Shown: piece after piece, positions 1 through 64,000 of the stretch
Layout: every line of letters starts with the position of its first letter
How positions within the stretch are numbered: position 1 is the stretch's first letter
Source of the DNA: a virus
Taxonomy: Duplodnaviria; Caudoviricetes
DNA length: 64,000 nucleotides
Direction: 5' to 3' (one strand)
IMG/VR virus record: IMGVR_UViG_3300025735_000007
Location: 1-64,000 of that record
Program-made: the position numbers and the translations under genes
Notes under the pieces: model-generated
The model's database searches: none
Told to the model about the DNA's origin: nothing
What the model saw: the letters and a program-made list of their open reading frames with translations, nothing else

Positions 1-2
1 CT

Positions 3-464
3 GCGATTCTTGCCTTTGAGGGCAGACGCGCGAGCCTACAGATTGACGAAATAATGATGGTCGAAGCAATGCGCAAGGTGATGGCTGTGCACCGCGCGAC
101 GATTCGTTATCGACACGTCAAAGGCCACACGAACGGGGGAGAACCCCGCTTGTGGGTGAACAACCTTTGCGACGCGCTGGCGAAGAAGGGCATGCGCGAG
201 GCGCGCATGAATCTGCGCGGTAAGCGCGAACCTTCGCGAGCGCCCGTTAAGACCGTGCCGGAGCGCTATGTGCCCGAGCATCGAAAAGCCGAGCGCGAGC
301 AGGACCAAAACAACCGGCGGGCCTTCGCCTTTCAATTTGATCACGAGGAGTGGAATCGCTATGTTATGGACCCCCGGCTTTCATCAATATCGCCTTGGGA
401 AGAACAAGAGCCGACTGAACAGCCTGTGGCTCGGAACAGTGTGGGCCTTTCTGACGCTGCCTGA
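3..464 (+). CDS. rnhA: Ribonuclease HI-like protein, 5'-truncated by the window edge
   Basis: Frame is open from position 3. It contains the RNase H C-terminal motif RHVKGH...N..CD.LA. Confidence 0.8.
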   Translation, partial: AILAFEGRRASLQIDEIMMVEAMRKVMAVHRATIRYRHVKGHTNGGEPRLWVNNLCDALAKKGMREARMNLRGKREPSRAPVKTVPERYVPEHRKAEREQDQNNRRAFAFQFDHEEWNRYVMDPRLSSISPWEEQEPTEQPVARNSVGLSDAA

Positions 465-681
465 GATTCTGTTGTTCAATTGGCTTGTGCCGAGTCTCGC
501 CCGTCCGAGCACTGTGCTCGTGCGGACGTGGGCAACGCTCATCCTCATCATCAAGCTGCCGGTGTTCGGGCTGCTCTGTGGCGTGACGAGCGAAAACGTG
601 ACGATCGAGGAGCTCTCGCGCAGACTGCGGGCGCTCCAGTGATCGGTCTTTAGACTTGAACCTGTAGAGAGAGCAACGCGT

Positions 682-879
682 ATGGCTGGTTTTAGCTTTG
701 ACTGCGGTAGCAACATGGATGAGAGCGATGTGCAGTGCTCGACCGTGCTCGCGGGTGCACCGGATGCCGAGTCGGGCACGCCCGGCGCGTCCACGCTGGT
801 GTTCACCGCAACGTGCCGGGGCTGTAACGCGCAGCGTGTCGGCTACCTCTCGTCGGGCGACATGACGACGATTGCGTAG
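682..879 (+). CDS. Small Cys-containing hypothetical protein
   Basis: 65 aa ORF with purine-rich upstream sequence. No recognisable family. Confidence 0.4.
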   Translation: MAGFSFDCGSNMDESDVQCSTVLAGAPDAESGTPGASTLVFTATCRGCNAQRVGYLSSGDMTTIA

Positions 880-886
880 GTAGGAC

Positions 887-916
887 CAAACGGGCAAAAA
901 AAATTTTGCCCGTTTG
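887..916. terminator. Perfect 13-bp inverted repeat (hairpin/terminator-like)
   Basis: caaacgggcaaaa (887-899) pairs with ttttgcccgtttg (904-916). Confidence 0.5.
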
Positions 917-918
917 CA

Positions 919-936
919 TAAGTAAGCAGTTACCGA
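919..936. promoter_or_regulatory. 18-bp palindromic operator-like site (degenerate)
   Basis: taagtaag-ca-gttaccga, next to TATACT (940-945), upstream of ORF 959. Confidence 0.55.
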
Positions 937-958
937 TTCTATACTAAAAAGGAAGCCG

Positions 959-1183
959 ATGGACAAGCGGCGACGGGACTACCGAATTTATGCAAGAGCC
1001 CCGCGCCACAAGGGCTTCAAGGTAATGGACATGCACCGAATGGTGCGGGTGAACAGAATAAGTGAAGCGACGACCTATTGGGCGCGAACCGACGCCGAAG
1101 CAGAAAAGCTGCGGAAGATGTGTCGGGAATTGAACGCTGACCACCCCGGTTGGCATTTCGAATTGAGGGAAGTGAAAACATGA
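959..1183 (+). CDS. Hypothetical phage protein
   Basis: AAGGAAG RBS. Overlaps the next ORF by ATGA. Confidence 0.7.
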   Translation: MDKRRRDYRIYARAPRHKGFKVMDMHRMVRVNRISEATTYWARTDAEAEKLRKMCRELNADHPGWHFELREVKT

Positions 1184-1515
1184 GCGACGAAGCACGGGCA
1201 CGCGTTCCGCTGACGAACGAGCAGCGGGAGGTGATCCACGCAGTTGTCGCGCGCAACGGCGGCTACCGGATAGGACTGTTAGACGAAATGTTCTCCGCTC
1301 TTCTTGCCACTGATGCACATACGTGGTCCGTTCCGCCAATGCTCGAGGGCGCATGGCGCGTGACGATGGGAAATGGCCGCCAGTTCCTCGTGCACAGCAG
1401 CGCCAAGGTGCACATCGCGCTGAGCTGCGGCTACACCGTCGAACAGATCCATCCCGAAGCCGAAGCTGCGTCGGGACAATCGAATCAATGCAAAAACACG
1501 GGGAACCAAGCATGA
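1180..1515 (+). CDS. Hypothetical phage protein
   Basis: ATGA coupling to genes on both sides. Confidence 0.7.
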   Translation: MSDEARARVPLTNEQREVIHAVVARNGGYRIGLLDEMFSALLATDAHTWSVPPMLEGAWRVTMGNGRQFLVHSSAKVHIALSCGYTVEQIHPEAEAASGQSNQCKNTGNQA

Positions 1516-2270
1516 GCGATAGACAGGACTGGACCACGATGACCGCCGAGCAACTGATCGCGCGTGGTCACAAGCCGGTGATGATCCAGCACACCGAAAA
1601 AGAGGGCTGGCAGGAGGTCGGCGATGCTCCGACGACGCCTGCGATCGCTAAGCCGGCCGAACATCTGAAGGGCCACAAGTCGATCGCCGAAATGGTCTCG
1701 ACGCATACCTCGGTGTGGCGTGAAGCGCTTGCGCACATGCTGACCAACAAGGCATACGACCGGGCTTACGTCGAGCACGAGCTGAAGGCGCTGGGTGATA
1801 TTGAAGTCGCCTGCGCGGCGGAGCAAAGCCCGCTCAACGCATTCGAAGTGATCAAGGCGGCTATGCAGGCTGACCCGGCCTACGCGTGGGCTTGGCACTG
1901 CAACATTGCGATGGCGTTCTATGACGCCGCGGGCGAAACGCTGAACAAGCACCAGATCGGCAACGAGGGCGCCGCGCGTTTCATGCGCGTTGCGTTCGAT
2001 GTGGACGTGACGCAGTTCCCGGAATATCAAGCGCTCGTCAAGGGCTGGGCGATGTTGGAGGTGGTCGAACCGGGCCTGCCGCAGAAGGGTCAAGTTTGGC
2101 TCGACCGCTCAGGTGACCGCTATACCGTGGTCGGCATGACGTCGGGGCCCGATGCGGGCAAGGCCGACATATTCCCGCGCGCAGTGTTCTATCGAGGCCC
2201 GGATGGTCGCGAGTGGGCGCGCACGCTTGACAGCTGGAACGAGAGTTTCACCCGCGAGGTGCAGTCATGA
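1512..2270 (+). CDS. Multi-domain hypothetical protein with a DUF1653-like C-terminus
   Basis: ATGA-coupled. C-terminal GDRYTVVG...VFYRGPDGREWAR resembles DUF1653. Confidence 0.65.
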   Translation: MSDRQDWTTMTAEQLIARGHKPVMIQHTEKEGWQEVGDAPTTPAIAKPAEHLKGHKSIAEMVSTHTSVWREALAHMLTNKAYDRAYVEHELKALGDIEVACAAEQSPLNAFEVIKAAMQADPAYAWAWHCNIAMAFYDAAGETLNKHQIGNEGAARFMRVAFDVDVTQFPEYQALVKGWAMLEVVEPGLPQKGQVWLDRSGDRYTVVGMTSGPDAGKADIFPRAVFYRGPDGREWARTLDSWNESFTREVQS

Positions 2271-2689
2271 GCCGCGGTGAAATCCCAAATCACAAGAGCC
2301 ACCTGTCCGAAGCCGGGCAGCGGCACTACATCGATCAGGAGACGATCCTGTCGACGCACCCGGTCCGTCAGGGCCGCCTGGTCGCGGAAAGGAACTTCGC
2401 AGCGTATGACGCGGCCGCGGTCCTCGTCGGTGAGCGCCATGCGAAGGGCGACCTCGTGGATCTCGTCGGGCACCTGCTTGCGACGTTGGATGCGACATGC
2501 GCTGCGCCTAACGCGGCGGTTCCCGCAATCCAGTTCGCGCTCGAGGCGGACGAGGGCATGACGTGGCTGCTGCTGTGGAATGAGGGCGAGTTCGAAGCGT
2601 GCCGCCGCGAGTGGCCTGAAGCGCCCGACGACTGCTACATCGGCGCGGATCAGTTCTTCACGCCGACACCCGAAGGAACAGCGCGATGA
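2267..2689 (+). CDS. Hypothetical phage protein
   Basis: ATGA-coupled, with GGAGGT-like RBS. Confidence 0.7.
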   Translation: MSRGEIPNHKSHLSEAGQRHYIDQETILSTHPVRQGRLVAERNFAAYDAAAVLVGERHAKGDLVDLVGHLLATLDATCAAPNAAVPAIQFALEADEGMTWLLLWNEGEFEACRREWPEAPDDCYIGADQFFTPTPEGTAR

Positions 2690-3240
2690 CGCCCGAACAA
2701 CGCGAGCAACTGGAGTTCATCGGGCGCTGCGATCCGACGTTCCTGATCATGCACGTCAAGGAGCGCACCAGCTTCGACGCGAAGCTGCTGGAGCGGGTGT
2801 TCGAGCTGGCGAAGACGCAGGCTCGCACGCTTCTGGCTCAGACGTCAGACGCCGCCAATGGGGCAATGGGGGAGCAGGAAGCGTTGCTGCGCAAGATTCG
2901 CATTGCCTGTGAATCGCGGTTCGTGAAGATGGGCGGCGACTATGAGCTTGGGGCGAATCAGGTGGCGCGCGACGTGGTGCGGTTGCTGGACCAATCCCGC
3001 GCCGCACTCACCGCCCAAAAGGTGGCGGGTCAGGTCAAGCCCGCACCATCTGCCGAGATAGACCTGTCGGCAGGGAACTGGGCGCCGGTCTTTCACGCCG
3101 CGTTTCGCCACGCTGGCAATTCACCACGCGCGAACCGTATCCACGCTGAGATTGCTGATATGCCCGACCGGGAATGGCTAGACATCGTTGACTACGTGCT
3201 CATCGGCATCCGCAGAAAGCTCAAGGACAAAAAATCATGA
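2686..3240 (+). CDS. Hypothetical phage protein
   Basis: ATGA-coupled in the operon. Confidence 0.7.
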   Translation: MTPEQREQLEFIGRCDPTFLIMHVKERTSFDAKLLERVFELAKTQARTLLAQTSDAANGAMGEQEALLRKIRIACESRFVKMGGDYELGANQVARDVVRLLDQSRAALTAQKVAGQVKPAPSAEIDLSAGNWAPVFHAAFRHAGNSPRANRIHAEIADMPDREWLDIVDYVLIGIRRKLKDKKS

Positions 3241-3581
3241 TGACACTCGTGCAGTTTTACCTGACCAAGATCGCCGAAGAGGCGAGCGAGGTCGCAAAGA
3301 TCGCCTTGAAGGCGCAGCAGTTCGGTCTATCCGAGGTGCAGCCGGGGCGCGACCAGTCCAACGCTCAGCGCATGTATGGCGAGCTCAACGACCTGCTTGC
3401 AATGGTTCACCGGCTCGGCGAGGTGTCGAATGGCGAGTTCTTCTTCGACATCGGTGCCCCGGATCACGTTGCCGTAGCGACGAAACTGGGCAAGGTCGAA
3501 AAGTATCTCGCCTATTCGCGCTCGCTACATCTGGTGGAAGGCGGCGAGCCGAGCGTGCGATGGGCTGTCCCGAGGAATTGA
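3237..3581 (+). CDS. MazG-like all-alpha NTP pyrophosphohydrolase
   Basis: EEASEV...ELNDL matches the EExxE...ExxD metal-binding pattern. Confidence 0.6.
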   Translation: MMTLVQFYLTKIAEEASEVAKIALKAQQFGLSEVQPGRDQSNAQRMYGELNDLLAMVHRLGEVSNGEFFFDIGAPDHVAVATKLGKVEKYLAYSRSLHLVEGGEPSVRWAVPRN

Positions 3582-3826
3582 GTCAGCTCTATGCAGCGCT
3601 CGAAGCGGGCGACCACAAGCTCGCCGAGAAAATCTACCTGCAGTGCGAGGCTGATGCTAAGAGGTTGCTGCCGGCCGTCAAGGAGGTGCCATTCGCAGTG
3701 CGCAACCGGTTCGAGCAAGCCGTTTTTAGGCGCGACTATCCGCAACGCGAGAAACCGCCGCTCTACCGCAACCATGAGCGCGGTCACGCGTCGACCTATT
3801 TGGACCCAGCAGTGGAGCTCGAGTGA
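3560..3826 (+). CDS. Hypothetical protein (start uncertain, 3560 or 3578)
   Basis: 3' part of the 3188..3826 frame, following the MazG-like gene. Confidence 0.5.
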   Translation: MGCPEELSQLYAALEAGDHKLAEKIYLQCEADAKRLLPAVKEVPFAVRNRFEQAVFRRDYPQREKPPLYRNHERGHASTYLDPAVELE

Positions 3827-4272
3827 CAAACTGAGCTGCCGCGCGAACTGTAGGCGACGACGTGCGCATTTTCAAGTTAACGGATATCGGTAGATGGATG
3901 GGCGCGATTTTCGCAACGTAGTTCGTGAAAAAAAATAAAAAGCGGTTTAAATTGAGTGCAAGGGATGCGAGCGGAATCTGCAAGCAAAACGAGGACCGAC
4001 ATGGTGACGCATGTCGGCGGGAAACCCTTGTCTTGAGGAAAGCCAGTGAATAATTGGCCTGAGTTGGGAATCGCCGTGTTGCACGTAGCACTCGGCGTTA
4101 TGCAATTCGTTGCGGTGTTCATAAAAGCCTGACCCCGCGTCTTTAACCGGCCTGATTAAGTTCGGGCCACTTTCTTGAATATGCACGCCTTGACTATAGC
4201 ACCAAGCTCAGGGTTGTTGATTTCTTTTGCGGTAGCGGTGGCTTGCTGCTGCACTGTTGGGAGGTGTGGACA

Positions 4273-4752
4273 ATGAGCATTGCATTCGTCAGTAAGGAAG
4301 GCCACCTGTTACAGCAGGTGGAGTGGCAGCGCCTGCAGCAGGACCACACCTACCGGTTCTTCAAGGAGTTCGAGAACACGCGCATTCACGCGACCTGCGA
4401 GTGGCTGGGTATCCAGCGCAACAGCAAGACGATCCCGCGCAACCACTGGAAGCTCTACCGGCTGAACGTCGAGAATATCGTCACGACCGACGGCGAGGGC
4501 CGCCCGCTGGACGCGCCGCGTCGCACACCGGACCCGCAGATGACGCGCGAGTTCCGCACCCAGCAGCAGTGCATCGACGCCTATGAGGATCTGCTGGTGC
4601 GCTATGCCGACTGCGAATGGTTGCCGTCGAGCACGGGCGAGGGCGGTCGCCAGTTCGTCGAGAAGGGAAACATACTCGTGCCTCCGCCGCCCGACGTGCC
4701 CGATACGCGCGGGATGGATCAGGACATCGCCGAGCTGGCCGGCAGCTGGTAA
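4273..4752 (+). CDS. Hypothetical phage protein
   Basis: GGAGGT RBS, typical codon usage, terminators downstream. Confidence 0.75.
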   Translation: MSIAFVSKEGHLLQQVEWQRLQQDHTYRFFKEFENTRIHATCEWLGIQRNSKTIPRNHWKLYRLNVENIVTTDGEGRPLDAPRRTPDPQMTREFRTQQQCIDAYEDLLVRYADCEWLPSSTGEGGRQFVEKGNILVPPPPDVPDTRGMDQDIAELAGSW

Positions 4753-4786
4753 CCATACCAAACGGGGAATGTGGCTTGATGCCAAT

Positions 4787-4814
4787 GAAAACGGCACCTA
4801 AAAGGTGCCGTTTT
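4787..4814. terminator. Bidirectional intrinsic terminator
   Basis: aaaacggcacct-aaa-aggtgccgtttt. Confidence 0.7.
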
Positions 4815-4838
4815 GCTGTGCCGAAGGCGATAAGAGGG

Positions 4839-4867
4839 CGGGGTGTCCTTTGGCACCCCGTCTTTTT
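4839..4867 (+). terminator. Intrinsic terminator
   Basis: cggggtg...caccccg followed by tcttttt. Confidence 0.6.
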
Positions 4868-4887
4868 ATCGTCCTAGACTCCTAAGT

Positions 4888-4974
4888 TCAGGACTTGATT
4901 ATTCCTTCTTGCTTCCACTTCAGATAAAGCTCGTGCATTGCACGATGGAAGTAATACAGGGTGTAGTCATACAT
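4888..4974 (-). CDS. Putative 28-aa peptide MYDYTLYYFHRAMHELYLKWKQEGIIKS
   Basis: Read by hand on the minus strand. GGAG lies 9 nt upstream of the ATG, in an AT-rich island. Confidence 0.4.
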   Translation of the reverse strand: MYDYTLYYFHRAMHELYLKWKQEGIIKS

Positions 4975-5317
4975 GATTTGAATCTCCAAATTGCCAATTA
5001 ACAAAGAAGCCAATGTTCCATTATTGGAACGTTTTGGCTCGCCGATACTAGCTGAAATCCAACCCCGCGTAAAGCCTGCCTAGCAGGCACTGCTATTCGC
5101 GCGCCCGCGCACCTTCCCAATCAGCGATTCACGCATCCAGCGCACGAGGCTTTGCGCCATAAACCCGTCTCTAAAGTAACACCTGTCGCAAGCAATGCGC
5201 GACACGAAACGGGAAGGGCAAAGCGATCCTGAACTGCGAGATACGCGCCTCAACCCGATCAGCAAAATGATTCTGACGCGATGAACGCGTGAACCCAATC
5301 TCACTCAGGAGAGAACC

Positions 5318-6385
5318 ATGCAAGCCACGAAGAACACCCGCCGCACCTCGAAGAAAGCCACCGCCGAAGCGAAGGTCAACATGCTGGGCGCAGCCGAAGC
5401 CGCACCGATGGACGCGGACCTCGCAGCGCTGCTGAATGTCCTCGAAGTCCCGGGCACCGCACCGCTGGCCGAAACGGCCGCTCCCGCGATCGAGGTGCAA
5501 GCCGAGCCCGACGTCATCGAGTCGGGCCACGTCGAGTCGCTGGAGCTGTCCGACGTCGCCGATGCACTCGACGCGTCCGACGTCGTGCTGCCCGAGGTGA
5601 TCGCCGCGCTGCCGTCCGACACGGTGCTCGATGAAGTCGTCGCCGGCATCGAAGTGCAGGAACACTATGCGCTCGCCGCCGCAGACGCAGCGCCGCTCGA
5701 AGGTGCAAGCGCTGAAGAAATCGCGGCCGCGGGCGTCGAGAGCGCAGCAGCGCCGGCCGCCGAAGAAGGTGCCGCAGTTGCAGCGCCGAAAGCCGCGCGC
5801 GCTCCCCGCGTGCACTACCAGAACAAAACCGACCGTATCAAAGCGCGGCTGGGCGCGAACTTGGGCGACTACCTCGTGCTGGAAATCGCCGACGCGTCGC
5901 TCGAAGGTGACGCCTTGAAAGCGAAGCAGGATGAGACACTCGCGGTGATCGACGCGATGTCCGTGAAGGTGAAGAATCGCGCCTCGCTGCTGATGGACTT
6001 TCTGTCGGGCAAGACAGCGAAGCCGAACGAGATCCTGAAGCGCGCGCTCGACGTGCTCGCCGCCGACGGGAAGATCACGACCGGCGACAAGGGCAATCTC
6101 CACCTGAATCTGCTCGCCAAGCCTTACTCGGTGAGCGCGGCGCGCGCGATGGGCCGCAACACGCTGACGGTCATGGAGAAGACGAAGATGATCGTGGCGG
6201 GCGCCAAGGGCGAGTTCCTCCCGAATCCGCAGTCGCTCTTTCTCGCGATGGCACAGCAGATGTTGAACCCGGCGAGCGAGCCGCTGCCGGAAGAGCCGGG
6301 CGTCGAAACACCGGCGGCCGCTGAGTCTGCTCCGGTCGAGCCAGTGGTCGAAGAACCGGCAGCAGAAACCGCGGCGGCTGAATGA
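5318..6385 (+). CDS. Hypothetical protein with acidic Ala/Glu-rich termini and a basic globular core
   Basis: AGGAGA RBS, strong codon bias, terminator after the stop. Confidence 0.85.
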   Translation: MQATKNTRRTSKKATAEAKVNMLGAAEAAPMDADLAALLNVLEVPGTAPLAETAAPAIEVQAEPDVIESGHVESLELSDVADALDASDVVLPEVIAALPSDTVLDEVVAGIEVQEHYALAAADAAPLEGASAEEIAAAGVESAAAPAAEEGAAVAAPKAARAPRVHYQNKTDRIKARLGANLGDYLVLEIADASLEGDALKAKQDETLAVIDAMSVKVKNRASLLMDFLSGKTAKPNEILKRALDVLAADGKITTGDKGNLHLNLLAKPYSVSAARAMGRNTLTVMEKTKMIVAGAKGEFLPNPQSLFLAMAQQMLNPASEPLPEEPGVETPAAAESAPVEPVVEEPAAETAAAE

Positions 6386-6403
6386 CCGGTGCGGCAGTGA
6401 CAG

Positions 6404-6425
6404 AAGCGGGCTTCGGCCCGCTTTT
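6404..6425 (+). terminator. Intrinsic terminator
   Basis: aagcgggc-ttcg-gcccgctttt. Confidence 0.8.
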
Positions 6426-6605
6426 CTCTTTCGTGCCCAGCTCCGCGGCGCCTGCGCGCCACCCCTCCCCAACTCGCCCATACCTCGACACCTGCCCGAC
6501 CTGCGAGCGGTAGGCAGCGCGCGGCGCGTCGGTAAGAAGTTGCGCAGTGCCCGCAACATCTTGCGCACGATCTTCGAACGCATCTTCCGCGGTGGCTATA
6601 CTGGA

Positions 6606-6623
6606 TCAATAAGCAGTGACTTA
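6606..6623. promoter_or_regulatory. Operator-like site (one perfect half-site)
   Basis: tcaataag-ca-gtgactta, just after TATACT (6597-6602). Confidence 0.5.
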
Positions 6624-6669
6624 TGTTCGCCGCACAATCGAAATCAGAATGGTTTCATCGAAACCACCA

Positions 6670-7323
6670 ATGAGCCGCAGCAATGATCGTCCGCAAATTC
6701 GTCCTCAAAGAACACCGGGAGACCGGTTTGTCGGCTGGCGCCCGTCGTGGCTGCCGCACTTCGACCCTATGGAAGGCTTGGGCGTGGCGCATGACACGCT
6801 GGAGCACATGGGGAGCGACAAGGGCACCGTGGAGGAGGAGTTCATGGCGTTCGGCGCAATCGTCTGGATTCGTGAGGGCAGCGGCTGGTTTCAGCGACAT
6901 TCGCCGCATCAGCCAGACGTCGCTACGCAGATGGAAGGCGACTTCGCAGAGAACGCGCACTACCTCGACGGGATGAAGTTGCGAGCCGCGCCGGCGACAC
7001 GCCGGCTCGATGAGGACTGGGCTGAGAGCGCCATCGAGCGCTGCGTCGAGCAGGGCATGAGACTCCTTCGGTCAGAGTTTCCCGGGATCAGTCACCTGAT
7101 CGAGCCGCAGGACGCCCATAGCTACATGCGCATGGGTTATCGGCGCACCGCGCGGCGCTTTGCTCACACGAGCGAATGGCGCATTGCGGAGCTGTTCGAC
7201 CGGATTGCTTCGCGCGCGAGCCGCGAGCTCGAGGACGCAGAGGATGAGGGAGCGGAGCTGATCGTGCGCGTGGACACGCGCAGACATCAGGTGCACGTCG
7301 AGCGGTCCAACCGATACGACTGA
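6670..7323 (+). CDS. Hypothetical phage protein
   Basis: Long ORF downstream of a promoter/operator. Contains an HDxxEH motif (possible metal site). Confidence 0.7.
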   Translation: MSRSNDRPQIRPQRTPGDRFVGWRPSWLPHFDPMEGLGVAHDTLEHMGSDKGTVEEEFMAFGAIVWIREGSGWFQRHSPHQPDVATQMEGDFAENAHYLDGMKLRAAPATRRLDEDWAESAIERCVEQGMRLLRSEFPGISHLIEPQDAHSYMRMGYRRTARRFAHTSEWRIAELFDRIASRASRELEDAEDEGAELIVRVDTRRHQVHVERSNRYD

Positions 7324-7389
7324 CGTCCGCACGGGCGCCACACCGGCGTCTCGACAATTCATTCATCGCAACCACAACGGGAAACGACC

Positions 7390-8022
7390 GTGACTGCCAA
7401 ATACACCGAGCGGGCGAACGCCATCGCTCAAGCGCTGGGTGGGGCCGCTGAGCCACAAAGCGCGGAGCATCAGAATGGCCACTTCTTCATCAAGCTGCCC
7501 GGGCGCGATCCGGACGCGCGCCTGCTGCTCCGCTTCGAGCCGTATCGCATGAAGGGCCGCGTCGCCATTACGACAAGCTGGCCGCTGAAAACGCGCGACG
7601 GCCATCAGGCTGTTCCGAGTAACTACGTTCCTCTTCACAAGGTGGTGGAGCTGGATTACCAGCATGAGATCACCGCCGCGCTGACAAAACGCGACGAGCA
7701 GATCGCGGCAGACATCAAGCGCCGCATGCTCGAACCCTACCTTGCCGTGCTCAAGCTCACGCGCGAAGGGCTGCAACGCGAGGAAACCGAAGAGGACGAG
7801 CGCGACGTAATGGTGGCACGCCTCGCGGGTGTGGCCGGCGTGGAATTGACCAACTACTGCAAGCAGTTGCGCCGCTTCTCCCGTTTCGACTCAACGACGA
7901 CACGCTCACTCGAAGTGGACGCGAGCAGTGACACCCTCACCGTGACGCTCAAGTGGGTCACGCCCGAGATAGCCGAGAAGGCAATCGCGTTGTTCGTCGA
8001 CAACCTGCCGAATGGAGCCTGA
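7390..8022 (+). CDS. Hypothetical phage protein
   Basis: 210 aa ORF with GTG start. Confidence 0.7.
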   Translation: MTAKYTERANAIAQALGGAAEPQSAEHQNGHFFIKLPGRDPDARLLLRFEPYRMKGRVAITTSWPLKTRDGHQAVPSNYVPLHKVVELDYQHEITAALTKRDEQIAADIKRRMLEPYLAVLKLTREGLQREETEEDERDVMVARLAGVAGVELTNYCKQLRRFSRFDSTTTRSLEVDASSDTLTVTLKWVTPEIAEKAIALFVDNLPNGA

Positions 8023-8023
8023 C

Positions 8024-8302
8024 ATGGGCAAGAAACGCAAGGCGCTTGCGCGCCAACAGGAGATTCTCGCTGACATCGCCTTCAACGTGGGCCACAAGTG
8101 GGCGCAGACCGGCCGGGAGGTAACTGACAGGATTCTGAACTCGTTAGAGGGCTCGCGTGGACTCTCCGCCCGAATGATCGAGTGGGCAGTCGAGTTCGAT
8201 ACGGCCTGGGAAGCGGGCGAGGTGGATCTCGAAAATTACATCGGCGAAATCGACGAGTTCTCGGACGCGAAGTTCGCTGAACTGGTCCGTGACCACTCGT
8301 AA
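8024..8302 (+). CDS. Hypothetical phage protein
   Basis: GGAG RBS, adjacent to the previous stop. Confidence 0.7.
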   Translation: MGKKRKALARQQEILADIAFNVGHKWAQTGREVTDRILNSLEGSRGLSARMIEWAVEFDTAWEAGEVDLENYIGEIDEFSDAKFAELVRDHS

Positions 8303-8372
8303 TGCTTCCACCGGGGCGCCATACAGGCGTCCCGAAAATGAACGCATTGACAACAAACGCGAGAGCGAAACG

Positions 8373-8918
8373 ATGACCCCGACTGTCCAGAACGACACGC
8401 CTTACGCCTACGCCTTTGCGCGCAACGCGTATGACTTCGCCGAGATCAAGATCGAACTGCGCCGCCTGGTGCGTCACGCTACCTACAAGGATCACATCTA
8501 CAGCTCCACGCTGGTAGTCCGCTGCTACGTGAGCGACGCGTTCCCGCACGCATACGGCGTGAAGTTCTGCCTCGACAGCGGCGATCAGCTCGAGATGTCC
8601 GAACTCGACGCGGCACACAAGCTGATGACGGGCATCGCCAAGAAGCTCAAGAAGATGGAGCAGGAGCTCGGCTACGTGCCTGAAGGCAACCTGCCCGAGT
8701 TCGCGCGCCGCGTGCTGGTCGGGACGGGTATCCGCACGGTGTTCTACGAGCGCAAGCACCAGCAGGGCGCCGTCGATCGCAACGGGCTGAATCTGAAGGA
8801 TGGGATTTTCGGGCTGCCGCAGGTCGACCCGCGCGACGGCAAGGACTTCCTGTCTAAGATCGGTGGACTGGTAGAGGACACCCTGTCGAAGAAGGCAAAG
8901 AAGAAGGAGGCCGCATGA
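8373..8918 (+). CDS. Hypothetical phage protein
   Basis: Coupled to the next gene. Confidence 0.7.
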   Translation: MTPTVQNDTPYAYAFARNAYDFAEIKIELRRLVRHATYKDHIYSSTLVVRCYVSDAFPHAYGVKFCLDSGDQLEMSELDAAHKLMTGIAKKLKKMEQELGYVPEGNLPEFARRVLVGTGIRTVFYERKHQQGAVDRNGLNLKDGIFGLPQVDPRDGKDFLSKIGGLVEDTLSKKAKKKEAA

Positions 8919-9355
8919 CCACCGCCCCAACGCAGGTCCAGATGTATTACGCCGCCGAGCGCCGCTCGGCCGAGGTCAGCGAGACCTTCCTTGAGCTCGT
9001 AAAGGATGGGCTCACGCGCGAGGATCTGGCGCGCAATATCGAACGCCGCCCGTCGCTGTGGGCGCGCTTCGAGCACTGGCTGCCGCACCTCCCGAGCCAG
9101 AAGCCATTCCAAGAACGCCCATGCGCTGCCGCGGGCCTGACGAGCTATCGCTACAAGGGCCGCTACGGCTGGATGATGATCGGCGCGACCGACCATGCGG
9201 ACGCATTGCGCGAGGCGCAGCGCGGCACCGACGCCAATGTGACAGTGGAGAACCTACAGATCTGGAGCGGCAGCGAATACGTGCCGGTCAAGGCCGCAGT
9301 CCAGGAACCGTTCGCAGATGTCCTCAAGCGTGCCGTCGCGCGGTCGGGACAATAG
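8915..9355 (+). CDS. Hypothetical phage protein
   Basis: AAGGAGG RBS, ATGA coupling. Confidence 0.75.
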   Translation: MTTAPTQVQMYYAAERRSAEVSETFLELVKDGLTREDLARNIERRPSLWARFEHWLPHLPSQKPFQERPCAAAGLTSYRYKGRYGWMMIGATDHADALREAQRGTDANVTVENLQIWSGSEYVPVKAAVQEPFADVLKRAVARSGQ

Positions 9356-9387
9356 AACAATCGAAACAGCGCACGGGAGCGCTAACC

Positions 9388-9621
9388 ATGAGCAAGAGCC
9401 AATTCAACGTGATGCTGGACGTCACGGTGTTCGACCAAATCGCGCTTTACGGCGCCGCGCTGACGCACGCACTCGCCACGGGCAGCACCGAAAGCGAGTC
9501 GATCGATCTCCTCAAGCCGGAAGGCGAGATCGATGTGTCCGCGTGTCTGATCATGCTGCTCGATCCGGGCGTGTCGCCGTCGGGCATCCAGATCGAAAGC
9601 TGCACGGTGGAGAGCTACTGA
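9388..9621 (+). CDS. Hypothetical phage protein
   Basis: GGGAG RBS. Confidence 0.65.
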   Translation: MSKSQFNVMLDVTVFDQIALYGAALTHALATGSTESESIDLLKPEGEIDVSACLIMLLDPGVSPSGIQIESCTVESY

Positions 9622-9622
9622 C

Positions 9623-9838
9623 ATGGCATGCCTCACCAACTACACGGTGCAGTGCCGCGACGTGACGAGCGGCACGACGGGCTGCTTCCTGTTTGACACC
9701 GAACACTGGCAGCGCACGGGTGAATTCAAGGCTGTGTCGCCGGTTTTCCCGGGCCTTGTCGAGTTCTACGAGTGGGACCGCGCGAACGGCGACAGCCGCG
9801 TGTCCTGCTACCTCGAACGAATCACGGAGAAGCAATGA
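9623..9838 (+). CDS. Hypothetical phage protein
   Basis: Tightly packed in the operon. Confidence 0.65.
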   Translation: MACLTNYTVQCRDVTSGTTGCFLFDTEHWQRTGEFKAVSPVFPGLVEFYEWDRANGDSRVSCYLERITEKQ

Positions 9839-10026
9839 AGCTGACCTGCAACCAGATGATGCTCCTGCTCGCGCTTTACCGCGGCTCGCCGATCGACGCA
9901 GTTGCGTGCGGCACGAAAGAGGATGACCTGAAAAAGCTGCGCCGCATGGGCTATGTAAACGATCAGGACCAAGTGACCCATAACGGCGACAAGCGCGTGT
10001 CCGTTGCGCTGACGGGGATGGCATGA
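9835..10026 (+). CDS. Small hypothetical protein (possible winged helix)
   Basis: LT.NQ..LL...L.RMGYV....T..G pattern. ATGA coupling. Confidence 0.55.
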   Translation: MKLTCNQMMLLLALYRGSPIDAVACGTKEDDLKKLRRMGYVNDQDQVTHNGDKRVSVALTGMA

Positions 10027-10223
10027 GGCTCGCCCACTTCAACTCCGCGCGCCCGACGCCGTTCGCCATCGCGCTGTCGGGCACGACCATTGACGACTTC
10101 GGCGCCGAGGTGCGACTCGAAGGTAACGAGCAATGGTTCGCCGCGTCGATCTTCGCGGACGACAACTTTTTTGACGACTCGCTGGGCTTTGGCGCCGGTG
10201 GCTGGAGAACAGAATGCATCTGA
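10023..10223 (+). CDS. Hypothetical phage protein
   Basis: ATGA coupling. Confidence 0.6.
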   Translation: MRLAHFNSARPTPFAIALSGTTIDDFGAEVRLEGNEQWFAASIFADDNFFDDSLGFGAGGWRTECI

Positions 10224-10612
10224 CCAAACGAGAGCGCGCCTTGCTAGGCGTGCGCATGACGGCGACGCAGCGTGTGTCTGTAGCGCTCATTCACGGCATC
10301 GCCAGCCACAAGCCGCTCAAGAGTGTGGCGACTCAACCCGTGGTGCGCACGATCGACAGCCACCTCGTCACCCACGAAGTGGACCAGACCGGCAAGGGTC
10401 TGTTCAAGGGCAAGTGCAATAGAACCGCTTGCGATCATCGCGGGGAAGGCATCGTGTGGTGGAACCGCTCGACGCGCTTCTACTACCGCGCGGATTGCCG
10501 CGACGCGATCGACAGCTGGATCGACAAAGACTACGGCCCTTGCTTTCACAAGCATCCTCACACCGCTGATGGTGTGCCGCATCCCGACGATCAGAATGAT
10601 TCTGTCGCGTAA
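10214..10612 (+). CDS. Hypothetical protein with a Cys-rich C-terminal domain
   Basis: GGAGA RBS. Contains CNRTAC...Y..C. Confidence 0.65.
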   Translation: MHLTKRERALLGVRMTATQRVSVALIHGIASHKPLKSVATQPVVRTIDSHLVTHEVDQTGKGLFKGKCNRTACDHRGEGIVWWNRSTRFYYRADCRDAIDSWIDKDYGPCFHKHPHTADGVPHPDDQNDSVA

Positions 10613-10627
10613 GTCATGCGTTACTTG
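10610..10627. promoter_or_regulatory. 18-bp palindromic operator-like site
   Basis: taagtcat-gc-gttacttg, at a gene junction. Confidence 0.7.
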
Positions 10628-10636
10628 AGAGCCACA

Positions 10637-10948
10637 ATGAAACCAATCCTGATTCGCCCCAGCGTCACATTGCCGGGCGGGCTGCTTGCCGAGAAGTCCT
10701 ACGTCGCCGCCGATGGTGACCAGAGCTTCGACATGCTGTCCTACCTCACGAACGAGTTCGAGAACGCGGACATCCGTGCTGAGCTGATCGAACTGTCGCC
10801 GGGCAACAGCGCCTTGCAGGCCGCCGAACTCGCGACACGTCTCAAAAGCCTGACGGCCGCCGCGCGCACCGTTATTGAGCGCTGGGAAGGTGGCGACCTC
10901 GCGGCTGCCGTGCGTAACCTCGCCGAGCTGGTGAAGGAGGGCGAATGA
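10637..10948 (+). CDS. Hypothetical phage protein
   Basis: Follows the operator, coupled to the next gene. Confidence 0.65.
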   Translation: MKPILIRPSVTLPGGLLAEKSYVAADGDQSFDMLSYLTNEFENADIRAELIELSPGNSALQAAELATRLKSLTAAARTVIERWEGGDLAAAVRNLAELVKEGE

Positions 10949-11193
10949 GCGGCTATCTCCTCGTCCGCAATGCCGTTGACGCCGCCGATAGTCCGGACAA
11001 CCACGGGAACGGCTACACGCTGCGCGTGCACATGCGCGGCGGCCGCTCGCTACACGGCGGGCTGATGAAGTTCGATGACCGGATTCTCGAACTGGATCTC
11101 TGGGAAAGGAATCTCGGCGGGCATGAGAGGCCGAGCGGCAGTCAGGCATACATCGACGTGACTGAAGTCGCAGCCGTCGAGGTGGTGTGGTGA
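10945..11193 (+). CDS. Hypothetical small beta-rich (possibly Sm-like) protein
   Basis: AAGGAGG RBS. Pattern LRVHMRGGRSLHG...YID..EVAAVEV. Confidence 0.6.
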   Translation: MSGYLLVRNAVDAADSPDNHGNGYTLRVHMRGGRSLHGGLMKFDDRILELDLWERNLGGHERPSGSQAYIDVTEVAAVEVVW

Positions 11194-11202
11194 GCCATCG
11201 AC

Positions 11203-11433
11203 TTGGGAAACGCAAGCGCCGCGAGCAGGACATCGCAATTGCTCGCCGGCAAGACCGCCGTGCTGACCGAGGAATACATCGACATTCACTGCGCGGGCCG
11301 CTATGAGGTCCATGAGACCAATGACGGGGTGTTTGTCGAGTATTGGGAATCGGAACACCCGGGCATCGACGTCTACCCAAACATGGCGTCGCTTGAGCGC
11401 GGTGACACACCGACCACGAGCCATTTTGCGTAA
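11203..11433 (+). CDS. Hypothetical phage protein
   Basis: Fills the operon, with a hairpin downstream. Confidence 0.5.
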   Translation: MGNASAASRTSQLLAGKTAVLTEEYIDIHCAGRYEVHETNDGVFVEYWESEHPGIDVYPNMASLERGDTPTTSHFA

Positions 11434-11498
11434 AACGCATCCCGGGAAACCGGGCCTTGTTTTTGCTTCTCCCGTGGTGATACGCCACGGAGGCGTCC

Positions 11499-11699
11499 AT
11501 GTGCTACCAGAAACCCGTTGAGCTCCTGGACAAATTGCTAGAGGCAACGCCGCTCGCCCCCAACAGTCGCGGACATACTCCACTCGATGACTTCGAGCAC
11601 TTCTGCGCTTTTACCGGCTGCTCTGAGCAACTCTTGGGCAGGGACTGCTTCGCGTGGACAAAGCTCGCCTATATCACCGCGAGGATGCAGCGGCAGTGA
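11499..11699 (+). CDS. Hypothetical protein
   Basis: GGAGG RBS. GTGA overlap with the ligase. Confidence 0.6.
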   Translation: MCYQKPVELLDKLLEATPLAPNSRGHTPLDDFEHFCAFTGCSEQLLGRDCFAWTKLAYITARMQRQ

Positions 11700-12340
11700 G
11701 CATCATTCATCACATCGAAGCCGCGGACCTGATGCTTGCAACGCTGTGGCCCAGACCGTTCTCCCGAGTCGGATGGCTATTCGAACTCAAATACGATGGC
11801 TTTCGGTGCCTTGTCCGCAAGCACGGCCCACTCGTTAGCCTGATTTCACGGCAGGGCAACATACTGAACGGCTCATTCCCGGACATCATTGAGGCGGTCG
11901 CCGCGGTGCCGGGTGACTTCGCATGGGATGCCGAGCTAACGGTAGACGAAAGCACGGGCCGATCGTCATTCGAACGACTCCAGACGCGAGCGAGAACATC
12001 AGTTCCGGGCCGGGTGCGTGCAGCAATTCGCGCACACCCGGCTCGCCTCTACGTTTTTGACGTGCTCGCCGTCGACGAACGCGACATACGGCGGCTTTCC
12101 CTGATCGAGCGCAAGCAGATCTTACGCGTCAGCTTTGATGACACTGCCACGCTCGTCTATGTTAGCGGAGTCGTCGAGGCAGGCGAGTGGGTCTTCGAGC
12201 AGGTGCAAGCGCACGACTTCGAAGGGATGCTCGGCAAGCGACTTGATGCGCCGTATCAGCGCGGCCGGACGAAGAATTGGCTGAAGGTCAAATACGCGAA
12301 CTACAGTCGCCCCGCAGCGCTCGGATGGGGCAGGTCGTAG
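11696..12340 (+). CDS. ATP-dependent DNA ligase adenylation domain (LigD-like, no OB fold)
   Basis: Motif I ELKYDGFR, motif III DAEL, IIIa YVFDVL, IV EGMLGK, V WLKVK. Confidence 0.85.
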   Translation: MSIIHHIEAADLMLATLWPRPFSRVGWLFELKYDGFRCLVRKHGPLVSLISRQGNILNGSFPDIIEAVAAVPGDFAWDAELTVDESTGRSSFERLQTRARTSVPGRVRAAIRAHPARLYVFDVLAVDERDIRRLSLIERKQILRVSFDDTATLVYVSGVVEAGEWVFEQVQAHDFEGMLGKRLDAPYQRGRTKNWLKVKYANYSRPAALGWGRS

Positions 12341-12342
12341 CG

Positions 12343-12609
12343 TCAGCGTTCGACGTCGCCGACGATGCCCTCGCGCCAACGCTCATCGAGCAGCAACACA
12401 CGCATGTTCTCCAGGGCAACTAGCTGGCCGCCGACTTCCTGATGCCACACCTTCTGAACGACGGCGCGGTAGCCATCGACGCGGTGAAGGACGTTGCGCG
12501 CATGCTGGAGCTCGAGTATTACGCGCAGGACCTCCTGATTGCCGCGATACTTGGCGTAGAGTTCGCGCAGCTCGGCGATCGGCACAGGGGTGAAGTCGGG
12601 TAGAGGCAT
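12343..12609 (-). CDS. Small hypothetical protein, predicted SOS-regulated
   Basis: 88 aa ORF starting MPLPDFTP, 15 nt downstream of a LexA box. Confidence 0.7.
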   Translation of the reverse strand: MPLPDFTPVPIAELRELYAKYRGNQEVLRVILELQHARNVLHRVDGYRAVVQKVWHQEVGGQLVALENMRVLLLDERWREGIVGDVER

Positions 12610-12624
12610 GGCAGCGAGTAAACA

Positions 12625-12640
12625 CTGTATATGCATACAG
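12625..12640. promoter_or_regulatory. LexA (SOS) box
   Basis: CTGTATATGCATACAG matches the CTGT-N8-ACAG consensus. The palindrome extends over 12622-12643. Confidence 0.85.
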
Positions 12641-12714
12641 TGTAACACCTCGCGATCTCCAGCAGACAGGCGGCGCTAGGTTGGGGCCGTTCGTGAGCAG
12701 AGAACGCTAGTCCA

Positions 12715-13101
12715 CTAGGGGCACACCGCCTTCATCACAGCGTCGCCGATGGTTCCGGGGACAACATCGTTCCATTCACTCGATGATGACCCCATAAAGA
12801 TCAAGGTTCGGTCAGCTCCGTAGAGTGCGAATCCGCCCGCTTTGCTCGTCTGCTGCCCGCAGTCAAACGTCCAGCGTGCCTTGTTTTCAGCGACGAGTTG
12901 CGCGGTTTTGAACGCTTGCGTCGGCGGCGTATAGATCGAATCGGTCCAGACTTTCACTAGCCTGCCAGAGCGCACAATGGACGCCGTATCGACGAATTCC
13001 TTACTGTCGCCGGAATCGCCGACTTGCACCCACTTTGACTGTGCATGCACCCCGATAGCCGCAACCAGCAAGACGGCACAAACAGCCCCGTTTCTTATCA
13101 T
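12715..13101 (-). CDS. Secreted protein, surface-adhesin E-like
   Basis: Signal peptide ending VHA. Pattern WV.V...FVD..SI.R.G..VKVW...FDC...W..V.PGT.....K.VC. Confidence 0.6.
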   Translation of the reverse strand: MIRNGAVCAVLLVAAIGVHAQSKWVQVGDSGDSKEFVDTASIVRSGRLVKVWTDSIYTPPTQAFKTAQLVAENKARWTFDCGQQTSKAGGFALYGADRTLIFMGSSSSEWNDVVPGTIGDAVMKAVCP

Positions 13102-13973
13102 TTCTGCCCCTTTCGTCTTTAGCTTTGACAGCATATTAACGGCACCAAAGGCACGGAAATAACCCCCGTTATTTCATGGTCACAACCGCCTTCGCGTAAC
13201 ACCTCCGTAAGCTGTTGATAGTAAACGAAATATTCCTATTTCAGCAGAACCCTAACTTTCTGAGCCAATTCAGAGCCTTTTCACAGCGGGGGAGACGATC
13301 AGAGTCCGCTGCCAAGTCCGCCGAACTCCCGAGATAGGGCAAGACGCCCGCAAGCACAAACGAATCGAATGCCGAGCGTTCTGACGCACCGAGACCGGGA
13401 GTCCAAACCACCGGATCCCGCGCAAACCCTTTCACCAGTAAAGAAAGAAGGAAGAATGACGAATCTGGCAACACCGTCGAAGACGAAGCGAATCACATAG
13501 ATGACCCGGCCCGGAAGGACTCATTCACCCATACGGACACTCACACAGAGCACTCATCCGTATAGAGAGACACGCAAGCCAACACGCATTTACCAATATG
13601 GTTCTTAGAGGAGTGCGGCATTACGTATAAGAAAACAGGGTAGGCGGGCCGCTTCATTGTCTTTCAATCGACGCCCCGGGAAATTTTCTTATACCACCGG
13701 GCAGACCGCCAAACAGTTCACAGGCTTAAAGCCAAGCCCAGCACCGGCCTTGGCCGATCCTTGGCACAAGTTCCCATGGCGAGAGGCCCGTATAGGCGAC
13801 TTGGCGGGCCAGCGCTCCCTATAAGATTTGCAAGCCAAGCATAAGAGTCTCATATAAGGTTCGGTCCCGCTACATATAAGAATCGGTCCAAGGCGGGCTC
13901 TCGGTTCGCCTTTCCTTTGGAAACTGCCTTCGCGGCAAAAGGTAGAATGGTTGCCTTCTTCGAGGAGGCCAAT

Positions 13974-14312
13974 ATGAACAAATGGTATGTATATGAAACG
14001 AGCTATATCGATTGGGCTTGGAGCGCGCTCCGATCGGTCGACGAAACCCGGGCGATTTTAGCCGACAACACGAACGACGAATGGGGTGATTTAAGCCAGC
14101 ACGGCGTCGATGAATTCGACGCAAGCTTCGCGGAGGCCCGACGCCTCGCTTCTGACCACGGCTGGGAAGGAGACTATCGGCAAGGCCCGGTCGTCTTTTG
14201 GTTACCTGATCCCGACCAAAACTCCTTCCGCTATGGCTTCTTCTGGAAGCAGGACAACAACGGCACCTGCTATACGGTGTCGCCCCGTCGACTGCCTTGG
14301 CTGGAGGACTGA
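13974..14312 (+). CDS. Hypothetical protein (paralog A)
   Basis: GAGGAGG RBS. Contains GWEGD...P..F.LP....FRYGF.W...SP..LPWLE. Confidence 0.75.
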   Translation: MNKWYVYETSYIDWAWSALRSVDETRAILADNTNDEWGDLSQHGVDEFDASFAEARRLASDHGWEGDYRQGPVVFWLPDPDQNSFRYGFFWKQDNNGTCYTVSPRRLPWLED

Positions 14313-14314
14313 TC

Positions 14315-14623
14315 GTGAGCTGGATTATTTACCGAACCAAGCGCCCCGCCAACGAATTGAGCTGGCTGCGGACGGCGACAGAGATTGTCGAGCGCGCAGC
14401 TGAGGATCACGACAGTGTTGCGGCCATCGTTGAGGCCGAGATGGATGCGGCCCTGGATGCGGCGCGCGAAGCTGGATGGGACGGAGGGATGGACGAGGAG
14501 CCGCACGCATTCGTGCTGCCCGCCCTGGATGAATTCAGGTATGGCTTTGCGTGGACGGCGCCGGACCCTGAACGCCCTCTCATCATCGCTTCGCCGCTAC
14601 CTTTACCTTGGCTCGAAGGCTGA
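14315..14623 (+). CDS. Hypothetical protein (paralog B)
   Basis: GGAGG RBS. Shares the motifs of paralog A. Confidence 0.75.
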   Translation: MSWIIYRTKRPANELSWLRTATEIVERAAEDHDSVAAIVEAEMDAALDAAREAGWDGGMDEEPHAFVLPALDEFRYGFAWTAPDPERPLIIASPLPLPWLEG

Positions 14624-14675
14624 GATAGAAGGCCGCCCATCGACGGGCCAGAAGTCCGTCGATGGGCACGCCGTC

Positions 14676-15050
14676 TTATCGAAGCAGTGTGCCGCCTTTG
14701 GCGCACTCATCCTTCAATGCGTAGTAGACGATCGGCCCGACATCCTGATCAAGCATAGGGTGATTGCCGGCCAGAAACTTGTCAGTGATCACGGTGGCGT
14801 CCCGTGCTCCGATCTTCATCTTGTCGAGGCAATCATGGATTGCTTGAGCCTGCGTAGTTTGCGAGCTGGCAACGAGCGGTGCCGCCATCAGTCCGCCGAC
14901 AGCCCCTTCTACTAACCGTTGCCGTCCCTCGAAAGGGAGGCTCTGATAACGCGCTCCGGACGTGTAGCTTCCGGGAGCAAACAGGGCAATGCTATCTGCA
15001 TGAGCCATAGCTGAAGCTGCGATAAGTGCCAACGCCATCATTTGTTTCAT
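14676..15050 (-). CDS. Secreted/periplasmic small helical protein (possibly Rap1a/Tai immunity-like)
   Basis: Signal peptide ending AHA, two Cys. The fold call is tentative. Confidence 0.55.
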   Translation of the reverse strand: MKQMMALALIAASAMAHADSIALFAPGSYTSGARYQSLPFEGRQRLVEGAVGGLMAAPLVASSQTTQAQAIHDCLDKMKIGARDATVITDKFLAGNHPMLDQDVGPIVYYALKDECAKGGTLLR

Positions 15051-15225
15051 TGCTTCCCCGATTGATTTTGTGAAACGGATGAATTGTAGCGCCAAGGAAT
15101 GCCTTGGACAGCCATAGCCCGCTGGTCTGCTGGCGCCAAACTGTATAGCTGGCTAGCTCGCGACAAGTCACGCATCCTCCCGGGCTCCAGCGCCCGATCC
15201 CGACAATGAAAGCTCACCAACACGA

Positions 15226-15411
15226 ATGAGCTTTCCCATGATTGAAAACCTTCAGTGGTTCTGCGCCGTGCTTCTCGTCATGTGTGGCGCGGTCGCAATC
15301 GGCGCGCTGATGTGGTTCGTCATCGACCTTTTCACCGGCGGGGTCAAGCGCGCGCTCCGCAGCCGTCGTAACGCGATGCCCAAGCGTGTCGCCGATCTGA
15401 CGAACGGGTAA
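15226..15411 (+). CDS. Small membrane protein
   Basis: One hydrophobic helix followed by a basic tail. Confidence 0.5.
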   Translation: MSFPMIENLQWFCAVLLVMCGAVAIGALMWFVIDLFTGGVKRALRSRRNAMPKRVADLTNG

Positions 15412-15415
15412 GACC

Positions 15416-15583
15416 ATGCCGATGAGCACACACCGCGCCGCCAACGGCCTTGCCACCTTCATCGAGCGTGCGGTCTATCTGGGTGCCCGGCAGGCGGGTG
15501 CAGCGCCGCGGGAAGCGTATCTCATGGCCCGGCAGACGCAGCGCGCGGAGGTGCGCGCCTTTCAGCGTCGGCGCCAGCTATGA
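15416..15583 (+). CDS. 55-aa hypothetical protein
   Basis: Read by hand (MPMSTHRAANGLATFIER...). Follows the previous stop. Confidence 0.4.
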   Translation: MPMSTHRAANGLATFIERAVYLGARQAGAAPREAYLMARQTQRAEVRAFQRRRQL

Positions 15584-15861
15584 AGAGATGGGGTCAGGTT
15601 ATCCTGACCCGTCTGTCAGGAATGTTGTAAGTCTGTAACACTCGGTAGCATATTTTTGCAATATTTCTCTTGTATGAGGAAATACCCCTACTTGGAAGCG
15701 CTTATGGCATGGGCTTTGGGGTATTTTTTACCTGCGAGAATGCACCAGGTAGCATCTTCCGACCGGTTACAGATTCGCGCACAATTTTAAGGATGCGCTA
15801 ACAACACTGATTTGGCGCTAGAGAGCCCCTAAATTCAGAACGAGCAGGACCGGAAAGAGCA

Positions 15862-16254
15862 ATGAGCAAGATCGCATTCGAGTGTATCGACCAGGCGGGA
15901 CAAGCCTTCAATGTGGTGATGACGTCAGATTCCGAGGAGATTAACGAGGTCGTGGCCGCGACCGTGCAAGCCTACCGTCGCCAGGGTATCGAGGTGGTCT
16001 CGGCCACCCGCACCGAGGAGATGGTGGTTGATGTGAACCTCTATGCGCCTGCGGTGCACCCCGAGCGCGTGCCGACGCCGATGCTGCAGTGGTTCGCGGG
16101 CCGCGGCGGCAAGTTGATCGAGAAGGGCGCCTTGCTGGGTGCGCTCGTGCTGTCGGTGATCGGCTTCGATGACGGGTTTTCGGTGCTGTCGGTGTCGCAC
16201 CATGCGGCGATGGTCGTGTCGGCCGTTGAACAGCTTTTCCATCTGGCGGTCTGA
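15862..16254 (+). CDS. Hypothetical protein with a C-terminal membrane segment
   Basis: 130 aa ORF with hydrophobic stretch ALLGALVLSVIG. Confidence 0.7.
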   Translation: MSKIAFECIDQAGQAFNVVMTSDSEEINEVVAATVQAYRRQGIEVVSATRTEEMVVDVNLYAPAVHPERVPTPMLQWFAGRGGKLIEKGALLGALVLSVIGFDDGFSVLSVSHHAAMVVSAVEQLFHLAV

Positions 16255-16332
16255 ATTCCGCGGACTCAGAATCCGCGCGGTGCGCTCTATGCTGGTAGTC
16301 CCGCAGACATCACATAAAGCGCACACACTCCA

Positions 16333-16497
16333 ATGCACATCTTCTTCGACGGCGCGGGCTGGATCATCCCGCTCTACGGTGCCCTTGTTCTCTTTGTGAC
16401 GTTGCTCATCCTCGTGCTCGAGCCTCTGGTCTCGTGCATGCGGCGTCGCCGCTACAACCGGTCGGTGAGGGCGGCACACCGTTACCGCTCGTTCTGA
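16333..16497 (+). CDS. 54-aa single-pass membrane peptide
   Basis: Read by hand: MHIFFDGAGWIIPLYGALVLFVTLLILVLEPLVSCMRRRR... Confidence 0.5.
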   Translation: MHIFFDGAGWIIPLYGALVLFVTLLILVLEPLVSCMRRRRYNRSVRAAHRYRSF

Positions 16498-16655
16498 CGC
16501 TGCCATGACGGTGCCCGGTGCATCGTCGCGGATACGACGCCTTGGCGGCGGTATAAAGCGGGACGCATCGTCCAAGCGGGCGCCTAGCTTCGACATTCAA
16601 ACTTCTATCTCGTAACAGCGCACAACGCGCTGCAATCAGATCTAAGGAGAATGTC

Positions 16656-16823
16656 ATGCTCGCGCGCCGTATCCACGTCGAAACCCTGCTTGCCGATACC
16701 GATCTCGACGCGGAGCTGACCGAGCTTGAACTGATGCAGGAAGCAGAGGAGCAACGCCAGGCCCGCGCGGTGCGTGCATGCCGCCGGCGCCCGTTTGCCG
16801 AAGACCGTGCACGCCGTGACTAA
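16656..16823 (+). CDS. 55-aa hypothetical protein
   Basis: TAAGGAG RBS. Terminator at about 16884-16911. Confidence 0.6.
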   Translation: MLARRIHVETLLADTDLDAELTELELMQEAEEQRQARAVRACRRRPFAEDRARRD

Positions 16824-17318
16824 TACGCTGTAGCTGTCCACGTTTTACCTGAGTGAGTCTCGCCGTGATACGCAAGACTTTGGGCTGGACCTTCGGGTGC
16901 CAGCTTTTTTTCGTCCGTTGTATCCGTGGCAGCGCGCGTGAATCGCCTTGGATAGCCATGGCAGCACGGTGCCCAGAATCCGTTCGATTTCCCGTTCCGG
17001 TAGGGGATGGCGAGGGCCAGGTAAGGGCGGTTTGGATCAAAACCGGCAGGCCAGCGGGTGCTGCGCGCTTGGCCCGTCAACACCGCGGAGGGCCACGGCG
17101 CGCCAAGGACCGCCGTCGATCGTTCGCTCCACGATGCATCGGGTCTCCGGGAGTGCTGGGCATCCGTGCGCAGCAGGTGACCCGCCGACAGCGGGCGCGG
17201 GTCGCTATAGGTGTGAGCGTGCGCCCGCACGCGCAGATAGCACACGCAAAACGGGCCGACGAGTCATCCTCTGAAAAACAACACAACAAAAAGACATAAC
17301 TTTTTTCTCACATACCCA

Positions 17319-17347
17319 TTGCAGAAAGATAAGTAACCCGTTACTAT
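17319..17347 (+). promoter_or_regulatory. Sigma70-like promoter overlapped by the 18-bp operator
   Basis: TTGCAG-17 nt-TACTAT. Operator taagtaac-cc-gttactat at 17330-17347. Confidence 0.75.
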
Positions 17348-17419
17348 TCTGTTACCGACTCGCAACAAACGAGCGGGACCGGGCAAAGACCCTAAATCAC
17401 TCAATCAAAGGTAATCAAA

Positions 17420-18094
17420 ATGACACAAGCTAAAGAGCAAGTTATCACCCTCGAAAACGTGTTTATCGCTATCAACCGCGCGAACGACCGTTACAACACA
17501 AAGACCGGTGGCGCGCATATGCAAGACGACCTGAAGAAAGCGCGCGGGTATTGGGATGATGCATTGTGCGTCTTCGTCGCGGGTATGTTGAACCGGGCGC
17601 GCATAGATCAAACGACGTTTCTCGCAACCATCGCAGATAACATGCCGGTTAAAGCGGTAATGCGTGCAAGCGAATTCTTCGCATGCTTGCATGCGAAAGA
17701 CTACACCAAGCTGGACGGTGTGACTGCGCTTTCCCTGTTGAGCGCGATTCATGCGGGCGCAGTCACACGAAGCGCGCTTATCTTTGCGACGACCGGCAAG
17801 GGTGACGACACAACGAGCGATGTCGTGCGGGATATTTCCCTTGTTCGCAAGCTGCAAAAAGCGCTTAAAAAGACTGTCGGTGTTACCACTGAGGGAACGC
17901 AGAATTCCCGCTCTTTCGGGTCTAACGGATTCTGTCGCTATCTCGACATGGGCAAAATGGTGAAAGCAAAGGGCGCGACCGAATCGAGTCTTGAAGTCAA
18001 CGCGCGTTCGCCCTTTGTTGCTGCAATCGCTAAGATGGTCGAGCAAGCAAGCGAGGACACGCTCTCACTCGTCAAAGGTGCAAAGAAAGAGTAA
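17420..18094 (+). CDS. Hypothetical protein, distant paralog of 5318..6385
   Basis: AAAGGT RBS, lower GC, bracketed by two operators. Confidence 0.85.
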   Translation: MTQAKEQVITLENVFIAINRANDRYNTKTGGAHMQDDLKKARGYWDDALCVFVAGMLNRARIDQTTFLATIADNMPVKAVMRASEFFACLHAKDYTKLDGVTALSLLSAIHAGAVTRSALIFATTGKGDDTTSDVVRDISLVRKLQKALKKTVGVTTEGTQNSRSFGSNGFCRYLDMGKMVKAKGATESSLEVNARSPFVAAIAKMVEQASEDTLSLVKGAKKE

Positions 18095-18109
18095 GTAACG
18101 AGTGACGTA
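18092..18109. promoter_or_regulatory. 18-bp palindromic operator-like site
   Basis: taagtaac-ga-gtgacgta, overlapping the stop codon. Confidence 0.7.
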
Positions 18110-18169
18110 TTAAACGGGCGCAAGGCGCGCCCGCTTCAACCTTGCCCACACTTGACCCTTGCCCGCACC

Positions 18170-18370
18170 ATGAAAACCGCTCATATCGCCCGCATTGCTG
18201 AATTCTCCCGTTTCGTATCAGGTGCACACCATGCACACACGACCATGCACGACGCGCACGACGCACACGCCCTGGACCCGGTTCGTTTCGACTCGCGCGC
18301 ATACGAGCAAGCGGACCTACATACCCTTTCAATGGATCGTTTCTCGCTACAGATTGATACGCAGATCTAA
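18170..18370 (+). CDS. His-rich small hypothetical protein
   Basis: Contains HHAHTTMHDAHDAH. Confidence 0.45.
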   Translation: MKTAHIARIAEFSRFVSGAHHAHTTMHDAHDAHALDPVRFDSRAYEQADLHTLSMDRFSLQIDTQI

Positions 18371-18723
18371 CCAATGTATTACATGGGATTGCTATGCAAT
18401 CCCTTTCTTCGGACGCTCACCCGCCCGCGTGAATCGCCCGGGCTGGAGACGTCGATGGTCTTAGAAGGATTCGACTACCTGGTGGGGCCTCGCGCCTAAT
18501 TTTTTGCCACGCGAGACCCGATCCTTATACAGCCAGGAAGTGCCGAATTCGAGATCCTTATAGGGCAAGACCAGCGTGGGGAAGTGGGGCTTAGGAGAGG
18601 GGGAGAGGGCAGACGGGGAAGGTGGGGCTTGGGGCAGGGAAATCCGACAGGGAGCGGCCCCTCGCGGGGCAGGCAGACGGCGCTAGGGGCGCTGGCGCGC
18701 CCCGTAGCTACCGTCAGTGCCCG

Positions 18724-19050
18724 TCAGTTCTGCGCGCCGTGCAGATAACGCACCGCATTGTCCAGGCAATACAGCCCGCCCATCTGCGCCGCCGACTGCA
18801 GGTCGTAGCGATCCGTGTGGTCGAAAATCTCGTTCTCGATGTGCCGTCGCATGGGCTCAGACCAGCCCGTCTTGTGCTCGATCTGCGAGCGATCGCCTTT
18901 CGACGACGCGACGCGGTAGTAGAGCGCGCCGAGGTCCGCGTAGTGCTTGCACATGCGACCCCGTGCGTTGAGCTCCTCAGCGGAGCCTTCTTCGAATGCG
19001 TGCGCGCTACCCGCGGCGGCCAGCAGTGCCACCAGAATCAGTTTTTTCAT
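18724..19050 (-). CDS. Secreted small protein
   Basis: Signal peptide MKKLILVALLAAAGSAHA, two Cys. Confidence 0.7.
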   Translation of the reverse strand: MKKLILVALLAAAGSAHAFEEGSAEELNARGRMCKHYADLGALYYRVASSKGDRSQIEHKTGWSEPMRRHIENEIFDHTDRYDLQSAAQMGGLYCLDNAVRYLHGAQN

Positions 19051-19082
19051 CACTTCCCCCGTTGCGTATTGCGCCGGCGATT

Positions 19083-19586
19083 CTACCAGCCGCCCCAGCG
19101 CGCGTCGTCGAGTGGCGCTGTCTCAAGTAGCCTGTCGACAACACCCTCGATGGTCTGATCATGGGCGACGGCTGCCCGCTCGATGTCGAGCTGCGCCTTC
19201 AGCTTGTCGGTCCCGATCGCGACGTGCGTGTCGCTCTCGTGGTCATACTTCCACTCGATGATGATCGACCAGTCCATCGGCGGAAAGCCAGCGGCGCGCC
19301 GCTTCAATGCCGCCATCAGCGAGTCCACCATTTGCTGATTCATGTCGTCAGCGAGCTGTGAATATTGCCGCTTCGCCGATTTCGGGTTAGCAATCGGCGG
19401 CACGAACACGCCGCGCCAGCGCCCGCGGCTGCCAACAAGGTCGCGCGGGTTCGGGTTGTAGTTGATCCGCCGCATGATCTCGGCGATTGCCGTCGTTTCG
19501 GTAGAGCGGCTCTGCACCTCAATGTCACCGAATTCCGCTGACATCGCCGCGCGCGCGTAATCGATGACGCCCTTCAGCATGCTCAT
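19083..19586 (-). CDS. Hypothetical phage protein
   Basis: ATGA coupling with the upstream gene. Confidence 0.7.
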   Translation of the reverse strand: MSMLKGVIDYARAAMSAEFGDIEVQSRSTETTAIAEIMRRINYNPNPRDLVGSRGRWRGVFVPPIANPKSAKRQYSQLADDMNQQMVDSLMAALKRRAAGFPPMDWSIIIEWKYDHESDTHVAIGTDKLKAQLDIERAAVAHDQTIEGVVDRLLETAPLDDARWGGW

Positions 19587-19879
19587 GCCTTGTCCTTCTT
19601 CACGGCCTGCGCCATGCTCATGAGCATGCGCTGCTCTTCGGGCGAAAGTGCCTTGAGCTGTTCGAGCAGCCCGGACTTCGTCGCGAGGCGCTCGCCCTTG
19701 TCCCGCTTGAGCTGCGCGACGCCCCTGCGGATCAGCGCCTCAGTCTCGGGCGTCGCCGGTAGCGCGACCAGCAGCGCCTCGAGCACCTGGTTTTGCGGCA
19801 GCTCCGTCATGTCGGCCAATGCCGCGAGGTGCTTGCGTGCCCGATCCTCGAAGGCGAACCCCAGTCTCACCCGTGCCAT
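19583..19879 (-). CDS. Putative ribbon-helix-helix DNA-binding protein
   Basis: RVRLGFAFEDRARKHLAALA...QNQVLEALL fits a beta-alpha-alpha pattern. Confidence 0.55.
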   Translation of the reverse strand: MARVRLGFAFEDRARKHLAALADMTELPQNQVLEALLVALPATPETEALIRRGVAQLKRDKGERLATKSGLLEQLKALSPEEQRMLMSMAQAVKKDKA

Positions 19880-20006
19880 GTTATGCGTCGAAAAAGTTAT
19901 GTTGTTTTCGATTATAGTGATGCCCGGCGCGTGCAGACGAAAAAACGGCGCTTGCGCGCCGTTGGTAGGGTGGAAGCTGGGGTTCAGGGCTTGGGCAGTC
20001 TGTCCA

Positions 20007-20234
20007 TCACACGAACCCCATCGGGGTGTCCCGGCCGTCCGCGTCGTCGAGCTCACGCTCGATACCTTGGATACGCGCGACCTGCTCGGGGTCTTGCATG
20101 AGCGGCACGTCGGGCAGGAAGTTCAGCGCGAGCAGTGCCAGTGGGTTACTGGTCCAGATGACCACGAGCGCAACGAGTCCGACGACACAGGCGATCTGGA
20201 ACAGATACAGCGCCGGGATGCGCGAGGGGAACAT
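20007..20234 (-). CDS. Small membrane protein
   Basis: TAAGGAG RBS, hydrophobic N-terminal half. Confidence 0.65.
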   Translation of the reverse strand: MFPSRIPALYLFQIACVVGLVALVVIWTSNPLALLALNFLPDVPLMQDPEQVARIQGIERELDDADGRDTPMGFV

Positions 20235-20299
20235 GGCTTCTCCTTAAAAGTAAGCTGACGCTTACTCTATGCGAAACCGGCGGGAGCGTCCATATAAGT

Positions 20300-20569
20300 T
20301 CATCGGTCGTCGTAGTGGTGGCGACACTGAATGATGATGATGTGGTCCTTGTGGACACCATAAACGAGCCGATGCCCGTCGCTGATGCGGCGCGACCAGA
20401 ATCCACTGAGCTTGTTTTTGAGCCCTTCGGGCTTTCCAATACCCCGGAACGGGTCGCGCAAACAGTCGTTCACGAGGTCATTGACCTTTGCGAGCTCCGT
20501 TCGGTTGTCCGTGCACCAGAAAAGATAGTCGCGCCACCCCGGTGGCGCGAACAAAACCGATCGAGTCAT
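20300..20569 (-). CDS. yoeB: Txe/YoeB family mRNA interferase toxin
   Basis: DY..W...RDPF.GIGKPE.LK..LSG.WSRRI...HRLVY....CR.HY. Confidence 0.92.
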   Translation of the reverse strand: MTRSVLFAPPGWRDYLFWCTDNRTELAKVNDLVNDCLRDPFRGIGKPEGLKNKLSGFWSRRISDGHRLVYGVHKDHIIIIQCRHHYDDR

Positions 20570-21187
20570 TTAGCCGTGGCGAGTTTTCGGCGTCTTGCGA
20601 AGGGCGCCTTCTTTGGGATGTTCGGGCTTCGCGGCATGCCGCGGCGCTCTCTTGATCTGCTCGGCCATCTCAAAGAGGTGTGTTTTCGCAAGCTCGGCCG
20701 CCGCAGATTGCGTCTCAATGTCGTGCAACCCGGCCTTGATACCGGCCTTCATAATCTTCAGCCAGTCGGCTTCGCCCTTCGCGACGCACAAGGCTTCGTA
20801 AGGGTGGAACCCTAACGGCGAGGACACACCAAGGATCGGGTAATTGAAGTAAGTCGGCCCGTAAACGCGCCCCGTGCCCAGTATCGCAGCTTCCATCAAT
20901 GCCGCCCGCTCGCTACCGCCTTGCTCTTCGCTGGCGTGTTCAGGTCCTTCGATCAACGATTCACGACCAAAGGTTTTGTCGACCCAGGCCAAGCCCTCGC
21001 TCAATTCTTGGATATTCGCCTGGCTACCCATCAGATGCGCAGTTTCGACGAGGCTGTCATATTCCTCAGCGGGCATTACCACATACTGCTTGCCGTCTTT
21101 TTCGACGCGCGTGACAGTGCCTTCCCGGAGCTCATCCGGGAAAATTGGGTCGTTTGCGGTAGTCGGGCTCATGTGGCGGCTCTCCAT
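20570..21187 (-). CDS. yefM: YefM/Phd-like antitoxin with a long C-terminal extension
   Basis: VVMPAEEYDSLVETAHLM.S.AN...L.E, immediately upstream of yoeB. Confidence 0.7.
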   Translation of the reverse strand: MESRHMSPTTANDPIFPDELREGTVTRVEKDGKQYVVMPAEEYDSLVETAHLMGSQANIQELSEGLAWVDKTFGRESLIEGPEHASEEQGGSERAALMEAAILGTGRVYGPTYFNYPILGVSSPLGFHPYEALCVAKGEADWLKIMKAGIKAGLHDIETQSAAAELAKTHLFEMAEQIKRAPRHAAKPEHPKEGALRKTPKTRHG

Positions 21188-21210
21188 TTGCGCATATATT
21201 ACCCGATGAT

Positions 21211-21240
21211 GCGGGCCTTGACCGATTTGTCAAGGCCCGC
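21211..21240. terminator. Strong hairpin between the helicase and the TA operon
   Basis: gcgggccttgac-cgattt-gtcaaggcccgc. Confidence 0.55.
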
Positions 21241-21247
21241 GGCGCGC

Positions 21248-22978
21248 CTACGCGGCCATGCGGAACTGTGAGTAGTCGAAGTCATTGACGATGTTTTCGG
21301 CGAAGCCAGGCGTGCTGCGAATGATCGAGATCCGGTCGTTCTGGTGGTCGCGCAGCGTGCTGTTGGCCGCCTCGATGAAGTCGACCACGAATGCCACGTT
21401 CGGCCCGACGTTCTTCTTGCGCAGCCCGCGGCCGATCCGCTGCCGGGTCTGCACTTCAGCCTTCCCGGCGCCGGCGAGCACGATCAGGCCCACCGCCGGC
21501 ACGTCCACGCCCACATCCATGATCGACGTGCCGATTACCGCATCGACGCGGCCCGCGCCGAGCGCATTGAGTGCCGCCTTGCGCTCTTTCTGGTCATTGG
21601 CACCCTGGATGAACGCCACCCGCACGCCTGCCTGCGTCAGCATGTCCGACAGGATGCGGCCGTGCTTGGTGCGCGAGACGAGAATCATCGCCGGCAGCCC
21701 GAACTGCGTCGCGCGCTGGACCTCGTAGACGATCGCGCGGTTGCGCTCCTCGTTGTTGACGATGCCGATCTCGTAGCATTTCGGCCACGGGGTCGAGCGG
21801 AAGAGCCGGTGCGTGACCTGGCGGTTCATGCTCGCCTTCGTGACCAGCTCGGTGTATTGGGGCGTCGGGTTCTGCAGCTGGATGAACTTGAAGAACGGCT
21901 TCGCAAGCACGCCCAGGTCGATCAGCTGCTTCTCGGTGACGGTGATCGCGACCGGGCCGCTGCATGCCTCGAGGCGCAGGTTGTCTTCCGGCGAGTCCTT
22001 CATGAACGGCGTCGCGGTCAGCGCGAGCCGGTAGTGCGCGTTCACGCAGTGGCGCATCACCTCGTAGAAGCCGTTGCCCGACGCCTCGTGCGCCTCCTCG
22101 AGGATCACGAACTCGATGGTCGCCAGAAACGCGATCATTTCCGCACGCTTCCTGTTGTGTTCCTTCACCTTCGCCTGGATGTCGGCCACCACCTGCGCGT
22201 CGGGCGGGCGCTTGGCCGCCAGCGTCTTGCGCAGCGCGGTCGTCGCCTCCGCGACCTGGGCGGCCGGCACCTTCTGCTTTTTCAGGCGCGACTGCAGCTT
22301 CTCGACCTCGCGATCTTCGGCCGTGTCCCGGTTCTTGATGTAGGCGAGCATTTCGCCGTCGTCGGTCCATGCTTCGATCGCCTGGCTGATCGTCTGCACC
22401 ATGCCGAGCGTGAACTTGCGCCCAAACTCGCGCTGGCTGTCGCCCACGATGCCCACGCGCTCGCCGAGGTTCTCGGTGACGGCTTCGCCCATCTGATAGA
22501 GAAGGATGCCCCGCGTCGTCAGGAAGAGCGTCGGGCGGTCGATGCGCTTGTAGCAGATGCGCGCGATGCGCGACTTGCCGCCGCCGGTCGCGACGCGCGC
22601 AATGATGGCGCGATGCTTGATGAGCTTGTCGGCCACCTCGGGCTGATAGTTGTAGGCAGGGTCATAGCCGAAGTCGTCGACCACCGGTCGCTCCGGGCCG
22701 AGCGGGGCGGGTGCGGGCTTGCGCACCAGATTGACCTTGTAGCCAGCCTTGAGCAGCAGCGCATAGACCTTGTAGGTGAAGCCTGCCGGGAAAGTGTCGG
22801 TTGAGAAGTCGTAAAAGCTCGACGAGCCGTCCCACGACGATCCCTTGAACGCCTGCGAGTAGCTCGCCCCGTCCACGAGATAGGAGAGCTTGTCACGCAC
22901 CAGCAGCTTCACCTCGCGCGACGCGCCGATCAGTTTTGCGTTTACCGCGCCCGCGGCGAGTGTTAATCCAGTGGTCAT
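21248..22978 (-). CDS. Superfamily II DNA helicase (DEAD/DEAH-like)
   Basis: Walker A ATGGGKS, motif II EEAH, III LTATP, V GVDVP, VI QRIGRGLR. Confidence 0.9.
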   Translation of the reverse strand: MTTGLTLAAGAVNAKLIGASREVKLLVRDKLSYLVDGASYSQAFKGSSWDGSSSFYDFSTDTFPAGFTYKVYALLLKAGYKVNLVRKPAPAPLGPERPVVDDFGYDPAYNYQPEVADKLIKHRAIIARVATGGGKSRIARICYKRIDRPTLFLTTRGILLYQMGEAVTENLGERVGIVGDSQREFGRKFTLGMVQTISQAIEAWTDDGEMLAYIKNRDTAEDREVEKLQSRLKKQKVPAAQVAEATTALRKTLAAKRPPDAQVVADIQAKVKEHNRKRAEMIAFLATIEFVILEEAHEASGNGFYEVMRHCVNAHYRLALTATPFMKDSPEDNLRLEACSGPVAITVTEKQLIDLGVLAKPFFKFIQLQNPTPQYTELVTKASMNRQVTHRLFRSTPWPKCYEIGIVNNEERNRAIVYEVQRATQFGLPAMILVSRTKHGRILSDMLTQAGVRVAFIQGANDQKERKAALNALGAGRVDAVIGTSIMDVGVDVPAVGLIVLAGAGKAEVQTRQRIGRGLRKKNVGPNVAFVVDFIEAANSTLRDHQNDRISIIRSTPGFAENIVNDFDYSQFRMAA

Positions 22979-23005
22979 TTCTTGCCTTAGATGGAGCCTG
23001 AATAT

Positions 23006-23023
23006 ATAGTAACGACTGACTTA
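23006..23023. promoter_or_regulatory. 18-bp operator in the divergent helicase/ParB intergenic region
   Basis: atagtaac-ga-ctgactta. Confidence 0.7.
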
Positions 23024-23039
23024 TTTCAGCGGATGCATT

Positions 23040-23702
23040 ATGGCAGGCAACCCTACGAAGTTCCAGGTCGAGCAGCGCAGCGTGTCTGTCGATATGCTGC
23101 GACCGAACAGCTGGAACACCAACCAGATGACCCCGGAGAACGAGGCCAAGCTCGATGTCTCCGTCGACCGCTTCGGCGTCTACAAGCCGATCGTCGTGCG
23201 CCCCCATCCGAGTGGCGAGGGCTACGAAATTCTGGGCGGCCAGCATCGCTGGGAATCGGCGCGCCGCAAAGGCATGCTCGAAGTGCCCATCGTCAACGTC
23301 GGCCCGGTCAGCGACACCGTCGCGAAAGAGATCGGTCTCGTCGATAACGGCCGCTACGGTGAAGACGACACCCTCGCCCTGTCGCGCCTGCTCAAAGAGC
23401 TGGGCGCCGAGGACGTCGGCAGTTTCCTGCCCTATACCGACTCCGAGCTCGAAAACATTCTCGCAGCGTCAAGTATAGATTTGGACGACCTTGACAAGCT
23501 GGATCAGACCGAAATGCCTGACCTGTCAGGCGCGGGCATCGGCGCCACCCATCAGGTGATGCGCTTCAAGGTGCCCGTCGAGGACGTCGCATGGGTCACA
23601 AGCGCCATCGAGCGCCGGCAGCGCGAGAAGGGTTTCACCACCGAAGACTCCATGACGAATGCTGGCATGGCCTTCGTCGATCTCATGAAGGCTTACAAAT
23701 GA
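23040..23702 (+). CDS. ParB/Srx-like N-terminal domain protein
   Basis: PNSWN.N.M...G...PIVVR...YEILGGQHRW. Confidence 0.85.
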   Translation: MAGNPTKFQVEQRSVSVDMLRPNSWNTNQMTPENEAKLDVSVDRFGVYKPIVVRPHPSGEGYEILGGQHRWESARRKGMLEVPIVNVGPVSDTVAKEIGLVDNGRYGEDDTLALSRLLKELGAEDVGSFLPYTDSELENILAASSIDLDDLDKLDQTEMPDLSGAGIGATHQVMRFKVPVEDVAWVTSAIERRQREKGFTTEDSMTNAGMAFVDLMKAYK

Positions 23703-24172
23703 CACAGATGACACGCTACGTCGGCACCAAAGCCGTCATGGCCCGCGCGATGACGCGCGGCGAATACAACGCCTACCGCGGGTGGACCATCCCCGCGAAC
23801 GAAGACCCAAACGAGCCGGGCTACCTGGTCGAGTATCTCGACGGCGGCAAGCCGAACATCGAAGGTCATCAGGGCTACGTCAGCTGGTCGCCGGCCGATG
23901 TGTTCGAGCGCTCATATCAGCTAGGCGCCGCGAAGAGCTTTGGCGATGCGCTGATCGCGTTGAAAGCGGGGATGCGCGTCGCACGCGTGGGCTGGAATGG
24001 GAAAGGCTTGTGGCTTTCGCTGCGGCTCGCGAAGGGTGACGTGATGGACTGCGGCACGGGTGGTGAGTTTCCCGAGGCAGACTGGATCGGCATGAAAACC
24101 GCAGACAACAAATTCGTGCCTTGGCTTGCATCGCAGACCGACGTGCTCGCAAACGACTGGGTGACCCTGTGA
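23699..24172 (+). CDS. Two-domain protein with C-terminal DUF2829 (Tad2-like, Thoeris anti-defence sponge family)
   Basis: SFGDAL.ALK.G.RVAR.GWNGKG...MKTA....VPW.ASQTD.LA.DW. The N-terminal domain reads YVGTK...GYLVEY.DG...YVSWSP..VF..Y. Confidence 0.8.
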   Translation: MTQMTRYVGTKAVMARAMTRGEYNAYRGWTIPANEDPNEPGYLVEYLDGGKPNIEGHQGYVSWSPADVFERSYQLGAAKSFGDALIALKAGMRVARVGWNGKGLWLSLRLAKGDVMDCGTGGEFPEADWIGMKTADNKFVPWLASQTDVLANDWVTL

Positions 24173-24444
24173 GCAAGCCGACCGGCTTCGCGCGCATCCC
24201 GCGCGCCGAATTTCTCTACCCCGAATGCCAGAGCTGCTATTTCCATAACCGGGAACCGGCGATCTGCGAGAACTGCGACAACGGCTCGGAATACGACCCG
24301 GACGATGATCTCGAGGACAAGCTCTCGGCGCGCAAGGCCGCCGTCGTGAGGTTCTTTCGCAAGATCCAGACACCCCTGCCGCCCGGGTTCCTGCCCGATG
24401 TGCTGGAACCGGCGATCCAAGAAAAGGAGCTCGAAGCAGCATGA
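24169..24444 (+). CDS. Small Zn-finger-like protein
   Basis: CQSC...CENC. GTGA/ATGA coupling on both sides. Confidence 0.7.
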   Translation: MSKPTGFARIPRAEFLYPECQSCYFHNREPAICENCDNGSEYDPDDDLEDKLSARKAAVVRFFRKIQTPLPPGFLPDVLEPAIQEKELEAA

Positions 24445-25082
24445 GCGTTACCCGCACAGAAGAAACGCGCCGCGTCGCGGACCTCGTTCCCTACACGAAG
24501 AACGTCAAGAAGCACGACGCCGCGCAGGTCGCGAAGATCGTGGAGTCAATCCAGCAGTTCGGCTGGACCCAGCCCGTCGTCATCGATGAAAGCAACGTGA
24601 TCATTGCCGGCCACGGCCGGCGGCTCGCTGCCATTCAGCTCTCCATCCCCGAAGTGCCTGTCGTCGTGCTGTCGGGCCTGACCGACGAGCAGAAACGCGC
24701 GCTGCGCCTGGCGGATAACCGCACCAACGAGGGCGGCATCGACACGCTCATGTTCCGCGACGAGATCGAGGGCATCGAGGGTCTGCTGGTCGGCATTTTC
24801 GACACGAAGGAGCTGGAGTTCTCCGTCGCCGATCTGGGCGAGCTGAACGAAGCCGCGTTCGTGCCGGACGTGGCCGAAGCAGTCGAGGCGCAGGAGCAGG
24901 CCGCGCACGCGAAGGCAGACGAGATCGGGTCGCGCCGCGTGCCGCTCACGAAGGTGTTCGGCTTCAAGGACATCGCGGGCGCCGACGAGATCCACGTCTC
25001 GCGCTTCATGGCGCGCGCCCAGGCTGTCACGGGTCTCGCTGGCGCCGATGCGTTGGTGGCCTTCCTGCAAACCCTCTCATAA
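24441..25082 (+). CDS. ParB/Srx-like N-terminal domain protein (type often associated with DNA-modifying enzymes)
   Basis: LVPY.KN.K.H...Q...I..SI..FGW..P..ID....IIAGHGR..AA...LRLADNR. Confidence 0.88.
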   Translation: MSVTRTEETRRVADLVPYTKNVKKHDAAQVAKIVESIQQFGWTQPVVIDESNVIIAGHGRRLAAIQLSIPEVPVVVLSGLTDEQKRALRLADNRTNEGGIDTLMFRDEIEGIEGLLVGIFDTKELEFSVADLGELNEAAFVPDVAEAVEAQEQAAHAKADEIGSRRVPLTKVFGFKDIAGADEIHVSRFMARAQAVTGLAGADALVAFLQTLS

Positions 25083-25097
25083 GTCACATGTGACTTA
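25080..25097. promoter_or_regulatory. 18-bp operator, perfect palindrome
   Basis: taagtcac-at-gtgactta, between the ParB stop and the ABC ATPase start. Confidence 0.85.
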
Positions 25098-25103
25098 CAA
25101 GAT

Positions 25104-25820
25104 ATGACGACATACACAATCGACAAGCGTTTCCATACCCGCGTGGCGCGCAGCCAGCGGGTCGTGGAAGTCGCTGAAGCGTTCGGGCTCGGCCTGGACG
25201 ACAAGGAGTTCGTGATCTTCGACGACCTGAAGCTCGACGTGGCGCAGGGCGACGTGATCTACATCACCGGCCAGTCCGGCAGCGGCAAATCGCTGCTGCT
25301 GCGCGAGCTCTCGGCCCAGATGGCAAGGGAAGGGCAGAAGGTCGCCAACCTGGATGAGGTGGCGATTGACCCGGACGTGCCGCTCATTGACCAGATCGGC
25401 ACGTCGACCAACGACGCGATCCGGCTGCTGTCGATCGCCGGCCTGAACGATGCCTACCTCTTCATTCGCAAGCCCGGCGAGCTCTCCGACGGCCAGCGCT
25501 ACCGCTTCAAGCTCGCGAAGGCGATCGAGAGCGAGGCCGACGTGTGGGTCGCCGACGAGTTCATGGCCGTGCTCGACCGCACCGCGGCCAAGGTGATCGC
25601 CTACGCGCTGCAGAAGACCGCGCGCAAGGTCAACGCGACCGTGATCGTTGCGACCACCCACCTCGATCTCGTGGAAGACCTGCAGCCGTCTCTCTACATC
25701 GAGAAGCGCTACCGGGAGAAGCTGCGCATCGAAGCGTTCACAGCGCTTTCTGACGCGTCGGAGGGGCATCGCGCGATGACACGCGACGAAGCCTATGAAC
25801 TTTTGAAAAGGATGGCCTGA
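25104..25820 (+). CDS. Soluble ABC-family ATPase (no membrane partner)
   Basis: Walker A GQSGSGKS, signature LSDGQ, Walker B WVADEF, H-loop TTH. Confidence 0.9.
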   Translation: MTTYTIDKRFHTRVARSQRVVEVAEAFGLGLDDKEFVIFDDLKLDVAQGDVIYITGQSGSGKSLLLRELSAQMAREGQKVANLDEVAIDPDVPLIDQIGTSTNDAIRLLSIAGLNDAYLFIRKPGELSDGQRYRFKLAKAIESEADVWVADEFMAVLDRTAAKVIAYALQKTARKVNATVIVATTHLDLVEDLQPSLYIEKRYREKLRIEAFTALSDASEGHRAMTRDEAYELLKRMA

Positions 25821-26149
25821 TGAACACGCTTTACGAAACGACCGTTGCCGCCTCGAAGCAGGTGCCGCAGGTCGTGATTTTTACGGCACCGTGGTGTGGC
25901 CCGTGCAAGATGCTCAAGCCCGCGCTCGCGGCACTGAAGGCCGATTACGGCTTCGCGCTCACCGAGCTGAACGTCGAGGACTTCGACGCGGCCGAGCTGC
26001 AAACGCTCGGCGTGCGCAATGTGCCTAACGTGCGGGTGCTCCACAACACGGTCGTGAAGGCCCAGTTCGTCGGCGCGCGCACGAAGGCGCAGGTCGAGGA
26101 ATGGCTCACGGCACATGGCGTGATCGCACGCGGGTTGAGCTTCGAATGA
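25820..26149 (+). CDS. trxA: Thioredoxin
   Basis: FTAPWCGPCK active site and cis-Pro motif VRNVP. Confidence 0.9.
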   Translation: MNTLYETTVAASKQVPQVVIFTAPWCGPCKMLKPALAALKADYGFALTELNVEDFDAAELQTLGVRNVPNVRVLHNTVVKAQFVGARTKAQVEEWLTAHGVIARGLSFE

Positions 26150-27126
26150 CTGCGCCGGCCACCGCCCTGAACCTCGCCGGGCCGATCACTGCGTCCGACG
26201 ACCCGGATTCCCCGATCCTCGCCTGGCGTGACCCGGCGGCCGGCACGCGCCCGCTCTCGCTGATGAAGCACATGTATGTCGAGCGCGGCACCCTCGAAGA
26301 CTGGCAGCTGCTCCACGAGCTGCACTACAAGGCGAGTCAGAACGGGATTGGCCCGCGCTACGTGCGCCTCGTGATCGATGATGGCGTCGCGCCCGCGCAG
26401 ACGATCGGCGTGATGGTGTTCACCGTGCCCAAGCCGCTCGATTCTGGCCGCAATCAGGTGTTCCCGCACATGCGACCGAACCAGAACGGGCGCGACAACC
26501 GGCTCATCAACGTGCAGCGCATGGCGTGGATCAACAAGAACCTGATCCTCTCGTCGCGCACGGTGCTCGACACCATGTATCGCGGCGGCGGCATTGCCTA
26601 CCGGTTCAAGAACATCGGCTACCGCCTGATGGGTTTTCGCTACGTCGAGAGCCGCAGTTCGATGAGCCGCTACAACCCGTTCTCGATCAAGGCCGGCATG
26701 CGCTTCGTGAAGCCGAAATCAGCGCCCGCCTTCGAAACGGGCCTTGCCTTCTTCGCGCGCCACTTCAAGAGCCCGGCCTACGACTACGTGGCGATCAAGC
26801 AGGAGATCGAGGCGATGCCCGATTACCTGCGCGAGCACACGTTGAAGGAGCTGCGTGCCTTTTACTACCGCAACAGCTCGATGGAAAAGTCGGGCGACAA
26901 CCGGCTGAACGGCACCTCGCGCGTCGAGCAGATGGAGCTTGGCTACCTCCTGAAGCAGACCCAGCAGCTCGTGTTCGGCGCAACGGTGTATGCCGCTTGG
27001 ACCAATCCTGACTGGGACTCGGACACGCGTGCCATGCGGCCGCTGCCCGCGCGCATCCCGCTTTCCGCTTTCGAAAACCAGGGCGTCAACGAGCCGTTGC
27101 GCCTCGACCTTCTGGAGACTCGATGA
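26146..27126 (+). CDS. GNAT-fold acyltransferase, Mom-like
   Basis: N-terminal LHY, motif A SRTVLDTMYRGGGIA, motif B-like MSRYNPF..KAGM. Confidence 0.7.
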   Translation: MTAPATALNLAGPITASDDPDSPILAWRDPAAGTRPLSLMKHMYVERGTLEDWQLLHELHYKASQNGIGPRYVRLVIDDGVAPAQTIGVMVFTVPKPLDSGRNQVFPHMRPNQNGRDNRLINVQRMAWINKNLILSSRTVLDTMYRGGGIAYRFKNIGYRLMGFRYVESRSSMSRYNPFSIKAGMRFVKPKSAPAFETGLAFFARHFKSPAYDYVAIKQEIEAMPDYLREHTLKELRAFYYRNSSMEKSGDNRLNGTSRVEQMELGYLLKQTQQLVFGATVYAAWTNPDWDSDTRAMRPLPARIPLSAFENQGVNEPLRLDLLETR

Positions 27127-27344
27127 AAACGACCGTCAGCACGCTGTGCATCGTCGGCACCAAGGGCGCGCTGTCGCCCTGGACGATGGAGCCGATCGAA
27201 GACGCGAACGCGGTGCGCGGCATGTCCTACGACTTCGTGATGTGGGTGCGCACGCCCACGCCCGAGGAATACCGCACGGTGAACGCGACGCTGAAAACGT
27301 CGGAGGTGGGCGATCATTTCTGGCTGTGCCGGCGGCCGCGATGA
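27123..27344 (+). CDS. Hypothetical protein
   Basis: GGAG RBS, ATGA coupling. Confidence 0.65.
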   Translation: MKTTVSTLCIVGTKGALSPWTMEPIEDANAVRGMSYDFVMWVRTPTPEEYRTVNATLKTSEVGDHFWLCRRPR

Positions 27345-27784
27345 ACCTCACGACCAAGCAGATCGAGATCATGAAGGTGGTCGCCGCGGGCGCCATCGCG
27401 GGCGCCGTGGTCGACCTCGATCAGCTGCTCGAGCGCCTGCCTTACACGACCACGAAGGAAAGCCTGCAGTTCTCGCTGCGCGCAATCGAGCGGCACGGGC
27501 TCATTGACCGGTCGATGTCCGAGCACCGCCGCGGCCGCGCGCGGCGCCTGGTGAAGCCGACGGATCTCGGCATGGCCGTCATCAATGGCACAGGCCGGCC
27601 GCCGCCGGGTCCGGGCGCCGCGGTGGGTTCGCGATCGGAAAAGATCCTTCCCGAGCCGGTGTCTCACGGGAAAGCAGAGGATCTGCCGGTAAGCGAAGAC
27701 TTACCCCAGCCGGCGATCCTTTCCCTCCCGGAGCTGACTTTCTCCGAGCCGGAGCTGGTCCTCGAAGAGCAGTTCATTGGTTAA
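27341..27784 (+). CDS. Winged helix-turn-helix DNA-binding protein
   Basis: LT.KQ.EI......LDQL.ERL....KESLQFSLRAIE.HGLI.R....RGR.....T.LG. Confidence 0.75.
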   Translation: MNLTTKQIEIMKVVAAGAIAGAVVDLDQLLERLPYTTTKESLQFSLRAIERHGLIDRSMSEHRRGRARRLVKPTDLGMAVINGTGRPPPGPGAAVGSRSEKILPEPVSHGKAEDLPVSEDLPQPAILSLPELTFSEPELVLEEQFIG

Positions 27785-27806
27785 AAAGCGAGCAGATTTT
27801 GTAAAT

Positions 27807-27922
27807 CTTACCACTTGTCACTTTTCAGGGGTTCCCTCTATATATAACCCTTCTTTTTAAAACCTACAAAAACTACATTCAAAAAGCTAAGGGAACCACC
27901 CGAAAAGTGACAAGTAAGTAAG
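27807..27922. repeat. Long imperfect inverted repeat enclosing an AT-rich core (element 1)
   Basis: acttgtcacttttc (27813-27826) pairs with gaaaagtgacaagt (27902-27915). ggttccct (27830-27837) pairs with agggaacc (27890-27897). Confidence 0.8.
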
Positions 27923-28007
27923 GTCTGTGAAAGGTTGATCCCGGTTAGGGGAAGGAAGTAGTTGTGATGAAGAGAAGCGCGCGGGTGGATAAGTCCGTTC
28001 ACAAAAA

Positions 28008-28050
28008 TAAGTCACAGGTTATTTACAAGTCCGCTGCGGCCGGCTATAGT
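28008..28050 (+). promoter_or_regulatory. Operator plus sigma70-like promoter for the packaging operon
   Basis: Operator taagtcac-ag-gttattta (28008-28025) overlaps TTTACA-17 nt-TATAGT (28022-28050). Confidence 0.75.
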
Positions 28051-28074
28051 GAGCTCCTCAAGCATCACCTCCAA

Positions 28075-28107
28075 GGGGCAGACCACAAAGGCTGCCCCAT
28101 TTTTTTT
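28075..28107 (+). terminator. Intrinsic terminator in the terS leader
   Basis: ggggcag/ctgcccc stem followed by 8 T. Confidence 0.65.
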
Positions 28108-28121
28108 ACGGGAATCCAATC

Positions 28122-28787
28122 GTGACCGAAACGACGACGCTCCCGAAAAAGACCGGGGGCCGCACCGCAGGCAGCAAGTCGCTGACCGAGAAGCAGAAGG
28201 CGGAAGCCTGTGCGCTCTATCAGGCAGGCGAACTGACGCTCGACCAGCTCGCCAAGCGCTACGGGCGCACGCCGCGCGCGATGAGTGCGCTGTTTGCGAA
28301 GGAGGGCGTCAAGAAGGGCGAGAAGCGCGCAGAAGTGCACGCCGCGATCACCCAGCAGGTCAACCAGCAGATCGCGGGTGACGCGAACCTCATCGCGGCC
28401 AAGATTCGCGAGACGAAAGACTCGCACTACGCCGCGGCGAAGGTCATCGCGGGCCTGATCCAGCGCCAGCTCGTTGACGCCCAGAAGAAAAACCAGCCGT
28501 TTGCGACTGTCCAGAACGAAATCAAGACGCTCAAGCTCGCGGCCGAGGCGCTCGCGACGCTGCGCGAGGAGCGGTTCGTGATTCTGGGCATTGCCGACGG
28601 CGAGAAGGATGACGCCGAAGACCTGCCGGAGCTCGGCATTCAGGAAATGACCGCCGACCAGATCCTCGAGATGCAGCAGCGTCAGGACGATAGTGGTCTC
28701 GACATGGGCGACGCCGAGGCGATGCCGGTCGCGCCAGAGGGCGATGACGATGTGATCGACGTCGAGGACGGCAATGCAGCTGCGTGA
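28122..28787 (+). CDS. terS: Terminase small subunit (putative)
   Basis: N-terminal HTH, helical middle, acidic tail. Immediately upstream of TerL. Confidence 0.7.
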   Translation: MTETTTLPKKTGGRTAGSKSLTEKQKAEACALYQAGELTLDQLAKRYGRTPRAMSALFAKEGVKKGEKRAEVHAAITQQVNQQIAGDANLIAAKIRETKDSHYAAAKVIAGLIQRQLVDAQKKNQPFATVQNEIKTLKLAAEALATLREERFVILGIADGEKDDAEDLPELGIQEMTADQILEMQQRQDDSGLDMGDAEAMPVAPEGDDDVIDVEDGNAAA

Positions 28788-30060
28788 ACCGGGGCTGCCG
28801 ACCGTTACGGCGATCGCGAGCGAGCTGCAAACCATTTTCCTTCATCCGAAGCAGATGGAGGTGTTCCGCTCGCCGCACCGCTTCCGCGTCGTCACGGCCG
28901 GCCGGCGCTGGGGCAAGACGCAGCTGGCGAAGGTCTCGCTGATCAAATACGCGAAGGTCAAGAACCGGCTCGTGTGGTATGTCGCGCCGTCTTACCGGAT
29001 GGCGAAGCAGATCATGTGGCCGGATCTGGTCGCCTCGATTCCGAAGCGCTGGATCAAAAAGATCAACGAGACGACGCTCACCATTATCCTGGTGAACAAC
29101 ACGCGCATCGAGCTGAAGGGCGCCGACAACCCCGACTCGCTGCGCGGCGTGGGTGTGCACTTTCTCGTCATGGACGAAGTGCAGGACATCAACCCCGAAG
29201 CCTGGAAAAAAGTGCTGCGCCCGACGCTCGCGTCGACCGGCGGCCACGCGCTTTTCATCGGCACACCCAAGTCCTACAACTTCCTCTACGACCTGCACGT
29301 TCTCGGCCAAGACCCGAAGAACCAGATTCTCGGGCGGTGGAAGAGCTGGCAGTTCCCGACGATCACGTCGCCGTTCATCCCGGCCTCTGAAATCGAAGCC
29401 GCGCGCGCCGACATGGACGACAAGTCGTTCAAGCAGGAGTTCGAAGCCTCGTTCGAGACGATGAGCGGCCGCGTGTATTACCCGTTCGACCGCAAGGTCC
29501 ATGTGGGGAGCTATCCGTTCAACCCGTCGCTGCCGATCTGGGTGGGGCAGGACTTCAACATCGATCCGATGAGTTCCTGCATTCTCCAGCCGCAGGAAAA
29601 CGGCGAGGTGTGGGTGGTCAACGAGCTGAGCCTGAAGTCCTCGAACACCGAGGAGGTCTGCGACGAGCTCGAGCGCCTCTACTGGAAACTGGTCAAGCGC
29701 GTGACGATCTTCCCCGATCCGGCCGGCGGCTACCGGCAGCACGCGCGCGGCGAATCCGACGTCGAGATTTTCCGCCAGAAGGGCTTCAAGAACGTGGTCT
29801 ACCACAAGAAGCACCCGCCGGTGGCAGACCGCGTGAACGCCGTAAATCGCATGCTCAAAAGCGCCGACGGCAAGATCCGACTCAGGGTCGACAAGTCGTG
29901 CAAGGAAGTGATCCGCGCGCTCGAGCAAACGATCTACGAGGCGGGCGGCCGCGAAGTGGACAAGAGCATGGGTGTCGATCACATGGGCGATGCGCTGGGC
30001 TATCCGGTCCAATACATGTTCCCGGTGCGCGAAGTGACCATTGCAGGCGTCTCCATTTAA
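28774..30060 (+). CDS. terL: Terminase large subunit
   Basis: Q-motif HPKQ, Walker A AGRRWGKT, Walker B VMDE, GTP coupling motif, nuclease GQDFN...DH.GDA. Confidence 0.95.
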   Translation: MQLREPGLPTVTAIASELQTIFLHPKQMEVFRSPHRFRVVTAGRRWGKTQLAKVSLIKYAKVKNRLVWYVAPSYRMAKQIMWPDLVASIPKRWIKKINETTLTIILVNNTRIELKGADNPDSLRGVGVHFLVMDEVQDINPEAWKKVLRPTLASTGGHALFIGTPKSYNFLYDLHVLGQDPKNQILGRWKSWQFPTITSPFIPASEIEAARADMDDKSFKQEFEASFETMSGRVYYPFDRKVHVGSYPFNPSLPIWVGQDFNIDPMSSCILQPQENGEVWVVNELSLKSSNTEEVCDELERLYWKLVKRVTIFPDPAGGYRQHARGESDVEIFRQKGFKNVVYHKKHPPVADRVNAVNRMLKSADGKIRLRVDKSCKEVIRALEQTIYEAGGREVDKSMGVDHMGDALGYPVQYMFPVREVTIAGVSI

Positions 30061-30068
30061 CACTAGAA

Positions 30069-30086
30069 TAAGTCACCCGTGACTTA
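30069..30086. promoter_or_regulatory. 18-bp operator with perfect half-sites
   Basis: taagtcac-cc-gtgactta, upstream of the portal gene. Confidence 0.85.
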
Positions 30087-30104
30087 TCGAAGCACAAGGC
30101 ATAC

Positions 30105-31670
30105 ATGGCAGGCTTCTCCCAGAAACAGCTGAAGGATTTCATCAAGCGCCGACATCCGCTCTACGAGGCGATGGAGGCCCATTGGGATTTCCTCGAGGCG
30201 ACGTATGAAGGTGGTCGCGCCTGGTTCCAGCAGAACCTCCACAAATACGTGAAGGAGGGCGACCAGGAGTTTCGCCATCGCCTGCAGCGCGCATACCGGT
30301 TCAACCACACGCGTGAGGTGGTCGATCTGCTGGACAAGTATGTCTTCAAGATGGACATCCAGCGCAACGACGATGCACCCGACTACCTGAAGGAGTTCTG
30401 GAAGCGCTCGACGCTCAACGGCTCGCCGATCGTCGATTACATGAAGCGCATCAGCAACCGGACTTCGACGCTGGGTCGCGTGTGGATCGTGGTCGATTCG
30501 ACGAAAACCGAAGAGGTGCAGTCCAAGGCCGATGAGAAGGCGGTAGACGCGCGCGTCTACTCCTACATCGTCAAGCCGCAGCACGCGCTCGACATGAGCT
30601 ACGACGAGCTCGGACAGCTGCGCTGGGTGCTCTTCTACGAGACCTCACGCGATGACGCTGATCCGATCACCTCGTCAGGTGTCGTGGCCGATCGCTATCG
30701 CCTGTGGACGCGCACGACTTCGCAGGTCTTCACGGTTGACACGAGCAAGCGCGGTGCGCCGCAGATCATCCCGGGTCCGGTGGTTGAGCACAAACTCGGC
30801 GTCGTGCCGGTGTTTGCGGCCGACAACGTGATCTCAGACGACCCTTACACGTCGCCGGCGCTGATCGCCGACGTCGCGTATCTGGACCGCGCGGTTGCGA
30901 ACTACCTGTCGAACCTCGACGCGATCATCCAGGACCAGACGTTCAGCCAGCTGGTCATCCCTGCACAGGCTTTGATGGCCGGCGAAGAGGCGTTCGACAA
31001 GCTGGTGGAAATGGGCACGAAGCGCATTTTCACCTACGACGCCTCTGGCAACGGCAAGCCCGAATTCATTTCGCCGGACGTGAAGCAGGCGCAGCTAATC
31101 CTCTCGGTCATCAACAAGACGATCAACGAGATCTACCACTCCACGGGCCTCGCCGGCGAGCGCACGAAGGAGGACAACTCGCAGGGCATCGACAACAGTT
31201 CGGGCGTCGCCAAGGCGTATGACTTCGAGCGCGTGAACTCGCTGCTCGCGGCCAAGGCCGACTCGCTGGAACAGGTCGAGCGGAAGCTCTGCGAACTGGT
31301 CGCGCTCTACAACAGCAAGAAGCTGGATACGGCGCCCGACGCAACCGCGACGACATCGACGAAGCCGATGGTCGCCTACCCGAAGAACTTCGACGTTCGC
31401 GGGCTCTACGACGAATTCGACATTGCCGCGCGCCTCGCGCTGATCGAAGCACCCGATGGTGTGCGCCGTCAGCAGATGGAAGCGGTGATCGAAAAGCTCT
31501 TCCCGATGGTCAAGGATTCGATCATCAGCAAGATGAAGGATGAGCTAAAGACCTGGCCGCCAGTGGACGCACTGGCAGAACCAGGCGCCGGCGCATCACC
31601 GATGTCCACCGGCGAGATTCAGAAGATGGGCGGAAAGACCATTTCCAACCAGATGTTGAAGTCCACGTAA
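30105..31670 (+). CDS. Portal protein
   Basis: 521 aa gene after TerL. Contains HKLGVVPV and SGVAKAYD motifs, typical of SPP1-like portals. Confidence 0.85.
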   Translation: MAGFSQKQLKDFIKRRHPLYEAMEAHWDFLEATYEGGRAWFQQNLHKYVKEGDQEFRHRLQRAYRFNHTREVVDLLDKYVFKMDIQRNDDAPDYLKEFWKRSTLNGSPIVDYMKRISNRTSTLGRVWIVVDSTKTEEVQSKADEKAVDARVYSYIVKPQHALDMSYDELGQLRWVLFYETSRDDADPITSSGVVADRYRLWTRTTSQVFTVDTSKRGAPQIIPGPVVEHKLGVVPVFAADNVISDDPYTSPALIADVAYLDRAVANYLSNLDAIIQDQTFSQLVIPAQALMAGEEAFDKLVEMGTKRIFTYDASGNGKPEFISPDVKQAQLILSVINKTINEIYHSTGLAGERTKEDNSQGIDNSSGVAKAYDFERVNSLLAAKADSLEQVERKLCELVALYNSKKLDTAPDATATTSTKPMVAYPKNFDVRGLYDEFDIAARLALIEAPDGVRRQQMEAVIEKLFPMVKDSIISKMKDELKTWPPVDALAEPGAGASPMSTGEIQKMGGKTISNQMLKST

Positions 31671-31738
31671 CACGACACCGGGCCGAGTGAGCGGCCCACC
31701 TTAAACCCCGAGCGAGAGAACGCTCAAACCGAAAGGCA

Positions 31739-32632
31739 GTGAAGAAGATGAACAAGTTCCTGAAAAAGTTGATGGTGCACGGCGGCTACATGTCACCGGA
31801 GGGCGATGTGCCTAACGGCGGTGGTGGCGGTGGTGCTCCCAACGGCGACGGCGACGATGCGGCCAAGCGCGCAGCGGCAGCCAAGGAAGCCGAGCGGGCT
31901 GATGCCGAACGCCGGGAAGCCGAGCGCACGCGCGGCAAGAAGCCCACCGACGAAGAAGCCGCGCTACTGCGCGAAGTGATGGACAAAAAGGCCAAGTTGC
32001 AGGCAACGAACGATGAGCTGGCGCAAGCGAAAGCGCGACTCGCCGAGTTCGATGGCCTCGACGCTGCCGAGCTTCGCAAGCTGCTTCAGGAAAAGAAGGA
32101 TGCCGAAACCGCGCAACTGGAGGCCAAGGGCCAGTGGGATGCCCTTAAAGGCCAGATGGTCGAGCAGCATACCGCCGCGCTGAAAGAGCGCGACGAGAAG
32201 CTGTCGGCTGCCGATCAGCGCGCGCTGGATCTGCTGAACCAGATCGCTGAGCTGACCGTGGGCAATGCGTTCGGCACCTCGAAGTTCATCGCTGACGAAA
32301 TGACCCTTTCGGTTGCAAAGGCGCGTCGCGTCTATGGCGGCCACTTCGAGTTCAAGGACGGCGCAGTCGTGGCGTTCGACAAGCCGGCGGGCTCGAAAGA
32401 CCGCAGTGTGCTGGTCGATGCCAAGGGCGAGCCGCTGGGCTTCGATGCGGCACTCGCCAAGCTCGTCGACGCGGACCCGGACAAGGACACGCTGATCAAG
32501 TCCAAGCTGAAGATTGGCGCGGGCTCGAGCACGAATCCGGCATCGACGCCGAACGCGAAGCCGAACGCGAACACGGTCGGCACCGGCCGCTCGAAGATCG
32601 CAGCAGGATTGGCGAAGTCCGGCCTGAAGTAA
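31739..32632 (+). CDS. Capsid scaffolding protein (putative)
   Basis: Coiled coil with G/S-rich tail, located between portal and capsid genes. Confidence 0.75.
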   Translation: MKKMNKFLKKLMVHGGYMSPEGDVPNGGGGGGAPNGDGDDAAKRAAAAKEAERADAERREAERTRGKKPTDEEAALLREVMDKKAKLQATNDELAQAKARLAEFDGLDAAELRKLLQEKKDAETAQLEAKGQWDALKGQMVEQHTAALKERDEKLSAADQRALDLLNQIAELTVGNAFGTSKFIADEMTLSVAKARRVYGGHFEFKDGAVVAFDKPAGSKDRSVLVDAKGEPLGFDAALAKLVDADPDKDTLIKSKLKIGAGSSTNPASTPNAKPNANTVGTGRSKIAAGLAKSGLK

Positions 32633-32647
32633 GGCGGGAACACTCGC

Positions 32648-32693
32648 TTGTAAACCCGTGGCTTTCCTGGTAAAGTAAGTCACGGGTTACTCA
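32648..32693 (+). promoter_or_regulatory. Capsid-gene promoter plus operator
   Basis: TTGTAA-17 nt-TAAAGT. Operator taagtcac-gg-gttactca at 32676-32693. Confidence 0.75.
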
Positions 32694-32721
32694 CCCTATT
32701 TCTTTTCGAAAGGAAACAGAC

Positions 32722-33630
32722 ATGCCATTGCTGCAAGCAGAAGCCGACAAGCTGAGTAACAACCAGCTTGTCGCAGGCGTTATCGAAGAAATCATCGAAA
32801 AGGATGAGCTCTTCGCGTTGCTGCCGTTCGTCGGCATCAACGGCAAAGCCTACGTGTATGACCGCGAAAACACGCTGCCGGACGCCGAGTTCCTCTCGCC
32901 GAACGACGAAGTGGAAGAAAGCGCGGGCACCTTCACGGAAGTCGTGTCCAAGCTGCGCATCCTCGCGGGCGACGTGGACGTCGACAAGTTCCTGCAGGAA
33001 ACCGAGTCCGACACGAACGACCAGCGCGCGACGCAGATCGGTCTGAAGGCCAAGGCTGTGGGCCGCAAGTTCAAGAAGACCATCGCGCAGGGCAATGCCG
33101 CCGTGAACGCGAAGGAATTCGACGGCCTGCCGCAGCTGGTGTCGGCCGCGCAGACGATCGACGCGGGCGGCGCAGCGAACGGCACGGCGCTCACGCTGAA
33201 CATGCTCGACGAGCTGGCCGACGCTGTGATCAACGGCGCCGACGCATTCGTCATGCGTGCGGGCACGATCCGCGCCTACCGCGCGCTGCTGTATGCAACC
33301 GGCGGCATCCAGCCGGCGATGGTCGAGATTCCGAATTTCGGCCAACCGGTGCTGGGCCACAACGGCATTCCGATTCTGCGTAACGACTGGCTCGGCGCGG
33401 ACGAGGACATGGGCACGAACAGCAACACCTGTTCGGTCTATGCCGTTCGCCTGAACGAGCTTGACGGTTTCCACGGCCTGTGGGGCGGCAAGGAAGCGGG
33501 CATTCGCGTGGAAGACATCGGCACGGTCCAGAACAAGGACGCCGACCGTATCCGCGTGAAGTGGTATTGCGGCTCGGCGCTGAAGTCCACGCGCTCGCTG
33601 GCACGTCTGCGCGGTATCACGAACGTCTAA
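32722..33630 (+). CDS. Major capsid protein
   Basis: 302 aa, AAAGGA RBS, position after scaffold. Contains LPF.....Y.Y.RE..LP, GDVDVD, EFDGL. Confidence 0.9.
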   Translation: MPLLQAEADKLSNNQLVAGVIEEIIEKDELFALLPFVGINGKAYVYDRENTLPDAEFLSPNDEVEESAGTFTEVVSKLRILAGDVDVDKFLQETESDTNDQRATQIGLKAKAVGRKFKKTIAQGNAAVNAKEFDGLPQLVSAAQTIDAGGAANGTALTLNMLDELADAVINGADAFVMRAGTIRAYRALLYATGGIQPAMVEIPNFGQPVLGHNGIPILRNDWLGADEDMGTNSNTCSVYAVRLNELDGFHGLWGGKEAGIRVEDIGTVQNKDADRIRVKWYCGSALKSTRSLARLRGITNV

Positions 33631-33645
33631 GTTCGCGGCGATAGA

Positions 33646-33663
33646 TAAGTCACAAGTGACCTA
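33646..33663. promoter_or_regulatory. 18-bp operator
   Basis: taagtcac-aa-gtgaccta. Confidence 0.8.
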
Positions 33664-33676
33664 CGTCGCGTAAAAT

Positions 33677-33709
33677 AAAGGGCATGAGCTTCACGGCTCA
33701 TGCCCTTTT
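33677..33709 (+). terminator. Intrinsic terminator after the capsid gene
   Basis: aaagggcatgagc...gctcatgccctttt. Confidence 0.8.
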
Positions 33710-33728
33710 CTCTTGAGGAAGACAGCAC

Positions 33729-34172
33729 ATGAAGATTCGATTGTTGCAGCCCGGCTGGGAGACCTACACGGGCAATTTCGGCGGTGTCGAGTTCGTCGAC
33801 GGCCTTTCGGTTGCCGACGCCCACACCCGCGAAGCCGCGCGCCTGGCAAACGTCGTGCGCTGCGAGCTGGAAGACGGCACCAACCCAAGCGCGTCACAGG
33901 CGGCACTCGACAGCCAGGGCACCGTGATGCAGGTCGGCAGTGACCGCGCGCCAGCGCCAGCGCCCGTCAAATACAGCCGCGAAGCGCTCGAAGAGATCGC
34001 GGGCGCGAAGGGCATCAAGGGGCTGCGTGAAATCGGCGACCCGCTCAGCGTGAAGGCGAGCGGCATCGCTGACCTGATCGACCTGATCCTGAAGGCACAG
34101 CAGCCCGCGACGGCAGAAACCCCGGCTACCGAGCCGGCCGCTGCTGAGGTCGTTGCGCCGGCTGCGGAGTAA
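33729..34172 (+). CDS. Hypothetical head-associated protein
   Basis: Position after the capsid gene, GAGGA RBS. Confidence 0.7.
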   Translation: MKIRLLQPGWETYTGNFGGVEFVDGLSVADAHTREAARLANVVRCELEDGTNPSASQAALDSQGTVMQVGSDRAPAPAPVKYSREALEEIAGAKGIKGLREIGDPLSVKASGIADLIDLILKAQQPATAETPATEPAAAEVVAPAAE

Positions 34173-34175
34173 AGC

Positions 34176-34964
34176 ATGGAAAAGTATCTCGCCGGGGCAG
34201 ACGTCACCGTGACGATTCCCCTCGTGGACAGTGCGGGCAACGCGATCAAGCCGGCCTCGGCGAGTTACCGCGTGCTCGATGAGAACGGCACCGTGCTGAT
34301 CGACACGACTCCCGTGCCGTATCTGAGCCCCAATGGTGACCCGCTCGGGATTCTGGTCGGCGCGGGCGAGAACGGCCTGCCTGCCGGCGCAGTGCGCGCG
34401 TTACGCACGGTCGAAGTGCTGGCTGTGACCGACGCGGGCACGCGCCTGTTGACCGCGAACTATGTGATCGAGGCAACCGAGCCGCTCGTGCCCGGCACCA
34501 ACTCGTTCCAGACGATCAACAAGGCCGAACTCGTCGCGCTCGACATCCCGAACCTGAACGGCTGGAACAACGCCACGCGTGACGAGCGCGTCGCGGCGAT
34601 GATCCAGGCGCGCCTGAACATCGGCCAGATGAGCTACCGCTACCGGTGGTCCGAGAACTGGCAGAACTTCATCTACCCCGAGTTCGGCATCTACTCGATC
34701 ATCCAGTTCACGCAGGGGCAATACCTGTCGCTGCCGATTGATTTCCGGCAGACGTGCGAGCGCGCCCAGATCATCGAGGCGGACGACCTGCTCGGCGCTG
34801 ACCCGGTGCTCGCCAAGCGCGCGCAGGGCATCGTGTCCGAGACGGTCGGCGACTCGACCACGATGTTCAGCCCTGTGCGCCCGGCGCGGCAGCTGCTCTG
34901 CGCGCGCGCGATGCACGAACTCGCGCGCTACATCGTCAAACGCATCCGGTTGAGCCGCTCATGA
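34176..34964 (+). CDS. Putative head-tail adaptor
   Basis: Position. C-terminal GIVSETVGDS motif typical of adaptors. Confidence 0.65.
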   Translation: MEKYLAGADVTVTIPLVDSAGNAIKPASASYRVLDENGTVLIDTTPVPYLSPNGDPLGILVGAGENGLPAGAVRALRTVEVLAVTDAGTRLLTANYVIEATEPLVPGTNSFQTINKAELVALDIPNLNGWNNATRDERVAAMIQARLNIGQMSYRYRWSENWQNFIYPEFGIYSIIQFTQGQYLSLPIDFRQTCERAQIIEADDLLGADPVLAKRAQGIVSETVGDSTTMFSPVRPARQLLCARAMHELARYIVKRIRLSRS

Positions 34965-35698
34965 AAAACGTCATCATCGATACGCTCGGCGACTTTGCCG
35001 CAGGTCAGATCACGGGCTACCAGACGGCGCTCGCGGGCCTCGTCTCCGACGCCATGAACCCGAGCGCGCCGACGCGCCGGGAGCTCATGGCGAGCCTGCA
35101 GCGCCTCCAGGTCTCATGCCTGACAGCGCTCGCGCAGGCGTTCGACGTGGCGGTCGCCGACGTCTCGCACAACGGCGCGCTGAACGCAAACGCCGATGCA
35201 GACCTGTCCGTGCGCACGCAGATCGCCACCGACGCGCAGATCGCTCGCAACGCCGCGCTGGCGACGGTTGCGCAGGCGCTCGCACGCGACGCAGAAGCCG
35301 CCCATGCGCGCGTGCGTGACTTCGGCCTGAAGGTGCAGCTCATGCTCGGTGCCGGCGGGCGCAGCTACAGCTCCGCGGTGATCGCCGCAAGCATCCCCGA
35401 GCGCGCGCGCGGCATTACCTTTGGGCAAACCGACGCCGCGGGCCGCCGCTGGAAGACAGGCACCTTTGTCGCCGCGACGCTCAAGGGCGCCTTGCAGGGC
35501 ATCTACGCCGACGCGTTCGTGCGCGCTGCCGCGGCAGACGGGGCAACCGGTGTCGTCTTGCAATACGCGGACCCTGAGCACGAGGGCCACGGGCGCGTGA
35601 TCCCGTTTGTCGATACCGACGAAACCCCGGGTTACCTGACCGTGCGTAACGACATGTTCCACCCGAACTCGCGCGCGACGCTCGCGCGTCAGGAGTAA
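34961..35698 (+). CDS. Putative minor head/morphogenesis protein
   Basis: D.AGRRW and FHPN.R motifs, as in phage minor capsid proteins. Confidence 0.55.
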   Translation: MKNVIIDTLGDFAAGQITGYQTALAGLVSDAMNPSAPTRRELMASLQRLQVSCLTALAQAFDVAVADVSHNGALNANADADLSVRTQIATDAQIARNAALATVAQALARDAEAAHARVRDFGLKVQLMLGAGGRSYSSAVIAASIPERARGITFGQTDAAGRRWKTGTFVAATLKGALQGIYADAFVRAAAADGATGVVLQYADPEHEGHGRVIPFVDTDETPGYLTVRNDMFHPNSRATLARQE

Positions 35699-35702
35699 CG
35701 CG

Positions 35703-36044
35703 ATGTTCACACCGAACCAGTGGTGCACCATCACGCCGCCGGCCGCGCGCAACATCTACGGTGAGGACATTGACGGCGTGCCCGTGCGCGAGCGCTGCGC
35801 GGTCGTGCAGCTGCTCTCCAAGGCGCAGGCCACGAACTCGCGCGCGCAGCTCGCTGGCTCGCAGACGCATGCCGAGGATCTCGTGATCACCGGCAAGCTG
35901 CTGCTCCCGCCGAAGACCATCGCGAAGCTGGGTGACAAGCTGACCGTCGCAGGCATCGAGCTGCGCATTGTCTCGAGCACGCCGAAATTCAACACCTTTG
36001 GCGTGCTCGATCACTACGACGTGGAGGGCACACCGTGGGTCTAG
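35703..36044 (+). CDS. Putative head closure protein
   Basis: Position, size and N.YGE motif. Confidence 0.6.
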   Translation: MFTPNQWCTITPPAARNIYGEDIDGVPVRERCAVVQLLSKAQATNSRAQLAGSQTHAEDLVITGKLLLPPKTIAKLGDKLTVAGIELRIVSSTPKFNTFGVLDHYDVEGTPWV

Positions 36045-36493
36045 TCAAAAGCAACTTCAACCCGGAGCTGCTCGCTATCAAGATGAACCGGCTCGGCGAC
36101 ACCGCGGCGCGCCGCATTCTGGGCGTAATGCGCGAAGAGGGCGACACGATCGCGGAGCTCGCGCGCGAGAACGCGCCGGTGGACGACGGCGAGCTCGAGG
36201 ACGCAATCCAGGTCGTCGAAGACCGCGGCGGCGTCAATAACCGCGTGCAGGTCACCGTGCAGGTGGACCCGGGCGCCATCGACAGCAAGGGCGTCCCCGT
36301 GATGAGCTACGCACGCGTCATGCACGAGGCACTCGCGCCATACGGCACCGGCGCCTTTCACCTCGGGCCGGAGTCGCAAGCCAAGGACGGGGGCTCGGGC
36401 AAGGTGGGCGGCAAGTTCATGGAGCGCTCGATGCGTTCGCGGATCGGCGAAATGGGCAAGCGTGTGAAACAGATCGTGAAGGAGTCGACGTAA
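36035..36493 (+). CDS. HK97 gp10-like neck/tail completion protein
   Basis: APVDDGELE..I, YA..MHE and KFMERS motifs. Confidence 0.75.
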   Translation: MGLVKSNFNPELLAIKMNRLGDTAARRILGVMREEGDTIAELARENAPVDDGELEDAIQVVEDRGGVNNRVQVTVQVDPGAIDSKGVPVMSYARVMHEALAPYGTGAFHLGPESQAKDGGSGKVGGKFMERSMRSRIGEMGKRVKQIVKEST

Positions 36494-36876
36494 TGCACCT
36501 GGAACCGATTGCCGCACTGCTCGAGGCAAACAACTGCGGCGTGCGCGGCGAGAGCATTTTCATTAACGAAATGCGGGTAGAGGACTCCGGTCTGCTGCTC
36601 AAGGCAAGCTACAAGGGCACGCCGATCGACCCGGAGCTGCCCGACTACTACAAGGGCACGTTTGCGCTCATCGCGCGCGGCAAAGGCTACGCCAATACAA
36701 AGGCAGTGATCGAGGCGGCCATGACCGTGCTGAAGATCGAGCAGGAGACGCAGGTTGGCGAGCTCTTCGTGAAGTATCTGCGCGCGAAGACGCTGCCGAT
36801 CAGCTATCCGATCCCGTCGAGCGGCATGATCGAGTTCGTGACCAACATTGACTGCGCCTACGTCCTTACCGTATAG
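36493..36876 (+). CDS. Putative tail terminator
   Basis: Position immediately before the tail tube gene, and size. Confidence 0.6.
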   Translation: MHLEPIAALLEANNCGVRGESIFINEMRVEDSGLLLKASYKGTPIDPELPDYYKGTFALIARGKGYANTKAVIEAAMTVLKIEQETQVGELFVKYLRAKTLPISYPIPSSGMIEFVTNIDCAYVLTV

Positions 36877-36899
36877 TTGCATAAGTAACGAGTGACTGA
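36848..36899 (+). promoter_or_regulatory. Tail-tube promoter plus operator
   Basis: TTGACT-18 nt-TATAGT. Operator taagtaac-ga-gtgactga at 36882-36899. Confidence 0.7.
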
Positions 36900-36937
36900 C
36901 TGTCACCGTTCAAACCTCTTTGCAAAGGAGTTTTCGA

Positions 36938-37459
36938 GTGGCAAGCGATACAAAGAACGTAAAGATGGGCGTTTGCCTGGTCTACTACAAGGGCATCGAT
37001 CTGGGCTACACCCAGGGCGGCGTCCAGGTGACGGTGACCACGCAGACCCATAAGACCAACGTCGACCAGTTCGGCAAGACGACCGTCAACGAACAGATCA
37101 TGTCGCGTGACGTGTCGGTCAAGGTGCCGCTGGCAGAAACGACGCTGGACAACCTGGTTGCAACGATGCCGGGCGCGTCGATCGTCGGCACGGGCACCGA
37201 CAAGAAGGCGATCGTGACCTCCGGCGTGGGCGTGTCCCTGCTGGACCTCGCGGGCGAGCTGCGCCTCCACCCGAAGGGCCGCGCGGCCGACGACTACAGC
37301 GAAGACTTCGTGATTCCGCTGGCAGCGACCTCGGGCGGTCTGTCGTTCGCTTACGAAGTCGAAAAGGAACGCATTTTCGACACGACCTTCACTGGCTACC
37401 CGGACCCGGTTACCGAAGAGCTGTTCGCGATCGGTGGCGCGCCCGTCGTCGCGCCGTAA
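36938..37459 (+). CDS. Major tail tube protein
   Basis: DLGYTQGGV...VDQFG...PLAETTL.NL. AAAGGAG RBS. Confidence 0.8.
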   Translation: MASDTKNVKMGVCLVYYKGIDLGYTQGGVQVTVTTQTHKTNVDQFGKTTVNEQIMSRDVSVKVPLAETTLDNLVATMPGASIVGTGTDKKAIVTSGVGVSLLDLAGELRLHPKGRAADDYSEDFVIPLAATSGGLSFAYEVEKERIFDTTFTGYPDPVTEELFAIGGAPVVAP

Positions 37460-37470
37460 CAGGCAAGAAA

Positions 37471-37488
37471 TAAGTAACAAGTGACTGA
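37471..37488. promoter_or_regulatory. 18-bp operator
   Basis: taagtaac-aa-gtgactga. Confidence 0.75.
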
Positions 37489-37533
37489 ACAAGGCCGGCT
37501 GATGCCGGCCTGCCCACATCGGAGTAAAGGCAC

Positions 37534-37902
37534 ATGAGCAAGAACGCCGGAAATATCAAGATTCTGAACCTCGACACGCTGCCGACGAAGGCACCGCAAC
37601 GCCAGATCACGCTGGGCGGCGTCTCGTATGACGTGCGCGAAATGAACGTCGAGGACTTCATCGAAACGAACCTCGCGGCCGAGCGCCTCGAAGGGGTGAC
37701 CGATCCGAAGATCCAGCTCGCCGAAATGATCGCGTCGATCCGCCGCGCGGTGCCGGACGTGCCGGAAGACGTGCTGAACAAGCTGCCGCTCGAAAAGCTC
37801 GGCGTGCTGAGCGCGTTCATTCGCGGCATGTTCGACCCGGATGCGACTGACGTCGAAGGCGCCGCGCCTGCCGGCGAAGCTGAAGGCGACGCAAAAAAGT
37901 AA
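37534..37902 (+). CDS. Tail assembly chaperone (gpG-like)
   Basis: Between tube and tape-measure genes. Ends in the slippery sequence A AAA AAG. Confidence 0.8.
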   Translation: MSKNAGNIKILNLDTLPTKAPQRQITLGGVSYDVREMNVEDFIETNLAAERLEGVTDPKIQLAEMIASIRRAVPDVPEDVLNKLPLEKLGVLSAFIRGMFDPDATDVEGAAPAGEAEGDAKK

Positions 37903-38237
37903 GCGCAGCTGGGGAAGGCAAGCCCGATGAACTCGACTTCGGGCTCGTCTTCACCCGGGTCCAGCTGCACTACGGCCTGACCTATTGGGAAGTGATGGAG
38001 CTTCCCATTCGCGCTTTCTGGACCCTGAACCGCAACATCAACCGGCTGCTCGCGGAGACCGATCTCCGTGCCCTGATGTTGCACGTATCCCGCCAGAGCA
38101 GTGAAGGCTGCGCGGCATACGAAGCCAAGCTCCGAGCCGAGGTGTATGCGGCGAAAGAAACCGATCCGCTGAACGCGGAGCGGGACGAAGCGGGCTTCGC
38201 GGAGCTGAAGGCGATGGTGGCCCGTCCAGCACAGTAA
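37893..38237 (+). CDS. Tail assembly chaperone -1 frameshift extension (gpT-like)
   Basis: AAAAAAG at 37893-37899. The -1 frame is open to the TAA at 38237. Confidence 0.75.
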   Translation, partial: KKVSAAGEGKPDELDFGLVFTRVQLHYGLTYWEVMELPIRAFWTLNRNINRLLAETDLRALMLHVSRQSSEGCAAYEAKLRAEVYAAKETDPLNAERDEAGFAELKAMVARPAQ

Positions 38238-38247
38238 CAGGACGACG

Positions 38248-41200
38248 ATGAACAACCTCGAGAACATTGGCTACAACCTGATTCTGGATGACTCGGGTTT
38301 CCGGGTCACCGCGCAGGCCACCAACGCACAGCTAAAGGCACTCGAAGCGCAGTTTGCCTCCACCGGGCAGGGTGTGAAGGCGATCGAGGACAAGATCAAC
38401 TCCGCGGGTGTGACCTTCCACCAATGGGTCACCACCATCGGCGCGCTCAAGTTCGCGCTGATGGACCTCGATAGCGTCTTTCTGTCGCTGCCCAAATCCA
38501 TCCTCGAAACCGCCGGCGAGATCGAAAAACTCCAGGTCGTCCTGAAGGGTCTCTCCACGGCCGCTGACGACGCCGGCCGCGCGGCCGACGCGACGATCGG
38601 CAAGAACTTCATCCTGAACCTCGAGCAGAACGTCCCGTTCAAGCTCCAGGCGCTCACCGACACATTCGTCAAGCTGAAGACGGTCGGCATCGACCCGATG
38701 AACGGCTCGATGGAGACGCTGCTTAACGAGGTCGCCAAATACGGCGGTAGTTCCGAACAGCTCAAGAGTGCCTCGCTCGCTATTCAGCAGATGGCCGGCA
38801 AGGGCGTCGTCTCGCTGCAGGAGTTGCGCATGCAGCTCTCGCAGGCGATCCCGGGCGCCGCGCAGCTGATGGCTGATGCGATGGGTATGTCGATGGGCGA
38901 CCTGACCAAGGCGATCAGCAAGGGCACGGTCGCCTCCGAGGGCGCCATCAAGAAGATGCTGGCCGCCTTCTCGCTCGACTCGATGGGCGCCGGCCGCGCG
39001 CAGATGGAAACCTGGGTGGGCACGCTGGAGAAGCTGAACACCAAGTGGGATCTGTTCAAGGTGGACGTGGCCGATGCCGGGCTCTTCGCCGCGGCCAAGG
39101 CCGAGCTGAACGACATGATGTCGCTCTTCGGCACGTCGCAGGCGAAGGAGTGGGCGCACAGCCTGTCGAGCGAGTTTGTCTCGATGATCAACCTCTTTCA
39201 CGATGGTCGCGTCGCTCTACAGGAATACCTGCCGCAGCTCATCGAGCTCGGCAAGGTCGTCCTCACGGTGGTCTCGGTAACGGTCGTCGCGAGCTGGCTC
39301 GGCGGGATGCGCAACGCGCTGACGGGCATCGTCACGGCCTACCAGGAATACGCGGCCAATGCGATCGCCGCGGAGGGCGTGGTCGCTGCCAAGAAGCTGT
39401 CGGTGACCGAGCAGATCCTTGCGGCCGACGCCAAGCGCCGCGAGTCGATCGCGATGGAAAGCGAACTGCGGCAGGAAGCGCTCGCGCGCGAGATCGCGAA
39501 TAACCAGCGCATGATCGTCGAGAACGACAAGCGCGTCGCGGCGATCGACGCCGCGCGCCAGGCAGAGCGCGCCGCGGAAATCGAGAACAACGCGCAGATC
39601 CTCGCCTCGAAGATCGCACTCTACGAAGAACTCACGGCCCGCGAAGTCGAGGCAACGGCCTTCGTGCAGGCCGAGCAATACAAGCGCGCCCAGATGGGGC
39701 TCGCGAGCAACGCGGCGACCGCGGCCGAATACGCCGCGCAGGCAAAGTTCACAGCAGAGGTGGAAGGTCGTCTCGCGTCGATGCGCGCCGAGATCGGGCT
39801 GCTGGAGGCCGAAGCCATTGCACTGCGCGAGCGCAACGCGCTGCTGATGGCAGCCACTGCTGCTGAAATCGAGAATGCCGGCGCCATGTCGAGCTCGAAC
39901 GCCGCGCTTGTCGAAAAGAACGCCGCGCTTGCGACGGCCATCGGCGCCGAGCGCGTCGCGATCGCCAACATGGCCGAAATGACCTTCGGCACCGCGGCGC
40001 TCAAGACGGGCCTGATGGGCTTGCAGTTCGCGTTCAACGCGGTCGGCGGCTGGCTCACGGTGCTCGCGGGCATCATCATCGGCGGCATCGCGCTGTGGGA
40101 CCGCTACGCAGAAGCGTCCAAGCGTGCGGCCAACGCAGCGCTCGACGCGGCCAATCTGAAGCGTTCCATCGCGCAGGGCGACGTCAGCAAGGAGCAGCTC
40201 GATAAGTCTGACGCTCACATCGGCGACCAGAAAAGCAAGATCGCCGGGCTCGAAAACCAGCTGTGGGAGGCGGAGAACGCCCACTCGGGCACGAACGGCG
40301 AATATGTGCCGGCCGACCCGACACGCGCCAACCAGCTGCGCGCCCAGCTCGCGGCGGAAAAGTCGGCGTTGGCTGATCTCGTTGCCCAGCGCGCGGAAGC
40401 GAAGAAGACTCTCGACGAGAGCGACGCGAAGCTCCAGGCATCCAAATACGCCACGAGGTATCAGGGCGACACCGACGCGCAGATCGAGCAAATCGCGAAG
40501 TCCGGCCAGAACCAAGTCTCGGCGATCAAGAAGCGCTACGACGACCTGATGCAGACCATGGACAGCCAGTCGCCGGCCTACAAGGCGGCGGCCGACAAGC
40601 GCGCGAAGGAGGTCCAGGCTGCCATCCAGAAGGGCACCGCGGACATCGCGGCGGCATACGACGCGCGCGACAGGGAACTGCGCACGAAGATCGACAACGT
40701 GTCAGGCCCGGACGCGTCGTTGCAGAAGGCTGCGCTCGAGAAGGAGCTCGCGCGCGTGCGGCAGGAGGCGCAGAACGCCCAGAGCACGATGAATAACGCG
40801 CTCGCGCCGAACCAGTTCCTTGCGCCGAAGAATACCGGCGGCCACGTCGCGGCGCCGACCGACTTTCTGGAAAAGGCGCTGGACCATGTGAAGGTCCAGC
40901 TCGCGGGCGCGACCGAGCAGCTGCGCCAGATCCAGACCGGCGCGACCGAATACGACAAGCTGCGCAAGGGCGTCGAAATCCAGGTCAAGGAAATGGTCGA
41001 CGCCGGCCAGCTCGATTACGTCACGCACGGCAAAAACGGCAAGCGCACCACGCCGAGCATGGATGACGCTGACGTCCAGCAGCTCATCGACGACAAGACG
41101 GCGCTCGCGATCGTCAACAACGCCAAGCAGCAGCTCGCGCAGATCAAGCAGAAGCTCGCGCCGGCCGAGGAAGAGCTCAAGCGCTCGCTCGCGCTGTTGC

Positions 41201-42705
41201 AGTCGGGCGACTACACGACCAAGCCCGGCGCTGCTAACGAGCGTGTGCTGAACTTCCTCGACAAGATCAATGTGAAGGGCTTCGAAGCGTCGAGGGCAGT
41301 CGCGAGCATCACCGAGGAAGAGAAAAAGCTGTTGCTCGTCGCGCCGACGAAGGATCTGGTCGACTACACGCGCAACCTGATGTCCGGGTATGAGGCACAG
41401 AAGGCGCAACTCATCCAGAACAAGAAGGATCAGCTCGACGAAGAGTATCGGATCGCCAAACAGGCGTGGGAGCGCGAAGACGCGGCGAAGCTGAACGCGG
41501 TCAAGAAACTCGGCGGCGACGTGGCACTCGAGGAAGCGGCCATTGCTCAGAAGCGCGCGATCGATGAGGAAGCGTGGGCGAAGAAGCTGGAAACGCCGAT
41601 GGAGTCGCTCGCGAAGAAGTGGGGCGACACGACGGCCGAAATGCAGAACGCGTCGACCAGCTGGGCCAGCAGCACCATCGACGTGTTCGTGAACGCGGTC
41701 AAGACTGGCAAGGTGCAGTTCGGCTCACTGCTGGAGACCATCGCGACCGACATGCTGAAGATCTCGCTCCAGAAGTCGATGGGCACCGGGCTTCAGCAGA
41801 TGTTCGACGGACTGACCAAGGGCTTCGTTGGTGTCGCGGGCGGCAACGGCAAGGGTGAGACGGGGCTCGCAGGCAGCGCGATGAATGCGGGCGACCATGC
41901 CGCGGCGAGCGCACTGCCGGCCATCCTTAAAGCGCCGATGGAAGCCGTCGGCAGCATGTTCATCAAGCTCTTCGGGACGGGCCAGCAATACAGCACGACC
42001 CTCGAAGACAACGTGAAGAACCTGATCGTCGGCGAGACCGCGCAGCAGACCACGCAAACCTCGCTGGTGACACTCGCCCAGGCTGCGCAATACGCCGCAG
42101 CCGCACTCGCCTCGATTCAGGGTGGCGCCTCCGGCGGAAGTGGCATCGGCGGGGCGCTCATGTCGATCGCCGGTTCGATGGCGGCGGCCTATTTCGGCGG
42201 CTCGTCGAGCGCCACTGCCGGAATGCTCTCGCAGACCTCTTCGATGGGCTCCAGCAGCACGCTGATGGGCGTGCAGGGCGGCACCAACACGCTTGGCAAC
42301 TGGAACTACACCGGCGGCCAGATGAGCAATCAGTATGCGTTCGCCGATGGCGGTGTGATGACGCAATTCGGTCCGCTCGCGCTGCGCAAGTATGCCAACG
42401 GCGGTGTCGCCGACAGCCCGCAGGTCGCGGTCTACGGCGAAGGCTCGATGACAGAAGCCTACGTGCCGCTGCCGGACGGTCGCTCGATTCCGGTGACGAT
42501 CACCGGCGGCAACAGCGGGCAGCCGGCTTCGGGCACGCAGTCGAACATCGTTGTCAACGTGATCAATCAGTCGGGCCAGCAGGTCGAGGGCAAGCAGGCG
42601 GGCTCGCCGCGCTTCGACGGCAAGCAGATGGTCCTCGACATTGTGCTGACTGCGGCGACGCAGCCGGGCAGCTTCCGTGATGGATTGAAAGGCGCACTGA
42701 AATGA
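38248..42705 (+). CDS. Tail tape measure protein
   Basis: 1485 aa, Ala-rich and helical. Contains QMAGKG.VSLQELR.QL and C-terminal FADGG/YANGG...GE...EA..PL motifs. Confidence 0.93.
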   Translation: MNNLENIGYNLILDDSGFRVTAQATNAQLKALEAQFASTGQGVKAIEDKINSAGVTFHQWVTTIGALKFALMDLDSVFLSLPKSILETAGEIEKLQVVLKGLSTAADDAGRAADATIGKNFILNLEQNVPFKLQALTDTFVKLKTVGIDPMNGSMETLLNEVAKYGGSSEQLKSASLAIQQMAGKGVVSLQELRMQLSQAIPGAAQLMADAMGMSMGDLTKAISKGTVASEGAIKKMLAAFSLDSMGAGRAQMETWVGTLEKLNTKWDLFKVDVADAGLFAAAKAELNDMMSLFGTSQAKEWAHSLSSEFVSMINLFHDGRVALQEYLPQLIELGKVVLTVVSVTVVASWLGGMRNALTGIVTAYQEYAANAIAAEGVVAAKKLSVTEQILAADAKRRESIAMESELRQEALAREIANNQRMIVENDKRVAAIDAARQAERAAEIENNAQILASKIALYEELTAREVEATAFVQAEQYKRAQMGLASNAATAAEYAAQAKFTAEVEGRLASMRAEIGLLEAEAIALRERNALLMAATAAEIENAGAMSSSNAALVEKNAALATAIGAERVAIANMAEMTFGTAALKTGLMGLQFAFNAVGGWLTVLAGIIIGGIALWDRYAEASKRAANAALDAANLKRSIAQGDVSKEQLDKSDAHIGDQKSKIAGLENQLWEAENAHSGTNGEYVPADPTRANQLRAQLAAEKSALADLVAQRAEAKKTLDESDAKLQASKYATRYQGDTDAQIEQIAKSGQNQVSAIKKRYDDLMQTMDSQSPAYKAAADKRAKEVQAAIQKGTADIAAAYDARDRELRTKIDNVSGPDASLQKAALEKELARVRQEAQNAQSTMNNALAPNQFLAPKNTGGHVAAPTDFLEKALDHVKVQLAGATEQLRQIQTGATEYDKLRKGVEIQVKEMVDAGQLDYVTHGKNGKRTTPSMDDADVQQLIDDKTALAIVNNAKQQLAQIKQKLAPAEEELKRSLALLQSGDYTTKPGAANERVLNFLDKINVKGFEASRAVASITEEEKKLLLVAPTKDLVDYTRNLMSGYEAQKAQLIQNKKDQLDEEYRIAKQAWEREDAAKLNAVKKLGGDVALEEAAIAQKRAIDEEAWAKKLETPMESLAKKWGDTTAEMQNASTSWASSTIDVFVNAVKTGKVQFGSLLETIATDMLKISLQKSMGTGLQQMFDGLTKGFVGVAGGNGKGETGLAGSAMNAGDHAAASALPAILKAPMEAVGSMFIKLFGTGQQYSTTLEDNVKNLIVGETAQQTTQTSLVTLAQAAQYAAAALASIQGGASGGSGIGGALMSIAGSMAAAYFGGSSSATAGMLSQTSSMGSSSTLMGVQGGTNTLGNWNYTGGQMSNQYAFADGGVMTQFGPLALRKYANGGVADSPQVAVYGEGSMTEAYVPLPDGRSIPVTITGGNSGQPASGTQSNIVVNVINQSGQQVEGKQAGSPRFDGKQMVLDIVLTAATQPGSFRDGLKGALK

Positions 42706-43067
42706 CCTACACGACCATGCCGTTTTGCGACCTGCTGGACAGCTCCAAGTTCCAGCCGGAGAAAGAGAACCCCGCGCTTGCCTCGAAGATGGACGGCGGC
42801 TATGTAGTCACGCGGCCGCGGCACACGCGTCGCCCGCGTCGCACCTTCACGCTGGGCTTTACCGACTTCTCGGACGCCCAGCGCGCCGCCGTGGACCAGC
42901 ACTTCGACGACATGCACGGCGGGTCTTCGATCTTTTACTTCGTTCACCCCGTGAGCAAGGAAACGATCCTGGCCCGCTACACCACCGACACCACGCTTCA
43001 GTGGACTTACAGCGGCTCCGGGCATACGCCATTGTGGAGCGTCACTTTCAAGGTTCAGGAGGCATGA
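42702..43067 (+). CDS. Distal tail protein (gpM-like)
   Basis: Position and MDGGY...R.R pattern. Confidence 0.65.
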   Translation: MTYTTMPFCDLLDSSKFQPEKENPALASKMDGGYVVTRPRHTRRPRRTFTLGFTDFSDAQRAAVDQHFDDMHGGSSIFYFVHPVSKETILARYTTDTTLQWTYSGSGHTPLWSVTFKVQEA

Positions 43068-43068
43068 C

Positions 43069-43704
43069 ATGCCAAACCCGCTTTCCGTAGCAAGCATCAT
43101 CGAAAAGAACAAGCTCGGCAGTGACGTGCCGTATCTCGCGTTCCTCGATGTGGGTGTGATCGACCCGACGACGGGGACCGTCACGGAGACCCTGCACTTC
43201 GTCAACAACACCGAGGACATTGTGCGCGCGGGCGTGACATACACCGCAATGCAGTTTTCGCTGGAGCTCAAGTCGAAGGCGGGCGCAGCGCCGCAGATCG
43301 ACCTGTCGATTCTCGACTACACGCGGATGGTCATTCAGAAGATGAATGACTATGGTGGCGGGGCGGGGTTTCCGGTAACGGTCATTGTCTGCGAGACGGA
43401 TGCGCTCAACGAGCAGCCGGACATCCAGGAGTATTTCGAGATCGTCACTGCCACGGCAGACAACTACGTCACGACCTGGACGCTGGGCGCTGAGAATGCG
43501 CTCACAAAGCAGTTCCCCCGACGCATGCAGCGCCGCGACTTCTGCCAGTGGCAATACCGCGACGGGCGCACCTGCCGCTATAACGGCGCACTGCCAGCGT
43601 GTGACCACACCTTCAGCGGTCCGCTCGGTTGCAAGATGCACGACAACGTGATCAATTTTGGCGGCCAACCGAATCTGGTGTCCAGCAACATCTTTGTGGC
43701 GTAA
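43069..43704 (+). CDS. Tail tip protein (gpL-like)
   Basis: C-terminal C.W.Y...C.Y...CD......C....N..NFGG.P Cys cluster. Confidence 0.8.
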   Translation: MPNPLSVASIIEKNKLGSDVPYLAFLDVGVIDPTTGTVTETLHFVNNTEDIVRAGVTYTAMQFSLELKSKAGAAPQIDLSILDYTRMVIQKMNDYGGGAGFPVTVIVCETDALNEQPDIQEYFEIVTATADNYVTTWTLGAENALTKQFPRRMQRRDFCQWQYRDGRTCRYNGALPACDHTFSGPLGCKMHDNVINFGGQPNLVSSNIFVA

Positions 43705-43710
43705 AATGAA

Positions 43711-43728
43711 TAAGTCACACATGACTTA
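43711..43728. promoter_or_regulatory. 18-bp operator overlapping the start codon
   Basis: taagtcac-ac-atgactta, after TAAAAT (43702-43707). Confidence 0.8.
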
Positions 43729-44101
43729 CACAGACTTGCTCGGCCGACCGTTTTCGATGGGCGGCCGCGGACCCGACGAATTCGATTGCTATGGGCTCGT
43801 CAAGTTTCTGATCGAACGCGACACGGGGCACTCAGTGCCGGATTACGTCACCCCGGCGGCAATGGGCGCGGTGCACGCGCTGATGATTGTCTCGCGCGAG
43901 TTCTGGACTCGGCTGCCGGGGCCGAAGGTGGGCTCGATGGTGTTCTTCAGGCTCGGGCGCCAAGTCTGCCACGTTGGCTATGTGATAAGTCACACGTTAT
44001 TTATTCATGCGTGGGAAAAATCAGGCGGCGTGACGATCGAACGGCTCGCCGCCTGGGAAAAACGGATTGATGGATTCTATGAATACACCGAAAAAGCGTA
44101 A
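43721..44101 (+). CDS. NlpC/P60 tail tip protein (gpK-like)
   Basis: GGRGP..FDCYGL...HVG....FIHA. Confidence 0.88.
   Translation: MTYTDLLGRPFSMGGRGPDEFDCYGLVKFLIERDTGHSVPDYVTPAAMGAVHALMIVSREFWTRLPGPKVGSMVFFRLGRQVCHVGYVISHTLFIHAWEKSGGVTIERLAAWEKRIDGFYEYTEKA
43986..44003. promoter_or_regulatory. 18-bp operator inside the NlpC/P60 gene, upstream of the central fibre gene
   Basis: taagtcac-ac-gttattta. Confidence 0.7.
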
Positions 44102-47100
44102 GGCAGCACCGCAGTTTGTCAGGGTCCGCCGCATCACCAATCCGTTCGAGCCGATGCGCGATCTGCGCGACGAGCAGTGGAAGTGGCGCAAGACCTACAC
44201 GCTCGCTGACTATCTGCCGCTCGGTGAGACGGCCGACGTAGTGCTTTCCGTGAACGGACAGGTGGTCGAGCGCGAGCACTTTGCAAAGACGAAACTCCAG
44301 CCGACCGACTTCGTGGTGATCTGCCCGGTGCCACGCGGCGGTGACGGCGGCAAGGGCATTTTGCGCATTATCGGCATGATCGTAATCGCGGTGGCTTCCG
44401 TCTACACGGGCGGCGCAGCATCGGCCGCGTATGGCCCGATGGCAGGTGCCGCCGCGGCAGCCGCCGTTACGGTCGCGGGCACATTGCTGCTGAACGCGAT
44501 CCTGCCGCCTGCGGCAGCGACCAACAGCATGAATGGCGGGCTGGCGAGCAGCTCTAGCTACGGCGTCGACGGCGCAAAGAACACCAGTTCCGAAATGATC
44601 CCGGTGCCTGTCCCATACGGCACTTTCCGCACCGCGGGCAACGTGATCGGCGTGCACACCGAGGCAAATGGCAACGACCAGATCCTCTATATGCTGATCA
44701 ACGCCGGCGAGGGGCCGATTGCGTCTATCACCGACATCGAGATCAATGGCCGCAAGATCAATGAGTTCGCAGAAGTGTCCGTGCAGACGCGGCTCGGCGA
44801 CCCTTTGCAAACGCCAATCGACTGGTTTTCGTCGGTCATCACGCCCTACCAGAAGAACCAGGAGATTCCGAAAGATGGCAGCTACCTGACGTTCGCGACC
44901 GAGGGTGACGTTGAGGCAGTTCGCCTCGACATCAATTTTCCTTCGGGCCTGTATGCGGTCGATATGAAGTCCGGCTCGGTCGTCGAGAACAAGATTGCTC
45001 TCGAGGCCGACTACCGTATCGCTGGCAGCAACGGCAGCTGGACACCCTTCAGCTCGCAGCCTGCCACTTACGAGATGGTGCAGGTCCAGCCGGTCACCAG
45101 CGTCGGCATTGGCAACCTCCCGGATCAGCGTCTCGCGTATGTCGATGGTGATTCGGGTATCCCGTGGGATGGGACACAAGTCATCACGGACCTGCACATC
45201 ACTACACCGGTCGGCACTGTCCTCGACACCACGCGCGATGCCATTTTTGCGAAGTTCGGCAGCTATATCGGGCAGAACATTGGAAGCTGGCCTGTCGGCT
45301 CTGGCGGCATAGTGGCGACTTCGGTGGCGATTCCGCCACAACCGGGCGCGCTCGTGATCAAAGAAAAGCTGCGCAGCGTTGTGCGCCGCAGCTACACGTC
45401 CCCGCAGTTGCCGATGGGCAAGTATGAGGTTCGGTTGCGCCGCGACGCGAACTACATCGACTATGGCGCGAACAAGGCGGGGGTTGGGCTGACGAACACC
45501 GAAGCAACGTCGTCATCCGACTGCTACGTGTCCGATCTCAATGAAATTGTTTACGCCGGGGTCGGCCATAACCACACGGCACTGCTTGCGCTGCGCGTGA
45601 AGCTCGATGAGCAGCTTTCCGGTATTCCAACCGTCACGTTCGTGAACGGCGGCCGGATCATTACGACGTTCCAGCGCGCGAACGGCGTCATCACGACGAA
45701 GGAAGCGGCAACCAACAACGCGGCATGGGTGCAGTGGGACGCGCTCACGCACTGGCGCTATGGCGCGGGCATCGACGGGGGCCGCCTGGATCTCTCGGCG
45801 TGGATCGACTGGGCCGAGTATTGCGGGGCGAATGGCCTCACGTTTGACGGTGTGTTCGACACGACCATGAACGCGTGGGACGCCTCGAACTACATCGCGC
45901 GCGCGGGCCACGCGCAGCTGGTCCCGGTCGGCACACGCTATTCGATCATTATCGAGCGCCCTTCCGAGCCTGTGATGCTCTTCGGCATGGGCAACATCGT
46001 CGAGGGCACGTTCAAGCAGAGCTGGATGTCGCGCACTGACCGTGCGACCGAAGTGGACGTCACGTTTTTCGACAAGACGGACAGCTACAAGCAGAAGACG
46101 GTGAAGGTGACCGATTCCGCCGCAGCGCTCGAGGGGCGTCCGCAGAACCCGTCGGCGATCACGGCCTATGGCGTAGTGGACATCAAGCGTGCCTATCTCG
46201 AAGGCGCGCTGCAGATGAACATCAACCGCTACCTGACTCAGACGTGCGAGTGGGATTCGCCGATCGAGGCGCTCGCGTGCACGCACGGCGACGTCGTGCT
46301 TGTGCAGCACGACCAGCCGGCGTGGGGCTTCTCAGGACGAACGGAGAGCGGCAGCACCGCGAGCGTGGTGAAGCTCGACAAGCTCGTCACGATGGAGGCG
46401 GGCAAGACCTACAAGCTCCTGCTCCTCGGTAGCACCGCGGTGCGTAACACGGGCACCATTGGCAGTGTGTCGGGCACCTTCATCGCCGTGCCAACGCCGC
46501 CCAATGTGCGCATTCGCCGCATTCGCAATGCCGCAGGAGTGGAGACGGCAGTTAAAACAGTCGTGAGCGATGGCGTCTATGCTGAATCGACGACCGGGTT
46601 TGCTCCGGGGCAGCGCGTCACGTTCTATGACACGGACGTCATCGAGGAACACGACGTCGTGGTGCAGCCCGGCGAAACGGATGCCGTCACGGTGACCGCA
46701 CCCCTGTCGTTCGTGCCCGATGTGTTCACGAATTACCTGTTTGGCGAGACGACGAAGGTCAAGAAGCCTTTCCGCATCACCTCGATCACGCTGGGCTCGA
46801 CCGACATGCAGCGGCATCTCTCGGCGCTTGAATACCGCGCGGAGGTGTATGACCTGTCGAGCTATGCCGATGTTGCGAACACGCTCACGCCGCCGTTGCT
46901 CGATCCGCGGCAGGCAGCGATCGGCGTCGTGCAGAACCTCTCCGTGTATGAGGAGACCTACGTCGCTGGCGCGCTGATCCTGACGGACGTGCGGGCATCG
47001 TGGGTGCAGCCGTTGATCGGTAACTATGCCGGCGCCGACGTCTTCCTCCAGATCAACGGGGGTGACTTCAACAAGGTCGGCACCGTCAAGGTCGGCACGA

Positions 47101-49652
47101 GCTATGTGCTGCCGGGCGTGAAGAAGGGCGACAACCTCGCGGTGCGCGTCCAGTCGTTTGACATCTGGGGCAAATACTCCGCCTATGACCAGGCGCCTAC
47201 GGTCAACTACAAGGTCGTGGGCAACGTGACGAACCTGTCGTCGGCCGCCGTGTCGGGTGCGGATTTCTACTGGTCCGGGCGTGATTGCAAGCTCTTCTGG
47301 AACTACAACTCGACGACCGCATCCTTTGAATTCGGTTCCGAGCCAGAAGGCGCGCCGGGCACGCGCGACCCGCACTTCCAGGACTACGAGATCCGCATCT
47401 ACGACCTGCAGCACAAGCTGTTGCGCACCGAACATACGACGGACAACAGCTACGTCTACACGTATGAGAAGAACTTCTCGGACGGACTGCACCGGCACGT
47501 CACCTTCGAAATTGCTGTGCGTGATATTTTCGGCAATATCGGCAAGCCGGCGGTGCTCGATGCCTATAACCCGCCGCCGACCGTGGTAACTGCGGCGACC
47601 AACGCGGCCTTCGATCGTATCCAGATCAACTTCACGCACAGCGACGACCCGGACTACGCCGGGGCGCGAGTTTTCCTGCGCTGGTCGGGCGACGTAGGGA
47701 CGACGCCGACACTCGCCTACGACGGCCCGGACACAGCCGTGCTGATGTCGAATCTGATGTTCAATACGGACTATTACATCACGATCGTCCCGTATGACGC
47801 GTTCGGGTTGGACGAGACTATCCCGAGCAACGAGATCCACGTCCACACGCCGTTTCTCGATGTGGAGGCCATCGCGGAGGGCGTGCTCAAGGACTCACAG
47901 CTGATTCCGGCGCTGCAAACCCGCATCGACCTCGTGGATGCGCCTGAGTCGATCATCGGCTCGGTGAATCAGCGCCTGGCTGACGCGAAGGCCAAGCTCT
48001 CGGGCGATCTGACAGCCGCAATCACACAAGAACAGCAGCTCCGGCAAGGCGCGGACAATAGCCTCGCCTCTCAGGTGACGACGCTCGTGTCGGCGAGCAA
48101 CGCGAATACTGCGGCAATCACCTCCGAACAGACAGCACGCACGACCGCCGATCTGGCACTTGGCACACGCATCGACACAGTTGCGGCAAGCACGGGCAAC
48201 AACACCGCGGCGATTCAGACGGAGATCACCGCACGCACGTCAGCCGACGCAGCGCTTGGCACCCGCATCGACACGGTGGCGGCTGCATACGGGATGGACG
48301 CCACGAACCTGTGCGCGAATCCGGTGGCGGCCGGCGGGCTCACGACTGGATGGGACACACCGACGGCAGTCTTGGGCACTGCGCTTGACGTGCCTGCCGC
48401 GGCACCAGCGGCGTATGTGTTCCGCCAGAACATCCGCGATGCGCGCTATACGACGCGCGTCGTGTCTGTTACTGGCGGCCAGCAGCATTACCTCGAAATG
48501 CGCGCGGCCACGCCGGTCGCCGCGGTTCCGATCAGCATCGGCATGCGCTTCACGGCGCCCGGCAAGACGGACGTCTATGCCTGGGCGGCGACGCTTAACT
48601 CGACGTCGGTGTGGACGCGTCTCGCAGGCATGGTTACGGTCCCGGATGGCTACACGAGCGCCGAGCTGAGGGTGATGATCGACTTCGGCGCAGGCGTCAC
48701 CAACGACAAGAACCGCTGGTATTACACGGACGTCGAGTGGCGCCCGGCAAGCCTGACGCAGCCGGCGATGGCCGCGATCAGCGTCGAGCAGACGGCGCGC
48801 GCGAGCGCGGACGGTGCGCTTTCAACCCGCATCGACAGCGTGAATGCGTCGCTCGGCACGACCAACGCAAACGTGCAGACCGAGATCAACGCGCGCGCGG
48901 CGGGTGACTCCGCAAACGCCAGTGCGATCTCGCAGCTGACCACCACGGTCAACGGCCACACGACCTCGATCCAGACCGCGCAAAGCTCGCTCAATGGCCT
49001 GAGCGCGCAATACACGATCAAGATCGACAACAACGGCCATGTGTCGGGCTTTGGCCTCGCGTCGTATCCGGTCAACGGCGGCATCGTTAGCGAGTTCGCG
49101 GTGCGCGCCGATACGTTCTCGATCCAGTTGCCCGGCTATCCCGGTGTGCACCCGTTCACGGTGGGCGGCGTCGATGGTCAGGCGCGCGTGATCATCAGCA
49201 GCGCGCTGATCGGCGACGCCGCCATCAGCACGGCCAAGATCGGCGACGCACAGGTCAACTCCGCAAAGATCGCCTACGCGGCGATCAACACCGCGCACAT
49301 CGGCACCGCGCAGATCGACACACTGCGCATCGGCGCGAACGCCGTGTCGACGCTCGCCATCTGGGGTCTAGGCTCGGGCGGCACGGTCCAGTATCAGGCG
49401 GGCGGCGGCACGCTGATGGTGTTTGTCAGCGCGTTCATCGGTAGCCATTCCGGTTCTGACGGCGGCCAGGACTTCGCTGGCTCTGTCGTCGTCCAGATCA
49501 ACGGACAGACCATCGTGACCATTTCGAATGGGTCACCCGCCTTCCAGACGAACTTCGGCATGACTGGGTTGGCTCCCGGGGTTTACAACGTGACCGCGAG
49601 CGGTAGCAACGCGCGAGGCATCACGGTCGCGGTTTTTGAATCGAAGCGATAA
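44079..49652 (+). CDS. Central tail fibre/host specificity protein J with fused N-terminal gpI-like domain
   Basis: N-terminal ubiquitin-like segment, then PRGG and a hydrophobic stretch. Also VPVPYG, FN3-like repeats, coiled-coil repeats and a DUF1983-like Y.IK.D.NG...G.G...F.V.AD.F region. Confidence 0.9.
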   Translation: MNTPKKRKAAPQFVRVRRITNPFEPMRDLRDEQWKWRKTYTLADYLPLGETADVVLSVNGQVVEREHFAKTKLQPTDFVVICPVPRGGDGGKGILRIIGMIVIAVASVYTGGAASAAYGPMAGAAAAAAVTVAGTLLLNAILPPAAATNSMNGGLASSSSYGVDGAKNTSSEMIPVPVPYGTFRTAGNVIGVHTEANGNDQILYMLINAGEGPIASITDIEINGRKINEFAEVSVQTRLGDPLQTPIDWFSSVITPYQKNQEIPKDGSYLTFATEGDVEAVRLDINFPSGLYAVDMKSGSVVENKIALEADYRIAGSNGSWTPFSSQPATYEMVQVQPVTSVGIGNLPDQRLAYVDGDSGIPWDGTQVITDLHITTPVGTVLDTTRDAIFAKFGSYIGQNIGSWPVGSGGIVATSVAIPPQPGALVIKEKLRSVVRRSYTSPQLPMGKYEVRLRRDANYIDYGANKAGVGLTNTEATSSSDCYVSDLNEIVYAGVGHNHTALLALRVKLDEQLSGIPTVTFVNGGRIITTFQRANGVITTKEAATNNAAWVQWDALTHWRYGAGIDGGRLDLSAWIDWAEYCGANGLTFDGVFDTTMNAWDASNYIARAGHAQLVPVGTRYSIIIERPSEPVMLFGMGNIVEGTFKQSWMSRTDRATEVDVTFFDKTDSYKQKTVKVTDSAAALEGRPQNPSAITAYGVVDIKRAYLEGALQMNINRYLTQTCEWDSPIEALACTHGDVVLVQHDQPAWGFSGRTESGSTASVVKLDKLVTMEAGKTYKLLLLGSTAVRNTGTIGSVSGTFIAVPTPPNVRIRRIRNAAGVETAVKTVVSDGVYAESTTGFAPGQRVTFYDTDVIEEHDVVVQPGETDAVTVTAPLSFVPDVFTNYLFGETTKVKKPFRITSITLGSTDMQRHLSALEYRAEVYDLSSYADVANTLTPPLLDPRQAAIGVVQNLSVYEETYVAGALILTDVRASWVQPLIGNYAGADVFLQINGGDFNKVGTVKVGTSYVLPGVKKGDNLAVRVQSFDIWGKYSAYDQAPTVNYKVVGNVTNLSSAAVSGADFYWSGRDCKLFWNYNSTTASFEFGSEPEGAPGTRDPHFQDYEIRIYDLQHKLLRTEHTTDNSYVYTYEKNFSDGLHRHVTFEIAVRDIFGNIGKPAVLDAYNPPPTVVTAATNAAFDRIQINFTHSDDPDYAGARVFLRWSGDVGTTPTLAYDGPDTAVLMSNLMFNTDYYITIVPYDAFGLDETIPSNEIHVHTPFLDVEAIAEGVLKDSQLIPALQTRIDLVDAPESIIGSVNQRLADAKAKLSGDLTAAITQEQQLRQGADNSLASQVTTLVSASNANTAAITSEQTARTTADLALGTRIDTVAASTGNNTAAIQTEITARTSADAALGTRIDTVAAAYGMDATNLCANPVAAGGLTTGWDTPTAVLGTALDVPAAAPAAYVFRQNIRDARYTTRVVSVTGGQQHYLEMRAATPVAAVPISIGMRFTAPGKTDVYAWAATLNSTSVWTRLAGMVTVPDGYTSAELRVMIDFGAGVTNDKNRWYYTDVEWRPASLTQPAMAAISVEQTARASADGALSTRIDSVNASLGTTNANVQTEINARAAGDSANASAISQLTTTVNGHTTSIQTAQSSLNGLSAQYTIKIDNNGHVSGFGLASYPVNGGIVSEFAVRADTFSIQLPGYPGVHPFTVGGVDGQARVIISSALIGDAAISTAKIGDAQVNSAKIAYAAINTAHIGTAQIDTLRIGANAVSTLAIWGLGSGGTVQYQAGGGTLMVFVSAFIGSHSGSDGGQDFAGSVVVQINGQTIVTISNGSPAFQTNFGMTGLAPGVYNVTASGSNARGITVAVFESKR

Positions 49653-49663
49653 GCGAGAGAACG

Positions 49664-50083
49664 ATGAACGAACAGACGACTGAAGATCAAACGCAGGAGG
49701 TGCCGGACCGGAGCTGGGTTCGCACCGACTACGTGGTGGCCGAGAATGCGACGGGCCGCATCCTCTACACCGGCACCGTGCCGCGCAAGATGATCGACAT
49801 CCAGATCCCGCCCGAAGGCGCGTCGGTCGTGATCGGCATGGGTGCGCCCGAGACGCACTATGTCGTGAACGGCGCAGTTGTGCCTCGCCCGGTGAATACG
49901 GCCACGCCAACGGGCAACACGCTCACGAACCTGCCCGTGCCGTGCACGATCAGCATCGACGGGACGGCGCACGACTGCGCGGACGACCATTGCGAGCTGT
50001 CGTTCTCGCATCCGGGCACCTACAACGTCACGGTGTCGGCGTGGCCGATGCTCGACGTAGCCTTCGAGGTCACACAGCCATGA
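49664..50083 (+). CDS. Tail-associated hypothetical protein
   Basis: Position after J. Contains TGRIL and YVVNG.V.PRP. Confidence 0.7.
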   Translation: MNEQTTEDQTQEVPDRSWVRTDYVVAENATGRILYTGTVPRKMIDIQIPPEGASVVIGMGAPETHYVVNGAVVPRPVNTATPTGNTLTNLPVPCTISIDGTAHDCADDHCELSFSHPGTYNVTVSAWPMLDVAFEVTQP

Positions 50084-50268
50084 AGATTCACACGCAGATC
50101 GACGTGCGCCCGCGACGCGCGGCCGACTACATGGACATCGGCGCGCAGCTCGACGCGCTGATGAAGGGCTTTGCCGCGCTGGCCGAGCAGGGCGTTCAGC
50201 TGCCGCCGGAGACCGTGGCATGGATCGAGCACTGCCAGGCGGTGAAGGCGCGCCACCCCAAGCGTTGA
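50080..50268 (+). CDS. Small tail-associated protein
   Basis: R...Y..IG.QLDAL...VKARHPK motif. Confidence 0.7.
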   Translation: MKIHTQIDVRPRRAADYMDIGAQLDALMKGFAALAEQGVQLPPETVAWIEHCQAVKARHPKR

Positions 50269-50277
50269 CGCTTTCGA

Positions 50278-50306
50278 TTGCAGATAAGTCACGCGTTACT
50301 TATAAT
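50278..50306 (+). promoter_or_regulatory. Near-consensus promoter with the operator filling its spacer
   Basis: TTGCAG-17 nt-TATAAT. Operator taagtcac-gc-gttactta at 50285-50302. Confidence 0.85.
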
Positions 50307-50342
50307 CGGCGAGGATAACGTCTCTCCGACAAGGGTTTCTGC

Positions 50343-53300
50343 ATGGCTCAGCTCAAACAGGTTTGCACCGTCACCAACGGCTCGCAAACCGTAGCGGTGA
50401 TCGGCGTAAATGTGGCTTACCGCATTCTCGCCAACAGCATCTTCATGACGTCGCCCGACTTTGTGCCCTACACGGTTGCGAGGGATGCGCAATTCGACGG
50501 CACGAACACGGTGGTCACGCTCGCGGCTGAGTATCAGGGCGACAGCGGCGCAATGGCGCAGGGCGTGTTCGTTACCGACTTCACCTACCCGGACAATATC
50601 CCGCTCATCAGCCAGGGCGACGTCGGCACTGCCGCGATCTGGACGAAGGCGATGTATACGCTGCAGGCCATGATCGGCTCGGTAACGCCCGCCGGCCTGA
50701 ACGCGTTCATCGCGCAGATCAACCAGACGCAGGCTGCCGCTGATGCTGACGCTGCCGCGGCGCTGGCCTCGCAGAACGCGGCCAAGACGTCGGAAACGAA
50801 CGCGAAGACATCGGAGACCAGTGCCGCCGCAAGCCAGTCGGCGGCGGCCACCAGTGCGACCAACGCAAAAACGTCCGAGACAAACGCGAAGACCAGTGAG
50901 ACGAACTCGGCTGCGTCGGCCAGTGCGTCTGCGGGCTCCGCGACGGCATCGTCGAACTCGGCGACGGCTGCCGCCGGCTCCGCGAGTGCGGCATCGACGA
51001 GCGCAAGTAATGCGAGCGGCTCGGCGTCGGCCGCTGCCGCGTCGAAGACGGCAGCCGGCACGAGTGAAGCCAACGCGAAGACGTCGGAAACGAACGCTGC
51101 GGGCTCTGCAGCAGCGGCGCTTGCTTCGCAGGACGCGGCGAAGACCAGCGAAACGAACTCGAAAACCTCCGAGACCAACGCAAAGACTTCGGAAACCAAC
51201 GCCAAGACGAGCGAAACGAACGCGAAAACGTCAGAGACCAATGCGGCCGCATCTGCAACTAACGCCGCGGTTGACCGCGCGACGGTGCAGGGCATTCTGA
51301 CGACGATGAATGCGCTGTATCTCGGCAATAAGGCGAGCGACCCTACTGTCGACAACAGCGGCAATGCGCTCAAGCAGGGCGCCGAATATTTCAACACGAC
51401 CACGCAACTGCTGCGCGTCTACACGAGCACGGGCTGGCAGAACTACGACAAGGACGCGCAGACGCAGGCAACCAACGCGACCGCGAGTGCTGCGGCCGCG
51501 GCAGGTTCGGCGTCGGGCGCTGCCACGTCGGCGACGAACGCACACACCAGTGAGACTAATGCAGCAGCATCGGCGGCGGCCGCGCTCGCGTCGCAGAATG
51601 CCGCCAAGACCAGCGAGACGAACGCCAAGACGTCTGAGACGAACGCGAAAAGCTCTGAGACGAACGCGCAGACTAGCGAATCGAACGCCAAGACGAGCGA
51701 GACGAACGCCGCGGCGAGCGCTGCCCATGCCGATCAGGTCGCCCAGACCATCGGCAACCCAGTGTCCAAGAATGGCGACACGATGACGGGCCAGCTCGGG
51801 ATCGCGTATGCGGGCGCGACGGAGATCCTGAACGACACCTCCGGCTCGACCCAGTTCGGCTATGGTTACCAGTCGGGCGGCACGCCGCTCTGGGCGATGT
51901 GGGTTGCCACGTCGAAGAACTGGCTGCTGCAGCGCTACGCGAATGGCGTGGCCGTCGATAACCCGATCTCGGTATCTGGCTCGACCGGTGTCGTCAGCAT
52001 GCCGAGCCGCGTGCTAGTCGGCGCAGGGGCAGACGACGGCTCAAATTCGCTGCAGGTTGGCGGCAGCATGCGCGCCGACAACTACTACATGCTGGCTCAG
52101 GGCACCGGCGACGCAGGCACGATTGGGTGGGGCAACAGCAACGGCCCGGCAATCGGCATGTATGGGAGCGCAACGGGGTCTGCAGGCGCGTTTGTGCTCA
52201 AGACTGCCGGTGTGGAGCGAGTGCGTCTGAATGGGGCAGGCCGTTTGCTCGTTGGCACTGCCACCGATGACGGCGCGAACCTGATGCAGGTGAACGGCAA
52301 CGTCTCGCTCGTCGGCGCCGGCCCGAAGATCACGTTCAACGCAGCTGGCCCATTTGTCAACTCGCCGTCCGCGAACGTGCTGGCGCTCTCGAATGGCTCG
52401 GCCGAAGTCTTCCGTCTGAGCGCGGGCGGCCGCCTGCTGGTTGGAACGACGACTGACGACGGCGCGAACGTGTTGCAGGTAGCCGGCGCCGCAAAGGTCA
52501 GCGGAGTGCTGACGGCAACTGCCGGTGGCACTTTCTCCGCGGCCGCCTTCGTTGACATGGTGTCCACCGCTACGACCGCACAGCTCAGCTTGAAAGGATC
52601 GAGCGGTGCGCTCAGCACCGAAAGCAAACTGCGCTTCTATGGCACCTTCGGCACCGGTTCGGATCTGGGCACGCGTCTGGTCGCGTCCATGCGCGCCGGC
52701 TTCAATGCGGGGACGTGGGGTAAGGAATACCTCGACTTTTACCTGAACAGCGCGAGCAACGACGCGCAGAGCGACGCCAACCAGTCGCGCGTGCTGCGAC
52801 TGGCATATGGCGGTCGCGTGATCGTCGGCACCAATGCGGTCGACGACGGAGTCAACCGTCTCCAGGTCAGCGGTAACGTGGCGCTCTCTGGCGCCATGAA
52901 GGTCGGCACCTACACGCAGCAGGTCGAGATCAACGGCGACTCTTACACGGCCGTCAACGCCTATTACGACGGCACGAACTGGCAGCGCATCGACACAACC
53001 AAGCCAGCGTGGCTGTTCCAGAGCAACGTCACGAACGACATGACGTTCGAAGGCTACAAGGGGCTGTCGTGGTGGGTGTGCCAGCCGGGCACGAACCCGA
53101 TTGGTAACTGGGGCGCGGCTAACGGCTGGACGCTGATTCAAAGCTATTCGCAATACCACGACGTCACGCTCGGCGGGAACGGTTTTGAAATCGACGGTAA
53201 CGGCACGCTGCCGTATGGTCGTTTCCAGCACGCGACCGTCGGAGGCCAGAAGCGAACCGGCGTGATGACCAACGCCTACATCGATGAGTCCGGGCGCGAC

Positions 53301-54641
53301 GACACGACCAAGAACTCCTGGTGGTTTGGCGTGAGCGATGACGGCACTGCGTCGGGTGACAAGTGGAAGATCCAGCGCGCGGCGAGTGGCACTACGTTTG
53401 CGTGGTCCGATCTGATCACAGTAACCGGCGCCGGCCGTGTGCTTGTTGGCACGTCGACGGACGACGGGTCGAACGTGCTGCAAGTGAATGGCCCGACGAA
53501 AATCACTGGAGCGCTTTCAGTTACAGGGACATCGGCGCTCGGCACCGTGAACATGAGCGGCACCCTGAATATGACAGGCGGAGCAGTCGAGTTTGGCTCG
53601 ACTACTGCCGTCATGACGCCGTTTATTGACTTCCACAGCTCTGGCACGGGTAACGACTACGACGCACGCATCATCGCAAGCGGCGGCAGTGCAACAGTGG
53701 GCGCCGGGGCGCTCACCTATGTCGGCTCGAGCGGGCACTATTTTACGGGCAACGTTACGATCCAGCCCCCTTCCTCGTTTGCCATTATCACGCTCAAGAC
53801 AGGGACGTATCAGCCGGTCATTCGTTCGAACGCTGCAACGGCATCGATTGAATTCGTCAACAGTGCCAACAGCGCAGTCAACCTGACGGTCTACGACTCG
53901 GGCACCGTCGCCGCACGTGGGCAGCTCGTCGCGCCTACCGTGTCCGCGACTGGTGGGACTTCACAGTTTGCCGGGGCCGCGGTCAACGGCACCCTCTGGA
54001 TTCAGAACCAAAACCAGATCGCACTGCAAGGAACAACCTACACAGCTTATTTGCGTGGCGACAACCAAGGCCTGTGCGGCTTCATCAATCAGGCTGGGAG
54101 CAACTGGAACTTCCAGATTTGGGATGATGGTCGCACGGTCCACCGTGGGTTGGCGACCTTCAACGGGAATGTCGCGCAGAGCTACCAGAACTTTGGCTAC
54201 CTGAACTTCAGCGGCTCGGCTGTGAACAACGCGGCGGGATCGTGGGCCGTAGGCGTCAACGTAGACCAAGCGGTCACGGCCAACCAGTTCTTCGCACTAT
54301 CCGACAGACGCCTGAAAACAGAGATCAAGGCACTGGATGAGGCTGAAGCGATCCGGTTTGTGGAACAGGTCGAACCCAAGACCTATCTGAAGGAAGGCGT
54401 GCGGGAGCGCGGCTATCTCGCGCAAGACGTGGGCAAGGCGCTCGACGGCAGCGGCTGCGAGCTCCTGACCGTGAGCGAGCGCAAGGGCCTTGCCGAGGAG
54501 ATCGATGAGGACGGCTTTGTGTCACCCGAGGATCACGTTCTGAACGTGGCACACAACCAGATCATCCCAATCCACTCCGCCGTGCTTCGCAATCTGTTGC
54601 GTCGTGTAGCGGAACTTGAAGCATTCAGGCAGGCGAAATGA
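50343..54641 (+). CDS. Side tail fibre with C-terminal peptidase S74 intramolecular chaperone
   Basis: SETNAKT heptad repeats, KNGDTMTG, five GR.LVG...DDG.N.LQV.G repeats, SDRRLKTEI and G.LAQDV. Confidence 0.9.
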   Translation: MAQLKQVCTVTNGSQTVAVIGVNVAYRILANSIFMTSPDFVPYTVARDAQFDGTNTVVTLAAEYQGDSGAMAQGVFVTDFTYPDNIPLISQGDVGTAAIWTKAMYTLQAMIGSVTPAGLNAFIAQINQTQAAADADAAAALASQNAAKTSETNAKTSETSAAASQSAAATSATNAKTSETNAKTSETNSAASASASAGSATASSNSATAAAGSASAASTSASNASGSASAAAASKTAAGTSEANAKTSETNAAGSAAAALASQDAAKTSETNSKTSETNAKTSETNAKTSETNAKTSETNAAASATNAAVDRATVQGILTTMNALYLGNKASDPTVDNSGNALKQGAEYFNTTTQLLRVYTSTGWQNYDKDAQTQATNATASAAAAAGSASGAATSATNAHTSETNAAASAAAALASQNAAKTSETNAKTSETNAKSSETNAQTSESNAKTSETNAAASAAHADQVAQTIGNPVSKNGDTMTGQLGIAYAGATEILNDTSGSTQFGYGYQSGGTPLWAMWVATSKNWLLQRYANGVAVDNPISVSGSTGVVSMPSRVLVGAGADDGSNSLQVGGSMRADNYYMLAQGTGDAGTIGWGNSNGPAIGMYGSATGSAGAFVLKTAGVERVRLNGAGRLLVGTATDDGANLMQVNGNVSLVGAGPKITFNAAGPFVNSPSANVLALSNGSAEVFRLSAGGRLLVGTTTDDGANVLQVAGAAKVSGVLTATAGGTFSAAAFVDMVSTATTAQLSLKGSSGALSTESKLRFYGTFGTGSDLGTRLVASMRAGFNAGTWGKEYLDFYLNSASNDAQSDANQSRVLRLAYGGRVIVGTNAVDDGVNRLQVSGNVALSGAMKVGTYTQQVEINGDSYTAVNAYYDGTNWQRIDTTKPAWLFQSNVTNDMTFEGYKGLSWWVCQPGTNPIGNWGAANGWTLIQSYSQYHDVTLGGNGFEIDGNGTLPYGRFQHATVGGQKRTGVMTNAYIDESGRDDTTKNSWWFGVSDDGTASGDKWKIQRAASGTTFAWSDLITVTGAGRVLVGTSTDDGSNVLQVNGPTKITGALSVTGTSALGTVNMSGTLNMTGGAVEFGSTTAVMTPFIDFHSSGTGNDYDARIIASGGSATVGAGALTYVGSSGHYFTGNVTIQPPSSFAIITLKTGTYQPVIRSNAATASIEFVNSANSAVNLTVYDSGTVAARGQLVAPTVSATGGTSQFAGAAVNGTLWIQNQNQIALQGTTYTAYLRGDNQGLCGFINQAGSNWNFQIWDDGRTVHRGLATFNGNVAQSYQNFGYLNFSGSAVNNAAGSWAVGVNVDQAVTANQFFALSDRRLKTEIKALDEAEAIRFVEQVEPKTYLKEGVRERGYLAQDVGKALDGSGCELLTVSERKGLAEEIDEDGFVSPEDHVLNVAHNQIIPIHSAVLRNLLRRVAELEAFRQAK

Positions 54642-55198
54642 CCATGTATTTCTTCCTTTATGACGACGCTGGCACGGTGCGCGGCTCAATGGACTTTCCT
54701 GACGGGACAGCCGCGCCTATGTCGAAAATGGTCGCCTGCACCGCAGAGCAGGCCGCGGCGATGTATCGCTACCGGGTGGACCTGACAGACACGCCCGCCG
54801 TCGTTGAGATTGATCCGGTCACCCTGCTCAAATCGCTCACGACCGATCTTGCTGCGTCGATCGACGCGAAGGTGGCGACAGTCTATGCGAACTGGACGCG
54901 CTTCCAGCAGGAGTATCTACAGCGTGAAGCGGCCGCGCGCGCATACAAGGCGGCCGGCTACACCGGAGACGTCTCGATCTGGATCTCAGGATTTGCCAAC
55001 GCCGCCGGCAAGACATCGCAGGAAGCTGCGGATCTCATCGTTGCGCAGGCAGATGGACTCTACGCAGCACTGTCGTCGCTCGGCGCGCTGCGTATGCGCA
55101 AATACGAAGTCTTCACCGCGTCGGATTGCGACGCTGCATTCGCCGCACACGATGCGATTTCTGCCGAAATCGACACAGTTGCAGCAACCATCCAGTAA
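54638..55198 (+). CDS. Tail fibre assembly-type protein (putative)
   Basis: Coupled to the fibre gene, helical C-terminal domain. Confidence 0.6.
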   Translation: MTMYFFLYDDAGTVRGSMDFPDGTAAPMSKMVACTAEQAAAMYRYRVDLTDTPAVVEIDPVTLLKSLTTDLAASIDAKVATVYANWTRFQQEYLQREAAARAYKAAGYTGDVSIWISGFANAAGKTSQEAADLIVAQADGLYAALSSLGALRMRKYEVFTASDCDAAFAAHDAISAEIDTVAATIQ

Positions 55199-55207
55199 AG
55201 GAGTCAC

Positions 55208-55672
55208 ATGAAGGTCGCATTTTTCAAAGGGCGCCATCCGGGTATCAAGGGCTGGCTGGGCGTCTTGACGAAGTGGTGGACACGCGGACCGTATAGCCAC
55301 GCCGAGCTCGTCATGGCCTATGAGAGCGGCATGGCGGTCTGCTGGTCGTCTGCGTATCTCGACAAGGGCGTGCGCCGCACGGTGATCAAGCTCGACCCCG
55401 CCGACTGGGACATCGTGGAGATCCCAACCACGTCCGAGCAGGAAGCCACAGCAATTGCGTGGTTTGAGGCGCATGTCGGGCAGCCGTATGACATCGCGGG
55501 CCTCTTCGGGTTTGTGTTCCGGCACCTCGAGGGCGAGAAGGGCAAGTGGTTCTGCTCGGAAGCGCTCGCCGAGGCGTTGGGCTACGCGGAGTCCTGGCGC
55601 TATGACCCGAACACGTTCGCGGCAGTGCTCGGCCACTGGGAGCGCCAGAGCGAGCTTCAATCACTGGCATAG
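55208..55672 (+). CDS. Permuted papain-like (YiiX-type) amidase
   Basis: YSHAEL precedes G.PYD...WFCSE, i.e. His before Cys. Confidence 0.75.
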   Translation: MKVAFFKGRHPGIKGWLGVLTKWWTRGPYSHAELVMAYESGMAVCWSSAYLDKGVRRTVIKLDPADWDIVEIPTTSEQEATAIAWFEAHVGQPYDIAGLFGFVFRHLEGEKGKWFCSEALAEALGYAESWRYDPNTFAAVLGHWERQSELQSLA

Positions 55673-55673
55673 A

Positions 55674-55691
55674 TAAGTCACACCAGACTTA
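55674..55691. promoter_or_regulatory. 18-bp operator
   Basis: taagtcac-ac-cagactta. Confidence 0.7.
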
Positions 55692-55760
55692 CTGTAATCT
55701 ACGGAAGAGCGGTCATCCCGGCCGCCTCCCACTTCTTCGTTTCACCTTCAGGAGTTTCAC

Positions 55761-56108
55761 ATGGCAATCAGCAAGCAGATCACCCAGGATGCGACCGGCG
55801 TCGTCGTCGGCTACCACGTTGTGCTGAGCGTAACGCTCGACAAGGCGAGCAAGATGACGACCGGCGCGGTGTCGAGCTTTGTCTCGGCCGATGCCAAGTC
55901 CGCTGGCAAGCAACCGGTCGGCTATCCGGTGCACATCACGGTGCCCGGTCTACCCGGCGCGAAGGAAGAGGCGTTCAACTTCTTCGAGAAGCAGGTGACG
56001 GCAGCGCAACCTACCGACGGCGACGGCGGCGGCAATCCGATGGCGGTCAATTCCTTCGGCGACGTGCGTTACATGTTCGCCGACGGCACGGTCGTCGCGG
56101 ACGTTTGA
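55761..56108 (+). CDS. Hypothetical protein
   Basis: AGGAG RBS. Confidence 0.75.
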   Translation: MAISKQITQDATGVVVGYHVVLSVTLDKASKMTTGAVSSFVSADAKSAGKQPVGYPVHITVPGLPGAKEEAFNFFEKQVTAAQPTDGDGGGNPMAVNSFGDVRYMFADGTVVADV

Positions 56109-56110
56109 AA

Positions 56111-56128
56111 TAAGTAAGCGGTGACTGG
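56111..56128. promoter_or_regulatory. 18-bp operator upstream of the lysis cassette (degenerate)
   Basis: taagtaag-cg-gtgactgg. Confidence 0.6.
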
Positions 56129-56191
56129 ACATAGGCGATGGTGTCTTGTTAACATCGCCTCTTACACACCATTCTGCGAGAGAGCGACGGC

Positions 56192-56524
56192 ATGGGCTTC
56201 ACTGACCCGAAAGACCAGGAGAACCTGATGACCATCGCGAAGGAAGTAGCGAAGGCCACCGTCGAAGAGATGGGGCTAAAGCTGCGCGAGCGGGATGAGG
56301 AGCTCCGGGAAAGCATCGTCGAAGACGTGCGCAAAGAGCTCAAGTCGTATTTTGGCGACCAGTCACCTTCAGACCACCTCATCCAGCACAACCGCATCGA
56401 CAAGCTGCTCAACTGGATCGACAACCTCGGGAAAAACTTCTGGGGCGGACTCATCGCCGGCACCGTTAAGTTCCTTGTGGTCGCGATCATTGGCGCGGCC
56501 GTCTTCTCGAAATACAAAGGCTGA
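56192..56524 (+). CDS. Single-TM lysis-cassette protein (holin/antiholin candidate)
   Basis: C-terminal TM helix, first gene of the lysis cluster. Confidence 0.55.
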   Translation: MGFTDPKDQENLMTIAKEVAKATVEEMGLKLRERDEELRESIVEDVRKELKSYFGDQSPSDHLIQHNRIDKLLNWIDNLGKNFWGGLIAGTVKFLVVAIIGAAVFSKYKG

Positions 56525-56527
56525 CAC

Positions 56528-56851
56528 ATGCGCTTCATCCAAACCCTCAAGACCCTCGTCGACGATCGCCTGCTGATCATGCTGATCCCGGCGCTCGTTG
56601 TGCTCACGTTTGATACGGCGGTGCTCTTCAGCCTCGCCTACGCGATCGCCATTGTGGTTGCTATCGTCGCGGTCGCCCACTCGTTGCGCCTGCTCCTGCT
56701 GCCCTATGTGAGCATGCGCCAGCTGGTTGACATGGCGTCGCAGTCGCCCGGCTCCTCTGCCTGCGTGTTCGTCGCCGTTCTCTGCTTCATGGGCCTCGTC
56801 GTGCATTCGATGGTCGCCTGGATTCAGGCTGCTGCCGGTCATGTTGCCTAA
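56528..56851 (+). CDS. Holin (putative, about 3 TM)
   Basis: Very hydrophobic 107 aa protein directly before the endolysin. Confidence 0.7.
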   Translation: MRFIQTLKTLVDDRLLIMLIPALVVLTFDTAVLFSLAYAIAIVVAIVAVAHSLRLLLLPYVSMRQLVDMASQSPGSSACVFVAVLCFMGLVVHSMVAWIQAAAGHVA

Positions 56852-57455
56852 ACTCGCGGCCCTTTACGCGCCGGTGCTCGCAGCGCAGATCGTCGCGCTG
56901 TGGCCGGCTATGCCCACCCCCTCCACGCTCGCCGCGCAGGTGGAGCAGGAGACGTGCGTGTCGCTGACGTCGAAGGGCTGCTGGAACCCGAAGACCGAAC
57001 TGAAGACGAGCCGCGAATATGGTTTCGGCCTCGGGCAGTTGACGGTCACGCCGAAGTTCAACAACTTCGAGGCAGCAAAGGGTTGGGACAAGTCGCTCAG
57101 GGGCTGGAAGTGGGAAGACCGGTTCGACCCGAAGATGCAGCTCGCCGCGCTTGTCGCCTACGACCGCAATCTCTTCCGGTCGATCAGCTTTGCCGCGACG
57201 CCGGAAGACCGGCTTCAGTTCACCTTCAGTGCCTACAACGGCGGTTTGGGCGGCGTCATCAACGACCGGCACGTCTGCATGGCGACCAAGGGCTGTGACC
57301 CGGGCAAGTGGTTCGGCAACGTCGAGCTCACGAGCCTGAAAGCGCGCACTGCCGTCAAGGGCTACGGCCAGTCGTTCTATCAAATCAACCGCGGCTATGT
57401 GCGATCGATCTGGTTCGATCGGCGCCAGCGCTACCTGTTCATGGATACGAAATGA
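56841..57455 (+). CDS. Endolysin, lytic transglycosylase (SLT-like)
   Basis: QVEQE catalytic Glu, G.GLGQ, SAYNGG.G and N..YV motifs. Confidence 0.85.
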   Translation: MLPKLAALYAPVLAAQIVALWPAMPTPSTLAAQVEQETCVSLTSKGCWNPKTELKTSREYGFGLGQLTVTPKFNNFEAAKGWDKSLRGWKWEDRFDPKMQLAALVAYDRNLFRSISFAATPEDRLQFTFSAYNGGLGGVINDRHVCMATKGCDPGKWFGNVELTSLKARTAVKGYGQSFYQINRGYVRSIWFDRRQRYLFMDTK

Positions 57456-58042
57456 GAACTCTGGCTCTGCAGATCCTTCTCGCCATCGCCGTCTTCGCCG
57501 GCGGCTACGCGTGCGGTCACCACGGCGCACAGGTCGCACAGCTCAAGGCGGAAGTGAAAGCCGATCACGTCGTCGCACAGGAGAACGCCGGAGGCGTGCA
57601 GAAAGCGCAGACGCAGAGCGTGAAAACCGAGACGAAGGTGGCCGCCATCGCCACCAACGTTGACACCAACAAGGCAGCCATCGCCAGGCGCGTCGCGGCC
57701 TCGATCAAGCGCCAGGCGCCTGCCGTCACCACGGAGAAACACGATGAAACGACACCTGCTGAGTCTGGTTGTGGCTTTTATCTCGACACTGGCACTGTGC
57801 GCATGCTCAACGCCAGTCGTCAGGGAGCCGCTTTTCATTCCGCCGGCGGCGGGGATGAAGCGCTCGACGCCGCTCCAGCCCTTTGCTTTACCGACTTCAT
57901 CGACGCAGACCAAGACCTGACGAAGCTCTACCTCGACCTCGCCGCACGCCACGACGCGCTGGTCGAGTCGGTGGAGGAGTTCCAGGCAGGGCAGCGCAAA
58001 CGGCTCGGGATCAAGGAGTCCGCTGACGCGTCGCGCGAGTAA
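57452..58042 (+). CDS. i-spanin (Rz-like)
   Basis: N-terminal TM anchor and periplasmic helical domain, after the endolysin. Confidence 0.7.
   Translation: MRTLALQILLAIAVFAGGYACGHHGAQVAQLKAEVKADHVVAQENAGGVQKAQTQSVKTETKVAAIATNVDTNKAAIARRVAASIKRQAPAVTTEKHDETTPAESGCGFYLDTGTVRMLNASRQGAAFHSAGGGDEALDAAPALCFTDFIDADQDLTKLYLDLAARHDALVESVEEFQAGQRKRLGIKESADASRE
57744..57920 (+). CDS. Embedded o-spanin lipoprotein (Rz1-like)
   Basis: GGAGA RBS. MKRHLLSLVVAFISTLALCAC lipobox and Pro-rich mature part, in the +1 frame inside Rz. Confidence 0.75.
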   Translation: MKRHLLSLVVAFISTLALCACSTPVVREPLFIPPAAGMKRSTPLQPFALPTSSTQTKT

Positions 58043-58046
58043 CGAC

Positions 58047-58069
58047 ACGGCCCCACGCGGGCCGTTTTT
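58047..58069 (+). terminator. Intrinsic terminator after the lysis genes
   Basis: acggccc-cacgc-gggccgt followed by tttt. Confidence 0.7.
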
Positions 58070-58096
58070 CATTTCCCCACGGCAGGAGTAACACAG

Positions 58097-58858
58097 ATGG
58101 CAAAGCAGCAGAGCAAGCGCTTCGAGGCGCGCGAGACGAGGCGGCGTGGTGACGTCCAGGCCCAGCCCACCGACTATGAGGCACGGGGTAAAGTCGTCAA
58201 ACCCTGCAATGAGCCGATCCGGGCACGCACCGACGCGCAGGCCCGCTACATCGCGTCCATCAAGAGCAAGACCATCACCTTCGCAACGGGACCAGCAGGC
58301 ACGGGCAAGACTTGGTTGTGCGCGTCGCTGGCCGCAGATGCGCTGCGCGACAAGCAGATCGAAAAGATCATCGTCACGCGGCCGGCGGTCGAAGCGGGCG
58401 AGAGTCTCGGCTTCTTGCCGGGCGAAATGGAAGACAAATTCGGCCACTACCTGATCCCGTTCGAGGAAGCGCTGATCGAGCGGCTCGGCACGGGTGCCTA
58501 CGAGTATCACAAGCGCATGGGCAATATCGAGGGCGCGCCGCTCGCCTACATGCGCGGTCGCACGTTCAAGAACGCATTGGTCATCCTCGACGAGGCACAG
58601 AACACGACGCCCGAGCAGATGAAGATGTTCCTCACGCGCATCGGCGAGGGCTCCCGGATGGTGGTCAACGGCGACACCGGTCAGGTCGACATTCGCGGCA
58701 AATCGGGCCTGCAGGATGCGGTCGAGCGCGTGACGTGGATTCCGACGATCGGACATGTCCGCTTTGAGCGGAAGGATGTGGTTCGCCACGGCGTGATTCA
58801 GGAGATTCTCGAGAGCTATGCCAAGCCGGTAGAGATGGAGCTTCCCCGAGCCGCGTGA
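58097..58858 (+). CDS. phoH: PhoH family ATPase
   Basis: GPAGTGKT, TRPAVEAGE.LGFLPG, YMRGRTF, LDEAQN and GD..Q.D motifs. Confidence 0.95.
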   Translation: MAKQQSKRFEARETRRRGDVQAQPTDYEARGKVVKPCNEPIRARTDAQARYIASIKSKTITFATGPAGTGKTWLCASLAADALRDKQIEKIIVTRPAVEAGESLGFLPGEMEDKFGHYLIPFEEALIERLGTGAYEYHKRMGNIEGAPLAYMRGRTFKNALVILDEAQNTTPEQMKMFLTRIGEGSRMVVNGDTGQVDIRGKSGLQDAVERVTWIPTIGHVRFERKDVVRHGVIQEILESYAKPVEMELPRAA

Positions 58859-58877
58859 TCTTCAGGAAGGAGGGGAG

Positions 58878-58999
58878 TGGAGCACTTGGGGCTCGGCAGC
58901 ACTTCCCTCTATATCTAACCCTTCTTTGAATCTTTCTATACTGATAAGCATTGACTTATCTTAATTTTAGGGAACCGCGAGGAAGCCCGAAGTGATCCA
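58878..58999. repeat. Long imperfect inverted repeat enclosing an AT-rich core (element 2), containing a half-operator
   Basis: tggagcacttggggct (58878-58893) pairs 14/16 with agcccgaagtgatcca (58984-58999). ttccct pairs with agggaa. Operator-like ctgataag-ca-ttgactta at 58941-58958. Confidence 0.75.
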
Positions 59000-59678
59000 A
59001 CCCACGTTTTACGGCAGCGCGCTCACCGTAGCGGACTGCGAAATGCTTGCGCTGACCCGCGTCGATCCCTCGCTGCGGGTGGCAGAAGCGTTGCTCTATA
59101 CCCGCAAGTGGTTCGATGTGCGCCACCTGCACCCGGTGCAGGCCACCTATCTGTTTGCCCACGAATACGCCGAAGCGGTGCGCCGTGCGTATGCCCGGCA
59201 GAAAGACATTCGCACGCTCGAGAAGGTCCGGGGTTTTGACGTGGAGAGTCTGTTTGCCTCACGCGAGCTGACGGCGATGTGGCGAGCCCGCCAAGCCTTT
59301 GACGCGATCGGCTGCCGCTATGAGTTCGCGCTCGAATTCATCATGAAGCGATTCTGTGACCGCGGCTGGCGAGTCTTCCCGCGGCCCAACCAACTCTACG
59401 CCGAAGAGATCGTCCTCGACGTGCGCGACGCGTGGCACCGGGAGTGCAAGGCGGTCACGCAGCTGGCAAAGCATGAGCGCTTTGACACGCGCAATTTCAC
59501 TGGCCACCCCGACCAGCTGGCCTACCAGGCATGGCAGATCGAGCAGGTCGGGACTCGTGGCGGCAACCGGGCGATGCTGCTTGGCCGGCTGCTGCAGGAG
59601 CGCGCGCTGTCCGAGCAGACCGTCACCGAGGCGTTCGGTGCGTCCGTGCTCGCCCAATCCAAGCGCTTCATCGTTTGA
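58992..59678 (+). CDS. Hypothetical protein heading the replication cluster
   Basis: 228 aa ORF with GTG start and GAGGA upstream. Confidence 0.8.
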   Translation: MIQPTFYGSALTVADCEMLALTRVDPSLRVAEALLYTRKWFDVRHLHPVQATYLFAHEYAEAVRRAYARQKDIRTLEKVRGFDVESLFASRELTAMWRARQAFDAIGCRYEFALEFIMKRFCDRGWRVFPRPNQLYAEEIVLDVRDAWHRECKAVTQLAKHERFDTRNFTGHPDQLAYQAWQIEQVGTRGGNRAMLLGRLLQERALSEQTVTEAFGASVLAQSKRFIV

Positions 59679-59684
59679 TGCCAA

Positions 59685-59702
59685 TAAGTAACAAATTACT
59701 AT
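59685..59702. promoter_or_regulatory. 18-bp operator overlapping a TATACT -10 element
   Basis: taagtaac-aa-attactat. Confidence 0.65.
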
Positions 59703-59754
59703 ACTTTAGTGCAGACGGGTTAACCGTCCCATTTAATTCATCCCGGAGATTCAC

Positions 59755-60213
59755 ATGAGCACCCCCGAACAAGCCCGCGCCGAACAACTCGCTTATGGCC
59801 GCAGCACGCTGCGCACGTCCAGCGAATACCGCGGCCGCGCCGATACCGCCACGCGCCCCTATGAACGCTCGTCCGGCACGCAGCGCGCGCCGCTGCGCGT
59901 CGTCGGCTCGAAGGGCCACGACGTCATTCTGAAGGCCATGCAGGAGAACGGCCAGCATGCGACGATCATCACCCTGGACGGCGAGAAGTTCGAAGGCGTG
60001 GTCACGGGCCGCGACAAGTTCACGATCACGCTGAAGACCAAGCATCCGGACGTTCTTCGCGCAGGGCGCGGCGAGACGATTCGCCGCGTGTTCTACAAGA
60101 GCGCCATCGAGCAGTTCTGGGGCGAGGAAGCGCGTCGCGACATTCACGACACGACCCGCGACGAAGAAGGCATCGCTGATCTGAAGGCGCTCTCGAAAGC
60201 GGTGGTGAACTGA
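59755..60213 (+). CDS. Hfq-like Sm-fold RNA-binding protein
   Basis: ILKAMQ...TIITLDG.KFEG.VTG.DKFTITLK...VFYKSAI aligns by eye with Hfq Sm1 and the YKHAI Sm2 motif. Confidence 0.75.
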   Translation: MSTPEQARAEQLAYGRSTLRTSSEYRGRADTATRPYERSSGTQRAPLRVVGSKGHDVILKAMQENGQHATIITLDGEKFEGVVTGRDKFTITLKTKHPDVLRAGRGETIRRVFYKSAIEQFWGEEARRDIHDTTRDEEGIADLKALSKAVVN

Positions 60214-61607
60214 TGTCGGCCGCCGCACCTGCACTGAGCGTAGTGCCGGCGGCGAGCGCGGCGGAAGAACCCGCAGTTGAGAAATTTAATTTCGACGGCG
60301 AGTTCCAGGCACGCATCGCCGCACTGACCTTGCGCGACACGACGTTCAACCAGCTCGTCGACGGATTGCTCAAGCCTGAATACTTCGAGTCCGAGATCGA
60401 GGCGTATCTCGTGGGCGTCGTGCTGCGCTACTACGGGAAATACAAGAAGGCGCCCGCCGGGCTTCCCATCTACGCGATGCTGATCCGTGAAGACCTCGAG
60501 GCGAAGGTGCTGCCCAAAGCGCTCGCCACCGCGGCTGTGGGGCGGCTCAAGGAGCTCTTCTCGGTCGATATTTCGGATCGCGACTACGTGGTCGATCAGG
60601 TCGCCACGTTCGCCCGCCATCAGGCGGTGCAGGACGCGATGTATAAGGCGATTCACAAGCTCGACAAGAAAGACTTTGACGGCATCGCGTCGGTCATGCG
60701 CACGGCGCTCGACGTGGGTGCCAACCAGGACGGCGACTGCTACGACTTCGCCGAAATGGTCGATCACCGCACGGGCATCCGGCTCGAGCGCGCGGCGGGC
60801 AAGCTGCCGCCGATGGGCATCACAACGGGCTACAGGCCGATCGACGAGCTCCTGTATCACAAGGGCTGGGGAAAGAAGGAGCTCTCCGTCATTCTCGGAG
60901 GCGCAAAGGCCGGCAAGACGACCGCGCTGATCGACTTCGGCATCAACGCGTGGGCAGACGGCAAGAACGTGCTGTATGCGTCGCTTGAAGTCGGCCGCGA
61001 TGTGATCGCCGACCGGATGGACTCGAACATCAGCGCGCAGGCGATGATGGAAATGCACCACCACACGCACGAGGTCCGCGCGAAGGTGGCCGAGTTCGCG
61101 CAGAAGGCGTTGCGCGCCGACGGCTCTAAGGCGAAGTTCATTGTCCACGAGTTCCCGACCGGCTCGCTGAAGGTATCGGACCTGCGTCGCTTGATCGAGC
61201 GCTACCGCTCGCAAGGCATCCTGTTCGATCTGGTCGTGGTCGACTACGCGGACCTGATGTGCCCGGAGCGTCACACCGACAGCGCGGTCGAGAACTCCAA
61301 GTCGATCTACGTGGATCTGCGCGGTCTCGCGATTCGCGAAGAACTCGCCGTGCTTACTGCGACACAATCGAACCGCAACGGGATCAACGCGAACATCATC
61401 AAGGCCGAGCACGTCGCAGACGACTTCAACAAGATTCGTATCGCCGACATCGTGATCTCGATCAACCGCACGGATGAAGAACGCGCGGCCGGCAAGGCGC
61501 GACTCTACTTCGCCGCGTCGCGTAATCAGGGCGGGGAGTTTACGATTGAGATCGAGCAGGCGTTGGACCGGATGAAGTTCATTACCCGCGTGCTCGGATT
61601 CGTTTAA
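60213..61607 (+). CDS. dnaB: DnaB-like replicative helicase
   Basis: GITTGY..ID, Walker A GAKAGKT, SLE, VVDYADL and TATQ.NR motifs. Confidence 0.92.
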   Translation: MSAAAPALSVVPAASAAEEPAVEKFNFDGEFQARIAALTLRDTTFNQLVDGLLKPEYFESEIEAYLVGVVLRYYGKYKKAPAGLPIYAMLIREDLEAKVLPKALATAAVGRLKELFSVDISDRDYVVDQVATFARHQAVQDAMYKAIHKLDKKDFDGIASVMRTALDVGANQDGDCYDFAEMVDHRTGIRLERAAGKLPPMGITTGYRPIDELLYHKGWGKKELSVILGGAKAGKTTALIDFGINAWADGKNVLYASLEVGRDVIADRMDSNISAQAMMEMHHHTHEVRAKVAEFAQKALRADGSKAKFIVHEFPTGSLKVSDLRRLIERYRSQGILFDLVVVDYADLMCPERHTDSAVENSKSIYVDLRGLAIREELAVLTATQSNRNGINANIIKAEHVADDFNKIRIADIVISINRTDEERAAGKARLYFAASRNQGGEFTIEIEQALDRMKFITRVLGFV

Positions 61608-61617
61608 GGAGGGATCA

Positions 61618-61824
61618 ATGGCTGCATTGACAGGGCGGGCGCTTTTTCTCGAAAAGTCAGCGCTTCACGATTTGCTCGACGAGCTGGAAGAGGCCGACTA
61701 CAAAACGTCGACCGTGGAGGAGTTCAGTTCGCTGGGTGAGGCGATGATTGCCGCCGGCATGACCGGCATCGCCGAGAAGCTGCGCAGTCTCAAGGCAGCA
61801 GTGGCAGGCGAGTATGGCGACTGA
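61618..61824 (+). CDS. Small hypothetical protein
   Basis: AAGGAGG RBS. Confidence 0.7.
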   Translation: MAALTGRALFLEKSALHDLLDELEEADYKTSTVEEFSSLGEAMIAAGMTGIAEKLRSLKAAVAGEYGD

Positions 61825-62914
61825 CGATCTCAACGAGCTCCTCGAGCGCGTGGACATGGCTGCGTGGCTCGATCGCGAGGGTATCTCCTATCGGGAGACG
61901 CACGGGCGGTCGGGCCAGCAGCTTAACGTGCGCGAGTGCCCGACCTGCGGCAACCACGACTGGAAGGTGTATCTGAATGCCGAAACAGGCGTGGGCAACT
62001 GCTTCGGCGGCTCGCACCCGCACGAGGAGCGCATCTTCACGAAGTATCGGTTCATCCGTGCCCATCTCGGCTGCCCGCCGGGTGGCGCGGTGGTCGAACA
62101 CATTCGACTGTTCGCGCATGAAATGGGCTGGCGGCCCGCACGACGAGTATCGGCCAAGGTCGAGAACGCGCCCGCTGCATGGTCGCTCCCGCAGCACGTC
62201 ACGCTGCCGCACAACGGACGGAACATTCCGTATCTGGAGAACCGCGGGATCACCGCGGAGCTCGCGCAGTATTTCCATCTGGGCTACTGCCCGAAGGGCT
62301 CCAGCTTTCGCTACCTGACCGAACAGGGCTATGCCTTTCAGGACTACAGCCGGCGCATCCTGATCCCGGTGTATGACCTCGACGGCAAGATCGCGACGTT
62401 CCAGGGTCGCGATGTGGTGGGCACTACCGAGAAGAAATACCTGTTCCCGCCGGGCATCGACGGATCGGGCGTGCACCTCTTTAACGGGCTGAACGTCCGT
62501 GACACGAAGCGCATCATCGTCGGTGAGGGCGCTTTTGACGTTGCGGCCACGAAGATCGCGATCGACGCCGATCAGGACTTGCGCGACGTGGTGCCGGTAG
62601 GCACGTTCGGCAAGCACCTGAGCTCCGGCAGCGAGAACAGCCAGTTCGCTAAGTTCATGGCCCTCAAGGCGCGCGGCGTCGAGGAGATCACGATCATGTG
62701 GGACGGCGAGATTCAGGCGACCGACGACGCGGTAGAGGCGGGCCTCATGCTGGCATCGAATGGCTTTCGCATGCGCATCGCGATGCTGCCGAAAGAGAAA
62801 GACCCGAACGAAGTGCCGGCCGAAGTCGTGCGCGCGTCGTTCTACCAGGCGACCGCGCTTAGCAAGCGCACGGCTGCCGAGATAAGGCTGAAACGTCGCA
62901 AAATGAACACATAA
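61814..62914 (+). CDS. DNA primase (Zn finger plus TOPRIM)
   Basis: CPTC...C Zn finger, YLENRGI, RILIP...FQGR, GEG.FD, WDG and KDPNE motifs. Confidence 0.9.
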   Translation: MATDDLNELLERVDMAAWLDREGISYRETHGRSGQQLNVRECPTCGNHDWKVYLNAETGVGNCFGGSHPHEERIFTKYRFIRAHLGCPPGGAVVEHIRLFAHEMGWRPARRVSAKVENAPAAWSLPQHVTLPHNGRNIPYLENRGITAELAQYFHLGYCPKGSSFRYLTEQGYAFQDYSRRILIPVYDLDGKIATFQGRDVVGTTEKKYLFPPGIDGSGVHLFNGLNVRDTKRIIVGEGAFDVAATKIAIDADQDLRDVVPVGTFGKHLSSGSENSQFAKFMALKARGVEEITIMWDGEIQATDDAVEAGLMLASNGFRMRIAMLPKEKDPNEVPAEVVRASFYQATALSKRTAAEIRLKRRKMNT

Positions 62915-62929
62915 GTAACGGGTTACTAT
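62912..62929. promoter_or_regulatory. 18-bp operator overlapping a TATACT -10 element
   Basis: taagtaac-gg-gttactat. Confidence 0.75.
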
Positions 62930-62963
62930 ACTGTGAGGTAATAGCGAATTCAGGGAGGGCGAA

Positions 62964-63440
62964 ATGTCCGGGTTCAAGATCAAGCGCCGATTCGCCCATC
63001 ACGAAGGCGGCGCGAAGGCTTATCAGATCCACGAGATCACCAATGGTGCGACAAGCGTCGTTGTTTTCCAGTTCGGCAAGTTCAGAACGGGCGATGACCC
63101 GGTGAGCATGGGCGGCACGATCGACATTCACGGCGCCTTCGGGGTGGCGGGCGCGATGCGCGAAGCCGACAACAAGGAAAGCGTAAAGACGCGCAGGGGC
63201 TACAAGGAATGGGAAGTCGATACGGCCGTTTTCGCGACCAAAGCAGAGCTCCGAGAAGTGCTGGTGAAGATGTTTGGCGCGCACAAAGCGGACACGATCC
63301 TTCAGTCCCTTGAAGCCGGGGCGGTGCCCGCTGTATCCGAAGAACCGCCAACACCCGGTGTCGAAAATAGCGTCAAGGGCAAAGAGAAAGCGCCCGCACC
63401 CAAAACTGAAGAATCCTTGCCCGAATGGGGCACCTGGTAG
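62964..63440 (+). CDS. WGR-like domain protein
   Basis: K.YQI.......VV.QFGK..G...A......K.RRGYKE resembles the WGR nucleic-acid-binding domain. Confidence 0.55.
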   Translation: MSGFKIKRRFAHHEGGAKAYQIHEITNGATSVVVFQFGKFRTGDDPVSMGGTIDIHGAFGVAGAMREADNKESVKTRRGYKEWEVDTAVFATKAELREVLVKMFGAHKADTILQSLEAGAVPAVSEEPPTPGVENSVKGKEKAPAPKTEESLPEWGTW

Positions 63441-63449
63441 GAGAGAGTG

Positions 63450-64000
63450 ATGACCACCGAAGCCACGAAACCGATCCTGCCGCCGAGCGCCTCCGCCGAC
63501 GGCAAGCGCAACGCGTATTACACGCAGTGCAAGGCGATCGAGTCGACCAAGCCGTATGCGATGTGCCAATACATCATCGACCACCAGAACGACGGCTCGA
63601 TGGCGACCATCTATAGCGACTGCCTCAACGCGATCCGCCGGGGCAACTGCGCCGCGGTCGGCATGCGCGAGGAAGAGCTGCTCAAGGGCCAGGCGATCTA
63701 CTTCGTCGAGCGCGTGAAGGGTGCCGCGGTCGTCGCGCAGCAGGACGCGTGGGTGCCGCCAGTTCGCAAGGCGTCGCGCTCGGGCTACGTGCGTGACAAG
63801 TATGCCGCCGGCCGGCCGATCGAAGACGCGCCGCGTATCGCGATCCCCCGCCCAGCAGCGCCCGCACCGGCGAAGCCCGCCTACGAGTTCGACGGGAACA
63901 TCTACGCGGCGGCACTGAACGTCGCCATGAAGAAAGACGCTAGCGCAACTAACCGCCAGCCCGATCCGAGCCCGGCCGCTGCTGTCGCAGCGCCGACACC
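63450..64000 (+). CDS. Hypothetical Cys-containing protein, 3'-truncated by the window edge
   Basis: AGGAG RBS. Frame MTTEATKP... appears open to the end of the window. Confidence 0.65.
   Translation, partial: MTTEATKPILPPSASADGKRNAYYTQCKAIESTKPYAMCQYIIDHQNDGSMATIYSDCLNAIRRGNCAAVGMREEELLKGQAIYFVERVKGAAVVAQQDAWVPPVRKASRSGYVRDKYAAGRPIEDAPRIAIPRPAAPAPAKPAYEFDGNIYAAALNVAMKKDASATNRQPDPSPAAAVAAPT

Follow-up and report, generated by a model that had tools for sequence, protein, structure and literature searches.

A single, tightly coupled plus-strand operon (positions 23040-27784 of our window, the whole 64,000-nt stretch of DNA analysed here) lies just upstream of the DNA-packaging genes of a 106-kb phage, and encodes a gene set that, by prediction, probably marks viral DNA chemically. 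We tentatively propose that its core, consisting of two ParB proteins, a soluble ABC-type ATPase, a GNAT-fold protein and probably a winged-helix protein, constitutes a nucleotide-gated, DNA-directed acyltransferase machine, a reading to which we give close to, though a little short of, an even chance. Acyl modification of DNA bases by the module, a prediction that has been made before, is our leading hypothesis: ABC-GNAT proteins are predicted to acylate a DNA base, according to PMC7824862, which cites Iyer et al. 2013.

The operon runs from ParB1 to the winged-helix gene in the order listed in the table, with junctions that are either 1- or 4-bp overlaps or a 21-bp gap. The genes named in the original prediction were all confirmed on the plus strand by Pfam and phrog matches, motif reading and AF2 models, but its list had omitted the Tad2-like gene and the 73-aa ORF. 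It had also placed the operon directly before the terminase; the packaging genes do come next, but an intergenic gap intervenes, in which a consensus scan found a promoter-like site (28022-28050, 10/12 consensus matches). The module has an operon of its own, adjoining the terS-like, terL and portal genes, the first of which overlaps the start of terL by 14 nt. At the other border, the divergent intergenic region carries a plus-strand site at 22982-23010 and a minus-strand site at 23029-23001, which scored 9/12 each in the same scan and are consensus matches only. The helicase beyond it has partial NCBIfam matches to helicase C-terminal domains (dnd_restrict_1, RadD and DpdF), and is 40-50% identical to the helicases that occupy the equivalent place in SSU5, RHEph10, nickie and BUCTxx99.

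Table. Features of the predicted acyltransferase module and its borders
Feature	Coordinates	Strand	Evidence or remarks
SF2 (DEAD/DEAH-type) helicase, 576 aa	21248..22978	-	divergently transcribed; conserved module neighbour
divergent intergenic region, 61 bp	22979..23039	.	promoter-like sites on both strands
ParB1	23040..23702	+	ParB/Srx N-terminal NTP-binding domain and acidic C-terminal half (net charge -12); PF02195, 6.5e-13 (49 bits); phrog_723, 1e-53
Tad2-like (DUF2829) protein with N-terminal extra domain	23699..24172	+	PF11195, 4.1e-21; phrog_872, 3e-55
4-Cys zinc-ribbon-like protein, 91 aa	24169..24444	+	CQSC...CENC, direct reading
ParB2	24441..25082	+	ParB/Srx N-terminal domain and acidic C-terminal half (net charge -12); phrog_930, 2.4e-68; PF02195, 6.6e-5 (23.3 bits, just below cut-off)
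soluble ABC-type ATPase, 238 aa	25104..25820	+	PF00005, 5.6e-13 (50 bits); phrog_293, 9.6e-48
thioredoxin (WCGPC), 109 aa	25820..26149	+	PF00085, 5.2e-16 (59 bits)
GNAT-fold acyltransferase, 326 aa	26146..27126	+	phrog_886, 1.3e-100; AF2 pLDDT 90.8
73-aa ORF	27123..27344	+	variable slot; ATGA overlaps at both ends
winged-helix protein (residues 1-85) with disordered acidic tail	27341..27784	+	phrog_900, 8e-22
intergenic region, 337 bp	27785..28121	.	promoter-like site ahead of packaging genes
terS-like DNA-binding protein	28122..28787	+	phrog_867, 9.7e-41
terminase large subunit (terL)	28774..30060	+	57-62% identity to annotated terL of SSU5, RHEph10, nickie and BUCTxx99
portal protein	30105..31670	+	43-50% identity to annotated portals of RHEph10, nickie, BUCTxx99 and JGB6

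Both of the predicted ParB/Srx domains were borne out, and each contains a GxxRxxxA box (GGQHRWESA at residues 66-74 of ParB1; GHGRRLAA at 57-64 of ParB2). A Pfam domain search detected no HTH in ParB1, and no HTH/parS-binding domain in either protein. ParB1 aligns with the N-terminus of a ParB-ABC-GNAT fusion, P0170 (27% identity, E 2e-8). The ParB2 domain belongs to the type seen in fusions with phage DNA methyltransferases, and matches phrog_498, the ParB N-domain of such enzymes, at 9e-35.

The ABC ATPase possesses every catalytic motif claimed for it, with Walker A (GQSGSGKS) at residue 56, the signature LSDGQ at 127, Walker B (VWVADE) at 147 and a TTH H-loop. Fused ABC-GNAT proteins carry its homologue as their N-terminal half (46% identity for P0154, E 2e-61; 43% for P0289 from Nitrososphaerota, E 8e-58), and the GNAT protein is collinear with their C-terminal half: the phage pair is the split form of a single-chain ABC-GNAT protein. 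The GNAT fold, also part of the original prediction, is supported by an AF2 model that matches hundreds of GNATs at Z 10-11 in Foldseek and VIA, by motifs A (RGGGIA, 146-151) and B (NPFSIKAG, 177-184), and by a profile search of the PDB that matched the motif A region of GNATs. Its architecture combines a basic core (net charge +15, against a family median of +12) with a helical insertion of about 80 residues between helix 4 and strand 6, which has a net charge of 0 and so is not basic. Among the 212 cluster representatives related to this protein, many are fused. Across 51 diverse sequences the cofactor motifs are conserved together with the invariant polar residues H60, R102, R138, R146 and E168, which is what an active enzyme would show. 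Within the clade, ABC and GNAT are 82-100% and 86-100% identical, respectively, compared with 72-100% for the portal, and are under strong purifying selection. One relative carries an intein in its ABC domain.

Domain fusions, both ABC-GNAT and ParB-ABC-GNAT (the latter including P0170, P0226, P0172, P0214, P0186 and L180:7011-9011), indicate that ParB, ABC and GNAT form one unit, in support of the earlier proposal that they act as one machine. ParB is scarce beside the fused forms, at 1 of 90 loci. The proposed link to packaging also held: all 31 isolated phages whose terL is at least 56% identical carry the module, its GNAT included, and a GNAT was present in none of the 45 next terL relatives. 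The split form, previously thought unusual, is the rule in these 31 isolates. A survey of gene neighbourhoods found that the module genes co-occur in related phages; the order helicase, ParB, ParB, ABC, a variable gene, GNAT, winged helix, terS, terL and portal is common to SSU5, RHEph10, nickie, BUCTxx99 and JGB6. Among viral loci with the fused form, terL is present in 54 of 80 contigs and is immediately upstream on the same strand in 49, with a downstream position in some, and ABC-GNAT is encoded along with terL, capsid and portal on one Nitrososphaeria contig. The association of the unit with terL extends across very different viruses, but could in part be due to common ancestry, as the terL genes are themselves homologous. 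The neighbours of some fused loci are typical of base-modification pathways, namely Amidoligase_2, an adenylosuccinate-synthetase-like gene and a radical SAM gene.

The predicted winged helix was recovered as an H-H-H-hairpin topology in the AF2 model (pLDDT 76-90 over residues 1-85), with AF1382, MarR and PadR as the best Foldseek matches (target-normalised TM 0.74-0.77, rmsd 2.0 Å). Its homologues in SSU5, nickie and BUCTxx99 are encoded in the corresponding place, and it is a conserved module member. The thioredoxin, the Tad2-like protein, the zinc ribbon and the 73-aa ORF occupy variable slots, and we regard them as accessory. The Tad2-like gene, missing in SSU5, nickie and BUCTxx99 and located in another slot in RHEph10, is an insert outside the core. 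Direct reading confirmed the predicted CxxC-CxxC protein, the best start of which is a GTG at 24169 that creates a GTGA overlap; it is 58-83% identical within the clade and had no family match in Pfam, phrog or NCBIfam searches. RHEph10 gp084, likewise located between two ParB genes, has the same CxxC...CxxC pattern. The 73-aa ORF, which matched no Pfam or phrog family, is kept in most, not all, clade members (36-100% identity).

In the mechanism that we favour, the ParB/Srx proteins, with their acidic C-terminal halves and no HTH, would keep the enzyme on DNA in the role of NTP-dependent adaptors or activators. The ABC ATPase would undergo ATP-driven dimerization and present or gate the substrate, and the GNAT would transfer an acyl group from acyl-CoA to the exocyclic amine of a phage DNA base around the time of packaging, such that the acylated bases may protect or mark the phage genome. 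There are precedents. A phage DNA thymine dioxygenase is switched on by a ParB protein that has no DNA-binding domain, and pathways of this kind are found together with terminases (PMC13229309). GTP binding is known for a ParB protein fused to an acetyltransferase (PMC12704722). In TmcA/NAT10, nucleobase acetylation by a GNAT is coupled to an NTPase, and Mom is a GNAT able to acylate DNA (PMC13219725). The GNAT fold, the intact acyl-CoA motifs A and B and the strongly basic core argue for DNA acylation. Against it stand the uncharged helical insertion, the absence of ParB from most fused-form loci, and fold matches that do not single out any GNAT substrate class; our literature search found no experimental paper, and no modified nucleoside reported from any module-bearing phage. 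Anti-restriction genes are typically patchy in distribution. Unlike these, the module is universally present in its lineage and conserved to a degree resembling terL, and a morphogenetic or packaging role would also fit.

Such core-gene-like conservation, and the adjoining terL and portal genes, would suit a protein acyltransferase, in which the ABC-GNAT pair and the ParB proteins acetylate either a DNA-bound host protein or a protein of the virion or packaging apparatus (terminase, portal, capsid or an ejected protein), which would adjust packaging or bring the host under phage control. Among the best structural matches are the protein N-terminal and lysine acetyltransferases RimI, NatA/Naa50, GCN5 and HP0935, and some phage GNATs are known to acetylate proteins of the host, one being Rac of phiKMV-like phages (cited in PMC7824862). 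We consider this reading unlikely, as the ParB fusions and ParB precedents (PMC13229309) indicate DNA-centred action and no protein-substrate-binding module was identified; the structural ties weigh neither way, since Foldseek and VIA searches with the GNAT model matched GNATs acting on DNA, RNA, proteins and small molecules alike. The same NTPase-GNAT coupling logic is found in TmcA and NAT10, both among the Foldseek matches, and an RNA modifier of this kind would acetylate cytidine or another base of host tRNA or rRNA, or of phage RNA, in an ATP-dependent manner, so as to skew translation or escape defences that target tRNA. Fused forms do occur on archaeal contigs of up to 648 kb, which makes a cellular housekeeping role possible, and one such locus is near an aminoacyl-tRNA synthetase gene. 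However, TmcA and NAT10 are outside the 50 best Z-scores, no tRNA genes were found in the phage genome, and neither terminase linkage nor ParB fusions have an obvious RNA rationale, all of which renders RNA modification improbable.

A non-enzymatic, partition-like role, with the ParB proteins and ABC ATPase organizing or segregating the phage or phage-plasmid genome or aiding DNA recognition by terminase, and the GNAT serving as a ligand sensor, could draw on the many relatives that are phage-plasmids of the SSU5 type, on the core-gene-like conservation and on the ParB fold as a nucleotide switch (PMC12704722). It is highly improbable given ParB proteins that lack an HTH and parS-binding domain, a separate ParA in RHEph10, and GNAT cofactor motifs and polar residues conserved across such diverse sequences. 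Scarcely tenable, in our view, is the scheme first put forward, a Mom-like adenine hypermodification with thioredoxin redox control of the ABC-GNAT pair. The helical insertion does occupy the same topological place as the HTH-like insertion of Mom, and the Mom structure (8bv8) aligns with the model at Z 10.1 (153 residues, rmsd 3.8 Å). Yet the best GNAT reaches Z 11.0, over 500 GNATs, Mom among them, score Z 8 or higher, and hhalign gave neither sequence nor profile similarity to Mu Mom (probability 0.7%); acyl-CoA motifs A and B are retained, whereas Mom draws on Gly-tRNA(Gly) and functions without partners (PMC13219725). We therefore rejected a specific likeness to Mom. The thioredoxin does lie between the ATPase and GNAT genes, in 14 of 14 close loci, with CGPC invariant in 15/15 clade members and identities of 41-99% (86-100% for the GNAT). 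In every other module-bearing lineage, however, this variable slot holds other small ORFs or nothing, which makes the thioredoxin a lineage-specific add-on. Because ParB1, ParB2, ABC, GNAT and the winged-helix protein contain no cysteine, and the slot is filled in this way only within the clade, redox control of the module is unlikely; a class I ribonucleotide reductase, a usual thioredoxin client, is encoded elsewhere in the same genome.

The module can be set beside several known systems. The COG2401/'MK0520' type, an ABC ATPase fused to a predicted acetyltransferase and equivalent to the ABC-GNAT module of Iyer et al. 2013 (cited in PMC7824862), is homologous and collinear in both halves (ABC 43-46% and GNAT 25-31% identity), has the same GNAT motifs and helical insertion, and also occurs in viral, terminase-linked forms; function is predicted in both. 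The phage version differs in being two genes separated by a thioredoxin gene, in its two stand-alone ParB proteins, zinc ribbon and winged helix, and in its location upstream, not downstream, of terL. SSU5-like phage-plasmids, Pseudomonas phage nickie, Rhizobium phage RHEph10 and Stenotrophomonas phage BUCTxx99 share the gene order from divergent helicase to portal (ABC 57-63%, GNAT 37-41%, terL 57-62% identity), but lack the thioredoxin and, in most cases, the Tad2-like gene; their module genes are annotated as 'ParB-like partition protein', 'ABC transporter' or 'ABC transporter ATP-binding subunit'. Mu Mom (PDB 8bv8) is likewise a phage GNAT with a helical insertion after helix 4, and acts on DNA, as is predicted here, but it makes N6-carbamoylmethyl-adenine from Gly-tRNA (PMC13219725) alone with its charged tRNA, rather than with ABC ATPase and ParB partners. 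TmcA/NAT10 also join an NTPase to a GNAT, and acylate the exocyclic amine of a nucleobase with acetyl-CoA; their ATPase is a helicase-type P-loop rather than an ABC protein, their substrate is RNA, and a dedicated tail serves to bind tRNA. Lastly, in the ParB-dependent phage thymine dioxygenases (5mYOX with its cognate ParB; PMC13229309) and in ParB_N-methyltransferase fusions (phrog_498), an HTH-less ParB/Srx protein partners a DNA-modifying enzyme, often near the terminase; in the module described here, the predicted enzyme is an ABC-GNAT pair, accompanied by two different ParB proteins.

The segment at 23040-27784 carries nine plus-strand genes arranged head to tail. Seven of their junctions are overlaps of 1 or 4 nt and one, between the ParB2 and ABC ATPase genes, is a gap of 21 nt; promoter-like consensus matches are confined to two places, the 61-bp divergent region between ParB1 and the SF2 helicase gene and the 337-bp gap ahead of the terS-like gene. 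The segment looks like a single operon, adjoining but separate from the terS-like, terL and portal genes. The original prediction had placed it directly before the terminase; the two do adjoin, but the wording is inexact given the gap that precedes the terS-like gene at 28122. On checking, every domain that it had named (two ParB proteins, ABC ATPase, thioredoxin, GNAT and winged helix) was confirmed, and its gene list had left out two genes, the Tad2-like gene and a 73-aa ORF. A perfect 10-bp palindrome, TCACATGTGA, lies at 25084-25093 inside the one junction of the operon where the genes do not overlap; it is not enriched in the window, where its occurrences are no higher than chance.

Features of the operon, its flanks and the remainder of the source genome (L102-L103, the same genome beyond 64 kb)
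Feature	Position	Strand	Basis or remark
SF2 helicase	21248-22978	-	divergent from module
ParB1	23040-23702	+	ParB/Srx profile match
Tad2-like/DUF2829	23699-24172	+	
4-Cys zinc-ribbon-like protein	24169 (GTG, best start) to 24444	+	
ParB2	24441-25082	+	ParB/Srx profile match
ABC ATPase	25104-25820	+	motifs, PF00005
Thioredoxin	25820-26149	+	PF00085, WCGPC
GNAT-fold protein	26146-27126	+	AF2 model, fold search
73-aa ORF	27123-27344	+	
Winged-helix protein	27341-27784	+	AF2 model, Foldseek
terS-like/terL/portal	28122-31670	+	terS-like gene begins at 28122
Tyrosine integrase	genome 69546-70811		outside window (L102-L103)
Class I ribonucleotide reductase large subunit	genome 92321-94597		outside window (L102-L103)
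Thymidylate-synthase-family protein	genome 96647-97630		outside window (L102-L103)

The source genome is a single contig of 106,295 bp with a G+C content of ~62%, and its first 64 kb make up the window. It encodes a terminase, portal, Pol III alpha-type polymerase, SbcCD, ligase, integrase, class I ribonucleotide reductase and thymidylate synthase, a content that indicates a large tailed phage or phage-plasmid; the tyrosine integrase gene suggests a temperate lifestyle.

Both ParB proteins have a ParB/Srx (ParB-CTPase fold) N-terminal domain with the GxxRxxxA (Box II arginine) motif, and both have strongly acidic C-terminal halves (-12 each). ParB1 matches PF02195 at 49 bits; ParB2 reaches 23.3 bits, below the cut-off, and matches phrog_930 at 2.4e-68. 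Neither protein matched HTH_ParB at an E value of 0.1 or less, and the operon contains no ParA gene. The lack of an HTH parS-binding domain and of ParA in the operon speaks against canonical partition proteins. The ABC ATPase (PF00005, 50.1 bits; cut-off 25) retains the complete set of catalytic motifs, namely Walker A (GQSGSGKS at 56), signature (LSDGQ at 127), Walker B (VWVADE at 147), D-loop (AVLD) and H-loop (TTH). As first noted, it has no permease or binding-protein partner among the genes from 21248 to 31670, all of which are accounted for. An import or export transporter was rejected on that ground and because the closest ABC relatives have GNAT, instead of membrane domains, as their fusion partner.

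Among 1.84 billion cluster representatives searched, 212 were related to the GNAT protein; many of these are 450-500 aa long and match through their C-terminal half. Pfam places an ABC domain ahead of the GNAT part in the fused relatives, with weak GNAT matches on the corresponding region, and the phage ABC ATPase aligned with the N-terminal halves of two fused proteins at 46% (E 2e-61) and 43% (E 8e-58) identity, one of them from Nitrososphaerota MAGs. Close homologues carry the JGI name 'ABC-type ATPase with predicted acetyltransferase domain'. Both halves are thus collinear with the single-chain COG2401-type ABC-GNAT protein, and this half-by-half homology identifies the phage ABC and GNAT genes as its split form. 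Matches on genome contigs were mostly generic ABC ATPases and were set aside, with only related loci L022-L030 and L041 kept as family members. An HMM built from the phage ParB proteins matched the N-termini of relatives of 640-700 aa, and these are ParB-ABC-GNAT triple fusions; examples include five protein relatives (P0170, P0226, P0172, P0214 and P0186) and an ORF of related locus L180. The triple fusions are strong evidence that the ParB, ABC and GNAT activities work together, and on sequence grounds we take the three as one predicted unit. Two fused proteins carry further domains. P0207 (847 aa) contains an intein with a LAGLIDADG homing endonuclease directly after the Walker B region of its ABC domain. 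In P0162 and its cluster (665 aa, Nitrososphaerota) the ABC-GNAT protein ends in a TFIIB-repeat (cyclin-like) domain (PF00382, 3.3e-9), a possible sign that in archaea its role is linked to DNA or to transcription factors.

The module is closely tied to the packaging genes. In Salmonella phage SSU5, Rhizobium phage RHEph10, Pseudomonas phage nickie, Stenotrophomonas phage BUCTxx99 and Xanthomonas phage JGB6 the order is the same: minus-strand helicase, then ParB, ParB, ABC, a variable slot, GNAT, a second variable slot, wHTH, terS-like, terL and portal. The split form, which (with its inserted thioredoxin) the original prediction had called unusual, is the rule in this phage group. Of 50,697 phage records, the 31 with terL identity of at least 56% are exactly the 31 that encode the GNAT protein; the 45 terL relatives that follow, at 43% identity or below, lack it. 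Among 80 fused-form loci from IMG/VR (G+C 29-61%), 49 have a same-strand terL homologue that ends immediately upstream, terL lies somewhere in the locus in 54, and in several it lies just downstream; on one Nitrososphaeria contig ABC-GNAT occurs together with terL, capsid and portal genes. The packaging linkage hence survives rearrangement, although shared descent may explain part of it, since the terL genes are homologous. Within the clade formed by the window genome and 14 close loci with a thioredoxin gene between ABC and GNAT, identities are 86-100% for GNAT, 82-100% for ABC, 84-100% for terL and 72-100% for portal, so that GNAT and ABC are at least as conserved as terL and more so than portal. 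This conservation, together with the intein in a relative's ABC domain, is typical of strongly constrained genes. Some fused genes are followed by an Amidoligase_2 (E 1e-49 to 1e-60), adenylosuccinate-synthetase-like (PurA/PurZ-type) or radical SAM/SPASM gene (L105:3645-4517, L107:9516-10379, L160:9482-10558 and L130:9580-11667 in four related loci), gene kinds that are seen in base-modification pathways.

The thioredoxin is canonical (PF00085, 59 bits; TIGR01068, 1.2e-14), with WCGPC at residues 25-29. It occupies the same slot in 15 of 15 clade members with CGPC invariant, and its identity across the clade (41-99%) indicates faster evolution than that of the neighbouring genes. Its last five residues, GL[S/D]FE (26120-26149 and the clade loci), are also invariant in an otherwise variable protein; they could be a docking tail or reflect constraint from the overlapping GNAT translation start. 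Outside the clade the slot holds a Tad2-like gene and a 66-aa ORF in RHEph10 and unrelated small ORFs in SSU5 and nickie, and it is empty in BUCTxx99. Among isolated phages, only distant homologues turned up (38-39% identity, in Burkholderia jumbo phages); they are uninformative on the module. ParB1, ParB2, ABC, GNAT and wHTH contain no cysteine in about 1,145 residues, which makes disulfide-based control of these proteins impossible. The proposed redox control of ABC-GNAT fails on this point and on the variable filling of the slot, and the thioredoxin is not a core part of the module. Possible clients are the phage ribonucleotide reductase, a plausible candidate, and the 4-Cys protein; alternatively, the thioredoxin may act as a redox-independent subunit. 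In six clade relatives ParB1, ParB2, ABC and GNAT have 0-1 cysteines, none conserved, and GNAT relatives outside the clade have 1-8; cysteine-free core proteins coincide with the thioredoxin-bearing clade.

The protein at 27341-27784 is a predicted winged helix-turn-helix: its AF2 model (pLDDT 76-90 over residues 1-85) shows H1-H2-H3 followed by a beta-hairpin wing, and Foldseek matched AF1382, MepR, HosA and PadR (rmsd about 2 A over 82 columns). Tad2-like (DUF2829) insertions occupy different slots in two distant lineages, at 23699-24172 between ParB1 and the zinc ribbon in the window and between ABC and GNAT in RHEph10 (L001:6687-6989), and the module seems to attract insertions of small accessory, perhaps anti-defence, genes. 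A CxxC...CxxC protein between the ParB genes (24169-24444) is shared with RHEph10 gp084 (60 aa, L001:4799-4981) in its pattern of cysteine spacing, a likeness that tblastn did not pick up. The same interval holds a cysteine-free 53-aa ORF in nickie and no ORF in SSU5 or BUCTxx99; the protein may be a semi-conserved component of the module.

The 326-aa product of 26146-27126 had no Pfam match, and phmmer found nothing among PDB sequences. Its AF2 model, from an alignment of 51 sequences (pLDDT 90.8), predicts the mixed alpha/beta fold of the GNAT superfamily, with Foldseek probability 1.00 to many GNATs, Z 10-11 at an rmsd of about 3 A over 125-150 aligned residues (VIA), and 534 chains matching at Z of 8 or more (VIA). 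The acyl-CoA motifs are kept (motif A, RGGGIA at 146-151; motif B, NPFSIKAG at 177-184): across the 51 sequences R146 never varies and G147 and G149 hardly do, and a PDB profile search aligned this stretch to motif A of GNATs. Their retention argues for acyl-CoA as the predicted donor. A helical insertion of ~80 residues separates helix 4 from strand 6, and the basic core (+15) fits a polyanionic substrate. The comparisons gave no specific support for the Mom-like enzyme first proposed: hhalign of Mu Mom against the 51-sequence profile detected no similarity (probability 0.7%, E 0.079), and the Mom structure 8bv8 ranked 19th at Z 10.1, within 1 Z unit of the other 49 matches listed.

Our searches of the literature (COG2401, ABC ATPase-acetyltransferase, and SSU5 with ParB/ABC/terminase) found no experimental work on the ParB-ABC-GNAT module. 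ABC-GNAT proteins were predicted in 2013 (Iyer et al.) to acylate a DNA base, as restated in a passage of PMC7824862. Recent experiments supply precedents for components: activation of a DNA thymine dioxygenase depends on a phage ParB that lacks a DNA-binding domain, and such pathways are found alongside ParB (27%) and terminases (19%) (PMC13229309); GTP binding is known for a fusion of ParB to an acetyltransferase (PMC12704722); and acylation of DNA by a GNAT is known from Mom, and NTPase-coupled GNAT acylation of a base from TmcA (PMC13219725). The reading we favour, and to which we give not quite an even chance, is that the module would be a nucleotide-gated, DNA-directed acyl-CoA transferase active around packaging, with substrate, donor and product all inferred.

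Acylation of a protein instead of DNA is unlikely, but it is the most credible of the competing readings. An RNA substrate is improbable, and a phage tRNA in particular is weakened as a target by the genome, in which no tRNA gene was found anywhere. We regard a non-enzymatic, organizing role for the module as quite improbable, and the Mom-like scheme with thioredoxin control as highly so.

A bolder form of the DNA-directed transferase, which we consider possible but doubtful, is that ParB-ABC-GNAT puts a novel acyl mark (for example, N4-acyl-cytosine or N6-acyl-adenine) on phage DNA from acyl-CoA in a nucleotide-gated, packaging-tied reaction. Such marking would be a core trait of the whole SSU5/nickie/RHEph10 group, shared with many viruses of archaea and bacteria that have the fused form, and the clade thioredoxin would have become a structural subunit with no redox role.

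Should the module prove to acylate DNA, it would add a class to the known phage DNA modifications and be the first DNA acyltransferase gated by ATP, found in hundreds of viruses including enterobacterial phage-plasmids. Because cultured phages carry the module, the idea is directly testable, and the target of the ABC-GNAT machine is an attractive question. The module is known from computational prediction alone and this locus is another member; what it adds is mainly negative knowledge, in that the GNAT is not specifically Mom-like, the thioredoxin is not core and the split architecture is normal. The database labels of the module genes, as ABC transporter and partition proteins, are wrong.

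Set against known systems, the COG2401-type ABC-GNAT protein is a single chain, whereas its counterpart here is encoded by two genes. The one unusual trait in common with Mom is the helical insertion, which sits at a comparable position in the two proteins. Mom takes its donor from Gly-tRNA(Gly), makes no use of acyl-CoA, needs no partner and depends on R111, S124 and R151 (PMC13219725), whereas the GNAT of the ParB-ABC-GNAT module keeps its acyl-CoA motifs.
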